From: Veillonella parvula
GTDB taxonomy: Bacteria > Bacillota > Negativicutes > Veillonellales > Veillonellaceae
Assembly: GCF_032575955.1 (NCBI RefSeq)
Contig: NZ_JAWFXN010000002.1
Span: 159,458-223,457 of the forward strand
Direction: 5' to 3'
DNA: 64,000 nt
The notes under the pieces are model-generated. The model saw only the letters and a program-made list of their open reading frames with translations. It made no database searches and was not told the origin of the DNA. Position numbers and translations under genes: made by a program. Positions 1 to 64,000 of this stretch are shown one piece after another (within the stretch, counting starts at the first letter, position 1; each line of letters starts with the position of its first letter).

Positions 1-380
1 TAAGTATTATCGAATCTTTGCAAGGGAAACACCACAAGGTTTGTATGGTTGGCGACGGAATTAACGATGCTCCGGCTATGAAGACTGCTGATGTGAGTAT
101 TGCAATGGGGACTATTGGTAGTGATATTGCCATAGAAACAGCTGATATTGCATTGATGAGTGAAGATCTTAGCAAAATTCCTTATATTAAGCGACTATCA
201 GATGCTACGATTAGAACTATTAAATTTAGTATTGCTTTATCAATGGCCATTAATTGTATCGCTATTATTCTCTCATTGCTTGAGGTTTTGACGCCTACTA
301 CAGGTGCATTAGTGCATAATGTGGGATCTTGTTTAGTGGTCCTCATCGCTGCCCGTTTGTATGATAGAAAGTTTATTTAA
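1..380 (+). CDS. Heavy-metal (P1B-type) P-type ATPase, C-terminal fragment. The 5' end lies outside the window.
   Basis: The frame is open from the window edge. It contains the hinge motif VGDGINDAPAM, followed by two hydrophobic helices and a stop at 378-380. Confidence 0.85.
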   Translation, partial: SIIESLQGKHHKVCMVGDGINDAPAMKTADVSIAMGTIGSDIAIETADIALMSEDLSKIPYIKRLSDATIRTIKFSIALSMAINCIAIILSLLEVLTPTTGALVHNVGSCLVVLIAARLYDRKFI

Positions 381-388
381 ATGCAATA

Positions 389-420
389 AGAGCCGTCCCC
401 GGTTGTATGGGGGCGGCTCT
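389..420. terminator. GC-rich hairpin between convergent genes
   Basis: AGAGCCGTCCCC-N8-GGGGGCGGCTCT, a 12-bp stem with one G-U pair. It lies between the ATPase stop and the pflA stop. Confidence 0.5.
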
Positions 421-499
421 ATTGATTAGGGCTATCATAGATCAAGTTTTGGTATATATATTTATATATATCAAGGGAGGTAGTTATCCTCAAACTTGA

Positions 500-1276
500 T
501 TATGATTGATGTTGTGTTTTGATGGGACTCCACCAATGGCGTCTATAGGCCTTGATGCCTTCCACCACGGTTCTTGTCGCCTTAGCTGCAATATCTTTCG
601 TTGCAGCTGGGATGCCCTCTAGGCGATAAGGAATACCTAACTCCTTATATTTAGCAATACCCATAACGTGATAAGGTAAGCAATCAACGGCTTGTAAATT
701 TTTCAGAGATCCTAGAAAAAAGCCTAGACGATAGTGACGATCGGCATTATCTGTAATCGTAGGGACTACTACGTGACGAACCCAAATCGGAACTTCCACG
801 TCTGCCGTCAATCGAGCAAACCCGAGAATGGGCTCTAACGGTTTACCTGTTAACCATAAATGCTTGGCTGGATCGATTTCCTTAATGTCTAGGATGACGA
901 GACTAGTCACACTGAGTAATTTACGGTATGCCACCTCTTGGTGGGGGTCAAAACAAATTCCACTTGTATCTAAACAGGTATGGACGTTTCTTTCACGGAA
1001 ATATGTGAAAAGCTCAATAACAAAGTCGATTTGCATAAGAGCTTCCCCACCTGTGACGGTGATACCACCATTAGTATAAAATTGGCGGTTACGTTCGTAC
1101 TGGTCCCATAATTCCTTTACGGTCATGAATTTAGCATTATCGCTAGTTTCATCCCATGTGTCAGGATTATGGCAATAAGCACAGCGCATGGGGCATCCTT
1201 GAAGAAATACCACCATGCGCATGCCTGGACCATCAACCGTACCCATCGTTTCAACCGAATGAATACGTCCAGTCAT
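500..1276 (-). CDS. pflA: Pyruvate formate-lyase activating enzyme (radical SAM)
   Basis: 258 aa. It has the N-terminal GxVDGPGxR motif and the CPMRCAYCHN CxxxCxxC cluster. It starts 12 nt downstream of the glycyl-radical ORF with a GAGG SD. Confidence 0.9.
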   Translation of the reverse strand: MTGRIHSVETMGTVDGPGMRMVVFLQGCPMRCAYCHNPDTWDETSDNAKFMTVKELWDQYERNRQFYTNGGITVTGGEALMQIDFVIELFTYFRERNVHTCLDTSGICFDPHQEVAYRKLLSVTSLVILDIKEIDPAKHLWLTGKPLEPILGFARLTADVEVPIWVRHVVVPTITDNADRHYRLGFFLGSLKNLQAVDCLPYHVMGIAKYKELGIPYRLEGIPAATKDIAAKATRTVVEGIKAYRRHWWSPIKTQHQS

Positions 1277-1288
1277 AGGAAACCTCGA

Positions 1289-1525
1289 TTAGATACGTTG
1301 ATGGAATGTACGGGAAATAACTTCGTCCTGTTGTTGTTTTGTCAATTTGTTGAAGTGCACCGCATAACCGGATACACGAATCGTCAATTGAGGGTACAAC
1401 TCAGGATGTTTTTGAGCGTCTAACAATGTTTCACGAGTGAACACGTTAACGTTCAAATGATGGCCGCCCTTTTGGGAATAACCATCCAATAACTCTACCA
1501 AGTTATCAACTTGTTGGTTGCTCAT
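1289..1525 (-). CDS. Stand-alone glycyl-radical domain protein. It is GrcA/YfiD-like and equivalent to the C-terminal ~60 residues of PflB.
   Basis: 78 aa containing [10 protein letters not shown]...[15 protein letters not shown], the glycyl-radical fingerprint. It has its own AAAGGAGG SD 7 nt upstream of the ATG. Confidence 0.85.
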
Positions 1526-1600
1526 GGGTATAACCTCCTTTCAACCAAGACTAACACACGTATCGGTGCCGGTGAAAGCAATCCGATACTGTGGAAGATT

Positions 1601-3718
1601 TTATTTATCTTCCTCTATAGTAACATTTGGTTCACTGCATGCGAAGTTTGTATTGCTGTTAGGCAATTGAGATGGATCTAACTCAATATCAAAATCGCTA
1701 ACGGAAACAAATGTTTCACCAGATTTACCTAATGCGTCCGGAATGATAGAGAAGGTATTAGAAATACCATCGGAGCAATCACGCCATGGCATTTTAGCTA
1801 CGGATGCCAATGAAGATACGGCACCGTGAGAATCACGACCGTGCATTGGGTTCGCGCCAGGAGCGAAAGCTTCGCCAGCTTTACGGCCGTCTGGAGTAGA
1901 ACCTGTAGCAGTACCATATACTACGTTGGAAGTAATTGTTAACAAGCTCATAGTAGGAACGGATTGACGATATGTAGGATGTTTACGAATTTTGTTCATA
2001 AATGTGGAAACAACTTTTGCTGCCAAGCCATCTACACGGTCATCATCGTTACCATATTTAGGGAAGTCGCCTTCGATTTCGAAATCGACAGCGATGCCAT
2101 TTTCATCACGAATAGGTTTTACTTTAGCATATTTAATAGCGGATAAGGAGTCTGCTACTACGGATAAACCAGCGATACCAGTTGCAAACCAACGAGTTAC
2201 CTTGCGGTCATGCAAGGCCATTTCTAGTTTTTCATAAGCATATTTATCGTGCATGTAGTGAATGATGTTTAATGCATTTACATATACGCCTGCCAACCAT
2301 TCCATCATGTCGTCGAATTTTTCCCATACTTCGTCGAATTCTAAGTATTCGGAAGTGATAGGACGGTATTTAGGACCAATTTGTTTCTTCAACTTTTCGT
2401 CAACACCGCCATTGATTGCGTAAAGCAAGCATTTAGCTAAGTTGGAACGAGCACCGAAGAATTGCATTTCTTTACCAATACGCATTGGGGATACGCAACA
2501 TGCGATTGCGTAGTCATCACCAGAGTTAGGGCGCATCAATTCATCATTCTCGTATTGAATGGAAGATGTTTCAATGGATAATTTTGCGCAGAAACGGCGG
2601 AAGCCGATCGGCATGCGAGGGGACCATAATACAGTGAGGTTTGGTTCTGGAGCAGGACCAAGATTAGTCAATGTATGTAGGTAACGGAAGGACATCTTGG
2701 AAACCAATGTACGGCCGTCAGTACCCATACCACCGATGGATTCAGTCGTCCAAACAGGGTCACCTGTGAACAAATTGTTGTATTCGTGGATACGTGCGAA
2801 GCGAACCATACGCAATTTCATGATGAAATGATCTACGAATTCCTGGATTTGCTCTTCTGTGTATGTGCCGTTGCGAAGGTCTCGTTCCGCATAGATATCG
2901 AGGAATGTGGAGTTACGGCCGATGGACATAGCAGCACCGTTTTGCTCTTTAATGGCACCAAGATAGCCGAAGTAAATCCATTGCATAGCTTCACGAACAT
3001 CCTTAGCTGGTTTGGAAATATCATAGCCATAGGACGCTGCCATCTCTTTCAATTCTTTCAAAGAACGGATTTGATCTTGTATTTCTTCACGGTCGCGAAT
3101 GACATCCTCTAGCATGTCACCCATTGTGATGCTAAATTGTTCTTTTTTATCTTCAATGAGATAATCAACACCGTAAAGAGCGATACGGCGATAGTCACCG
3201 ATAATACGACCGCGGCTGTACGCATCTGGCAAACCAGTTACAATATGAGCTGTACGTGCAGCACGCATTTCTGGAGTATATACATCAAATACGCCATCAT
3301 TGTGAGTTTTGCGATGTTTCTTGAAGAAGTCCTCTGTTTGCGGATCCATTTTGAATCCGTATTCTTCGATAGCGGATTTTGCCGTACGCAAACCACCATA
3401 TGGGAACATAGCGCGTTTCAAAGGTTTGTCAGTTTGCAAACCAACGATTGTTTCAAGGTCTTTGTCGATATATCCTGGCGCATGGGCAGTAATGTGTGTG
3501 GCCACAGAAGTATCAGCATCGAGCATGCCGCCTTTTTCACGTTCTTCTTCATAAAGCTTCATTACTTGTTCCCACAATTTTGTTGTTCGTTCTGTAGGAC
3601 CAGCAAGGAAGGAATCGTCCCCTTCATAGGGAATATAGTTTCTTTGAATAAAGTCGCGTACATCAACGGCTTTATCCCACACACCTGTGTTAAAATCTTT
3701 CCATGCAGTATGTTGCAT
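1601..3718 (-). CDS. pflB: Formate C-acetyltransferase (pyruvate formate-lyase) core lacking the glycyl-radical domain
   Basis: 706 aa from ATG 3718 with a GGAGGTG SD. It is colinear with the PflB family and includes the catalytic Cys-Cys motif (AIACCVSPM). It ends in a 37-aa non-homologous tail immediately after ...PDALGKSGE. Confidence 0.9.
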
Positions 3719-4217
3719 TTTGCACCTCCATAAAAGGATATAACTATAGATTTCTATGCCTATAGTGTACAATGTTTGTAACAATTCCACAATGAATAGA
3801 TGATATAGATTTTCAATACATACTATGCGATTTTGTGAAGTATCTCATAAACTTCCATAAGCTAAATTGTTTGAATACACCAGTATATATAGGTTTGTAT
3901 GAGTTTTTGCTTTTTGTGATTTTATTTAATGTATATATAATAATATGAAATTGCATATCAATATTGTTAAGAAGTCTTGGATACTGATTTTTATTAATAA
4001 TATTGGATAGCTTATATTTGTGTATAGTTCAAGCGGTCGTTTACATCTTGTACAGAATTAGCCTGTAAGTCTTTATAAATGCACGTATATTGTGATGCTA
4101 CGGAACGTTGCTGGACAAGAAAACAAGCGTTTCTTTTCTTCATTGATACTATGTACTATACTCTGAGCAGCTCTTGTTGAAGAGTAACTGATATTGCCTA
4201 AAATAGGAGGTCACATT

Positions 4218-5090
4218 ATGGATTTTAATGAAAAATTACGGGAGTATAGAAAACAATTCGGATTATCTCAGGGAAAATTGGCGGAAACGCTCAATGTGTC
4301 AAGACAGGCCATAACAAAATGGGAATCGGGCAATGGGATGCCGGATATTTCGAATTTAAAGGCTCTTTCAGGTGTATTCCATGTCTCTGTGGATGAATTA
4401 CTTTCAGAAGAAGCGGTTAAACCTCGATATCCTTATGAAAGTATTGTAGAATACGATATCGATGAGATAAAACATTTCGACATTAAACTGGGTTCTGTTA
4501 ATCGCGTAAAAATGAGAGCTGGAGAGGGTGAGAAGATAAAGGTTCAACTGGTCAGTGATACTATTGAAAATTTGACGGAACTGGTGAAAGTAAAAATCGA
4601 TGATATCAAAAGGCGTATCGATGTGGATGTAAATCGTTCCAAATCCTTATGTGAAGAGCTTGTAAAAGAACATCTGTCGATTTTTATAAATTTGCCTGAA
4701 AAATATATGGGAGATACGGAGTTAGCGACCCATTGTGAGAAACTGGAGCTATTTGATATTATTAGTGAAAAGTTTGAGCTAGATGGAGAGGCTAAAGAAA
4801 TTTATATTGCCGGCGGTAACAGTCATATAGAGTTGGATAACAACTCTCCAATGGAGATATATATAGCGGATTATACGGGGCGAATTGATGTGAATCAGAT
4901 ATCGGCGAAATCTCGGCTGCATGTCCCTCACGAGTATGCTTTCAAAGCGGTGAAAAAAGGTATTCGCACTAAATTGCTCTTTGAAGATCGTGGACATCTT
5001 GTAGACGATTTTTCTGTGTCTGAATCAGAAAATCAAATTGAAATTAATGGAATCAATAGTGAACTTACAATAGTCAAGTTAAGTGAATAG
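4218..5090 (+). CDS. XRE-family HTH protein with a beta-strand-rich C-terminal domain (DUF4097/toastrack-like, tentative)
   Basis: AGGAGG SD 7 nt before ATG 4218. The N-terminus LSQGKLAETLNVSRQAITKWESG is a classic HTH_3 motif. The C-terminal 200 aa are repetitive beta-type sequence. Confidence 0.7.
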   Translation: MDFNEKLREYRKQFGLSQGKLAETLNVSRQAITKWESGNGMPDISNLKALSGVFHVSVDELLSEEAVKPRYPYESIVEYDIDEIKHFDIKLGSVNRVKMRAGEGEKIKVQLVSDTIENLTELVKVKIDDIKRRIDVDVNRSKSLCEELVKEHLSIFINLPEKYMGDTELATHCEKLELFDIISEKFELDGEAKEIYIAGGNSHIELDNNSPMEIYIADYTGRIDVNQISAKSRLHVPHEYAFKAVKKGIRTKLLFEDRGHLVDDFSVSESENQIEINGINSELTIVKLSE

Positions 5091-5120
5091 TTGTATTAAT
5101 TATATGGACATATTTGCTAC

Positions 5121-5225
5121 ATAGTTTTCATAAAGCGTTATTATTTGTTCCAACGACTTTGTTACACATTTTGTAGGTCCCATAAGGAAGAAATCATCCC
5201 CTTCATAGGAATAAAAAGTATGATT
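5121..5225 (-). pseudogene. Relic of the N-terminal region of a PFL-like glycyl-radical enzyme
   Basis: The minus-strand translation NHTFYSYEGDDFFLMGPTKCVTKSLEQIITLYENY aligns with PflB residues [34 protein letters not shown]. By eye, the nucleotide similarity to 3555-3645 is clearly above chance. Stops flank it on both sides. Confidence 0.55.
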
Positions 5226-5403
5226 TAATTTATTGTAGTGTTAGGGGTATATTATGGTACTATTGAGATAGTGTTATTAAGCTATAAAACATGTAGATAA
5301 CATGATCTTGGTAGAATGAATCAAAATAGAAATAATTTGGATAGAATATACGTTAATCAAAGTGGATTATAAGATCGTATAGGCGAATACTATTGAAAGG
5401 CGG

Positions 5404-6276
5404 ATGTTAATGACAAATCGAAAGAAAGCACTTTTAGGTGCATCTGCTACAATTGCTGTATGGGCTACTGCATTTCCTTTCAGTAAAATAGCATTACAAT
5501 CCGTAGATTCATTAACACTTTCTGTGGCAAGGGTTATGGGTGGGGCCTTACTTATGCTGGTAATCGGTGTTGTAAAAGGCTTACACATACCGACAACATG
5601 GCGTGAGTGGGGACTATATATTCTGTTAGGCGCCACAGGGAATTTTGTTTACCAAGTTGTTTTTAATGAAGGTTTGCGCACAATTCCGGCGGCCACATCC
5701 AGTATTATTATGGCTTTGACTCCGATGACGACGGCACTGATGGCCATGATTGTTTATAAAGATAAAATACGCCCCATAGGCTGGTTATTTACAATAACAG
5801 CTTTTATAGGTGTAGCCATAATTATTCTTTGGAATTCAACCCTTACAATTCCTACAGGTGCATTATGGACTTTGCTGGGGATGATACTCTTTGCAGTTTA
5901 TAATATCCTAAATCGTGGCCTTAGTTTAAAAGGATGTAAGCCTATCACTATCGCCATGTGGTCTATGTTTACAGGTGCCATTATGGCTTTGCCTTTTGCG
6001 GAACATGCCATTGAAATGATTGCTGTGGCACCGATTAGTGCAAAATTTGCCATGGCCTATTTAGCATTTCTTTCTAGTGCGTTAGGCTTTGTTTTCTGGA
6101 GCTATGCCTTGGAACATGCGGAAAAGGTTTCAGATGTAACCAACTTTATGTATATCTCGCCCATAGTGGCAGCTATTGTAGCCGCATTTTTATTGGGAGA
6201 AATTCCTAATATGGGGCTCTATATTGGGGCACCTATCATTTTGGGGTCATTATTCTTGTTTAATCGATTTAGGTGA
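5404..6276 (+). CDS. EamA/DMT-family transporter
   Basis: 290 aa with about 10 predicted TM helices and two EamA-like halves. Confidence 0.8.
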   Translation: MLMTNRKKALLGASATIAVWATAFPFSKIALQSVDSLTLSVARVMGGALLMLVIGVVKGLHIPTTWREWGLYILLGATGNFVYQVVFNEGLRTIPAATSSIIMALTPMTTALMAMIVYKDKIRPIGWLFTITAFIGVAIIILWNSTLTIPTGALWTLLGMILFAVYNILNRGLSLKGCKPITIAMWSMFTGAIMALPFAEHAIEMIAVAPISAKFAMAYLAFLSSALGFVFWSYALEHAEKVSDVTNFMYISPIVAAIVAAFLLGEIPNMGLYIGAPIILGSLFLFNRFR

Positions 6277-6291
6277 TTAGATTGGATATAA

Positions 6292-6374
6292 AAAAGACGT
6301 ACACAGTATAGCAATTTTGGCTTTGTCTCGAATGAGACAGACTTGGCCTGTGAAAGCATATGTGTACGTCTTTT
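6292..6374. terminator. Nested bidirectional hairpin
   Basis: The outer arms are AAAAGACGTACACA / TGTGTACGTCTTTT and the inner hairpin is GTCTC-gaat-GAGAC. It sits between convergent genes. Confidence 0.55.
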
Positions 6375-6383
6375 GTATTTGTC

Positions 6384-6689
6384 TTATACTGTCATTCCTG
6401 CAGCATAGTTTTCATATAGTTCTTTATAGTGACCACCGCGTTTGATGAGTTCGTGGTGTGTTCCTTGTTCTGTGATAGTGCCGGTAAAAATCCAAGTATC
6501 TTGCAGTACCATGCCTACCGTTTTGTGTAAGCTTTCACGAGATACGTCGCGAATATCTACGCCATCGTTGATGATTGTGGCCGTTAAGGTTGGTATATAT
6601 AATGTGCCTGCCACGGTGAGTAACGAAAGAATTGATATGATGATGACTGGAAACCATAAAGATTTTATATAGCGTATAAAAGGTTTCAT
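6384..6689 (-). pseudogene. Internally deleted ABC exporter (fused TMD-NBD type) remnant
   Basis: The 101-aa ORF joins the first TM helix of an ABC exporter (MKPFIRYIKSLWFPVIIISILSLLTVAGTLYIPTLTATIINDGV) directly to NBD pieces (DIRDVSRESLHKTVGMVLQDTWIFTGTI and EQGTHHELIKRGGHYKELYENY). Walker A, the signature motif and Walker B are missing. Confidence 0.6.
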
Positions 6690-6897
6690 TTAAATCCTTT
6701 CAGTAATTTTAATTAAATTAATAATTTTCGATATTTATATTATATTGTATAAAATCAAAATTATCTAGTAAATACTATTACTAAAATTTTGGCATCAATC
6801 AATAAGTATTATGACGAATATTATATTCTCACTAAAAAATTTCTGCTATACTGTATTAGCAATTTTGCAGTTTTATTTTTAGTAAGGAGTGTTCTTA

Positions 6898-8364
6898 ATG
6901 AAGTTGAATTGGAAATTATTCGCACCGCTTGTGGTAGCTATTCTTGTATGGCTCATCGGTGCGCCTGAAGGTCTTAGTCCAAATTCTTGGATTTATGTAA
7001 GTATTTTTGCAGGCCTTGTGGTGGGGTTGATTTTAGAACCAATGCCACCAGCTTTCATCGGTATCATTGCTGTTACCGTATCTATGTTATTTAAGGTTGG
7101 TCCAGCACCTATTATAGACAAAGCAACTGGTGTAGCAAAGGCTATTACGGATGCCCAAGCTATCAGCTGGGGACTTAGCGGTTTCTCTAATGCTATCGTG
7201 TGGTTGATATTCGCAGCATTTATGATCGGTATCGGTTATGAAAATTCTGGTCTTGGTCGACGTATCGCATTGTTCTTGGTAGCAAAGCTTGGAAAGTCCT
7301 CTTTAGGTCTTGGGTATGCTATTGCTATTACTGACCTTGTGTTGGCTCCATTTATTCCAAGTAATGCGGCTCGTTCTGGTGGTACGATTTATCCAATTGT
7401 ATCCAGTATTTGTCCGATGTTCGATTCTTACCCCGATAAGAATCCTCGTAAAATTGGTTCCTATTTGAACTGGGTAGCATTGGCAACAACTTGTGTATCT
7501 AGCTCTATTTTCTTGACTGGTGCGGCGCCAAATCCATTGGCTCTTGAATTGTCTGCAAAGTCGGGTATCGTAGCGGCAAACTGGGGCACATGGTTCCTAG
7601 CATTCTTGCCAGTGGGTATTATACTATTTATCATCACACCATTATTGACCTATGTATTCTGTAAACCGGAGGTAAAAGGGTCCCCTGAAATTGCAGCATG
7701 GGCAAGGGATGAATATAAGAAATTAGGTTCCATGACACGCAGTGAAATTTTCATGGCCTTGATTTCTGTGTTAGCTCTTGTATTGTGGATTGGGGCTTCT
7801 ACATTTAAAATAAACCCAACTACAACGGCTTTAATTGTTATTATCTTGATGATTTTTACTAAGATTATGACATGGCAAGACTTCCTTGCTAACAAACCAG
7901 CATGGAATGTTTTGACTTGGTTTGCTACACTCGTACCTATGGCTTCTGGCCTTAAAAATGTAGGTTTCTTAGACTGGCTTGCTAAATCTGCTGGTGGTTC
8001 TTTGGTTTCTTTAGATCCTACAATGGCAGTTCTTGGCTTGTTATTAGCATTCTGCTTACTTCGTTACTTCTTTGCTTCTGGCACTGCTTATGTAACAGCT
8101 ATGGTAGGTTTGTTTGCTACTCTAATTCTTCAGATTCCTGGTATTGATCCAGCTCAAGTTATGTTAATTCTTTTAGTACCAATGGGTATTATGGGTATCC
8201 TTACACCATATGGTACTGGTCACAGTCCAATCTGGTTTGCTAGTGGCTATAACAAAGGTCCTGAATTCTGGAAATTAGGCGCTATCTTTGGGATTATCTA
8301 CCTTGCGATATTTATCGTGGTGGGGATTCCATGGATTCAGTTCGTAATGCCACTTTTAGGATAA
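6898..8364 (+). CDS. DASS-family anion:cation symporter/antiporter (di/tricarboxylate or tartrate/succinate type)
   Basis: About 488 aa and polytopic. It has an SNAARSGG-type hairpin motif. The AAGGAG SD lies 8 nt before ATG 6898. Confidence 0.8.
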   Translation: MKLNWKLFAPLVVAILVWLIGAPEGLSPNSWIYVSIFAGLVVGLILEPMPPAFIGIIAVTVSMLFKVGPAPIIDKATGVAKAITDAQAISWGLSGFSNAIVWLIFAAFMIGIGYENSGLGRRIALFLVAKLGKSSLGLGYAIAITDLVLAPFIPSNAARSGGTIYPIVSSICPMFDSYPDKNPRKIGSYLNWVALATTCVSSSIFLTGAAPNPLALELSAKSGIVAANWGTWFLAFLPVGIILFIITPLLTYVFCKPEVKGSPEIAAWARDEYKKLGSMTRSEIFMALISVLALVLWIGASTFKINPTTTALIVIILMIFTKIMTWQDFLANKPAWNVLTWFATLVPMASGLKNVGFLDWLAKSAGGSLVSLDPTMAVLGLLLAFCLLRYFFASGTAYVTAMVGLFATLILQIPGIDPAQVMLILLVPMGIMGILTPYGTGHSPIWFASGYNKGPEFWKLGAIFGIIYLAIFIVVGIPWIQFVMPLLG

Positions 8365-8372
8365 AGTGCTCC

Positions 8373-8440
8373 GCCGCATTGTATCTCCTTGCGCTCCATT
8401 CGCTGCAAGTCGCTTAGTAGATACAATGCGGCTTCTTTTT
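8373..8440 (+). terminator. Long-stem intrinsic terminator after the DASS gene
   Basis: GCCGCATTGTATCT-N32-AGATACAATGCGGC followed by TTCTTTTT. Confidence 0.6.
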
Positions 8441-8605
8441 ATCCTGAAATGGCAATACTCACTTTGGGAAAAGCAAGTCGAGCTTAAAGAACACTACGAG
8501 GGGCTTTCTTTATATCCGAAAATGGCATAACTCACTTCGAGGGGCAAGTCGCTTAGTAGATACAACGCGGCTTTTTTTATTTTAAAATGGCAATATTCGA
8601 CAAAT
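8405..8605. repeat. Three tandem copies of a roughly 70-nt unit
   Basis: The units begin with GCAAGTCG at 8405, 8473 and 8545. Each carries a T-run followed by GAAA(A)TGGCA(A/T)A(A/C)(C)TCACTT. Copies 1 and 3 are near-identical and copy 2 has diverged. Confidence 0.6.
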
Positions 8606-8614
8606 CTAAGAAAA

Positions 8615-8646
8615 TAAATATAATATAATATAATATAATATAATAT
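8615..8646. repeat. Pentanucleotide microsatellite (TAATA)5 with flanking partial units
   Basis: There are perfect TAATA x5 repeats at 8621-8645, about 55 nt upstream of the PACE transporter start. Confidence 0.8.
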
Positions 8647-8701
8647 TGATATGATAGTAAATATCTTTTTTTGAGTTTTCTGATGGAGGTAGTTTATTAT
8701 T

Positions 8702-9106
8702 ATGTCTGCTACAGAGCGTGTTGTACAGTCGGTTTTATATGAGCTGGGCTGTGTTTTGATTGGCTGTTTGGTGATGCAGTTTGTTCCGCATGAGGGGCAG
8801 CCTTTGGTCTTGATGTTTATTTTTTCCTTGTTGGCGATGGTTTGGAATTTTGTGTTTAACTGGATATTTGATAAACTAGTACCAGGTGACCGGTTAGCGC
8901 GAGGGCCTGTAATCCGCACAATTCATGCAGTGTTGTTTGAAGGTTTGTTTATGCTTGCCACAGTGCCTATTATTATGTACATGATGCATATGAGTTTTTG
9001 GATGGCCTTTGCTACAGATATAACGATGACATTAGTCATATTAGGTTATACTTATATTTATAATTGGGTATATGATCGAGCACGTCTATATTTTGTAGAG
9101 GCTTAA
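8702..9106 (+). CDS. PACE-family (AceI-like, bacterial transmembrane pair) efflux transporter
   Basis: 134 aa with 4 TM helices. There are two tandem BTP repeats, each with the R-x(6-7)-[YF]E signature (RVVQSVLYE and RTIHAVLFE). The GGAGG SD is present. Confidence 0.7.
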   Translation: MSATERVVQSVLYELGCVLIGCLVMQFVPHEGQPLVLMFIFSLLAMVWNFVFNWIFDKLVPGDRLARGPVIRTIHAVLFEGLFMLATVPIIMYMMHMSFWMAFATDITMTLVILGYTYIYNWVYDRARLYFVEA

Positions 9107-9164
9107 TTTTAAATGTGAGGTAGGTACCTCTTGTAAAATCTATATCGTATAGTAGGAGGTTCTT

Positions 9165-9668
9165 ATGTCTACAAAATCTATTACGGGCACAGGTCTCTTG
9201 TTGGCCGTAGCCTTATTGGCGCAAAGCTTGCGCCTCATTTTCCCCTTTATTCCTAATCAGGTGAGCATGTTCCTCATCGGTTCCATTACGTCCGCAACCT
9301 TTGTACTTGCCACATGGCGCTATGGATGGAAGAATGGTCTTGTTATTGCTTGGATTGCACCAGTAGTGGCGCATTTACAAGGCATGTTGCCATTGCCGCC
9401 GTTCATTTTGATTACGGCCCTAGGAACGACAGCGTATGTATTCGTAGCCCACTGGTTACAACATAAACCAAAAGCATTGCTTATCATTGTGGCGGCTTTG
9501 GTAAAAGCCGGCGTACTCTTTGGAGGGTACTCCTTGTTCTTCTCCTTGTTCCAATTTCCACCAAAGATTGTAAATACCATGCTTTTTGTAGCTAGTTGGC
9601 CGCAATTGGTAACTTCGTCATTAGGGATTATTTTGGCATTACTTATTACTAAACGCACTAAAAATTAG
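9165..9668 (+). CDS. Small polytopic membrane protein, possibly an ECF-type substrate-capture (S) component. The substrate is unknown.
   Basis: 167 aa with 5-6 hydrophobic helices and an AGGAGG SD. I recognise no diagnostic motif. Confidence 0.5.
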   Translation: MSTKSITGTGLLLAVALLAQSLRLIFPFIPNQVSMFLIGSITSATFVLATWRYGWKNGLVIAWIAPVVAHLQGMLPLPPFILITALGTTAYVFVAHWLQHKPKALLIIVAALVKAGVLFGGYSLFFSLFQFPPKIVNTMLFVASWPQLVTSSLGIILALLITKRTKN

Positions 9669-9723
9669 GTCAACTTAACTTAGAGTTATGACAACCCATT
9701 CAAAATAGATATGTCTTTTTAGA

Positions 9724-9754
9724 GGCACTCAGGATGTATGAGTGCCCATTTTTG
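9724..9754 (+). terminator. Intrinsic terminator
   Basis: GGCACTCA-N7-TGAGTGCC followed by CATTTTT. Confidence 0.7.
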
Positions 9755-9784
9755 TTGACCTTAATCATTGTCTACTCTTATAAT
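9755..9784 (+). promoter_or_regulatory. Candidate sigma-70 promoter of the metC-patB-metA operon
   Basis: TTGACC, an 18-nt spacer, then TATAAT. The leader to the SD is only about 25 nt. Confidence 0.45.
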
Positions 9785-9820
9785 TAACATATTGTATACA
9801 AATATGAGGAGTTGATTGGA

Positions 9821-10954
9821 ATGAAGTTTAATACAAAATGCGTTCATGGCAGTGGTAAACCGGATGATACCGGTGCGATTTCCCCTGCAATCTATATGTC
9901 TAGTACGTTCTCTCATCCAAAGTTGGGTGATACAACAGGTTACCAATATTCACGTGAGTCTAATCCGACGCGTGACCGCTTAGAACAATTGATGGCAGGC
10001 CTTGAAGAGGGGATAGATGCGTTGGCATTCTCTTCTGGTATGGCTGCGGTGGATGCAGTATTCCATTTATTTTCTCCAGGAGACCACATCATCTTAGGTG
10101 ATGACTTGTATGGTGGCTCTATCCGTATGTTCACAAATATTTACGAACAAAACGGCATTGAGTTTACTTATGTAGGTACCTCTGATCTTGATGCGGTGAA
10201 AGCGGCTTTTAAACCGAATACAAAGGCTGTATATATTGAAACTCCTACAAATCCTATGATGGAGATTACCGATATTCGTGCACTCTGTGCATTGGCGCAT
10301 GCACGTAATGCGCTAGTAATCATCGACAATACTTTCCTAAGTCCATATTTCCAAAAGCCATTGACTTTGGGTGCTGATATTGTCGTTCATAGTGGTACCA
10401 AATTCATTGGTGGTCATCACGATGTAATTTCTGGTTTTACTATTGTAAAAGACGAAGAAATCGCCGCAAAATTGCGTTTAACGTACAAAACCGTAGGTGC
10501 ATGTTTATCTGCTATGGATAGCTGGCTCGTTATTCGCGGCGTAAAAACATTGGCTCTACGCATGGAGCAACATCAAAAGAATGCCATTGCTCTTGCCGAA
10601 TGGCTAAAAAAACAACCAAAAGTAACTAAAGTTTTGTTCCCAGGCCTTCCTGAACATCCAGGTTATGAAATCAATAGAGCCCAAACAACAGGCTTTGGCG
10701 GCATGTTATCCTTCGAAGTAGATAACGAAGAAACGGCTAAACAAGTATTAGAAGGTATTGAGCTTATTCAATTCGCTGAAAGCCTTGGTGGTACAGAATC
10801 CTTGTTGACGTATCCTGTGACGCAAACACATCCTGACTTGAAACCTGAAGATGCAGAACGCAAAGGTATTACACGTCGTTTGTTACGTTTATCTGTAGGT
10901 ATTGAAGATACAGAAGACTTGATTGCGGACTTGGAACAGGCTTTTAACAAATAA
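9821..10954 (+). CDS. Cys/Met-metabolism PLP enzyme (cystathionine beta-lyase / gamma-synthase family)
   Basis: About 377 aa. It has family motifs including the SGTKFIGGH PLP-lysine region. The GAGGAG SD lies 9 nt before ATG 9821. Confidence 0.85.
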   Translation: MKFNTKCVHGSGKPDDTGAISPAIYMSSTFSHPKLGDTTGYQYSRESNPTRDRLEQLMAGLEEGIDALAFSSGMAAVDAVFHLFSPGDHIILGDDLYGGSIRMFTNIYEQNGIEFTYVGTSDLDAVKAAFKPNTKAVYIETPTNPMMEITDIRALCALAHARNALVIIDNTFLSPYFQKPLTLGADIVVHSGTKFIGGHHDVISGFTIVKDEEIAAKLRLTYKTVGACLSAMDSWLVIRGVKTLALRMEQHQKNAIALAEWLKKQPKVTKVLFPGLPEHPGYEINRAQTTGFGGMLSFEVDNEETAKQVLEGIELIQFAESLGGTESLLTYPVTQTHPDLKPEDAERKGITRRLLRLSVGIEDTEDLIADLEQAFNK

Positions 10955-10964
10955 AGGAGTTCCT

Positions 10965-12149
10965 ATGGGACAATATAATTTTGATCAAATATTAGATAGA
11001 ACTCATACAAAATCATTGAAATACGACTTTGCTGTAAAGCGCGGTAAACCTGCGGATGTGTTGCCATTCTGGGTAGCGGATATGGATTTTGAAATTCCCC
11101 CTGAGTTAAAACAAATCTTATTGGATCGTGTTAAGCATGGTGTTTTCGGCTATACAGAGTCTGACGATGAATACTTTGAAGTGTTGAAGAATTGGTTTGC
11201 TACGCGTTTTAACTGGACGCCAGAACAAAAATGGCTTGTTAAAACGCCTGGTATCGTATTTGCTTTAGCGATGGCGGTTCGTGCTTTTACCGAGGTTGGC
11301 GAAGGGGTGCTCATTAATCAACCTGTGTATTACCCATTTAGTATGGTTATTGACGATAACGATCGTCGTCTTATCAATGTGCCGCTCATCAAAGGCGACG
11401 AAAAATACACTATCGACTTTGAAGGCATCGAGCGTGCAATTATTGAGGAGAATATAACATTATTCCTCTTGTGTAATCCGCACAATCCAGTAGGGCGCGT
11501 GTGGACTGAGGACGAGTTGAAACGCCTCGGCGACATTTGTATTAAACACAATGTGCTCATCGTGAGCGACGAAATCCATGCTGACTTTGTTTGGGAAGGG
11601 CATACGCACAAGGTCTTTGCCGACCTTGGTGAAAGCTATGCAGAACACTGCGTTGTATGTACAGCGCCTAGCAAGACTTTTAACATTGCAGGCTTACAAG
11701 TAAGTAATATCTTTATTCCAAATGACTCCTTACGTCGTCGTTTTATAAAAGAAATTGACCGTGCTGGTTATAGCCAATTGAACACGATGGGGATTGTGGG
11801 CTGTGAAGGAGCCTACAAAGTCGGGGCTCCTTGGCTTGATGAATTGAAAGAATATATTCAAGACAATATTCAATTCACCATCGACTATGTAGCAAAATAT
11901 ATGCCAAAGATTCATGCATATCGTCCTGAAGGGACCTATCTCATGTGGCTGGACTGCTCTCAATTGCCGCTTAGCCCTAAAGAGCGAGATGAATGGATCA
12001 TCAATGATGCTAAGCTATGGCTCGATACGGGTTCTATGTTTGGTGTCGATGGGGAAGACTTTGAACGTATTAATGTCGCTTGCCCTCGTAAGGTATTAGA
12101 AGAAGGGCTCGAAGCTTGGAGACGTGCTTACGAGGCTAAAGGCTTTTAA
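10965..12149 (+). CDS. patB: MalY/PatB-type class I/II aminotransferase with cystathionine beta-lyase activity
   Basis: 394 aa. The N-terminus NFDQILDRTHTKSLKYDF and the SKTFNIAG PLP-lysine motif are typical of MalY/PatB. The AAGGAG SD is present. Confidence 0.85.
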   Translation: MGQYNFDQILDRTHTKSLKYDFAVKRGKPADVLPFWVADMDFEIPPELKQILLDRVKHGVFGYTESDDEYFEVLKNWFATRFNWTPEQKWLVKTPGIVFALAMAVRAFTEVGEGVLINQPVYYPFSMVIDDNDRRLINVPLIKGDEKYTIDFEGIERAIIEENITLFLLCNPHNPVGRVWTEDELKRLGDICIKHNVLIVSDEIHADFVWEGHTHKVFADLGESYAEHCVVCTAPSKTFNIAGLQVSNIFIPNDSLRRRFIKEIDRAGYSQLNTMGIVGCEGAYKVGAPWLDELKEYIQDNIQFTIDYVAKYMPKIHAYRPEGTYLMWLDCSQLPLSPKERDEWIINDAKLWLDTGSMFGVDGEDFERINVACPRKVLEEGLEAWRRAYEAKGF

Positions 12150-12210
12150 TTAGCTTATTTAAATTGTTTAGATTAGGTTATCAAATTGTAGAATATGTAG
12201 AGGTGACACT

Positions 12211-13170
12211 ATGCCTATTAAAGTAATAAAAAATTTACCGGCCATAACGAAATTAGCTCAAGAGAATATTTTCGTTATGGATACTGAACGGGCGGAAAAT
12301 CAACAAATCCGACCCTTGCAAATTTTGCTTGTCAATTTGATGCCTACTAAAGAAGTGACGGAAACTCAGATTTTACGTGCTCTTAGTAATAGCCCATTGC
12401 AAGTTAATTTGACTCTTTTGCATACCGCATCTCGTAAGGCTAAAAATACAGATGAACAATATTTAGAAACCTTCTACCGCACCTTTGATGAAGTAAAAGA
12501 CCAGTTCTTTGACGGCATGATTATTACCGGTGCTCCTGTAGAGTTAATGCCTTTTGAAGAGGTAGACTATTGGTCTGAACTCGTAGAAATCATGAACTGG
12601 GGCGAAGAGCATGTTTACTCTACGTTTTATATCTGTTGGGGTGCTCAAGCTGGCTTATATCATCACTTTGGCATTAATAAATCGATTATGGATGAGAAAT
12701 TATTTGGTGTTTACGAACACGATATTTATAATGATCGACCAGTGCTCATGCGTGGATTTGATGAAAAGTTTTGGATGCCACACTCACGGCACACCACAGT
12801 TTCGTTGCAACAAATTAAGGAAAATCGTGACTTGGAACTCTTGGCTGGGTCTGAACCAACAGGAGCCGCTATCGTTCGTAGTTTAGATAATAAACATATC
12901 TTTGTATTTGGTCATGCCGAATACGATTGGGATACACTTAACCGTGAGTACGTGCGGGATATCAAAAAAGGTATGGATATTGCGGTTCCTGAAAACTACT
13001 TCCCAGATAATGATCCGAAACAACGTCCAATCGTGCGCTGGCGCTCTGTAAGTACACTTTTATTTACAAACTGGTTAAACTACTATGTATACCAAGAAAC
13101 ACCGTACATCATTGAACAAATCCAAAAAATGAAATTTGAACGGGATAAAAATTTAGGCGCTTACATCTAA
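12211..13170 (+). CDS. metA: Homoserine O-acyltransferase (MetA family)
   Basis: 319 aa. The MPIKV...NLMP N-terminus and the ICWGAQA active-site Cys region are present. Confidence 0.9.
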   Translation: MPIKVIKNLPAITKLAQENIFVMDTERAENQQIRPLQILLVNLMPTKEVTETQILRALSNSPLQVNLTLLHTASRKAKNTDEQYLETFYRTFDEVKDQFFDGMIITGAPVELMPFEEVDYWSELVEIMNWGEEHVYSTFYICWGAQAGLYHHFGINKSIMDEKLFGVYEHDIYNDRPVLMRGFDEKFWMPHSRHTTVSLQQIKENRDLELLAGSEPTGAAIVRSLDNKHIFVFGHAEYDWDTLNREYVRDIKKGMDIAVPENYFPDNDPKQRPIVRWRSVSTLLFTNWLNYYVYQETPYIIEQIQKMKFERDKNLGAYI

Positions 13171-13210
13171 ACGTAAGTACTTATTTCTAATCTATTGTTA
13201 GTACTATGTA

Positions 13211-13276
13211 CCCCTAATTACTTCTAACATCTCTCAAGGGAGCTAGTTCTTTGCAAGTAATTAGGGGATTTTATTT
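13211..13276 (+). terminator. Intrinsic terminator after metA
   Basis: CCCCTAATTACTT-N31-AAGTAATTAGGGG followed by ATTTTATTT. Confidence 0.65.
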
Positions 13277-13459
13277 CTCATAAATGACTTAGTTCGCTTT
13301 AGCGGTTTTGGTAAAAGCTTTTATCCTCCTTTGTCCACCATAGTTTAAAGTTATGGAGAAAAGAATATAAAAAATAGTAGACATAACTTTTAAAGCATAG
13401 TAATATACTAGGCATAAAGAACGAACTTAAAATATAGTTAATATAAAGGAGTTATTATA

Positions 13460-14731
13460 ATGAGTAAACAATACAGATTTGAAACATTACAATTACACGC
13501 TGGTCATACGGTGGATCCAACAGGTTCTCGTGCAGTACCGATTTATCAAACTACATCTTTCGTATTTAAAGATGCTGAGGAAGCAGCGGGTCGTTTTGCA
13601 TTGACTAATCCTGGTGGTATTTACTCTCGCCTTGGTAATCCTACTACAGATGTGTTGGATGCTCGTGTTGCACAACTTGAAGGCGGTGCTGCTGGTATTG
13701 CAGTAGCATCTGGTTCTGCAGCGGTTACGTACTCTATTTTAAATGTAGCAGATGCTGGTGATAATATTGTTGCTGCATCCACATTGTATGGTGGTACTTA
13801 TAATTTGTTTACTGCTACATTGCCTCGTTTGGGGATTCAAACTAAATTCGTAAATCCGGATCATTTGGAAGAATTTGAAGCAGCTATCGATGAAAAGACT
13901 AAAGCCGTTTATATCGAATCTATTGGTAACCCTGGTATTAATCTTATCGATGTACAAGCCATAGCTGATATTGCACATAAACACAATATCATCTTGATTG
14001 TAGACAATACATTTGCATCTCCATACTTATTCCGTCCATTAGAACATGGTGCTGACGTAGTTGTACACTCTGCTACTAAATACCTTGGTGGTCACGGTAC
14101 AACATTGGCTGGCGTAGTTGTAGAATCTGGTAAATTCGACTATAAAGGTTCTGGTAAATACCCTGGCTTCTCCGAAGGTGACGAACACTACAATGGATTA
14201 GTATTTGGTGATTTGCCAATCCCATTCACTGTAAAAATTCGTGCTCAATTACTTCGCGATACTGGTGCATGCATTACACCGCTTGCATCTTGGCAAATCT
14301 TGCAAGGTATCGAAACATTGTCTTTGCGCGTAGAACGTCACGTTGAAAATACTCGTAAAGTAGTAGATCTCTTAAGCAAACATCCTAAGGTAGCATGGGT
14401 AAGCTATCCAGAATTAGAAGACAGCAAATACAAAGCATTAGCTGATAAATACTTCCCTAAAGGTGTTGGTGCTGTATTCACATTCGGCGTAAAAGGTGGT
14501 AAAGAAGCAGGTATTAAACTTGTTGACTCCTTGGAAATCTTCTCCAACCTTGCCAACGTAGCAGATGCTAAATCTCTTGTTATCCATCCTGCATCCACAA
14601 CACATGCACAACTTAACGAAGAACAACAAAAATCTGCTGGCGTAACACCAGACATGATTCGTTTGTCTATCGGTCTTGAAAATGTAGATGACATCATCGA
14701 AGACTTAGCACAAGCTTTAGATAAAGCTTAA
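13460..14731 (+). CDS. metY: O-acetylhomoserine aminocarboxypropyltransferase (sulfhydrylase)
   Basis: 423 aa. [10 protein letters not shown], the [14 protein letters not shown]-lysine motif and an AAGGAG SD are present. Confidence 0.9.
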
Positions 14732-14853
14732 TCTTTCACACCTTTAGTTTGAAAACTATAGATCAAACTTTCAGAACTTACAAATGACATCCTTAAGCTG
14801 AACTTTGCTTAAGAAATAGAACACATAACTATCAAACCTATAAAACTTATACA

Positions 14854-14881
14854 AAAGACCTCCCGTTGGGAGGTCTTTTTG
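14854..14881. terminator. Intrinsic terminator after metY
   Basis: AAAGACCTCCC-gtt-GGGAGGTCTTTTT. Confidence 0.8.
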
Positions 14882-14948
14882 TAAGTATGTGCTAATTTTA
14901 TAAGAATAAAAAGTTGTATAGGTGTAATACAACCTTGATAGAATGGAT

Positions 14949-14988
14949 ATATAAAAAGACCTTGGATTCAATGATCCAAGGTCTTTAA
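14949..14988 (-). terminator. Intrinsic terminator ending the PepSY transcript and its long 3' region
   Basis: On the minus strand, AAAGACCTTGGAT-N6-ATCCAAGGTCTTT is followed by TTTTTATA. Confidence 0.65.
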
Positions 14989-14994
14989 GGGAGT

Positions 14995-15175
14995 ATAGTG
15001 TGTGTAACGTTTGGTCTGTGGTGTGTGAGCACAGACCGTTTTCCTATTGTGTGAGATAGGATTTTAGGGAACCCGTGGTTAGTGTTACGGGCTCTCTGAG
15101 AGTGTGTTAGAGAGTGTATCCAAAGGATACAGTGTGTATAGTATGTGTGTTATATGTGTAGTGTGTCATCTAAGT
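14995..15175. other. GT-rich (CA-rich on the minus strand) run of five consecutive short hairpins. It is a candidate structured RNA or 3' UTR.
   Basis: The hairpins are at 15012-15036 (8 bp), 15042-15061 (6 bp), 15072-15091 (5 bp), 15092-15114 (6 bp) and 15116-15130 (6 bp). GTGTG motifs occur in the loops or spacers. The region lies between the PepSY stop (15213) and the minus-strand terminator (14949-14988). Confidence 0.35.
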
Positions 15176-15212
15176 GGGTTAGGATAGGGTTTCACTTGAT
15201 GAAAGAAAAATC

Positions 15213-15800
15213 TTAGTATTTTGTGTTTTTAACTTTAGCGCTAATAACTTTACCGGATGTAGCGTCTACTTTTACTTCAGCATTTTTACCGCCGCCAGTT
15301 GTCATATCGAATTCATATACAACTCTGCCGTTTTCACGTTCAACAGTCCAATCCATAGTTTGGAAATCAGAACCAACTTTTTCCATAGCTTTTGTTTCAG
15401 CTACTTCAGGAATGATGATGTTTTGAACGTTAATTGTTTTAGAAGCTTTGGAGTAACCTTTTACTTCTTTACCAACGATTTGACCAGATGCTTCGTCTAC
15501 TTTAATTTCTACTTCACGGTTGCCATAATAACCTTCTACTTCATAGTAAGGATTGTGTTTTGCGTCATAGGAAATAGATTTTACAGTAGCGCCAGGGAAT
15601 TGTTGTTGGAATACTGTAATAGCGCCCATATAATCAACAGAATAGTTAGCTTGTGCGGATGGAACAACGCTACCAACACCATTCCAGTTGCTATGGTTGT
15701 TGTAACCATGGTTGCTAGCTGCACCAACTACACCTGCTAATAATACTGTACTAACGCCAAATGCACATAGTACTTTGGATACTTTCTTAACATTTTTCAT
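15213..15800 (-). CDS. Secreted protein with two PepSY domains
   Basis: It has a signal peptide (MKNVKKVSKVLCAFGVSTVLLAGVVGAASN). Two PepSY-like modules end in ...EVEIKVDEASGQIVGKEV and ...AEVKVDATSGKVISAKV. The AGGAGG SD lies 8 nt before ATG 15800. Confidence 0.8.
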   Translation of the reverse strand: MKNVKKVSKVLCAFGVSTVLLAGVVGAASNHGYNNHSNWNGVGSVVPSAQANYSVDYMGAITVFQQQFPGATVKSISYDAKHNPYYEVEGYYGNREVEIKVDEASGQIVGKEVKGYSKASKTINVQNIIIPEVAETKAMEKVGSDFQTMDWTVERENGRVVYEFDMTTGGGKNAEVKVDATSGKVISAKVKNTKY

Positions 15801-16067
15801 AAGCAATGCCTCCTGATACCAAATTATAATTTTCGTTTAGTTACGATTTTGTGAAAGTAGATTTTACTCAATCTACTTACGTATAATTTAATCTTGTTAT
15901 ATGAAAATAAGATGAAATTAAATGATTTTTGTATGAAGATGAGTATATCTTTTAGTTATTATGAACTATTGATAATAACTATTAGCTATAGTCAAAATTA
16001 AAAAGTACAAAAAACATAGTATATATAATATTAGACTATATAGTAAACTAAAAGTCAATCATTATAG

Positions 16068-16096
16068 TTGACAATTAAAAATACAAGTGCTTTAAT
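16068..16096 (+). promoter_or_regulatory. Candidate sigma-70 promoter of bioY
   Basis: TTGACA, a 17-nt spacer, then TTTAAT. The -35 overlaps an inverted repeat GTCAA-N9-TTGAC. Confidence 0.4.
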
Positions 16097-16194
16097 TTAG
16101 ATAGTTAGTAGTTTGTTTTCGTGTTATCTTGGATTTTTATTCTCCATTGATAGCACAAACTCCTGCTTAGGTCTGTTATGAATGGAGGTATACC

Positions 16195-16761
16195 ATGAGC
16201 TCTACTGTATCAAAACAAACTCACATTACCACCCGTCAGTTAACGATGACAGCACTTTTTGTTGCGCTAATCGCCGTTGGTGCTTTCATACGGGTCCCAT
16301 TACCGAATTGTCCGTTTACATTGCAAATCTTATTTACTACATTAGCGGGCATGGTTTTAGGTAGTCGTTTAGGTGCCGCTAGTGTTGGCATTTATATTAT
16401 ATTAGGTCTTGTTGGGGTTCCTATTTTTACGTCCGGTGGTGGTCCTAGTTATATTTTGCAACCTACCTTTGGTTATTTAATTGGCTTTATGGTTGGTGCG
16501 TATGCAGTAGGACGCATTGCAGAGACAATGGATACATTATCGTTTAAACGTTTGCTAGCTGGATCCATATTAAATCTATTTATTGTATATGGTCTTGGCA
16601 TGGTGTACCTATACTTTATTATGAATCTGTATTTAGGTAAGCCTATTGGTGTCGAAGCTGTTATTATTACATGCTTCCTAATCCCCGTTGGTCCAGATAT
16701 TTTCTTGTGCGCTGTAGCAGCATCTCTTGGTAAGAGAATTATTAAAGAATTACAGCACTAA
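16195..16761 (+). CDS. bioY: Biotin transporter BioY (ECF S component)
   Basis: 188 aa. The BioY family pattern TALFVALIAVGAFIRVPLP...PFTLQ...GGPSYILQPTFGYLIGF is present. Confidence 0.85.
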   Translation: MSSTVSKQTHITTRQLTMTALFVALIAVGAFIRVPLPNCPFTLQILFTTLAGMVLGSRLGAASVGIYIILGLVGVPIFTSGGGPSYILQPTFGYLIGFMVGAYAVGRIAETMDTLSFKRLLAGSILNLFIVYGLGMVYLYFIMNLYLGKPIGVEAVIITCFLIPVGPDIFLCAVAASLGKRIIKELQH

Positions 16762-16904
16762 TAGAACGTTTTAATAATTATTATAATTATAATAACAAGA
16801 ATAAATATAATAACTATTATAAAGCATCAATCTTTTGTAGATTCATATAGACATTGAACTATGAAATATGCGTTATTATTTTATTCAACAGAATCATTCC
16901 TATT

Positions 16905-16932
16905 AAAAACGAGGCGTTAAGCCTCGTTTTTT
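16905..16932. terminator. Bidirectional intrinsic terminator
   Basis: AAAAACGAGGC-gttaa-GCCTCGTTTTTT between convergent genes. Confidence 0.8.
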
Positions 16933-16941
16933 ATGTAATTC

Positions 16942-17706
16942 TTAAGGGTATACATAGCCTAATATAGGTTCTGCAGATTTGATTTTTGTAATCTCTACAT
17001 ATGGTTGTTTACGACCGTGGAAGTCTCGGGTAGAAACCTTACCTTCAATCGATACCCATTGTTCATTTTGTAAGCTATCACCATCTGTTTTATAGGCTGT
17101 CATGCCAATAGGGGCAACGTCAGCAATACAACAAGCCATAGCCATACGAGAAATAGTAAATTCGTTAGGTTTTAATGTATTATCTTCGCGGTTTACATAG
17201 CCTGTCATATAAACTGTGTAGTCTTTATATTGATCAACATTAGATCCAACCTTTACAATGGTTTGATAGAAATTATCTGAGTTCAAAACGATTTCTTTTT
17301 TGTCCTTGGAAATCCCTGGCTCTTTACTTTCACTGTTAACGGTGACAACCTCTCCAATAGCATCGTTTGTAAAGTCGAAATTGTTAGTATCATCGTTTAC
17401 GCGAGCGGCACCATGAACGCCTGTTGATGGTACAAGAACGGGAGGAATGATGAGCAACATAATGGGAATAATAATCGGAACGATAGACTTCCAGTTATGC
17501 TTGTAGTATTTTGAAGGCGCCCAAATGATCGTCGCTAGACCTCCTAAAATAAGGGCAACGCCACTAATACCTAGTAAAAGTTCATAACGTGGTGCAATAT
17601 AGTTCAAATAACGACCTGTCACAATGAGGTAAATACAGCAGATACCTAAGGTGAGATACAATAGACCTTTCACGATAGAAAAGCGATCTTTCAGTCCTAA
17701 TGTCAT
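16942..17706 (-). CDS. TIGR03943/DUF1980-family membrane protein, the putative partner subunit of a COG0701 permease
   Basis: 254 aa. It has three N-terminal TM helices and a soluble C-terminal domain with the MACCIAD Cys-Cys-x-x-Asp motif typical of this family. The AAGGAGA SD is present. Confidence 0.75.
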   Translation of the reverse strand: MTLGLKDRFSIVKGLLYLTLGICCIYLIVTGRYLNYIAPRYELLLGISGVALILGGLATIIWAPSKYYKHNWKSIVPIIIPIMLLIIPPVLVPSTGVHGAARVNDDTNNFDFTNDAIGEVVTVNSESKEPGISKDKKEIVLNSDNFYQTIVKVGSNVDQYKDYTVYMTGYVNREDNTLKPNEFTISRMAMACCIADVAPIGMTAYKTDGDSLQNEQWVSIEGKVSTRDFHGRKQPYVEITKIKSAEPILGYVYP

Positions 17707-17764
17707 GAAATCATCTCCTTTTAATTAATTAAGAACTGAGATAATGATTATAAAAATTTGTAAA

Positions 17765-27940: not shown

Positions 27941-28798
27941 ATGACACTTTTAACGACGAATATTTATATGTTTTATAAGAAATTGGTATTGGCCATAACT
28001 TTTATAGGAATCGTATTTATAGGTGCTGGTGTTGCTCAAGCTGCATATATTACACCTCCTTCTACTGTTGGTGAGGCCGTAGTCCTTATTGATGCAGATA
28101 CAAAAGAAATTTTATTTGCAAAGAATCCAGATAAGTGGATGCATCCAGCTAGTACTACGAAAATGGTTACCTTGTTAACTGCTTTAGAACTGAAGGGCAC
28201 ACAGCTTGATGAATTAGCTACTATAAGTAGTTATGCAACGAGCATGGAAGAATCAAACCTTGGGGTTCGCGTAGGCGATCAGATTACATTGGAAGGTGTT
28301 CTTGAAGGTATGATGGTTGCTAGTGGTAATGATGCGGCCGTTGTTGTAGCCGAAAATGTAAGTGGTTCTGTAGATAAATTTGCTAAGGATATGACTCGCA
28401 TTGCTGCAAAAGCGGGTGCAAAGAATAGTGTGTTCTTGAACCCTCATGGATTAACACAAAAGGGTCACCATTCTACGGCTCGTGATTTAGCGATGATTGC
28501 AGCGTACGGCATGAAATACCAAATGTTCCGTGACAAGGTTGCTAATGATTATTACAAGGTGCCGTATCAAAACCGTGCACCAGAAACAATTCGTACTACA
28601 AACCATTTTATTCGCAATAAATATCCAGGTGCGAATGGCTTGAAAACAGGTTTTACAAACGCAGCAGGAGAATGTTTGATTGCGTCTGCCACACGGAAGG
28701 GCCATACTATGATTGTAGTTATGCTTAATGATGATAATCGTTGGGAAGAAGCTGTACAATTCCTTGATTATGGATTTAAACTCCGTGGGGTAATTTAA
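27941..28798 (+). CDS. D-alanyl-D-alanine carboxypeptidase (S11, PBP5/6-like)
   Basis: The SxxK motif (ASTTKMVT), the SGN motif and the KTG motif (LKTGFT) are present. The signal peptide ends in ...GAGVAQA. An alternative start is ATG 27968. Confidence 0.8.
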   Translation: MTLLTTNIYMFYKKLVLAITFIGIVFIGAGVAQAAYITPPSTVGEAVVLIDADTKEILFAKNPDKWMHPASTTKMVTLLTALELKGTQLDELATISSYATSMEESNLGVRVGDQITLEGVLEGMMVASGNDAAVVVAENVSGSVDKFAKDMTRIAAKAGAKNSVFLNPHGLTQKGHHSTARDLAMIAAYGMKYQMFRDKVANDYYKVPYQNRAPETIRTTNHFIRNKYPGANGLKTGFTNAAGECLIASATRKGHTMIVVMLNDDNRWEEAVQFLDYGFKLRGVI

Positions 28799-28823
28799 GG
28801 ACCTATTGTGTAATGGGGGACAT

Positions 28824-29414
28824 ATGAGTTCATTTTTTGCATTTTTAAAACGCATGCGCTTTATCAATCGATGGAGCCTCATGCGAAATACGGAAATAGA
28901 AAATATTCAAGAACATAGCCTTGAAGTGGCTATGGTAGCGCACAACTTAGGGGCCATAAAAAATGAATACTTCGGTGGGAATGTAGATATCAATAAGGTA
29001 GCTGTCATAGCTATGTATCATGAGGTGAGCGAAATCTTTACAGGAGATATGCCGACACCAATCAAGTATTTTGATCCAAAGTTGCGGGAACTGTATGGTG
29101 AGGTTGAAACTTTGGCGCAAGAAAAAATGCTATCAACCTTGCCAGACCGGTTACAATCTGTTTATAAGCCTATACTTGTTGATGCAGAGGCTAGTCCAGA
29201 ATGGCCTCTCGTTAAGGCTGCCGATATAATTTCAGCCTATATGAAATGCGTCAAAGAGCTCAAGGCAGGGAATGATGAGTTTAAAGAGGCACATGACTCT
29301 ATCTTAGCTAAGTTGAAAAATCTAAATATGCCTGAGGTAGATATGTTTCTTGAAATATATCTACCTGCTCTTGGTAAGAGTTTGGATGAGTTGAACTATT
29401 ACGAAATTAAATAA
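28824..29414 (+). CDS. yfbR: HD-domain 5'-deoxynucleotidase
   Basis: 196 aa. FLKRMRFINRWSLMRN...ENIQEHSLEVA and the HE...GD HD-domain residues are present. Confidence 0.8.
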   Translation: MSSFFAFLKRMRFINRWSLMRNTEIENIQEHSLEVAMVAHNLGAIKNEYFGGNVDINKVAVIAMYHEVSEIFTGDMPTPIKYFDPKLRELYGEVETLAQEKMLSTLPDRLQSVYKPILVDAEASPEWPLVKAADIISAYMKCVKELKAGNDEFKEAHDSILAKLKNLNMPEVDMFLEIYLPALGKSLDELNYYEIK

Positions 29415-29419
29415 TTACT

Positions 29420-29499
29420 AAAAGAGACGACTTCTTGAACTGCACCCCCAAAAGTGGACACAATTTTGGGGGTGCAGTTCATTTTGGCCGTCTCTTTTT
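29420..29499. terminator. Nested bidirectional terminator
   Basis: The inner 17-bp perfect stem is GAACTGCACCCCCAAAA / TTTTGGGGGTGCAGTTC. The outer arms are AAAAGAGACG / CGTCTCTTTT. Confidence 0.8.
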
Positions 29500-29609
29500 G
29501 ATTCTAAAAATTTGTAGATTATTTTGCTAATGCTTTATCAAGTTTTTGTTAGTTTGCTTAATAAAAATTATTATAAGCGTATTTGTTAATTATTATGTCT
29601 TATTGAATA

Positions 29610-30494
29610 TTATAGTTTATTTTTTCTATCTATAATCTCTTGATTTCTCATTAGTATTTTTTTACCTCGCCACGAGAAGGCTCGATGGCCATATTTTGCT
29701 TTGAATTCTTTGTTCGTTAGTGCTTCCAGTTCGTCTATATTGACATACGGTTCTATCTGTTGGAATTCTGGGATGGGCGTAGTTGGAATATTTTTGTTGT
29801 GGGGGCATACCTCTTGGCACACATCACAACCAAATACGAGTGGAGTTTTAGCGAGAATATGTTCCTCTTTATCGGTGAGTTCTCCTTTTTTCTGAGTTAA
29901 GTAGCTTTTACAAGTAGCGTATTTAAACTCGTCATGGCCCAAACATTGCCCTAAGCATGCTGTAATACAACGATTGCATCCCATACAAGACTGTTCAAGG
30001 GGTACATTTGGCTCGAGTTCTAGTGTTGTTAAAATCGTACCAATAACGACATAAGAACCCCATTTAGGGTTGATAAAACAGTTGTTCTTTCCATAAAAGC
30101 CGAGACCTGCCAAGTAGGCCATGTATCGATCGGCTAAAGGAGATGTATCGCAATGAATGGAAAACTGAGCCGAGTCATCAATTATTTGTAATCTTTCAAT
30201 AAGACGTTCTAAATATTCATTAATGACCAGGTGATAATCTGTTGACCATGTATAGCGCGATAGATTGGCATGGCCTTTGTGTTGTACATGGTACGGGAAT
30301 AGACAAACGATGGCACTTTTGGGCATAAACCGAGTCGTTCCTAGTAGTCTTGCCTCCACATCTGCAGCAGTAAAGGGGCATGGGTTGCTTTCAAATAAAA
30401 TAGTTTTGGCCTGTTCAGGTAGTGGCCATGAGGCAATTCCAAATTCATAAATATGTAATTCTTTGCAAATTTCCTGTAAATTTATATCTTTCAT
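29610..30494 (-). CDS. queG: Epoxyqueuosine reductase
   Basis: 294 aa. Two ferredoxin-type Cys clusters are present (CMGCNRCITAC and CDVCQEVCP), together with the family N-terminal domain. Confidence 0.7.
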   Translation of the reverse strand: MKDINLQEICKELHIYEFGIASWPLPEQAKTILFESNPCPFTAADVEARLLGTTRFMPKSAIVCLFPYHVQHKGHANLSRYTWSTDYHLVINEYLERLIERLQIIDDSAQFSIHCDTSPLADRYMAYLAGLGFYGKNNCFINPKWGSYVVIGTILTTLELEPNVPLEQSCMGCNRCITACLGQCLGHDEFKYATCKSYLTQKKGELTDKEEHILAKTPLVFGCDVCQEVCPHNKNIPTTPIPEFQQIEPYVNIDELEALTNKEFKAKYGHRAFSWRGKKILMRNQEIIDRKNKL

Positions 30495-30649
30495 CGTAGA
30501 TTTAGTGGTAAATAATTGGTAAAATAAAAGTATAAGAAATGCATGAGATTCTATAGTTTTTTGTTAAGTTTGTAGTTTGGTGAGAACTGTATTTTTATAG
30601 TTAGCACCGTAATTCTGTTAGTATTAGTATACCATTGAGAGGACAGATT

Positions 30650-31432
30650 ATGTTAGCATTTATGAAAGTATTAGAACCGAAGACGGTGGAAGAGGCTTAT
30701 GAATTAGCCACAAAGAACAAAACGGCTCCTATGCTAGCGGGAGGCTGTTGGCTGCGTCTAGGACGACGTACTTGGCCATCAGTGATTGATATGGCGAGTC
30801 TTGATTTGCGTTATGTTCGTGAAGAAGATAAGGAGTTTGTAATTGGCGCTATGGCGACACAAGGAGATGTGGAACGTTTTGAGCCTTTACAACAATTCTG
30901 CGGCGGTGCCGTAGTTAAAGGTGTTAAGGAGATTCTTGGCGTTCAATTTAGAAATATTGCTACCATGGGCGGTTCTGTAGCAAGTAAATTTGGCTTCTCT
31001 GATATCATTCCTGCGCTATTGGCCGTGCATGCAGACATCGTTACCTTTAAAGGTGGTCGTATGTCCATGCAAGACTATATGACATATAGAGAACGTGATA
31101 TTCTCGTGGAGATTCGCATCCCTAAAGTAGATGCAGCTGTAGCTGTTGAAGCACTTCGCATCTCTCGTGGTGATTTCCCATTGTTGACAGGTGCTCTTCG
31201 CCATGATGAAAAAGGCGTTGAATTGTATATCGGTACAAGACCTGGTGTACCTCAATTAGCTGTTAAAGCAAGTGCTTTGCTTTCAGAAAAAGGATTATCT
31301 GCCGCAAAAGAGGCAGGTCAATTGGCATCTGAAGAACTAGTGTATCAATCTAACTCTCATGCGTCCAAAGAATATCGCATGGAAATGGTAAAAGCAATGG
31401 TTCAACGCTTAGCTAAGGAGGTGGCACAATAA
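30650..31432 (+). CDS. Molybdenum hydroxylase FAD-binding medium subunit (CoxM/XdhB-like)
   Basis: 260 aa with an FAD_binding_5-like N-terminus (..APMLAGGCWL..). It is the first gene of the cluster. GAGAGGA SD. Confidence 0.8.
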   Translation: MLAFMKVLEPKTVEEAYELATKNKTAPMLAGGCWLRLGRRTWPSVIDMASLDLRYVREEDKEFVIGAMATQGDVERFEPLQQFCGGAVVKGVKEILGVQFRNIATMGGSVASKFGFSDIIPALLAVHADIVTFKGGRMSMQDYMTYRERDILVEIRIPKVDAAVAVEALRISRGDFPLLTGALRHDEKGVELYIGTRPGVPQLAVKASALLSEKGLSAAKEAGQLASEELVYQSNSHASKEYRMEMVKAMVQRLAKEVAQ

Positions 31433-31884
31433 TGGAACTCGTACTTAATATTAATAACAAAAATGTAACTGTTAATGTGCCAACTGATGAGATGTTACTA
31501 GACACATTGCGTAATCTTGGCTATTACAGTGTCCGCTGTGGCTGTGATACCACAAACTGTGGTCTTTGTACTGTATGGGTGGATGACGAAATCATTTTGT
31601 CCTGTGCTTATCCTACATTTCGTGCGCCAGGCCATAAGATTACTACATTAGAAGGTTTACAAGAGGAAGCTGAATTATTGGCGGCTTGTATCGCAAGTGA
31701 AGGCGCAGATCAGTGTGGTTTTTGTACAACCGGCATGATGATGAGTGCTATCAATTTGAAACGCAAAAATCCAAAGGCTAGCGATGATGAAATTCGCGAA
31801 TACCTTATAGGTAACTTGTGCCGCTGTACTGGTTATGAATCACAACTTCGAGGAGTTCGTAAATTCTTAGAAGGAGGCCTATAA
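31432..31884 (+). CDS. Molybdenum hydroxylase [2Fe-2S] small subunit
   Basis: 150 aa. Cys clusters are present for two 2Fe-2S centres (C-x4-C-x2-C...C and CGFCTxG...CRCTGY). The start overlaps the upstream stop as TAATG. Confidence 0.9.
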   Translation: MELVLNINNKNVTVNVPTDEMLLDTLRNLGYYSVRCGCDTTNCGLCTVWVDDEIILSCAYPTFRAPGHKITTLEGLQEEAELLAACIASEGADQCGFCTTGMMMSAINLKRKNPKASDDEIREYLIGNLCRCTGYESQLRGVRKFLEGGL

Positions 31885-34181
31885 TGATGAACAAGCATAT
31901 TGGTAAATCCTATGACAAAGTTGACTCAAAAGGTATTTTATCTGGTAAACCGTCTTATACTGGCGATTTTGTTCCCAAAGATGCGCTTGTTATTAAGGTT
32001 CTTCGTAGCCCTCATGCTCAAGCGCGCATCAAATCTATTGATACATCTAAAGCTAAATTGATCCCTGGCATAGAAGCTATTTTTACTTATGAAGATGTGC
32101 CTAATACGCGATTCACATTAGCAGGTCAAACATATCCAGAGCCATCCGCTTATGATGCGCTCATCTTGGACCCTGTAGTTCGCTATGTTGGAGACGAAGT
32201 TGCTCTCATCGTAGCAAAAGATGAGGCTACAGCGCTTAAAGCAATGCCGCTTATCAAGGTTGAATACGAAGTACAGAAACCTGTACTTGATATGCACACT
32301 GCTATCGATCATGAAACTATAGTACATCCTGAGGATGATATTCATAACAATATCCCTGTAGGTCAAGATTACAAACGTAATATTTGCGTATCCTATCACA
32401 AACGGGTAGGAGATGTGGAAGCAGAACTTGCTAAATGTGATTACGTGGCAGAAGGTACATACTTTGACCAGGCTACACGCCAAACAACGATGGAACCATT
32501 CCAAAGTTTTGGATATATAGATGCGCTAGGTCGTGTAGTTATCGTATCCTCTACGCAAATCGTATTCCATGTACGCCGTCACATCGCTCGTGCACTCGGT
32601 ATTCCGGCTACAAAAGTCCGTGTAATTAAGCCTCGTATTGGCGGTGGCTTCGGTTCTAAACAAACGGCTTGTACAGAAATTATGACAGCTTTCGTAGCGT
32701 GGACATTGAAAAAACCTTGTTATCTTTTATACGATCGTACAGAAGCACAAACTTGCTCCACTACACGTCATGCTCGTGAATGGAAAATTCGTGTAGGTGC
32801 TACGAAAGATGGCATTATTAAAGTTATTGATATGGACTCCATCACAGCCGCTGGGGCACATGCAACTCATTGCTTCACTACTACAACGGCTGGTGAACAT
32901 AAATCTGTACCGTTGTACAACAAAGCGACTGCTGTTCATTATGGTACAGAAGGTGTGTATACTAACCAAACTCCGGGTGGTGCTTTCCGTGGGTACGGTG
33001 CAACAGAAGCCTTGTGGCCATTAGAATGTGCTGTTAACCAATTGGCTGACAAAATGGGGATTGATCCAGCTGAACTACGTCAGAAGAACTTAATAGCGGA
33101 AGGTGAACAAAGCTTAGTATATGCTCCAGATGAATATCTTGATTCTGGTCTTTTCCAAGATACTGTAAATCGTGTAAAAGAAATGGCTCGTTGGGATGAA
33201 CGCCCTCATTCTTGGGACATCGATGAGCGCTATCGCGGTGGACTTGGCATGGCTTTAGCACTACAAGGCTCTGGTGTCGCAAATATCGACGTAGCATCTG
33301 TTGAAATCCGACTTGGTGACGATGGCAATTATACATTGTATACTGGATCTTCTGATATGGGCATGGGGTCTAATACCGTATTAACTCAAATGGCCTGTGA
33401 AGTAATAGGTTGTCCTATGGAATATATGACTGTTATTGAATCAGATACAGATATCGTACCATTCGATCCAGGGTCCTACGCATCTAGTACAACCTATGTA
33501 ACGGGTACTGCTGCTAAGATGGCTGCAGAAGAGTTACGCACTAAGATTATTGCTAAATTTGCTCAATTCTTTGAAACCGACGTTGAGAACGTTGACTTTG
33601 ACGGCGTTGTAGCTACCACGAAAGACGGCTCCAAAACAATGGATATCCATCAATTGGCACCAAAATTATTAGTTGGTGCTAATGCGGAGCAATTGTCTGG
33701 TTTCGCTACATGGGGCAGTCATACGTCTCCACCTCCATTTATGGCATCTATTGCTGAGGTAAAGGTAGATAAACAAACCGGTAAGGTTATTCCTCTTCAT
33801 TTCTATTCTTGTGTTGATTGCGGTACTGTTATCAACCCTAAATTGGCTCGCGTTCAAGTTGAGGGTGGTGTGGTACAAGCTATCGGGATGGCTTTATATG
33901 AAGATGTACGCTATTCCAACAATGGTCGTTTGGAAACAAATAATCTTATGACTTATAAAATCCCAACCCGTCAGGATATTGGTGAATTACATACAGACTT
34001 TGTAGAATCTTACGAGCCTACAGGTGGCTTCGGAGCTAAATCTATTGGTGAGGTTGTCATCAATACGGGGTGCCCTGCTATCCAACATGCCATTAAAAAT
34101 GCAGTTGGTGCGGATATTCGTACATTACCTATGACACCTGAGAAGGTATTTATGGCTATGGACGAGAAATATAAAGTATAG
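31884..34181 (+). CDS. Molybdopterin-binding large subunit, xanthine dehydrogenase/aldehyde oxidase family
   Basis: 765 aa with family motifs GGGFGSK and RGYG. It is translationally coupled to the small subunit. Confidence 0.9.
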   Translation: MMNKHIGKSYDKVDSKGILSGKPSYTGDFVPKDALVIKVLRSPHAQARIKSIDTSKAKLIPGIEAIFTYEDVPNTRFTLAGQTYPEPSAYDALILDPVVRYVGDEVALIVAKDEATALKAMPLIKVEYEVQKPVLDMHTAIDHETIVHPEDDIHNNIPVGQDYKRNICVSYHKRVGDVEAELAKCDYVAEGTYFDQATRQTTMEPFQSFGYIDALGRVVIVSSTQIVFHVRRHIARALGIPATKVRVIKPRIGGGFGSKQTACTEIMTAFVAWTLKKPCYLLYDRTEAQTCSTTRHAREWKIRVGATKDGIIKVIDMDSITAAGAHATHCFTTTTAGEHKSVPLYNKATAVHYGTEGVYTNQTPGGAFRGYGATEALWPLECAVNQLADKMGIDPAELRQKNLIAEGEQSLVYAPDEYLDSGLFQDTVNRVKEMARWDERPHSWDIDERYRGGLGMALALQGSGVANIDVASVEIRLGDDGNYTLYTGSSDMGMGSNTVLTQMACEVIGCPMEYMTVIESDTDIVPFDPGSYASSTTYVTGTAAKMAAEELRTKIIAKFAQFFETDVENVDFDGVVATTKDGSKTMDIHQLAPKLLVGANAEQLSGFATWGSHTSPPPFMASIAEVKVDKQTGKVIPLHFYSCVDCGTVINPKLARVQVEGGVVQAIGMALYEDVRYSNNGRLETNNLMTYKIPTRQDIGELHTDFVESYEPTGGFGAKSIGEVVINTGCPAIQHAIKNAVGADIRTLPMTPEKVFMAMDEKYKV

Positions 34182-34222
34182 AGATTTCTAGTTCCTTTTA
34201 CTTTCTAAGGAGGCCTGGTTCT

Positions 34223-34981
34223 ATGACATCACAAACATCCTATTGGAATCGATTGATTCAGCCGGGAATCGTTGCCCTTGTTGGGGCAGGCGGTAAAACG
34301 ACTGTGCTTTCAAAACTAGTAGAATATGGACGGCTGAAAGGTCAGCCAATCGTAGTTACGACTACAACTCGACTCTATGAATCTCAGGTGGCTCATTATG
34401 AACCGATTTATACTCGTAATATTAATGAAGCTGATGAGTATTGTACTGACCGACTTTTACGTGGCTATTGTGGTGCGTGGTTCGCTGGAATTACAGGAAC
34501 AAAAGTAGACTCCTTAGATTGTGATCTTATCGATGGTTTAGCCAAGTTACATCCAAATTGGCAAGTTGTTGTAGAAGCCGATGGGGCGAAGGAAAAATGG
34601 CTCAAGGCGCCTAAGACGACTGAGCCTGTCATTCCATCTCTTACAAAGACTACGATTGGTCTCGTAAATCTACAAATGCTAGGGGCCCCATTAGATGATG
34701 AGCACGTACATAATATCGAGCTCGTTCAAGATATCGTAAAACGCGATATGGGGGCTATTGTAACTCCGCGTATGTTGGCTGATCTTGTTTTGCATAAACA
34801 AGGTTTATTCCAATATAGTAAAGGCAAGAAAATATTGTTCTGTACTGGTTATGAAACAGTGCAACATCGCATTATCGATGATTTTATTGATCATATTGTT
34901 GATAGCGATATTACGGCTATCATTTTGGCTGATGGATATAAAGCAAGTTGTGAAATCCGTCGCATTATTCAATGTCGGTAG
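34223..34981 (+). CDS. yqeC: YqeC-family accessory protein of selenium-dependent molybdenum hydroxylases
   Basis: 252 aa. The N-terminal P-loop is VGAGGKTT. Its context next to YqeB-family and MocA genes matches the TIGR03172 description. Confidence 0.7.
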   Translation: MTSQTSYWNRLIQPGIVALVGAGGKTTVLSKLVEYGRLKGQPIVVTTTTRLYESQVAHYEPIYTRNINEADEYCTDRLLRGYCGAWFAGITGTKVDSLDCDLIDGLAKLHPNWQVVVEADGAKEKWLKAPKTTEPVIPSLTKTTIGLVNLQMLGAPLDDEHVHNIELVQDIVKRDMGAIVTPRMLADLVLHKQGLFQYSKGKKILFCTGYETVQHRIIDDFIDHIVDSDITAIILADGYKASCEIRRIIQCR

Positions 34982-34987
34982 GTACTC

Positions 34988-35710
34988 ATGACTATTATGA
35001 AAGCAAATTGTGATACCGCTTTTATTCCCATGAGAGACCCCATAGACCGTCGTCCTTTGCATATTGGCATTGTCCTCCTTGTGGGAGGGCAATCCAAGCG
35101 CATGGGATGTAATAAGCAACTCTTACCATGGCGTGGTAAGACTGTTCTAGATGCGGTCTGTGGGGCTCTTCAATGTGGATGGGGTGGACAGGTAGTTTCA
35201 ACTATGTCCTGTAAACTACCTTTTGTGGCGGTTACTGGTGATGATCATGAGAAACTAGAATCTATTGTCACAAGCTATGGTTTTGAGGCGATTCGAAATG
35301 ACCATCCTGAACTGGGGCAAGGAGTATCCATAGCGTTGGGATTACATCATTTGGTGAATACGGCGCCCATACCGCTAGACGGTATTCTCTGTTCAGTAGG
35401 GGATCAACCACTTCTGACGAGTGCTGTTGTACATGAGGTCATTAGTGCATTTAGTGATAACTTTCATCCGAAAACTATCGTTGTTCCACATTATGGGGCG
35501 AATTGTCATTCGGGAAATCCCGTTCTCTTTGGTTCCCATTGGTTTGATTTTTTACAACAGATTCAAGGGGATCAAGGCGGTAAGACCATTATTCGTGGTG
35601 AGGGTCAAGCCCATGTCGTGAAATTATGGATTAGTGATGATGTTGGCGACGATATTGACACACCCGATGATTTTGAGCGTTTGAAACATCGTGAAAGTGA
35701 GGCATTATGA
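34988..35710 (+). CDS. mocA: Molybdenum cofactor cytidylyltransferase (MobA-like NTP transferase)
   Basis: 240 aa. LLVGGQSKRMGCNKQLLPW is the MobA/MocA signature. Confidence 0.7.
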   Translation: MTIMKANCDTAFIPMRDPIDRRPLHIGIVLLVGGQSKRMGCNKQLLPWRGKTVLDAVCGALQCGWGGQVVSTMSCKLPFVAVTGDDHEKLESIVTSYGFEAIRNDHPELGQGVSIALGLHHLVNTAPIPLDGILCSVGDQPLLTSAVVHEVISAFSDNFHPKTIVVPHYGANCHSGNPVLFGSHWFDFLQQIQGDQGGKTIIRGEGQAHVVKLWISDDVGDDIDTPDDFERLKHRESEAL

Positions 35711-36519
35711 AACCATTGGTACTTATGCGTGGAGGTGGAGACATCGCTTCCGGTGCTGTATATAGATTGAGACGGGCGGGCTATCCCGTTGTAATTAGTG
35801 AAATAGCGATTCCTACCATGATTCGCCGCGAAGTATGTTACGGTAATGCGGTTCATCGTGGAGAAATGATTTTGGAACGTTTTGTTGCTCGTCATGTGTC
35901 TATTGGTGAAGTGAAGGATACATTGGCACAGAAAATCATTCCCGTTGTCACTAGCTCATATGAGGAATTATTGGACACTTTAAAACCAGAGATTGTAGTC
36001 GATGCTATTTTGAGTAAAAAGAATCTTGGAACAAAACGAGATGATGCAGAGCTCGTTATAGGTGTTGGCCCTGGATTTACTGCTGGAGAAGATGTAGATG
36101 TGGTCATTGAAACGATGCGTGGCCATTCATTAGGTCGCTGTATCTATGATGGGCCGGCTCAACCTAATACAGGTATCCCTGGAAATGTAGGTGGCTACAC
36201 TCATGAGCGCGTTATCCATTCTCCAAAGGCTGGACTATTTACAGCAAAACGGCATATTGGGGATTCTGTACAAGCCAATGAGGTGATTGGTTATGTTGAT
36301 GAAGAACCAGTCCGAGCTAAAATTACAGGCATTCTACGAGGAATTTTAAAAAGTGGGCTCATCGTATCAGATCATTTTAAGTTGGCTGATGTGGATGCTC
36401 GTTGTGAAGAGTCTCATTGTTATAGTATTTCAGATAAATCCCTTGCTGTCGGTGGAGGTGTATTAGAGGCTGTTACCGCTTGGGATTATGAAAGGAATCT
36501 AGATGGAAACAATTTATGA
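35707..36519 (+). CDS. yqeB: YqeB-family (TIGR03309-type) selenium-dependent molybdenum hydroxylase system protein
   Basis: 270 aa. The N-terminus MRGGGDIASGAVYRLRRAGYPVV is as remembered for this family. ATGA overlap with mocA. Confidence 0.6.
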   Translation: MKPLVLMRGGGDIASGAVYRLRRAGYPVVISEIAIPTMIRREVCYGNAVHRGEMILERFVARHVSIGEVKDTLAQKIIPVVTSSYEELLDTLKPEIVVDAILSKKNLGTKRDDAELVIGVGPGFTAGEDVDVVIETMRGHSLGRCIYDGPAQPNTGIPGNVGGYTHERVIHSPKAGLFTAKRHIGDSVQANEVIGYVDEEPVRAKITGILRGILKSGLIVSDHFKLADVDARCEESHCYSISDKSLAVGGGVLEAVTAWDYERNLDGNNL

Positions 36520-37231
36520 TGTGATGAAAAATCGTCTACAGGTTACTGAAACTACCGTGATGGTTACAGTTCTATCCGGTCCTCGTCAAGGGGATAAGAC
36601 TATTTATGCTGAAGATGGAAGTGTTCTATACGGAACTCCTATTGAAGGATTTACTGTAGATAAAGCAAAGCTAAATTCTCTCTGCATGGTAGGCGAAATG
36701 GAGTGTTTCGTACAACCTGTAGAAAATGATCCGTCAGTTCTCGTATTAGGCGCAGGTCATGTTAGCCGAGCTATTACTGATTTGCTGTTGTTTATTGGCT
36801 GTCGTGTTACAGTTGTAGATGACCGTCCAGAATATGTAGTTCCTGAATTCTTTGATGAACGTGTTACACGTAAGTGCTTACCTTTAGAAAACTTCAAGAA
36901 TGATTTACCTCTTGATGAATATAATGGCTTTATCATTGTGACGCGTGCTCATGAGTACGATAATATATGTTTAGAACAATTGCGTGGTTACTTGCCTACG
37001 TATATGGGTGTTATGGGTAGCCAAAAACGCATTCATCATGCTTTTGAAGTGTTGCGTGAGCAAGGTTGGACCCAAGATGAGTTAGATATGATTTATGCTC
37101 CAATTGGTCTAGACCTTGGTGCACAAACACCTGAGGAGATTGCATTATCTATCGTTAGTGAATATTTGGCAGTGGTACGTGGTAAAAAAGGCGGCTCATT
37201 GCGGAAAGGTAGAGTGATCCATGAATCGTGA
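36503..37231 (+). CDS. xdhC: XdhC/CoxI-family molybdenum cofactor insertion chaperone (N-domain plus Rossmann domain)
   Basis: 242 aa. It has the Rossmann-like motif VLVLGAGHVSRAI and overlaps both neighbouring genes. Confidence 0.75.
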   Translation: METIYDVMKNRLQVTETTVMVTVLSGPRQGDKTIYAEDGSVLYGTPIEGFTVDKAKLNSLCMVGEMECFVQPVENDPSVLVLGAGHVSRAITDLLLFIGCRVTVVDDRPEYVVPEFFDERVTRKCLPLENFKNDLPLDEYNGFIIVTRAHEYDNICLEQLRGYLPTYMGVMGSQKRIHHAFEVLREQGWTQDELDMIYAPIGLDLGAQTPEEIALSIVSEYLAVVRGKKGGSLRKGRVIHES

Positions 37232-37535
37232 GTTTATTGAATATCTTAGTGAACGTAAAAACGAAACCTTAGCAGTAGCGACTATTTTATATACTCGTGG
37301 ATCCACACCTCGTAAAGCTGGTACATCTATGGTTGTATTTCCTGATGGATCTATTTTTGGCACTATTGGCGGCGGTCGTGCAGAAAATGAAATCCGCCTA
37401 AGTGCTGTGGACTCCTTGAATAAAAAAGAAGCTCACCGTCGTATTGATGTTCTCCTTGATGATGACGTAGCTGTTAAAGAAGGCATGGTCTGTGGTGGCC
37501 AAATGGATGTATGGATTGAAACACAAAACATCTAA
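37221..37535 (+). CDS. Stand-alone XdhC/CoxI N-terminal domain protein
   Basis: 104 aa. The motif GSTPRKAGTSMVVFPDGSIFGTIGGGRAE is typical of the XdhC_CoxI domain. Confidence 0.7.
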   Translation: MNREFIEYLSERKNETLAVATILYTRGSTPRKAGTSMVVFPDGSIFGTIGGGRAENEIRLSAVDSLNKKEAHRRIDVLLDDDVAVKEGMVCGGQMDVWIETQNI

Positions 37536-37564
37536 TAAAATCTCATTCAGCGTTTGTTTATAAA

Positions 37565-37593
37565 TTTACAGTACTCTCAAAATGAGTTAAAAT
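37565..37593 (+). promoter_or_regulatory. Candidate sigma-70 promoter of cdaA
   Basis: TTTACA, a 17-nt spacer, then TAAAAT, immediately upstream of and abutting the terminator hairpin. Confidence 0.4.
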
Positions 37594-37594
37594 A

Positions 37595-37634
37595 TAAGGT
37601 ACAGTCAAAGAATTGATTGTACCTTATTATTTTG
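37595..37634 (+). terminator. Intrinsic terminator closing the molybdenum hydroxylase cluster
   Basis: TAAGGTACA-N14-TGTACCTTA followed by TTATTTTG. Confidence 0.65.
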
Positions 37635-37651
37635 TATAAGGAGCTATTTTT

Positions 37652-38464
37652 ATGCATATTGACGCACTTATACATACCTTTAGGCTTCTTGATATTGTTG
37701 ATATCATAATCGTTGCCATTGGTATTTACTATTTATATAAATTGCTTAAAGATACGAGGGCCGTTTCTCTTTTAAAAGGTCTCGTCATGTTGGCAATTTT
37801 AAATTTATTGAGTCATTTATTAAATCTATACGTTATCAACTGGATTTTGCAACAAAGTATGACCGTTCTTCTCTTTGCGTTACCGGTTGTATTCCAACCA
37901 GAATTGCGTCGTGCTCTAGAACAATTGGGGCGTGGACGAATTTTCAGCAAGGCACAAAATGTAAACGAAGAAGAAATGGATATGGCCATTAATGAAGTAA
38001 TGGCTGCGGCTCGCGTTATGTCTCGTGAACATACGGGGGCACTTATCGTTTTTGAACGTGAAGTAGGTCTCAATGACTTTGTAGATACTGGTATTCTTAT
38101 CGATGCTGTATTGAGCCGCGAGTTGATTAAAAATATCTTTGTTCCTAGTACACCGCTTCATGATGGGGCCTTGATTATTCGTGATGGGCGAATTCGTGCA
38201 GCAGGCTGTTTGCTGCCGTTGACTGAGGACCGCACATTGAGTACTGAACTAGGTACACGTCACCGTGCAGCTATTGGCTTGTCTGAGCAAACTGACGCTG
38301 TTGTAATAGTTGTCAGTGAGGAAACAGGGACCATTTCTTATACATATGGCGGTCATATTTATCGCCATTTACCAGAGGATCAAATTAAAGAGGCATTGCG
38401 CACCTTTATGGAACGCCCTCGTCAAACCATTACTAGTATGTGGAAATGGAGGGCAAATAAATGA
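37652..38464 (+). CDS. cdaA: Diadenylate cyclase (membrane-anchored)
   Basis: 270 aa. Three N-terminal TM helices and the DAC-domain motifs DGALII and GTRHRAA are present. Confidence 0.9.
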   Translation: MHIDALIHTFRLLDIVDIIIVAIGIYYLYKLLKDTRAVSLLKGLVMLAILNLLSHLLNLYVINWILQQSMTVLLFALPVVFQPELRRALEQLGRGRIFSKAQNVNEEEMDMAINEVMAAARVMSREHTGALIVFEREVGLNDFVDTGILIDAVLSRELIKNIFVPSTPLHDGALIIRDGRIRAAGCLLPLTEDRTLSTELGTRHRAAIGLSEQTDAVVIVVSEETGTISYTYGGHIYRHLPEDQIKEALRTFMERPRQTITSMWKWRANK

Positions 38465-39387
38465 TGATTCATTTGAAACGCAATTGGCCTGCTAAATTAT
38501 TATCCTTGTTAGCAGCTATCGTCATGTGGTTCTTTATTATGCGCGATCAGAACCCTGTGATGGAAGTAACCTACACAATACCTGTACAGGTTCAAAATCT
38601 CAATTCTGGCTATATCATAGAAGATGCACCAGATGTGGTCCGTGTTGTTCTGGCTGGTCCACGAGATACCATTATGTCTATGAAATCAGATAATTTACGA
38701 GCTTATATTGATGCATCCGGTGTAAAACCAGGTCAAAATAATGTAACTATTAATTTTACTCCTCCGGCAGGAATGAATCTTGTGGAGGTTAAACCAGATA
38801 CCATCACCATCAATGTTGATGAATATGCAGAGAAAACGATTCCTGTTGAAATAGTTCCAATCGGTAAGTTCTCTGATGATATTGCTTTGAAATCGGTAAC
38901 GATTGTGCCGAAAGAGGTAACTGTTTCTGGTCGTAAGCAACAAGTTAATGCAGTGAGCAAGGTTGTCATGAAAGTCAATGTGGCTGGTCAAACGAAGAAC
39001 TTTAGCGCTGTTAGTACCTTAGAAGCTTGGGATACGGCAGGTAATGTACTAGATGTACATATTAATCCAAACCAAGGTCAAGCACAATATGAACTTAACT
39101 TATTACGTAAAGAAAAGGCGGTTCCTATTACTGTTCCGACTGTTGGTACAGTAGCAGAGGGTTATGAAGTTAAATCTACGTCTGCTACACCAACGCAACT
39201 AACGGTTACTGGTCGTGAAGAAATGATTGATTCCGTTACAGAAATACAAACAGAACCTATTGATGTGTCGGGTGCTACTGAAACTGTACAGGGTAACTAT
39301 AATTTAGTATTACCGAATGGTGTTAATAGCAATACCACAACGGTACGGGTGAAAGTAGAAATACAAAAGAAAGTACTTAATGGATGA
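38461..39387 (+). CDS. cdaR: CdaA regulatory protein with YbbR-like repeats
   Basis: 308 aa. It has an N-terminal anchor and repeated YbbR modules. ATGA overlap with cdaA. Confidence 0.85.
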   Translation: MMIHLKRNWPAKLLSLLAAIVMWFFIMRDQNPVMEVTYTIPVQVQNLNSGYIIEDAPDVVRVVLAGPRDTIMSMKSDNLRAYIDASGVKPGQNNVTINFTPPAGMNLVEVKPDTITINVDEYAEKTIPVEIVPIGKFSDDIALKSVTIVPKEVTVSGRKQQVNAVSKVVMKVNVAGQTKNFSAVSTLEAWDTAGNVLDVHINPNQGQAQYELNLLRKEKAVPITVPTVGTVAEGYEVKSTSATPTQLTVTGREEMIDSVTEIQTEPIDVSGATETVQGNYNLVLPNGVNSNTTTVRVKVEIQKKVLNG

Positions 39388-39423
39388 TAAGTTTTTTATG
39401 AGGCTTTGAAATCTTGCGATGAA

Positions 39424-39465
39424 GACCCTAATAGAGTGAATATTTCTCTATTAGGGCCTTTTTAT
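39424..39465 (+). terminator. Intrinsic terminator after cdaR
   Basis: CCCTAATAGAG-N9-CTCTATTAGGG followed by CCTTTTTAT. Confidence 0.75.
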
Positions 39466-39603
39466 GATTTATATATTAGCTTTTATAGTAGTGTTGTATA
39501 ATAAAGATGTATAACTATTTTCTTACAGATCAAGTGGTAAAGAATTTTGGTCAAAGATTAAAGAAGTAGGCTCGCCTAAAAGGGAGGCTTTAATAGGAAA
39601 GAT

Positions 39604-41202
39604 ATGATTAGAATAATAAATCTCCGCGTAGCTGTTACGGTTAAGTCGGATATCAAAAGTATTGTAGAAAAGAAATATCCCCCGTTACGTGGCGCTATCG
39701 AAACGATTCATGTTGTTCGACGTGCCGTAGATGCTCGTAAGAAGCCAAACATTGTTTTTGTATATACTCTATTCATTGAGGTTCATAATGAAGCTCAAGT
39801 CATGAAAAAGCTTGGTAAAGAAAAGGATGTATCTGTATTTGCTGCAGAAGATCCAGAACCTATTGTTTTTGGGTCCGTACCATTAGCTCATCGTCCTGTT
39901 GTTATGGGCTTTGGCCCTGCGGGGATGCTTGCAGCCTTTTACCTAGCTCGTGAAGGCTATCGCCCAATCGTGCTTGAACGCGGTCAAGATGTAGATACAC
40001 GTAGTCATGATGTAGAAACATTTTGGAAAAAGGGCATATTTAAACCTGAATCCAACGTACAATTTGGGGAAGGTGGCGCAGGAACTTTTTCCGATGGTAA
40101 GTTGACAACTCGCATTACCCATCCGCGTTTACATGAGATATCTAAATACTTTGTTGAGTTTGGTGCGCCTGAAGAAATATTATATAAACATAAACCTCAC
40201 GTAGGTACAGATAAATTGCGTACTATGGTAAAAGCCATGCGTGAGCGCATCATCGAATGGGGTGGTGAAGTCCGTTTTGGTTCTAAGGTAACGGATTTGT
40301 TTATTGAAAATGACCGTATCGTAGGCGTTGAAGTTAATGGTAGTGAGCGTATTGATACGACTGTTGTTTTGTCTGGTGTAGGACATAGTGCGCGTGACAC
40401 ATACGAGATGCTTCATAAACGCAATGTGGAAATGACGGCAAAACCCTTTGCTATCGGTGTTCGTATTGAACATGATCAAGCTGTAATCGATGAGTCCCAA
40501 TATGGCGTGGAACCATCTAGCTTGGGCCTCGGTGCAGCAGAATACTCCCTCGTGTACCATGATAAAGAAACAGGCCGTACTGCGTATAGCTTCTGTATGT
40601 GCCCAGGAGGTCAAGTAGTAGCATCTGCCTCTGAAGAAGGTGGCGTTGTCGTAAATGGCATGAGCTTATACGCTCGGAACAGCGGTGTTGCTAATAGTGC
40701 TATCGTGGTTAACGTAGGTCCAGATGACTTTGGTACTCATCCATTAGATGGCGTTGCATTCCAACGAGAATGGGAACAAAAGGCCTATGAGTTGGGCGGA
40801 TCTAATTTCCATGCACCTGCACAAACAGTAGGGCAGTTTTTAGGGCTTTCACAAGCACCTAGTGTACAAAATAGTATATATAGCTACGAGCCAGGTGTCG
40901 TGAATTGCGATTTACATGATTGCTTGCCACCGTTCGTCACATCCGTATTAGAGCGGGCCTTGCCATACTGGGGTCGTCGTATCCGTGGATTCGATAATCC
41001 TGCGGTGTGTATGACAGGCGTTGAAACGCGCACCTCTGCACCGCTTCGTATGGGACGCAATGAAGAACGCATTTCTCCTACTGTAGGAGGTTTCTATCCT
41101 ATGGGTGAAGGGGCTGGCTATGCAGGGGGAATTATGAGTGCTGCCCTTGATGGCGCGGAAACAGCCATTTTATGTATGGCAAAATACGCTAAACCTAATT
41201 AG
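39604..41202 (+). CDS. FAD-dependent protein, COG2509-type (uncharacterised NAD(FAD)-utilising dehydrogenase)
   Basis: 532 aa. The dinucleotide-binding motif is VVMGFGPAGMLAAFYLAREG. Confidence 0.75.
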   Translation: MIRIINLRVAVTVKSDIKSIVEKKYPPLRGAIETIHVVRRAVDARKKPNIVFVYTLFIEVHNEAQVMKKLGKEKDVSVFAAEDPEPIVFGSVPLAHRPVVMGFGPAGMLAAFYLAREGYRPIVLERGQDVDTRSHDVETFWKKGIFKPESNVQFGEGGAGTFSDGKLTTRITHPRLHEISKYFVEFGAPEEILYKHKPHVGTDKLRTMVKAMRERIIEWGGEVRFGSKVTDLFIENDRIVGVEVNGSERIDTTVVLSGVGHSARDTYEMLHKRNVEMTAKPFAIGVRIEHDQAVIDESQYGVEPSSLGLGAAEYSLVYHDKETGRTAYSFCMCPGGQVVASASEEGGVVVNGMSLYARNSGVANSAIVVNVGPDDFGTHPLDGVAFQREWEQKAYELGGSNFHAPAQTVGQFLGLSQAPSVQNSIYSYEPGVVNCDLHDCLPPFVTSVLERALPYWGRRIRGFDNPAVCMTGVETRTSAPLRMGRNEERISPTVGGFYPMGEGAGYAGGIMSAALDGAETAILCMAKYAKPN

Positions 41203-41296
41203 TGGGGAATTATACTGATGAATTGAATTACAGTATAGATTCATACTATTTATGTAATATAGATGTGACTTTATAGTAGGTATGCTTTCTATATTG

Positions 41297-41305
41297 TGAT
41301 ATAAT
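41297..41305 (+). promoter_or_regulatory. Candidate extended -10 element upstream of glmM
   Basis: TGATATAAT (TGnTATAAT) lies about 85 nt upstream of the glmM ATG. Confidence 0.4.
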
Positions 41306-41388
41306 ACACAACAGTAATTATTGAAATGATACACACGGTAGATATATAGACTTGTGAAACTTTCACAAATCCTTAGAGGAGGATAATT

Positions 41389-42741
41389 ATGGCTCGTTTA
41401 TTTGGTACAGATGGTGTACGTGGTGTTGTTAATGAGTTTTTAACGCCAGAATTAGCCTATCATTTAGGTCGTGCGGCAGGAACGCATTTTGGTAAGGAAA
41501 AGGAACATCCTACGTTCTTGATTGGTCGCGATACGCGAATTTCTGGTTCTATGCTTGAAAGTGCATTAGCAGCGGGCATTTGTTCTGTTGGCGGTAATGT
41601 AGTGATTGCAGGCGTTATCCCAACTCCAGCAGTAGCGTACCTTGTACGTCAACAAGGGTTTGATGCGGGTGCTGTTATTTCTGCATCTCACAATCCATAT
41701 CCAGATAATGGCATTAAATTCTTTGATAGCAATGGCTATAAATTACCTGATGAAGTGGAAGATGAATTGGAAAAATATGTTCGTCAAAGTGCAGATAATG
41801 AATTAGCACGTCCTACAGGGGATGGTATAGGTAAAATTGAGTTTAATAGTAACTTGGCTCATTTATATGCTCACTTTGTACGTCACACAATTGATACGTC
41901 CCTTGAAGGGTTGACTATCGTTTATGATGGTGCCAATGGTGCCGCGTCTAGTGTAGGTCCAGAAATTTTGTCTGGACTAGGGGCTAAAGTCATCAATATT
42001 AATGTGAATCCAGATGGCTTGAACATCAATCATCACTGTGGTTCTACGCATATCGAAGGATTGCAAGTAGCTGTGCAACAATATAATGCAGACCTTGGTA
42101 TTGCTAATGATGGCGATGCTGACCGCTGTTTATTGGTTGATGAAAAAGGTCAAGTTCTCGATGGCGATCAAATTATGTTGTTATGCGCTCTTAAGTTGAA
42201 AGAAGAAGGCAAACTTAAAGGTGATACCATAGTTGGTACCGTTATGAGTAATATCGGATTCCATAAAGCAGCAGAAGAACTTGGTATGAAAACGGTTTCC
42301 ACTGCTGTTGGTGATCGGTATGTATTGGAATACATGCGTGAACATAATCTTTCCATTGGTGGTGAACAATCTGGTCACGTAATCTTCTTAGATCACAACA
42401 CCACTGGTGACGGTATGTTAACAGCTGTTCAAGTGGCGGCTCTTATGAAGGAGAAAAAGAAACCTCTTTCTGAGTTGGCGGGCATTATGACAAAATACCC
42501 ACAAGTTCTTGTAAATGTTCGGATCGCTACAAAAACTGGCTGGGAAGACAATGACCTTATCAAAGCTGCTATCGTAACAGCTGAAGGAGAGCTCGGTGAC
42601 GAAGGTCGCGTACTTGTACGTGCCTCTGGTACAGAACCACTCATTCGCGTTATGGCAGAAGGTCCAGACCAAGAAACATTACAATCATTATGTGAAGAAA
42701 TCGCTGATATTATCGGTAGAGAACAAGGGTTAGCTGAATAA
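41389..42741 (+). CDS. glmM: Phosphoglucosamine mutase
   Basis: 450 aa. MARLFGTDGVRG and the phosphoserine loop SASHNP are present. Confidence 0.92.
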   Translation: MARLFGTDGVRGVVNEFLTPELAYHLGRAAGTHFGKEKEHPTFLIGRDTRISGSMLESALAAGICSVGGNVVIAGVIPTPAVAYLVRQQGFDAGAVISASHNPYPDNGIKFFDSNGYKLPDEVEDELEKYVRQSADNELARPTGDGIGKIEFNSNLAHLYAHFVRHTIDTSLEGLTIVYDGANGAASSVGPEILSGLGAKVININVNPDGLNINHHCGSTHIEGLQVAVQQYNADLGIANDGDADRCLLVDEKGQVLDGDQIMLLCALKLKEEGKLKGDTIVGTVMSNIGFHKAAEELGMKTVSTAVGDRYVLEYMREHNLSIGGEQSGHVIFLDHNTTGDGMLTAVQVAALMKEKKKPLSELAGIMTKYPQVLVNVRIATKTGWEDNDLIKAAIVTAEGELGDEGRVLVRASGTEPLIRVMAEGPDQETLQSLCEEIADIIGREQGLAE

Positions 42742-42808
42742 CTCTTGATGAGTAGTTTGATACCATTCCGTTTGGTTCCATTCTACAACTTTTATATTAA
42801 AAGTATAC

Positions 42809-42871
42809 CCTCCTATATATGTCCCTTTGCTCCGTCCTACGTAAAGTCGCTGCAGGAGCATATATAGGAGG
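42809..42871 (+). terminator. Long hairpin after glmM, with a loop related to the 8373-8440 hairpin
   Basis: CCTCCTATATATG-N37-CATATATAGGAGG with a weak T-tract (TTTA). Confidence 0.45.
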
Positions 42872-42957
42872 TTTAGAGATAAGTGATATTTAAAATTGAA
42901 TAATCATAATGAATAATCTTTTTATTTTGGTTTATTCTAAGTTTAGAGGGTGAAATT

Positions 42958-43653
42958 ATGAAAACAATAGGTTTAATTGGAGGAATGAGCTGGGAAAGTA
43001 CGATTACGTATTACCAAGTCTTGAATGAAACTATTAAGCAAGTTTTGGGCGGCTTACATTCAGCAAAATGTATTTTATATAGTGTCGATTTTGAAGAGAT
43101 AGAAAAGTGTCAAGCAAATGGAGATTGGGATAGAAGCGCTGAAATTTTATCCGATGCTGCTCAATCTTTAGAAAAGGCTGGTGCTGATTATATTGTTATA
43201 TGCACGAATACAATGCATAAAGTAGCGGATGAAATAAAAAGACATATTCACATACCTCTTCTTCATATTGCGGAAATGACTGCAGTAGAGTTGGAAAAAT
43301 CAGGTATTACAAAGGTAGGTCTACTCGGTACCAAGTACACGATGCAACAAGATTTTTATAAATGTATCTTGGAAAATCGGGGGATTCATGTTGTTATACC
43401 TAACGAAGATCAAGTCGAACTTGTGAATGATATTATATATAATGAATTGTGTTTAGGTGTTATTTCTAATGAATCTAAACAACAATACTTAGATATTATT
43501 GGTGATTTGGTAAAATCTGGTGTACAAGGTGTTATCTTAGGCTGTACTGAAATTGGGCTACTTATTAAACAAGATGATACGGATATACCTTTATTTGATA
43601 CTACATTGATACATGCAAAAAATGCGGCGTTGATTTCTATTGGTAGAGCATAA
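42958..43653 (+). CDS. Aspartate/glutamate racemase family protein (YgeA-like)
   Basis: 231 aa. IGLIGGMSWESTITYY and the second catalytic region GVILGCTEI are present. Confidence 0.8.
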   Translation: MKTIGLIGGMSWESTITYYQVLNETIKQVLGGLHSAKCILYSVDFEEIEKCQANGDWDRSAEILSDAAQSLEKAGADYIVICTNTMHKVADEIKRHIHIPLLHIAEMTAVELEKSGITKVGLLGTKYTMQQDFYKCILENRGIHVVIPNEDQVELVNDIIYNELCLGVISNESKQQYLDIIGDLVKSGVQGVILGCTEIGLLIKQDDTDIPLFDTTLIHAKNAALISIGRA

Positions 43654-43686
43654 TATAATTAGCTTTTATTTTTGTTTAAATAACAT

Positions 43687-43744
43687 AACCCTCTATTAGA
43701 TATTTTTATTCATTTTTAGAATATCTAATAGAGGGTTGTTTTTA
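43687..43744 (+). terminator. Intrinsic terminator
   Basis: There is an 18-bp stem, AACCCTCTATTAGATATT / AATATCTAATAGAGGGTT, followed by GTTTTTA. Confidence 0.85.
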
Positions 43745-43892
43745 TGCAATTAGAACTAGCTAGAGACTAAAGGAAATCTTTTAACATGGTTTGAATTTAT
43801 ATGAGAGGAGTTACTATAGGCACGTATATAGGAAGTAATTTGTGTTATTATAGCCATATAGTCTGAAATATATTCGATAGAAAAGGTGTAAT

Positions 43893-45005
43893 ATGAAGCT
43901 TGCTATAAAAGAGTATTGGGAAAATCTTAAAGTAGAATATGAAGCTACATATAATGCGTCTATATTTAGTGATTATGATGTGCTAAAGCAATACGCAGAG
44001 CGTTTTAGAACGTATTTAATTACTTTGATGTGTGAGTATTCTAATGATGTGGATGTGGCCTGTACTTTAGCAACTGTTGAACAGGTGTTGAGGGATGAGA
44101 AAAATTCAATAGAACTATTGGAAGGGTTCCTTGAAGCTTATACTAATGAACTTAGTGATACTGATAAAGCGAGAATTTACACTAATTTGGCTTTTTATTA
44201 TAACGATGAGGGAAATATAAAAGAATATGACTATCTATCTGCAGCTGTAAAGCTAAATTCTCCATATATAGAGACTTACAGAGGGTTGGCTTTATATCAT
44301 TTTTCAGCTTATAGAGAGAAAGGTTCTGTAGAGGAGTTGAAGAAAAGTTTACGTGCTTTTGAAAGGGGAATAATAGTATCGAACGATTATGACATGAACT
44401 TTGGCTATGCAGTGTGTTTGTTTGAGCTTAAGGAATATGAGAAAGCAAGGGCCATTTTTGAAGAGTTATTAAAAGGCTATCCTAATAGGATGAAGTTACT
44501 AGTTTGTATTGCTTATTGTGATGTGCATTTAGGTAATAAAAAGCAAGCCCTCGATCGTTTGAAGCAAATTAAGCTTGGAGGCGATGTAGCATATCATTTA
44601 AGTAATGATGAAGTTTTTGAGTTTGATATCATTGACGCCTATTATATATTAGATGAGTATGGCCTATTCTTAGATGAATGTGAAAAGGCTAAAGAGCACT
44701 GTGATTTAAGTGATGGCCCTTATTACTTTGGTCTTTGGATTATGAAGCAACATGATATGTTCCATCGTGAAGTGGAGAAGCAACGAACAGAAATATTGGC
44801 ATGCATTGAAAATGCAAAAATGGACGAAGACTTTGATAGCGAAGAAGAAAAGCAGGACTATATCAAAAGCTGGGAAGATGATTTAGAGAATCTAAATTTG
44901 TTGGAACATAAAATTAAAGATGAAAACTACAAGCCTATGGTTGAATTAAAACTATGGCCAATATATGGGTGCTATTTAATAGACTGTTTAACTCATAATT
45001 TTTAA
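43893..45005 (+). CDS. Hypothetical cytoplasmic protein with TPR-like helical repeats
   Basis: 370 aa with no signal peptide. It has helical repeat character (e.g. ...EYEKARAIFEELLKGYPN...) and an acidic C-terminal region. Confidence 0.6.
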   Translation: MKLAIKEYWENLKVEYEATYNASIFSDYDVLKQYAERFRTYLITLMCEYSNDVDVACTLATVEQVLRDEKNSIELLEGFLEAYTNELSDTDKARIYTNLAFYYNDEGNIKEYDYLSAAVKLNSPYIETYRGLALYHFSAYREKGSVEELKKSLRAFERGIIVSNDYDMNFGYAVCLFELKEYEKARAIFEELLKGYPNRMKLLVCIAYCDVHLGNKKQALDRLKQIKLGGDVAYHLSNDEVFEFDIIDAYYILDEYGLFLDECEKAKEHCDLSDGPYYFGLWIMKQHDMFHREVEKQRTEILACIENAKMDEDFDSEEEKQDYIKSWEDDLENLNLLEHKIKDENYKPMVELKLWPIYGCYLIDCLTHNF

Positions 45006-45077
45006 TCTGCTTATTGGTAGATTTATATAAAGATGATTTATATATTTAAACTGATATACAAGTAAGTTTAACAAATT

Positions 45078-45120
45078 AAAAGCACTACTTTAAATTGGAA
45101 TAATTCAGAGTAGTGCTTTT
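45078..45120. terminator. Bidirectional terminator between convergent genes
   Basis: AAAAGCACTACT-N19-AGTAGTGCTTTT. Confidence 0.7.
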
Positions 45121-45124
45121 GATA

Positions 45125-46522
45125 TTATTTATCAGCCACAACAAGTTTATATCCATTCAATTGAATGTTACTGCCGGTTGTGTCTTCGTTGCTCAAGGAT
45201 TTTACATAGCTGTCGCCTGTGAGTATCCAATTGGAGTCTTTGCTGAGTTTCACAGTTACTTCTTTAGCCGTGTTGTCTGTGTTTATAGCACCTACAAGGC
45301 TAGATCCATTTGTCATGTCTAGAGCGATGGTACTGATTGAATCAGCCATAATATTACCGTTTAGCTCTTGGTTAGATGTGCGGAGTGTAAGGTGACCGCC
45401 GTTCTCACCAGTTTTTCCCCAACGGGAGTCAGCAGCTGCTTTCACTAGGGTAGATGTGTTCGGCATAGAGATTGCATTGTTAGAAAGGTCTACTTCAGCA
45501 GTGGTGTTGTTTACATAGAGGAACGCACCTGTAGCGTGAGTTGTGAGTGTGTTATTCTCTGCTTTCAGACGAGCAATACCGTTTTCAGCATCACCAGAGA
45601 AGCTTTGATATAGCATGAAGCCATTATCTTTGTAGCCTGTTACATTGGAGTTTGTAAGAGTTATGGAATTTTTACCTTCTACGACGCCAATTTCACTGTT
45701 ATTCGCTATGCCGTTGACATTGTTTACCATAATATTACCCGTAGAGTAGATAACAGGACTGCCTTCGCCAGATGTCGTAAGTTTTGCCGCTTCTGCGGTG
45801 ATAGTGCCTTCTCCGCGATCTGTAGCAAGTGTAGCAGAGTGAGCCCCTTCAGTAGTGATAGTTAGGTTTTTGCCATTTACAGTACCTTTGTAAGTAGCAT
45901 CTAAACCACGAGAGGAATCGCTTTTTGTGTGAATATTAGTATTTTCTACGTTGATAACCGAGCCTTCACCAGTGGCAAAGACTGCATTAGAACCTTTAGA
46001 GTTAGATGTAATATTGCTACCCTTGATGTTAATTTGGCTACCCTCGATACCGAGGACTACTGCATTTTGACCACGGAAATTGCTATTGTCATCGCTTGTA
46101 GTGTCGCCTGTTTTATCGAAAACGCTATTTTCAATATCAATTACCGCTTTATTTTTACCGATGAAAGCATTCTGATCGGCCGTTGTGTTTGTCATCGACT
46201 CATGTGCAATGGATTTGTTTTCTGTAACGATAGTTGTGCCTTTGAAAGTATTAGGATCTACTTCGGATTGTGGTTCCATACCATTAGGAGCACCGTTTGG
46301 AGATGTGCTTCCTTGTGCGGATGGTACTGTTTTGGTTTGCTCTGTTGTGGTTACAACTGCGATGTTAGTGTTAGGCTGAGTTTCTGCTGCTAAGGTTGGA
46401 ATGATAGCTAACGTTGATAGGGCAGCACCAAGGACTGCAGGTAATACCCAACGGCGTAACTTTCTATAGGACAAACTATTTTTTCTATTTTTATGTTTCT
46501 TTTTAATCGTTGTTTTATTCAT
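45125..46522 (-). CDS. Secreted Asn/Thr/Gly-rich repeat protein, probably a parallel beta-helix (adhesin or carbohydrate-binding-like)
   Basis: 465 aa from ATG 46522 with a GGGAGA SD. A very basic N-region (KKKHKNRKNSLSYRKLRRW) precedes a hydrophobic signal segment ending in ...TLAAE. Turns of the type N-x-T/S-G-x-N-A recur at about 20-25 aa spacing. Confidence 0.65.
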   Translation of the reverse strand: MNKTTIKKKHKNRKNSLSYRKLRRWVLPAVLGAALSTLAIIPTLAAETQPNTNIAVVTTTEQTKTVPSAQGSTSPNGAPNGMEPQSEVDPNTFKGTTIVTENKSIAHESMTNTTADQNAFIGKNKAVIDIENSVFDKTGDTTSDDNSNFRGQNAVVLGIEGSQINIKGSNITSNSKGSNAVFATGEGSVINVENTNIHTKSDSSRGLDATYKGTVNGKNLTITTEGAHSATLATDRGEGTITAEAAKLTTSGEGSPVIYSTGNIMVNNVNGIANNSEIGVVEGKNSITLTNSNVTGYKDNGFMLYQSFSGDAENGIARLKAENNTLTTHATGAFLYVNNTTAEVDLSNNAISMPNTSTLVKAAADSRWGKTGENGGHLTLRTSNQELNGNIMADSISTIALDMTNGSSLVGAINTDNTAKEVTVKLSKDSNWILTGDSYVKSLSNEDTTGSNIQLNGYKLVVADK

Positions 46523-46779
46523 GATTAATATCTCCCAAATTATATACATACATTTTGAAAATACAACAAAATCTAATTGTGTAAAATTTAGAATGATAGA
46601 AGTATAATTTCTTACAATGAAAAGGACGTGAAGCATAGAAACAATCTTTTTTATTCCTTTTGAATTATCTGAGGTGGTTTACTTTTTATCGATTTTTTTA
46701 GTATAATATACCTCAGTACATATTTTATTTTGTACTGATTCTGCCATATATCACAGAAAGGAATTCCGAATTCGTAAAG

Positions 46780-46920
46780 GCGAATAGCGCAAGTACCCAC
46801 GAAGGCAGTCGTTAGGGTAGACGAGGTGAAGAGTGATCGAGTCATCAGCGGATGCTCTTCCGGCATATTCAAGTCGTAACAGGTATTAAAAAGCCCATCG
46901 GTAACGATGGGGACAAAGTA
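46780..46920 (+). promoter_or_regulatory. glmS: glmS ribozyme (GlcN6P-dependent self-cleaving riboswitch)
   Basis: The core AGCGC...GGGTAGACGAGGTGAAGAG...TCAGCGGATGCTCTTCCGGC closely matches the Bacillus-type glmS ribozyme as remembered (AGCGCC...GGGUAGACGAGGUGGAGG...UUCGGCGGAUGCCUCCCGGC). A P4-like hairpin CCCATCG-gtaa-CGATGGG is present. It lies directly upstream of glmS. Confidence 0.88.
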
Positions 46921-47046
46921 TATCTGAATGAATTGTATTGAATTAATAATTAATACATTAAATAGAATATTAATCTAGAACATTAATTAGTTAGCCTTAG
47001 TTTTTGCTGGGGCTAGAAATACCCCCAGTTATAGGAGGATATACTC

Positions 47047-49924
<2,878 letters not shown>

Positions 49925-49960
49925 AATCATATAGTAGACTTTCAATTTGTGAGGTAAACC

Positions 49961-50437
49961 ATGACGAAACAAGAGGCGATGGAACGCTTTTCATCAGGTG
50001 CCGTACAACAGAGCTTAGAAATACATCGCGGTATACAGTGGACCGGTCGCATCATCGGTCTAGTTGCGTGTGCGTTGATTGTAAAATATATGCCCTCAGA
50101 CTGGGCGGAACGTGTATGGTATTATCTGTTGTTGCTCGTGATATTATGGACCCTTCATAGATTAGGTGAAAGTCAAGCTTTTATCTGTGAAAAGGGCCTC
50201 GTGTTAAAACGTAGGCCTTTTTCTGTGAAAGAATACTTTCACAGTTTATTCTATGGGGATGAATATTTCGTCTTTGTTGATTATGAGCATATTATTGGAT
50301 TCACTGAGGAATGGCGTGAGTTGCAAGCAATGAATGGTCATGGTGGGATCTATGTGATACCACTTGATCTGCATCAGGTGGCGTACAAGGATAAAATGGC
50401 GATGATTGAGGCCATTCATAAACATACGCAGTCATAA
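49961..50437 (+). CDS. Hypothetical membrane protein (two TM helices plus a soluble C-terminal domain)
   Basis: 158 aa with a GTGAGGT SD. I recognise no family. Confidence 0.5.
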   Translation: MTKQEAMERFSSGAVQQSLEIHRGIQWTGRIIGLVACALIVKYMPSDWAERVWYYLLLLVILWTLHRLGESQAFICEKGLVLKRRPFSVKEYFHSLFYGDEYFVFVDYEHIIGFTEEWRELQAMNGHGGIYVIPLDLHQVAYKDKMAMIEAIHKHTQS

Positions 50438-50584
50438 AGTATAAGTACGTAGCGTCATACAATATAGGTATACAGAAATATAAATATATGACTACAGAAA
50501 CATAAAGCAAATGAATCTAGAATCATAAACTATATATGTGGAAAGTCTTTAAAATAAAAAATATAAAATTCATCGAATTAACTA

Positions 50585-50613
50585 TTTACAACTTTAATGA
50601 ACTAAAGTATAAT
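50585..50613 (+). promoter_or_regulatory. Candidate sigma-70 promoter of the amino-acid ABC operon
   Basis: TTTACA, a 17-nt spacer, then TATAAT. Confidence 0.5.
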
Positions 50614-50696
50614 ACAATCATTAAGTACGGAATCTAAATCTATATTGAACATATTATTAAGTGGTAAATAGGCGATAATCGCTGTGGAGGATAGTT

Positions 50697-51509
50697 ATGA
50701 ATTGGAAAAAGATGATGGCCGTTGGCCTTGCAGCTGTATCTATGATGGCATTTGTAACAGGTTGTGGTGGTGACACTAAAAAGGCTAATACAGAATTGCC
50801 TAAGAAAGTTGTTATCGGTTTAGATGATAGTTTCCCTCCAATGGGCTTTAAAGATGAAAAAGGCGAAATTGTTGGCTTTGATATCGACATGGCTAAAGAA
50901 GCAGCTAAACGTGCTGGTATGGATGTAGAGTTCAAAGCTATCGACTGGTCTAGTAAAGAAGCGGAACTAAAATCTAAAAAAATTGATGCTTTGTGGAATG
51001 GCTTAACAGTCTCTCCTGAGCGCGAGAAGAATATTTTATTCTCCAATACATATATGAAGGATAAACAATACGTTATTGTTCGTAATGACGATGACTCCAT
51101 TAAAGGTAAAGCCGATTTAGCTGGTAAGGTAGTAGGCGTGCAACAAGCTAGTACTGGTGAAGCAGCATTGCAAAACGATCCAAGCGGTAAGGCTGTTAAA
51201 GAAACAAAATCCTATGCGGATTTTGTAAGTGCATTTATGGATCTTGGTATTGGGCGTGTTGATGCGGTTATTGCTGATGGTGTAATCGCTCGTTATCTTA
51301 TGACAAAAGAACCTGGTAAATACAAAATCGTAGAAGGTACTGACTACGGCGTTGATAATTTCGCTGTTGGTTTCCGTAAAGATGATACTGCTTTGCGTGA
51401 CAAAATTAATGGTATCTTAGCTGAAATGAAAAAAGACGGTACTGCTGATAAAATTGCTGAAAAATGGTTAGGCTCAGGCGCAGACTTAGATAAGAGCGAT
51501 GCTAAATAG
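50697..51509 (+). CDS. Amino-acid ABC transporter substrate-binding lipoprotein (family 3)
   Basis: 270 aa. The lipobox is FVTGC. An SBP_bac_3 pattern is present (GFDIDMAKE..., DALWNGL). Confidence 0.85.
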   Translation: MNWKKMMAVGLAAVSMMAFVTGCGGDTKKANTELPKKVVIGLDDSFPPMGFKDEKGEIVGFDIDMAKEAAKRAGMDVEFKAIDWSSKEAELKSKKIDALWNGLTVSPEREKNILFSNTYMKDKQYVIVRNDDDSIKGKADLAGKVVGVQQASTGEAALQNDPSGKAVKETKSYADFVSAFMDLGIGRVDAVIADGVIARYLMTKEPGKYKIVEGTDYGVDNFAVGFRKDDTALRDKINGILAEMKKDGTADKIAEKWLGSGADLDKSDAK

Positions 51510-51579
51510 TACAATTCGTGATATACTAATAGTACTATGGTCAGTAGGTACAACTGATAATTAAAGAACGAAATGTACA

Positions 51580-51620
51580 CTAGAGAAGCGGCCAGATGGC
51601 CCTTCTCTAGTCGTGTTTTG
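51580..51620 (+). terminator. Intra-operon hairpin (attenuator) between the binding-protein and permease genes
   Basis: CTAGAGAAGCGGCC-agat-GGCCCTTCTCTAG followed by TCGTGTTTTG. Confidence 0.55.
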
Positions 51621-51632
51621 AAGGAGTCTTTC

Positions 51633-52289
51633 ATGTTAGATTATTTATTGCAGATTATCCCAACCATCGCTGATGGTTTAAAGGTAACCGTATCGCTATT
51701 CTGTATTGTATGGATTTTATCTATTCCTGGTGGCATTTTAATGGCTATGTTACGTCTATCTAAATTGCCTTTAGTAGATAAGTTTGTTGATGCTTTCGTG
51801 TATTTGATGCGGGGCACACCGTTGATGCTACAAATTTTATTCGTCTATTATGCATTGCCAATCATCACAGACGGTGCCATTCAAATGGATGATGCGACGG
51901 CAGCAGTTCTTACCTTCGTATTAAACTACGCAGCGTATTTATGTGAAATATTCCGCGGTGGTATTCAATCTATCTCTCGTGGTCAGTATGAAGGGGCAAA
52001 GGTTCTTGGTTTTACCTATGCACAAACTATGCGTAAGATCATCTTGCCACAAATGTTTAAACGTGTATTGCCTCCTCTTGCGAATGAGACGATTAACTTA
52101 TTGAAAGATACATCTCTCGTGTATGTATTGGCGATGAATGATATCTTGCGTATTACAAAATCTATCGTACAACGTGATTTTGATATTTCTGCATTCCTCG
52201 TGGCAGCATTATTCTACTTAATCTTTACCTTTATTTTGACGAATATCTTCAGCTACTTAGAACGAAGATTTGCTGTATACGAAGATTAA
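51633..52289 (+). CDS. Amino-acid ABC transporter permease (His/Glu/Gln/Arg/opine family)
   Basis: 218 aa from ATG 51633 with an AAGGAG SD. An EAA-loop-like region is present (QYEGAKVLGFTYAQTMRKIILPQ). Confidence 0.85.
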   Translation: MLDYLLQIIPTIADGLKVTVSLFCIVWILSIPGGILMAMLRLSKLPLVDKFVDAFVYLMRGTPLMLQILFVYYALPIITDGAIQMDDATAAVLTFVLNYAAYLCEIFRGGIQSISRGQYEGAKVLGFTYAQTMRKIILPQMFKRVLPPLANETINLLKDTSLVYVLAMNDILRITKSIVQRDFDISAFLVAALFYLIFTFILTNIFSYLERRFAVYED

Positions 52290-52442
52290 TCTAATTCTAT
52301 GGTAGTTTGTCATATGTAATGATGTAGCTAGTTTTATAGGTGAGATACTTTTATTTGATGTCTATAGATGCGATTTTATAGATGAGATATCTTTACTTGA
52401 GGCGCTAGTTATATACTTAATATGACGATGTAAGAGGTACTT

Positions 52443-53198
52443 ATGACATTTGTAAATATGGAGCGTATTGAAAAACGCTTTAATAATCAAACCGTATTGC
52501 GCGATGTGTCGCTCAAAATGAATAGAGGAGAAATTGTTTCTATTATCGGACCTTCTGGTTCTGGTAAATCCACGTTTTTGCGCTGCTTAGGTCAGTTAGA
52601 AACGATTGATGGAGGCTCTATTACCGTTGATGGTACGATTCTTGCTAGTACTGAAAATGGGGTTGTAAAATACGCTTCTCCTCAAACTCAGCATGAATTA
52701 TTGCTCCGCATGGGTATGGTATTCCAATCTTTCAATTTGTTCCCGCATATGACGGTATTAGATAATATTATGATTGCTCCACGTATGGTAAAAGGTATGA
52801 AAGATGACGAAATCTCACCGATTGCAGAGCAATTACTCAATAAAGTAGGATTATGGGAAAAACGAGATATGTATCCATCTCGCTTGTCTGGCGGTCAGCA
52901 ACAGCGTGTAGCTATTGCCCGTGCGCTAGCGATGAATCCAGAAATTATGCTCTTTGATGAACCCACATCTGCTCTTGATCCTGAGCTTACTGGTGAGGTT
53001 CTTAAGACAATCAAACAATTAGCGGACGATCACATGACGATGATTATCGTAACTCATGAAATGAACTTTGCTCGTGAAGTATCGGATCGTGTTATCTTTA
53101 TGGCTGATGGTGTTATTCAAGAAGAAGGAACACCAGAACAAATTTTTAGTCATCCGCAGAACGAAAGAACGAAAGCGTTCTTGGATAATATGTTATAG
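52443..53198 (+). CDS. Amino-acid ABC transporter ATP-binding protein (GlnQ-like)
   Basis: 251 aa. Walker A is GPSGSGKST, the signature is LSGGQQQR and Walker B is [11 protein letters not shown]. Confidence 0.9.
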
Positions 53199-53206
53199 GA
53201 GGTTCT

Positions 53207-54478
53207 ATGAAGTTACGTTTATTTGCGGCAACCTTAGCTGTCATGGCTTTGGGAACGACTTCTATTATGGCAGAAGATTTACAGAAGACGCCTGATACAC
53301 CTTTATCTATTGTGGAATCTCAGAAGGATTCCGCATCTATTTTGCCAGAACAATACAAATCCTATGCTACTAAGATGAACACGGTGGTGAAGGATTACAA
53401 AAATGGTTATATGTTCTCGATTCCTTGGCGTGTAGCTGATGGCGTTATGTTAGATATGGATGTGCGTAGTGAAAGTGAACATATTCAAGGGTATTCCTTC
53501 AATTTAGCGGGCCCTACGCAAGAGGATTCCTATACAGTATCTTTTACTAAGCGCAATAATACACCACAAGAAGGAATATCTCAAAAAGAATGGAATACGA
53601 CTTGGTATGGTGTACCTATTAAGGGCATGTCTAATGAGGAGTATTTAAATATCTGGCGCCAACATAGCAATAACTTTGAGCATAATGATATTGTTGGTGG
53701 GTTCTTTGCTAAGAAAGGTGCAGTTTCCGCACGCTGGGATAAGAGTACACCAAAATCTTATGCAGATATGACATCTACAGAGCCGGTTCAGTCTGTATTT
53801 GAAGCAGAATTTATCATGGAGAAAGATCCAACTCATCGGTACAATTTGTCTAGTACGTATGCACCTGTTCGTGCAGAGTTTATGGAGCTAGGTTTGATGG
53901 AGCATACAATTCCATCCTTTGAATTGATCAATAAGCGCGGTTCTAATGCTATTAAAGGGGTAAAAAAAATATTAACCGGCACAAGCGATATCAGTGTTGC
54001 AGAAGGTATCAAATTTACCTATCCAAAAGGTTTCACCCGTCTTAATGAAAAGGGTAAGATTGCTTTCACTAAACATAATATACGCCTCGACATTGAGTCC
54101 TTTACAATCCCAGTACAAGCTGTCAGCTCCGGTATGCCGACAATGATGGGCAAGCAAATGCTTGGTGACTATTATCTTAAACAATTGGTTGATGTGAACA
54201 AGGCCACGATTACTCGTTATGAAACGCATATCATTGACGGTAATGTAATGTTCTATTTGGCGGGCCATATGAAAAATCCAAATACGTCTGATACAGCTGT
54301 AGCGGAACCAGTATCCTTTGGCGCAACAATTATTCTTGGCAATGAAGGTAATGTAGCAGTAGCTCGAATGATTGGTCCATCCGGTAGTAATCTTGCTACT
54401 CAGGAACTTATAGATGTATTAGATGGTTTTAGATTGACTACTACACTTAATACAAACCAATCGTCTCAGGTTCTTTAA
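53207..54478 (+). CDS. Hypothetical secreted protein of unknown function
   Basis: 423 aa. The signal peptide is MKLRLFAATLAVMALGTTSIMA-ED. The AGGAGG SD overlaps the stop of the ABC ATPase gene. I recognise no motif. Confidence 0.6.
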   Translation: MKLRLFAATLAVMALGTTSIMAEDLQKTPDTPLSIVESQKDSASILPEQYKSYATKMNTVVKDYKNGYMFSIPWRVADGVMLDMDVRSESEHIQGYSFNLAGPTQEDSYTVSFTKRNNTPQEGISQKEWNTTWYGVPIKGMSNEEYLNIWRQHSNNFEHNDIVGGFFAKKGAVSARWDKSTPKSYADMTSTEPVQSVFEAEFIMEKDPTHRYNLSSTYAPVRAEFMELGLMEHTIPSFELINKRGSNAIKGVKKILTGTSDISVAEGIKFTYPKGFTRLNEKGKIAFTKHNIRLDIESFTIPVQAVSSGMPTMMGKQMLGDYYLKQLVDVNKATITRYETHIIDGNVMFYLAGHMKNPNTSDTAVAEPVSFGATIILGNEGNVAVARMIGPSGSNLATQELIDVLDGFRLTTTLNTNQSSQVL

Positions 54479-54647
54479 TATACGCATAATATTCTTTTAT
54501 TTGTATAATTCTGTACGATTTGTGCTATAATGTAATAAATCCTCAGAAAAAAGAGGAGTTTTCCTTGATGGTCTAGAATATATTAGTATAGGCTAAACGA
54601 TATTTGATCATATCCCCTTTGAGGGATTAGGAATAGGAGGGGTTATT

Positions 54648-55094
54648 ATGGTTACCTACAAAACTATTGTCGTACCTACTGATGGTTCTGAAAATGCTAA
54701 ACGTGCGTTGGAACATGCTCTCGCTGTAGCGGATCGCAACCAAGCTGAATTGATTGTTGTTCACGTTGCAAATATTGTGTCTGCTATTTCCAATTTTGAT
54801 CAAACACCAATTTCTGGTGGATATGTATCTGAGCAAATTGCTGAGGATATGGAAGAAACTGGTAAGGAAATTCTTAATGATGTAGTGAAAGAAATTCCTG
54901 CAGGCGTAAAAGTTAAAAGCGTATTTGAAGTTGGCTCCCCTGGACCTGCACTACTTGCAGTGGCAAAAAAATATAATGCTGATCTCATCGTAATGGGTAG
55001 CCGTGGTCTTGGCCCTTTGAAAGGCTTATTCATGGGTAGCGTAAGTAGCTATGTAACTAGCCACTCCACTTGCCCTGTATTAATCATTAAATAA
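54648..55094 (+). CDS. Universal stress protein (UspA family)
   Basis: 148 aa. YKTIVVPTDGSENA... and the ATP-binding G-x2-G-x9-GSVS motif are present. Confidence 0.85.
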   Translation: MVTYKTIVVPTDGSENAKRALEHALAVADRNQAELIVVHVANIVSAISNFDQTPISGGYVSEQIAEDMEETGKEILNDVVKEIPAGVKVKSVFEVGSPGPALLAVAKKYNADLIVMGSRGLGPLKGLFMGSVSSYVTSHSTCPVLIIK

Positions 55095-55117
55095 TTTATA
55101 TCTTATATAGATATGAT

Positions 55118-55155
55118 AAAAAAAGAGACTTTGGTTTCTCAAAGTCTCTTTTTTA
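55118..55155 (+). terminator. Intrinsic terminator
   Basis: AGAGACTTTG-N6-CAAAGTCTCT followed by TTTTTT. Confidence 0.85.
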
Positions 55156-55279
55156 TGTTAAAAATGATATAATGTCTATATGTGTGCCATACATATTGGT
55201 GTTATACGTTAAGACGTATCGATTAGTGACATAGAAGAGCTACAAAAAAGAATGGATAGGATTAAAAAAGGGGGATTAT

Positions 55280-55570
55280 ATGACCGACAAACAAGAATCA
55301 TTGCTGAAGCTAGCAGAACTGTTTAAAATCTTGGGTGATCCTACACGCCTTAAAATAGTAGAGCTATTACTAGAAAATGAAATGTGTGTTAATCACATTG
55401 CAGAAACCATGGAGATGGGACAATCTGCTATTTCTCATCAATTGCGTGTATTGCGCCAAGCACGTCTTGTTACATATCGTAAAGATGGGAAAACAGCATA
55501 TTATTCTCTAAACGATGATCATGTTGAATGTTTAGTTCGCATGGGGATGGAACACGTAGCTCATCAATAA
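55280..55570 (+). CDS. ArsR/SmtB-family metalloregulator
   Basis: 96 aa. LAELFKILGDPTRLKIVELL and the wHTH segment CVNHIAETMEMGQSAISHQLRVLRQARLV are present. Confidence 0.85.
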   Translation: MTDKQESLLKLAELFKILGDPTRLKIVELLLENEMCVNHIAETMEMGQSAISHQLRVLRQARLVTYRKDGKTAYYSLNDDHVECLVRMGMEHVAHQ

Positions 55571-55590
55571 TTTAAATTTTTTATAATGAA

Positions 55591-55627
55591 CACATTTCGT
55601 CCTACTTAGGATGAATTGTGTTTTTAT
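55591..55627 (+). terminator. Imperfect hairpin terminator after the ArsR gene
   Basis: CACATTTCGTCCT-actt-AGGATGAATTGTG followed by TTTTTAT. Confidence 0.55.
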
Positions 55628-55677
55628 ATTTTATATATTTTATTTGAGTTGTATTTGATTATGGAGAAGTATATAAA

Positions 55678-56565
55678 GTGAATCTGTTAATGAAAAATAT
55701 AGGAATATTAGTGGTGTTTTTAGCTACTGTATTCTTATCAACAAAATCTATATGGGCAAAACTAATTTATTTAGATTCACTGAGCCCTTTGAATGTTCTT
55801 GTGTGTAGGGCTGTTTTATCATTACCTTTTTTTCTTATACCAATGATTCGCTTTGATTGGAATAGCGTGAATAAAAGTAAGGTTTTTAAATACTCATTTT
55901 TGGGGGCTATTCTTTATGTATCTTCATCTATAACGGACTTCATAGGATTATTATATATATCTGCCTCATTAGAACGTGCTGTTCTATTTACATTTCCAAT
56001 TTACGTTTTTCTGTTATCATCAGATTTATCACGCATTACATTTTCAAAAGTAGTTTTAATTGTATCTACTGTGCTAGGATTAGCAATTATGTTTAATCCT
56101 ACCGTTGATAACCACCTTACAGATACTTTAATAGGCATTTCACTAGTCTTGCTTTCTGCAATCTTTTGGGCGTTGTTTATTATTTATAGTAAGAGGGCTG
56201 TTTCGAATATTAGTTCTACTATTTTTACCAGTACTTATATGTGTATAACTACAGTACTTTTACTTCTCGGCTTTATAATTGATAGCAAAAATTTTACTAC
56301 ATTTTCAACACTCCAAACGCATACTATGATTTATTTAGTATTTTTGGCCATTTTTTGTTCTATCATTCCTTCATACTTGATGTCTTTTGGTCTTAAAAGA
56401 ATTAATGCATCTCTTGCAGCCGTTATTAGTGCAATGGGACCAATAGTTACTTTAGCTTTAGATGTAGTTATTCTTAATCATAATTTAGCCTTGAATGAAA
56501 TTATTGGTGCTATAATTGTTACAGCTTGTGTAACTTGTTTAACAAGGCTAAATGCTAAGGCATAA
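55678..56565 (+). CDS. DMT/EamA-family transporter
   Basis: 295 aa with 10 TM helices. The start is GTG, 8 nt after GGAGAAG. An alternative start is ATG 55690. Confidence 0.7.
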   Translation: MNLLMKNIGILVVFLATVFLSTKSIWAKLIYLDSLSPLNVLVCRAVLSLPFFLIPMIRFDWNSVNKSKVFKYSFLGAILYVSSSITDFIGLLYISASLERAVLFTFPIYVFLLSSDLSRITFSKVVLIVSTVLGLAIMFNPTVDNHLTDTLIGISLVLLSAIFWALFIIYSKRAVSNISSTIFTSTYMCITTVLLLLGFIIDSKNFTTFSTLQTHTMIYLVFLAIFCSIIPSYLMSFGLKRINASLAAVISAMGPIVTLALDVVILNHNLALNEIIGAIIVTACVTCLTRLNAKA

Positions 56566-56603
56566 AAAATCACTCATAGTCATATGGCTATGAGTGATTT
56601 TTT
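56564..56603. terminator. Bidirectional intrinsic terminator
   Basis: AAAAAATCACTCATAG-N8-CTATGAGTGATTTTTT. Confidence 0.85.
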
Positions 56604-56622
56604 ATAACTATGATTTTTTATT

Positions 56623-57615
56623 TTAATATAATGGGAATAGATAATAGGCTATAGTAATAAACAGTGGCATTGTTATAGCGGATAAAATAGTTGTGCCCAT
56701 TACGATTTGTGTAGCATATTCTGGATTATTCTTCATTTCAATAGCAATAAGAGACATATTGATAGCGGTAGGTACGCTGTAGGTTATGATGATAGTTTGC
56801 GCCGCTATTGGATGCATAGGTCCATAGAACATAATGAATAATATAGTAATACCAGCTGCTAGGAGTGGACTCACAACGAGCCGTAATGTGGTAGCAAGCA
56901 TGACATCCATCTTAAAGAAGTTTAGCGGTGTTCTATTAATTTGAACACCCAAGGCAATCATAGCGACGCCAACGAAGGCATTGGCAAATATATTGAGCGG
57001 TGCAAAGAAGAAGAGACCGTGTAAATCGAAAGGGAGTAGGTGGCAAAGTAGTGCCAGTGGGATGGCATATACCATAGGCATGTGGAATACGACTTTTAGT
57101 GCATCCCGAGGGGTTAATCGTCCTGCTCCCGCTTGGTAGAAACCGTAGGTATTACTGCTAATAGTTTGTATGATCATGATAGATACAACACTCACTAAAC
57201 CTAGATTAGCATAGGGGGTAGCACCATCGATGACATATGGAATGTTAGTAAATACAAAGATAGCAAGGGCGACACCCATATTCCCAACGTTATTAAACAT
57301 AACGCAGTTTTTTAAGGTTGCAATCTTAGCCACATCATATCCTTGTATCTTACCTACCACATCTGAAAGGATGGAGTTTAGTATGAGTACACAGAGCGCA
57401 CAGAATACAATCTCCAAAGTACCTGAGTTAAGTTTAGCTTCATACATCGCTCGAAATATAAAGGTAGGTAACAATATATAAAAGTTTAGTTTACTCAGCG
57501 TATATAGATCGAGTTTAAATTTTCTATCTAATATAAATCCCACGCCTATAAGTACTAAGATAGGGACCATAGAATTCATAAAAATATGGCCTACTAATTC
57601 GAATAGATTCATCAT
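56623..57615 (-). CDS. AEC (auxin efflux carrier) family transporter
   Basis: 330 aa and polytopic. The N-terminal pattern VPILVLIGVGFILDRKFKLD...LSKLNFYILLP is typical of AEC/MleP-like permeases. Confidence 0.75.
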   Translation of the reverse strand: MMNLFELVGHIFMNSMVPILVLIGVGFILDRKFKLDLYTLSKLNFYILLPTFIFRAMYEAKLNSGTLEIVFCALCVLILNSILSDVVGKIQGYDVAKIATLKNCVMFNNVGNMGVALAIFVFTNIPYVIDGATPYANLGLVSVVSIMIIQTISSNTYGFYQAGAGRLTPRDALKVVFHMPMVYAIPLALLCHLLPFDLHGLFFFAPLNIFANAFVGVAMIALGVQINRTPLNFFKMDVMLATTLRLVVSPLLAAGITILFIMFYGPMHPIAAQTIIITYSVPTAINMSLIAIEMKNNPEYATQIVMGTTILSAITMPLFITIAYYLFPLY

Positions 57616-58003
57616 CTCACCTAGAGTTTTTCTTTAATATATTAGTTAATATATAAGGCATAATTTTAGTTTATCGTATAACTATATGTAGTAAATATAC
57701 AGTTGTTTTATATAAGCTGTAAGTGAATAAGTTTTCTAAAATATTTTTATCCTTTATAGTATTATCATACCATAGTATCTATTGTTTGGGGCTTAAAAAT
57801 TTATTGATTATTATTACTTATCATAATCATCAGAAATATCTATGTAGAATGTGATTTTAGTATACGATTTCAATCATTGATTTATAGTATAATATGTATA
57901 TGTTGTATATGTTGTATATTTCAGTTTGTTAGTACGCGAAGTGTCTCTAGGTATTACCATGGCGTTTACAGTATGGCGTTTTAAGGGATGCACAGGAGGA
58001 ATT

Positions 58004-58792
58004 ATGAAACGAATTTTATTAGTATTAATAAGCGTTTTCATGCTTGCTTTTTTAGTAGGTTGTGGTAATGATGCAAGTAAACCAACTGAGTCAGCTAAAC
58101 CAAGTACATCTGAAAAGATTACTGTACAAGCTGCAGCAAGCCTTAAAGGTGCTCTTACAGAATTGGCTGATGCTTACAAAAAAAGCCATAACTTAGCGGA
58201 TGATCAAATCGCTATTAACTTCGCTGGTTCTGGTACATTACGTCAACAAATCGAACAAGGTGCACCAGCTAGTTTATTTATTTCTGCTGACGAGAAAAAT
58301 ATGAAAATGTTACAAGAAAAAGATTTGGTAACTGATGTAAAACCATTCGTAACTAATGAACTCGTTCTCGTAGTTCCAAAAGGTCAACCTAAGGTTGAGC
58401 TAAATCAAATCGCTACAGTAAAGCGTATCGTATTGGGCAATCCTGAAACAGTACCAGCTGGTAACTATGGTAAACAAGTATTAACAAAACTAGGCGTTTG
58501 GGAACAGGTAGAACCTAATGTAGTATACGCTAAAGATGTAAAAGCTGTAACAGCTTCCATTAGCCAAGGTGCTGGAGATGCTGGTTTCATCTATAAAACT
58601 GATGCTATCGCAGCGGGCGATGCAGTTGAAATCTCTGCAGTAACACCGGCTGATTCCCATGATCCAGTTATCTATCCAATTGGTATTATTAAAAAATATG
58701 ACAACGCATTGGCAAAAGACTTCTACCAATACGTAATGAGCCCAGAAGGCCAAAAAGTATTAGAAAAATACGGTTTCTCTACTTCTAAATAA
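58004..58792 (+). CDS. modA: Molybdate ABC transporter substrate-binding lipoprotein
   Basis: 262 aa from ATG 58004 with an AGGAGG SD. The lipobox is LVGCG. ModA motifs are present (AAASL..., NFAGSG, PAGNYG). Confidence 0.9.
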   Translation: MKRILLVLISVFMLAFLVGCGNDASKPTESAKPSTSEKITVQAAASLKGALTELADAYKKSHNLADDQIAINFAGSGTLRQQIEQGAPASLFISADEKNMKMLQEKDLVTDVKPFVTNELVLVVPKGQPKVELNQIATVKRIVLGNPETVPAGNYGKQVLTKLGVWEQVEPNVVYAKDVKAVTASISQGAGDAGFIYKTDAIAAGDAVEISAVTPADSHDPVIYPIGIIKKYDNALAKDFYQYVMSPEGQKVLEKYGFSTSK

Positions 58793-58796
58793 GAGT

Positions 58797-58830
58797 AAAG
58801 CGCTAGCTTTCAGGGCTAGCGCTTTCTTAT
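58797..58830 (+). terminator. Hairpin between modA and modB
   Basis: AAAGCGCTAGC-N7-GCTAGCGCTTT followed by CTTAT. Confidence 0.55.
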
Positions 58831-59030
58831 GATACAATAGAGATATTATTGATATTACTAATCTTATGATTGCTCACTGTATGCTTTTCTTTTACTCATT
58901 TGTAGTGATGAGTGCTTAATAATCTAACATATGATATGATTTTGGGCATATAATTTGTTTGAAAAGTATTTTTGAATTAATGGATATAACACATACTTTA
59001 GAGTTGTTGTGTATAGAAAGGGGGCGTGAC

Positions 59031-59699
59031 ATGAGTCCATTATGGCTGTCGCTATGGGTGGCAAGTATAGCTCTTATTATAGTTATTTTAAGTGGCTTAG
59101 CGACTTGTTACTGGATGAACCGTTGCAAGTGGGGTGGTATTGCCATTCTTGATGCACTTATTACCTTGCCACTTGTACTGCCTCCGGTAGTTGTTGGTTT
59201 TGCGTTACTTATGGTATTTACTCCAGGTTATGCGTTTGGTGCTTGGCTTGAAGCTCATGGTATGAGTGTTGTTTTTGCTGCATCCGGTGCCGTGATAGCC
59301 TCCTCTGTAATTGCATTTCCGCTGTTTTATCAAACGGTGCGTTCAGCATTGCAATCCGTCGATCATAATATGGAGGACGTAGCGCGTACATTAGGTGCTT
59401 CAGAGTTACGTATCTTTTTTACTATCTCCGTACCACTCGCTTGGAAAGGCATTTTGACGGGCAGTATCTTAGCCTTCTGTCGTGCTATGGGCGAGTTCGG
59501 TGCTACCATTTTGATTGCAGGCAATATTCCAAAGGTAACGCGCACCATGCCACTTGCTATCTACTCTTACGTAGAGGCAGGGCAGTACATGGATGCTTTT
59601 GAATTAGTTATCTATATTTGTGTGCTCACATTGGCATTGTTGAGTGGAATTCACTTCATCACAAAGGGGTCCTTGTTCCATCACATTGATAATAATTAG
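59031..59699 (+). CDS. modB: Molybdate ABC transporter permease
   Basis: 222 aa from ATG 59031 with an AAGGGGG SD. An EAA-loop-like region is present (MEDVARTLGASELRIFFTISVPLA). Confidence 0.85.
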   Translation: MSPLWLSLWVASIALIIVILSGLATCYWMNRCKWGGIAILDALITLPLVLPPVVVGFALLMVFTPGYAFGAWLEAHGMSVVFAASGAVIASSVIAFPLFYQTVRSALQSVDHNMEDVARTLGASELRIFFTISVPLAWKGILTGSILAFCRAMGEFGATILIAGNIPKVTRTMPLAIYSYVEAGQYMDAFELVIYICVLTLALLSGIHFITKGSLFHHIDNN

Positions 59700-59707
59700 G
59701 AGGTCCG

Positions 59708-60337
59708 ATGATTACATTTTCCTTTACCGTAGCTAGACCTTCTGTGACTGTGAAAGCCGATGGGGTACTTCTTTCTGGTATTACCGTTTTGACAGGTCAA
59801 TCCGGCAGTGGTAAAAGTACTTTCATTAAATGCATTGCAGGACTTGTAAAACCCACTACAGGTAGTATTCATTGTAATGAAACAACGTGGGTGGATCGAG
59901 ATAATAAGATTTGGGTTCCCGCTCAAAAACGTCAGGTAGGGTATATGCCACAAGGCAACATCGTATTCCCTCATTTGTCTGTGGAACATAATATTACCTA
60001 TAGCAAACGAGGCACACCTGACATGTGCAATAGTCTATTGCAGCGTTTAGGTCTTGAGAAATACCGAAAAACGAAGGCTGGCAGCCTGTCTGGTGGCGAA
60101 CAGCAACGAGTTGCTTTGGGGCGTGCGCTATACTCTAAACCGACTATCTTGCTTCTCGATGAGCCTTTATCTGCTTTAGATTGGAACTTGCGAAAGCATG
60201 TGCGCGAAGATTTGGTGTCCATTATTCGCGAGTGGGATGTACCTTGTGTATGGGTTACTCATGATGAAAGCGAAGCCGAAATGGTTGGAGATCGGCACTG
60301 GACCTGTGAAGAAGGACAAATTCAAATATCTAAATAA
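59708..60337 (+). CDS. modC: Molybdate ABC transporter ATP-binding protein, short form without a C-terminal TOBE/Mop domain
   Basis: 209 aa. Walker A is GQSGSGKST, the signature is LSGGEQQR and Walker B is LLLDEPLSALD. The protein ends shortly after the H-loop. Confidence 0.85.
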   Translation: MITFSFTVARPSVTVKADGVLLSGITVLTGQSGSGKSTFIKCIAGLVKPTTGSIHCNETTWVDRDNKIWVPAQKRQVGYMPQGNIVFPHLSVEHNITYSKRGTPDMCNSLLQRLGLEKYRKTKAGSLSGGEQQRVALGRALYSKPTILLLDEPLSALDWNLRKHVREDLVSIIREWDVPCVWVTHDESEAEMVGDRHWTCEEGQIQISK

Positions 60338-60366
60338 CAATAATGTAAATAAAAGAATCTAAATAA

Positions 60367-60415
60367 CAAAACCCCTTCATACGAGTTATTGCTCCTAAAG
60401 GGGTTTTATTGTTTA
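60367..60415. terminator. Terminator between convergent modC and cytX
   Basis: AAACCCCTT-N20-AAGGGGTTT followed by TATTGTTT. Confidence 0.7.
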
Positions 60416-60472
60416 TATAGCAGTTCCTATTTAGTTAGTCTCCTATCTTGGATGCTTGTTGTATATATCCTA

Positions 60473-61672
60473 TTATGGTTGTTTAACTTCTGTAGAGACC
60501 TTTACTGTTTTACTTACGAAACCAATGATAGTAGTTATGATAAAGGCCATTGTAAAGGCTGGTAATGTAGCACCTACGGTGCTTTCAGTGTGTAACATAT
60601 AGTGATATAAACCGACCGATACAGCCCAAATTGTGCCGCGTACTAAAAAAGCCGATAGAGTTTGCACTTGTTGACGATTCATAAAGTAGTCCGCTAGCAA
60701 GATGGCAATCATTGGGGTAAAGACAGATCCGATGAGGTATAAGAAGTCTGTAATATCGTCCATCGGATACAAGATAGCTGCAATAGTGCCAACGATGGTA
60801 ACAATAACTGCAATGCCCTTACTAGATGCACTATTATAGATTGTGGTGCTAGAAACACCTGCAGAGTAAGCGTCCATAAAGGTTGTAGTGACAGTAGAGA
60901 AGATAATTACGAGGAGCCCTGCTAGGCCAAGGCCTGCATTCATCATAATGGTAATAATAGAGTCTCCACCACCAAAGATGGCCGCACTAAGACCTAAGGT
61001 ATACATGACGATACTCGTTACCGTGTAGATTGTAGCACTTGTAAGTGATGCGGTGAGAGGATGTTTACTTTCACGGGTATAATCACTGATGAGAGGTAGC
61101 CAAGATAGTGGCATGGCAATCGATAACTCAAGAGCAGCGATGAAACTCATGTTTCCGCTAGTTAGAAGGCCACCTTCACTAGGCCACTGTGATATCATGT
61201 GCGTGCCCATGTAGAGGGTGAGGCCTAGCAATAGAATAGATACGATGGCTTGAATATAGCCCGTATTGTGGAGGCCGATGAAAAGCCACAGGATGACAAG
61301 CGCTCCGATAGCTATCGTCCAAATCATAGGGGATAGGGGTGCTAACTCTTGTAAGGCTAGCATAGCATCGTAGATCATGATGCTAGTCCAGCCGATAAGT
61401 TGAAGCATATTTAAAAAGGCAAAGCCTTTAGCCCCTAGTGGGCCAAAGCTGAAAGCGGTTGTATTCATACTACCTTGCCGTAAGCGTCCGCCGATGAGGC
61501 CAGCCCCAAAGAGTAGTATGCCGCCGATAATATGACCTAAGATGATGGCATAGAGACCTTGTATAAGTCCTAAGGGGGCCAGATAGGTACCGGTCATAAT
61601 TTCCGCAATCGATAAAGCGGCACCGAACCATATCATGGCAAATTGTGGTTGCGTGATGTGTGTATTTTTCAT
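60473..61672 (-). CDS. cytX: NCS1-family putative hydroxymethylpyrimidine transporter
   Basis: 399 aa from ATG 61672 with an AAGGAGG SD. It is polytopic and is directly preceded by a TPP riboswitch. Confidence 0.8.
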   Translation of the reverse strand: MKNTHITQPQFAMIWFGAALSIAEIMTGTYLAPLGLIQGLYAIILGHIIGGILLFGAGLIGGRLRQGSMNTTAFSFGPLGAKGFAFLNMLQLIGWTSIMIYDAMLALQELAPLSPMIWTIAIGALVILWLFIGLHNTGYIQAIVSILLLGLTLYMGTHMISQWPSEGGLLTSGNMSFIAALELSIAMPLSWLPLISDYTRESKHPLTASLTSATIYTVTSIVMYTLGLSAAIFGGGDSIITIMMNAGLGLAGLLVIIFSTVTTTFMDAYSAGVSSTTIYNSASSKGIAVIVTIVGTIAAILYPMDDITDFLYLIGSVFTPMIAILLADYFMNRQQVQTLSAFLVRGTIWAVSVGLYHYMLHTESTVGATLPAFTMAFIITTIIGFVSKTVKVSTEVKQP

Positions 61673-61695
61673 ACGTCCTCCTTGCCAGGAAGTCA

Positions 61696-61828
61696 TAGAA
61701 AAAGCCGAGCTCACAGGAACTCGGCCATTAATCCTCTATGTTCCCTACGTTGGCATTATCCAAATCAGGTTATGGGTTAAAGCTTTAGCTTACTCTCAGC
61801 CCACTTGTGTGAGCACCCCATTATGGCT
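61696..61828 (-). promoter_or_regulatory. TPP (THI-box) riboswitch with terminator expression platform, controlling cytX
   Basis: The minus strand reads GGGGTGC...CTGAGA...ACCC...ACCTGATTTGGATAATGCCAACGTAGGGAA. It is followed by the terminator GCCGAG-N10-CTCGGC plus TTTTTC. Confidence 0.88.
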
Positions 61829-61917
61829 TCATTATACGAGGTGCTACGGGAACCGTCAATTATTTTGTTGCATAGATTGTATAATAATGTTATAACTAGA
61901 TTATAAAAATATATTGC

Positions 61918-62055
61918 CACTAGGGGTGCTTTTGCTGAGATTGACCATTCAAAACCCTAGACCTGATCCAGATAATACTGGCGTAGGGAAGTGGAATGAA
62001 ACATGATACCAAACTATTACGAGACCATTCCATTTGAGGTGGTCTCATTTTTATT
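61918..62055 (+). promoter_or_regulatory. TPP (THI-box) riboswitch with terminator expression platform, controlling thiW-thiD-thiM
   Basis: CACTAGGGGTGC...CTGAGA...ACCCTAGACCTGATCCAGATAATACTGGCGTAGGGAAGTGG. It is followed by GAGACCA-N11-TGGTCTC plus ATTTTTATTT. Confidence 0.9.
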
Positions 62056-62069
62056 TACTTGGAGGTATT

Positions 62070-62549
62070 ATGAAAAAAATGATTATTGCTAGCATATGTG
62101 TGGCCTTAGGTGTCGTCTTATCGACTACGTCGATTCCTATTGGCCCTGCTCGTATTTTTCCATTTCAACATATGATAAATGTAATCTTAGCCGTTATAGT
62201 TGGGGCGAGATTCTCTGTAGGCGCAGCCTTTAGTACTTCTTGCTTACGTAATGTACTAGCACTAGGCTCTCCATTAGCCTTTCCAGGTAGTATGATTGGC
62301 GCTTGGTTATCTGCGTATTTATATAAAAAATACAACGCCATCTGGGCAGCGGCTTTAGGCGAAATCATTGGCACTGGACTTATTGGTGCTCTTGTAAGTT
62401 ATCCAATTGCTCATTTCCTACTAGGCAAACCATTGGCATTGTTGACCTTGATTACATCCTTTTCCATGAGCTCTATCGGAGGTGCTTGCATTGGCTTTGT
62501 AGTATTACAAATCTTATCTCGACGTAATCTGTTACACAAGGAGGCATAA
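62070..62549 (+). CDS. thiW: ThiW, putative thiazole-moiety transporter (ECF-type S component)
   Basis: 159 aa from ATG 62070 with a GGAGG SD. It has about 5 TM helices. The call rests on riboswitch control and the thiD/thiM context. Confidence 0.75.
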   Translation: MKKMIIASICVALGVVLSTTSIPIGPARIFPFQHMINVILAVIVGARFSVGAAFSTSCLRNVLALGSPLAFPGSMIGAWLSAYLYKKYNAIWAAALGEIIGTGLIGALVSYPIAHFLLGKPLALLTLITSFSMSSIGGACIGFVVLQILSRRNLLHKEA

Positions 62550-63382
62550 TGAAACTACATACTGCATTAACAATTGCCGGTACTGACCCTAGTGGTGGCG
62601 CTGGCATTATGGCTGATTTAAAATCCTTCCAAAGTCGAAATGTATACGGCATGGCCGTTGTTACTTCTGTGGTGGCTCAAAATACAACGGGTGTACATCA
62701 CGTAGAACACCTATCGCTAGAAAGCATAGAAAAACAGTTACACGATGTATATTCAGATATTACACCACAAGCCGTTAAGACGGGCATGATTGCTTTACCA
62801 GAGATGATGGATCTCATTTATCCTTATGTAAGTAAGAACATCCCTTATGTGATGGATCCAGTTATGATTGCCACCAGCGGTGATCGACTTGTATCGGATG
62901 AGGCTGTCGATTTCTTAAAATCTAAACTCATTCCGGTCGCCACAGTCATTACACCTAATCGTAGCGAGGCAGAGGTGTTAGCGGACATGTCTATCTCTTG
63001 TAAAAGTGACATCACAACAGCTGCTAACCGTATTTTACGTGAATTAGGACCTCAAGTGGTCATCATTAAAGGTGGGCATATTGGAGATGATGCAACGGAT
63101 TATGCTTTCACCAAAGATGGAGATATGCATACGTGGACAAGCCCTAAATATGATACTGTTCATACTCACGGTACGGGTTGTACCTTCTCGGCGGTTATTA
63201 CGGCAGAGCTAGCGAAAGGGCGTGATGTAATGGATGCCATTGGTATTGCAAAGAACTATATTGCATTGGCTATTAAGCATAATCCAGCGCTTGGAAGTGG
63301 TTGCGGTCCTGTTAATCATATGGCTTATGGTTTATTGGTAAATGGCCCTCAAACGATGGATGAACTTTTGAAAAATGAGTAG
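62549..63382 (+). CDS. thiD: Hydroxymethylpyrimidine/phosphomethylpyrimidine kinase
   Basis: 277 aa. ALTIAGTDPSGGAGIMADLK and THGTGCTFS are present. Confidence 0.9.
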   Translation: MKLHTALTIAGTDPSGGAGIMADLKSFQSRNVYGMAVVTSVVAQNTTGVHHVEHLSLESIEKQLHDVYSDITPQAVKTGMIALPEMMDLIYPYVSKNIPYVMDPVMIATSGDRLVSDEAVDFLKSKLIPVATVITPNRSEAEVLADMSISCKSDITTAANRILRELGPQVVIIKGGHIGDDATDYAFTKDGDMHTWTSPKYDTVHTHGTGCTFSAVITAELAKGRDVMDAIGIAKNYIALAIKHNPALGSGCGPVNHMAYGLLVNGPQTMDELLKNE

Positions 63383-63395
63383 AGGAAATAGTTAT

Positions 63396-64000
63396 ATGAC
63401 CTATGAAAATCCATATATAAATAGCTCAACTTGGACCGAACTGAATATATTAGAGACTCTACGCAAAGGGAATCCGCTTATTATTTGTATTACAAATGAT
63501 GTAGTGCGAACCTTTACGGCTAACGGTTTACTAGCCATCGGAGCATCACCCGTGATGAGTGAGTGTAGCGAAGATTTGAAAGACCTCATCGCCCATGCAT
63601 CGGCGCTACTCATCAATATTGGCACTCTTACCCCAGACAAGGTTAGTTACTATAAAGATGCCATAGCACTGGCGAAGAAACATGAGGTTCCTATTGTTTT
63701 AGATCCAGTGGGCTGTCATGCTGGGGCTTATCGATTATCTGTAGTTTTAGACTTGATTAAAACTGATGCTATTTCGTTGCTACGAGGTAATCAAAGTGAA
63801 ATCAAAGCCATCTATGATGCTCTTAATACAAATCATAAGGTTAATAATTCTCTCTCTGGTAAGGGCGTAGATGGTGAACAAGTTGAGGATAGCGCAATTA
63901 TAACGTATCGTCTTGCACGCCAAATTAACTGTCCTGTTGTCGCAACGGGCGAAGAGGATTATGTATCCGACGGAACCCGTGTATTTGCGGTTCCTCATGG
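63396..64000 (+). CDS. thiM: Hydroxyethylthiazole kinase. The 3' end lies outside the window.
   Basis: ATG 63396 follows GAGGAA. The translation is MTYENPYINSSTWTELNILETLRKGNPLIICITNDVVRTFTANGLLAIGASPVMSE..., a ThiM signature. The frame is open to the window edge and is absent from the ORF track only because it is incomplete. Confidence 0.85.
   Translation, partial: MTYENPYINSSTWTELNILETLRKGNPLIICITNDVVRTFTANGLLAIGASPVMSECSEDLKDLIAHASALLINIGTLTPDKVSYYKDAIALAKKHEVPIVLDPVGCHAGAYRLSVVLDLIKTDAISLLRGNQSEIKAIYDALNTNHKVNNSLSGKGVDGEQVEDSAIITYRLARQINCPVVATGEEDYVSDGTRVFAVPH

Follow-up and report, generated by a model that had tools for sequence, protein, structure and literature searches.

Three genes, pflB core, grcA3 and pflA, follow one another on the minus strand of the window, i.e., the whole 64-kb stretch of Veillonella parvula DNA that was analysed. 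The pflB core (1601-3718) encodes 705 aa plus the stop codon: the barrel of pyruvate formate-lyase (PFL) with its Cys-Cys pair (IACCVS), the first half of the glycyl radical domain (GRD) and then a 37-aa C-terminal tail (TFVS...EEDK; coding region 1604-1714, minus), which is acidic (8 D/E and 1 K) and is followed by TAA. The intercistronic spacer (1526-1600, minus; 75 nt) contains two hairpins, a Shine-Dalgarno sequence (SD) and a candidate extra stem. The radical subunit (1289-1525, minus), classified as GrcA3 in NCBIfam, has 78 aa and consists of the second half of the GRD, including RVSGYAV. The third gene, pflA (500-1276, minus), starts 12 nt past the stop codon of the small ORF and encodes the PFL activating enzyme, a radical SAM protein with the motif CPMRCAYC, i.e., CX3CX2C. 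In the translations the three motifs (IACCVS in the core, the RVSGYAV loop in the small ORF, CX3CX2C in PflA) are intact.

The tail with its TAA, the spacer and the 78-aa ORF are located where the original prediction had placed them. The core also keeps its predicted position and strand, and its length is corrected from 706 aa to 705 aa plus the stop codon. Outside the putative working system lies a relic of a PFL N-terminus (5127-5228, minus) of 34 aa, which matches residues 24-57 of the core with 50% identity (tblastn, E 9e-6) and is confined to loci of the V. parvula group. It had been announced at 5121-5225 as a second relic of a glycyl radical enzyme; the relic is real, but it is an N-terminal PFL fragment and no piece of the radical domain.

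Domain composition of the two polypeptides

The core matches the Pfam PFL-like family (PF02901) with an E-value of 1e-221. The Gly_radical profile of Pfam is shared between the two ORFs, positions 1-51 of 106 being found in the core and 51-106 in the small ORF. In the same manner the core covers positions 1-665 of the 744 of TIGR01255 (1098.9 bits for a cutoff of 994.2) and the small ORF positions 664-743. Since the Pfam and TIGRFAM matches are both cut there, the break is placed exactly at the junction. The core is truncated about 54 residues upstream of the radical glycine; the RVSGYAV loop, which a single-chain PFL would hold, is absent from this polypeptide and sits on the separate 78-aa ORF, which aligns to residues 683-757 of E. 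coli PFL.

A cognate radical-SAM activase is present, the ORF at 500-1276 reaching 273.9 bits with TIGR02493 (cutoff 231.75) and matching also Radical_SAM and Fer4_12 in Pfam. The small ORF belongs to NF038360 (GrcA3), with 165.4 bits for a cutoff of 158 and a match over positions 2-78 of 78. It stays outside the GrcA/YfiD family TIGR04365 (spare_glycyl), whose members score above the cutoff of 170 bits and have about 127 aa, including an N-terminal region before the GRD: the score is 96.9 bits, over profile positions 64-125 of 126 only.

Spacer and translation signals

Hairpin 1 (GGAAGAT-N7-ATCTTCC, 1593-1613) encloses the stop codon of the core. Hairpin 2 (GTATCGG...CCGATAC, 1560-1589) has a loop of 16 nt, with the motif GCTTTCACCGGC at 1568-1579; both hairpins had been predicted, the second with a loop one nucleotide too short (N15). 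The predicted fold of the spacer RNA consists of these two hairpins (z = -3.4 vs shuffles), and two stem pairs show compensatory changes. A candidate stem, TTGGTTG/CAACCAA (1514-1548), would enclose the SD and the ATG. The strong SD and the ATG expected ahead of the small ORF are present as AAAGGAGG (1534-1541) and at 1523-1525, respectively. The V. parvula spacer also contains a second in-frame stop, TGA. The loop motif GCTTTCACCGGC was considered as a possible repeat family of the 64-kb window and rejected on its copy number (one exact copy and two copies with one mismatch).

The comparison of species gives another picture of this region. The spacer measures 1, 2, 67, 72, 74, 75, 76 or 174 nt according to the species, and all three frame relations between core and small ORF (0, +1 and +2) occur. 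The 75-nt hairpin spacer is restricted to the parvula/atypica/caviae clade, of which it is a derived feature; the hairpins are absent in most lineages. In other Veillonella only 1-2 nt separate the stop codon from the ATG, and the last codons of the tail contain the SD. In every lineage the small ORF is preceded by its own SD and ATG. The locus had been described as a PFL gene split by an insertion of exactly 198 nt, a multiple of three. The arithmetic is correct for 1517-1714, but the length does not hold from one species to the next, nor does the frame; the multiple of three is thus a coincidence. What interrupts the PFL sequence is no discrete insert, and its coding part, the tail, is conserved and selected.

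Conservation and selection

Among the 78 species-level genomes retrieved, the split is seen in every Veillonella or Veillonellaceae locus that reaches the junction (two of the retrieved loci end before the small ORF). It is seen also in one Lachnospiraceae MAG and in one Eubacteriales MAG. No fused PFL is encoded at the retrieved species-level loci or at the two Clostridia MAG loci, and no uninterrupted KSGEQQ[VI]DNLV junction was found among the metagenome contigs searched. The comparison with related genomes that the original prediction had called for is thereby answered: the split is conserved throughout the genus. The tail motif is found on at least 115 metagenome contigs, and 74 of the 80 metagenome loci retrieved by means of this motif show tail, stop codon, spacer and small ORF together.

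In Clostridia, the best 120 matches to one small subunit are all proteins of 78-128 aa, and for some clusters of such subunits the number of contigs is about 1000. The cores at these loci are truncated, with 678-700 aa. Directly upstream of the small ORF there is always a truncated core, in Veillonella as in six more loci across Clostridia. It must be noted that the best 150 matches listed for the core in the 50%-clustered representative library are mostly fragments and say little on how far the split extends.

Synonymous sites are saturated across the genus (dS). dN/dS amounts to 0.02-0.05 in the core and to 0.02-0.085 in the small ORF, and reaches 0.08-0.3 in the tail, i.e., all three are under purifying selection. 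In V. dispar, pflB_2 is increased in stationary phase (log2 3.3, RNA-seq; PMC10100942). The split PFL of Veillonella and of many gut Clostridia is a conserved and probably working arrangement and not a broken gene.

The tail and the middle ORF of Clostridia

The tail is conserved across Veillonella and the two Clostridia MAGs, with two blocks (GD-x-D-x-[DE]-L-D and N-[FL]-A-C-x-E-P-N-[VI]) and four invariant residues in the alignment (D10, A28, C29 and P32). A related sequence is found in three-piece loci of Clostridia (Ruminococcus sp., Ca. Fimimorpha, Oscillospiraceae, Lachnotalea). There the core is cut at the same point and the start of its tail is acidic (F-x-G-D-x-D-x-D) as in Veillonella; the radical subunit has 79-80 aa and is 77-81% identical; pflA is usually adjacent. 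These loci differ by a separate ORF of 63-112 aa between the core and the GRD subunit, with a degenerate GRD start at its N-terminus and the motif A-C-x-x-P-[NT]-L at its C-terminus. In Veillonella, nothing but the C-terminal motif of this middle ORF would remain, joined to the core in the form of the tail.

The middle ORF is homologous over its first 32 residues with the start of the GRD (hhalign probability 94%, E 1e-7); in a global hhalign comparison with the radical domain, support is limited to these first 32 columns, and the register of the AC-x-x-P motif against the radical domain differs between MAFFT and hhalign, which leaves two candidate positions for it relative to the Gly loop. 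Tail and middle ORF can be aligned over their C-terminal motif (hhalign, E 6e-5). Because the tail shares this motif with an ORF whose beginning is a degenerate GRD start, it is probably a vestige of a GRD. It is not foreign DNA; according to these alignments it is probably what is left, shrunken but still under selection, of a degenerate radical-domain copy. As for its role, docking or retention of the detachable subunit is the likeliest, although this is a guess.

Structure model

When the core with its tail and the small subunit are modelled together by AlphaFold, a confident canonical PFL fold is predicted (pLDDT 91.7). The small domain is confident and the tail alone is disordered, with pLDDT below 50 at residues 668-681 and 683-703. 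The model superposes on E. coli PFL (2pfl) with TM 0.94/0.97 and an rmsd of 1.1 Å, the docking of the small domain being partly built in by the intact PFLs among the alignment rows, some of which came from the search of the 50%-clustered representative library.

Comparison with known systems

A close likeness is with E. coli GrcA/YfiD, to residues 65-125 of which the small ORF aligns (6owr): in E. coli a free homologue of the PFL radical domain provides the radical glycine to a PFL body that is without one, as is proposed for Veillonella. In E. coli, grcA is unlinked to pflB. In Veillonella, on the contrary, the module is encoded between core and activase and represents the whole remaining domain, the core being genetically truncated 54 residues before the glycine. 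The 78-aa subunit is devoid of the N-terminal region of about 60 residues present in YfiD, and the conserved tail of the Veillonella core is without parallel in E. coli. There, PFL-AE activates YfiD/GrcA, by which PFL cleaved by oxygen is restored; PflB is a complete one-piece enzyme, and GrcA acts only after oxygen damage (PMC13450708).

The family that includes the 78-aa ORF is named autonomous glycyl radical cofactor GrcA3 (NF038360), as are the Veillonella and Clostridia homologues in NCBI records. This name is that of a repair cofactor and says nothing of the truncated partner PFL, the tail or the middle ORF. In the PDB, the best sequence matches to the core are 38la and 38lb (1136 and 1072 bits), both entitled Formate acetyltransferase. 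The first ends in ...SLGKE, exactly at the split point; the second runs on as ALGKSGNVMFGECDMCEM...PDCACAA, i.e., with a Cys-containing tail as in split cores. Judged by these chain ends, both are split-type cores. They come from other organisms and are post-April-2026 entries, very recent since they are missing from a fold library frozen on 2026-04-08. The PDB sequence search gave no small-subunit chain of 38la or 38lb matching the 78-aa ORF, and no paper on these entries was found in the literature searches. Searches for split, truncated or stand-alone PFL, for GrcA3 and for Veillonella PFL likewise gave no description of a split arrangement. The earlier remark that no natural split PFL was known to have been described agrees with the papers searched, but in the databases GrcA3 has its name in NCBIfam and 38la/38lb are deposited.

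Benzylsuccinate synthase (alpha-beta-gamma) and 4-hydroxyphenylacetate decarboxylase also combine a large catalytic chain with small accessory chains. In these multi-subunit enzymes the radical glycine is on the large chain, whereas in the split PFL it is on the small one.

Interpretation and alternatives

We read the locus as a three-gene operon, pflB core, grcA3 and pflA, giving a pyruvate formate-lyase built from two polypeptides, with a probability of about 0.8. The main proposal of the original prediction, i.e., that a radical-less core and a separately translated module next to PflA work as a two-piece enzyme, is strengthened by the genus-wide and cross-class conservation, the purifying selection, the SD and ATG proper to the module and the AlphaFold match to E. 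coli PFL. PFL activity of the pair is predicted. The arrangement is probably an obligate one, with a replaceable radical subunit, because strong selection acts on a core that is unable to hold a radical by itself.

In such an enzyme the core would supply the ten-stranded barrel with the Cys-Cys pair, and the 78-aa subunit the remaining glycyl radical domain. PflA would install the radical in trans on the glycine of the small subunit, which would then form a complex with the core by docking in the place that the C-terminal domain takes in a one-piece PFL. The expected advantage lies in repair: after oxygen cleavage at the glycine, only the 78-residue subunit would have to be replaced. The parts may be kept together by a tight or coupled translation of the three genes.

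The small protein could instead be a repair cofactor for a full-length PFL encoded elsewhere, the adjacent core being a secondary or decaying paralogue. The NCBIfam name (rad_fix_GrcA3) and the E. coli GrcA precedent would agree with this, as would the relic at 5127-5228, which shows a past duplication or rearrangement; moreover, the survey of pflB in Veillonella covered the retrieved loci. However, decay does not fit with the dN/dS of the core (0.02-0.05 in a genus of saturated dS), nor a cofactor of a distant enzyme with an ORF always found right behind a truncated core, in Veillonella and in the six further Clostridia loci. The genome scan placed no intact-PFL locus of Veillonella above Clostridial split loci of 69-70% identity. 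A spare part for another PFL is therefore quite unlikely. A plain pseudogene, or a recent split caused in particular strains by the insertion of a mobile sequence, deserves hardly any credit: the truncated GRD, the non-PFL sequence at the junction and the nearby relic could evoke it, but no retrieved Veillonella species reaching the junction lacks the split, Clostridia have it too, all parts are under purifying selection, the loop motif of the spacer forms no repeat family in the window and the C-terminal motif of the tail matches a conserved Clostridial ORF. The inactivated gene that had been kept as an alternative does not agree with dN/dS values of 0.02-0.05.

The interruption could also be overcome by a removable element (intron, intein) or by recoding (bypass, read-through), with one full-length PFL chain as the product. 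In V. parvula the two ORFs share their frame, the interruption has 198 nt and two hairpins surround the stop codon, which could speak for such a mechanism. Nevertheless, the covariance-model search suggested for introns (Rfam, 1000-5600, E up to 10) gave no group I or II match, only an unrelated sub-threshold one at 5548-5600, and splicing is rejected. An intein does not agree with a core in which Pfam finds PFL-like and Gly_radical only, and whose tail stops after 37 aa. Bypass or read-through, also put forward originally, is contradicted by the variation between sister species, in which all three frame relations (0, +1 and +2) and spacer lengths from 1 to 174 nt occur, by the SD and ATG before every small ORF and by the extra in-frame TGA. 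The tail is selected as a protein and the hairpins are missing from most lineages; a single restored chain is thus extremely improbable.

Within the two-polypeptide reading, the tail (Veillonella) or the middle ORF (Clostridia) could be a dead copy of the GRD, i.e., a built-in dummy which would occupy the core's socket, or keep hold of the activase, until a newly activated 78-aa subunit is swapped in like a radical cartridge. This extension is speculative and rather unlikely. If it were true, installation of the radical, docking and replacement after oxygen damage would be separate regulated steps, whereas in one-piece glycyl radical enzymes the in-and-out movement of a tethered domain has to serve for all three.

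Significance

To our knowledge, the radical glycine lies on the catalytic chain in every glycyl radical enzyme characterised so far. The free radical domains known are those of GrcA/YfiD and T4 Y06I only, as emergency spare parts, and the 2026 review of the family lists no others (PMC13450708). A PFL in which a body without the radical always has to join with a detachable subunit would reveal how little it takes to repair an enzyme after oxygen cleavage and how spare-part proteins evolved. It would also be a natural experiment on the access of the activase to the glycine, for which the radical domain of one-piece enzymes must exit the barrel. The split is common: all retrieved Veillonella species have it, as do abundant gut lineages of Lachnospiraceae, Oscillospiraceae and Ruminococcus. 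Given this, and since the core is annotated as formate C-acetyltransferase and the subunit as a repair cofactor, a major anaerobic pathway of the human microbiome is incompletely described.

Anatomy of the locus

The core ORF (1601-3718), the small ORF (1289-1525) and pflA (500-1276) are arranged head-to-tail, all on the minus strand. They encode a pyruvate formate-lyase (PFL) core of 705 aa (the original prediction gave 706 aa), a protein of 78 aa and the radical-SAM protein PflA of 258 aa (TIGR02493, 273.9 bits vs. a cutoff of 231.75), respectively. In the species-level genome scan, protein identity of the locus with Veillonella parvula genomes is 100%. The profile matches of the glycyl-radical domain (GRD) are cut exactly at the junction between core and small ORF, with Pfam as with NCBIfam: the core (PFL-like, E 1e-221, Pfam) covers positions 1-51 of 106 of Gly_radical (Pfam) and 1-665 of 744 of TIGR01255, while the small ORF covers positions 51-106 and 664-743. 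In the same manner, residues 9-680 of E. coli PFL (1h16) align with the core and residues 683-757 with the small ORF, thus the break lies about 54 residues ahead of Gly734. The motifs IACCVS (catalytic), RVSGYAV (loop) and CX3CX2C (activase) are intact. The 37-aa tail of the core, the 75-nt spacer (1526-1600), its two hairpins and the Shine-Dalgarno (SD) sequence are all present as predicted, the loop of the second hairpin being 16 nt and not 15 nt.

A sequence previously described as a glycyl-radical-enzyme piece at 5121-5225 is actually a fragment of a PFL N-terminus (5127-5228, minus strand, 34 aa, 50% identity with core residues 24-57, E 9e-6). It is located ~1.4 kb upstream of the core and is found only in genomes of the V. 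parvula group, where it is drifting. An XRE-family HTH protein of 298 aa (4194-5090, plus strand), divergent from the pfl operon, could be a local regulator. A 101-aa ORF (6384-6689, minus strand), which may be left over from a deletion, looks like an ABC exporter whose first transmembrane segment runs directly into the very end of the C-terminal side of its ATPase domain.

Conservation and selection

With one genome per bacterial species, the genome scan gave 80 loci: 78 in Veillonella or Veillonellaceae and one each in a Lachnospiraceae and an Eubacteriales MAG. In 78 of these loci a truncated core is followed by the RVSGY-bearing ORF as a separate protein of 78-82 aa; in the remaining two the contig ends ahead of that ORF. 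None of the 80 loci contains a fused PFL. Among 241 million metagenome records, none has the junction K-S-G-E-Q-Q-[VI]-D-N-L-V in uninterrupted form, and the tail motif N-F-A-C-S-E-P-N-V is found on at least 115 metagenome contigs. Tail, stop, spacer and small ORF occur together in 74 of 80 retrieved contigs; as for the six exceptions, two run off the contig end, one lacks the motif in translation and three were missed by the pattern, though their printed sequence shows the start of the small ORF.

Pairwise dN/dS values (Nei-Gojobori) are 0.02-0.05 for the core, which ranks among the most strongly constrained genes compared, 0.02-0.085 for the small ORF and 0.08-0.3 for the tail. It follows that all three are translated and constrained. 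Synonymous sites are saturated between deep Veillonella clades, thus the split arrangement is older than the Veillonella radiation.

The spacer and its hairpins

The split had been described as an exactly 198-nt insertion. This framing does not hold: the tail is conserved and constrained, and the spacer measures 1, 2, 67, 72, 74, 75, 76 or 174 nt according to the species, with all three frame relations between core and small ORF. The 198 nt being a multiple of three in V. parvula is thus due to chance. With E values as high as 10 allowed, Rfam matches no intron or other family in 1000-5600. The alternatives that had been put forward, namely gene disruption, a recoding site and an intron, are rejected on the basis of the genus-wide split, the purifying dN/dS, the variable frames and this Rfam result.

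In the ratti/seminalis clade, only 1-2 nt separate the core stop from the small-ORF start, and the last tail codons (E-K-E-D-K) encode the SD sequence AAGGAGG, a case of classic translational coupling. The two-hairpin spacer of 67-75 nt is derived and belongs to the parvula/atypica/caviae clade; its fold is more stable than that of shuffled sequence (z = -3.4), with compensatory changes at two stem pairs. Neither hairpin is followed by a 3' U-tract, thus they are not intrinsic terminators.

A possible stem TTGGTTG...CAACCAA (1514-1548, minus strand) would surround the SD sequence and ATG of the small ORF and might modulate the translation of that ORF. Since the stem does not vary within the parvula/atypica clade, covariation speaks neither for nor against it. 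The hairpin loop motif GCTTTCACC[GA]GC (1568-1579, minus strand) is kept in the parvula, atypica, caviae and agrestimuris lineages, as well as in the spacers of the homologous loci L040 and L042. The 174-nt spacer of V. absiana has three related copies, one of which comprises CTTTCAC only. Within the window this motif is not a repeat family.

Clostridial loci and probable origin of the interrupting sequence

With a Clostridial small subunit as query, GRD proteins of 78-128 aa prove to be very common (some clusters on about 1000 contigs) in Eubacterium, Lachnospiraceae, Lachnotalea, Ruminococcus, Oscillospiraceae and Ca. Fimimorpha. In all six loci examined, truncation of the core occurs at the same point, leaving 678-700 aa. 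An unannotated middle ORF of 63-73 aa separates core and GRD subunit in four (L081, 3773-3979; L083, 3775-3981; L085, 3789-3980; L087, 3233-3454). Gene order is core, small subunit, FocA-like formate channel in L088 and core, pflA, small subunit in L089. In two Clostridial lineages the start of the middle ORF overlaps the core stop codon (ATGAGTAA, ATGAATGA).

The middle ORF consists of a degenerate radical-domain start followed by a Cys-containing motif. Its 32 N-terminal residues (…I-E-D-I-V-A-M-L-D-Q-F-x-x-x-G-G-G-H-M-N-I…) are homologous to the GRD start (hhalign probability 94%, E 1e-7; NF038360 matches weakly, E 0.002), and its C-terminus has an invariant A-C-x-x-P-[NT]-[LM]. The Veillonella tail, whose pattern is conserved in all Veillonella and two Clostridia MAGs, comprises an acidic block [FM]-x-x-x-[GS]-D-x-[DE]-x-[DE]-[LF]-D and an end N-[FL]-A-C-x-E-P-N-[VIM] (invariant residues in alignment A4: D10, A28, C29 and P32). 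This end aligns with the C-terminal motif of the middle ORF (hhalign E 6e-5, probability 64%). From the strong N-terminal match of the middle ORF and the weaker C-terminal match of the tail, the interrupting sequence is probably the vestige of a degenerate second radical-domain copy, separate in some Clostridia and probably shortened and fused to the core in Veillonella and the homologous loci L079 and L080. Two alignment registers are possible for A-C-x-x-P-N, which may or may not correspond to the T-I-R-V-S-G-Y loop; in both the radical motif is absent.

A probable two-piece pyruvate formate-lyase

Anatomy, conservation, selection and homology agree with the central point of the original prediction, i.e., that a radical-less core and a separate radical module would form a two-piece PFL. 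The known precedent, E. coli YfiD/GrcA, is a free GRD activated by PFL-AE that restores oxygen-cleaved PFL (PMC13450708); here, on the contrary, the core never carries its own radical glycine. The small ORF is a member of NF038360, «autonomous glycyl radical cofactor GrcA3» (165.4 bits vs. 158), and not of GrcA proper (96.9 bits vs. 170). The 78-aa protein might be a spare part for an intact pflB encoded elsewhere in Veillonella, but this is improbable: the core is strongly constrained though devoid of the radical glycine, which makes the 78-aa protein, judging from sequence, most likely the regular radical subunit of this core. The limited expression evidence comes from V. dispar, in which «pflB_2» is up in stationary phase (log2 3.3, PMC10100942).

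In the PDB, the core is most similar in sequence to 38la and 38lb, two recent entries absent from the fold library frozen on 2026-04-08. Their A chains («Formate acetyltransferase») are split-type cores by sequence: 38la ends at the split point (...LGKE) and 38lb has a Cys-containing tail (SGNVMFGECDMCEM...PDCACAA). Neither entry contains a small-subunit chain matching the 78-aa ORF, and the literature search found no accompanying paper; such split cores are evidently under study by others. Core, tail and small subunit modelled as one chain give a pLDDT of 91.7 (small domain 87-96; below 50 only at residues 668-703, i.e., the tail). Superposition on E. coli PFL 2pfl (TM 0.94/0.97, rmsd 1.1 Å) indicates compatibility rather than proof, since intact PFLs served as alignment rows and partly build in this agreement.

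PFL, free GRD and activase are already known parts. The literature search found no paper on a naturally split PFL, nor on GrcA3, and a 2026 family review mentions YfiD-type spare parts only (PMC13450708); as far as this search found, neither the fixed genetic split nor the conserved tail nor the middle ORF has been described. With the 78-aa protein as regular subunit, PflA would activate it in the free state and it would dock in the core barrel, the tail possibly assisting its holding or exchange; upon oxygen cleavage, only 78 residues would have to be replaced.
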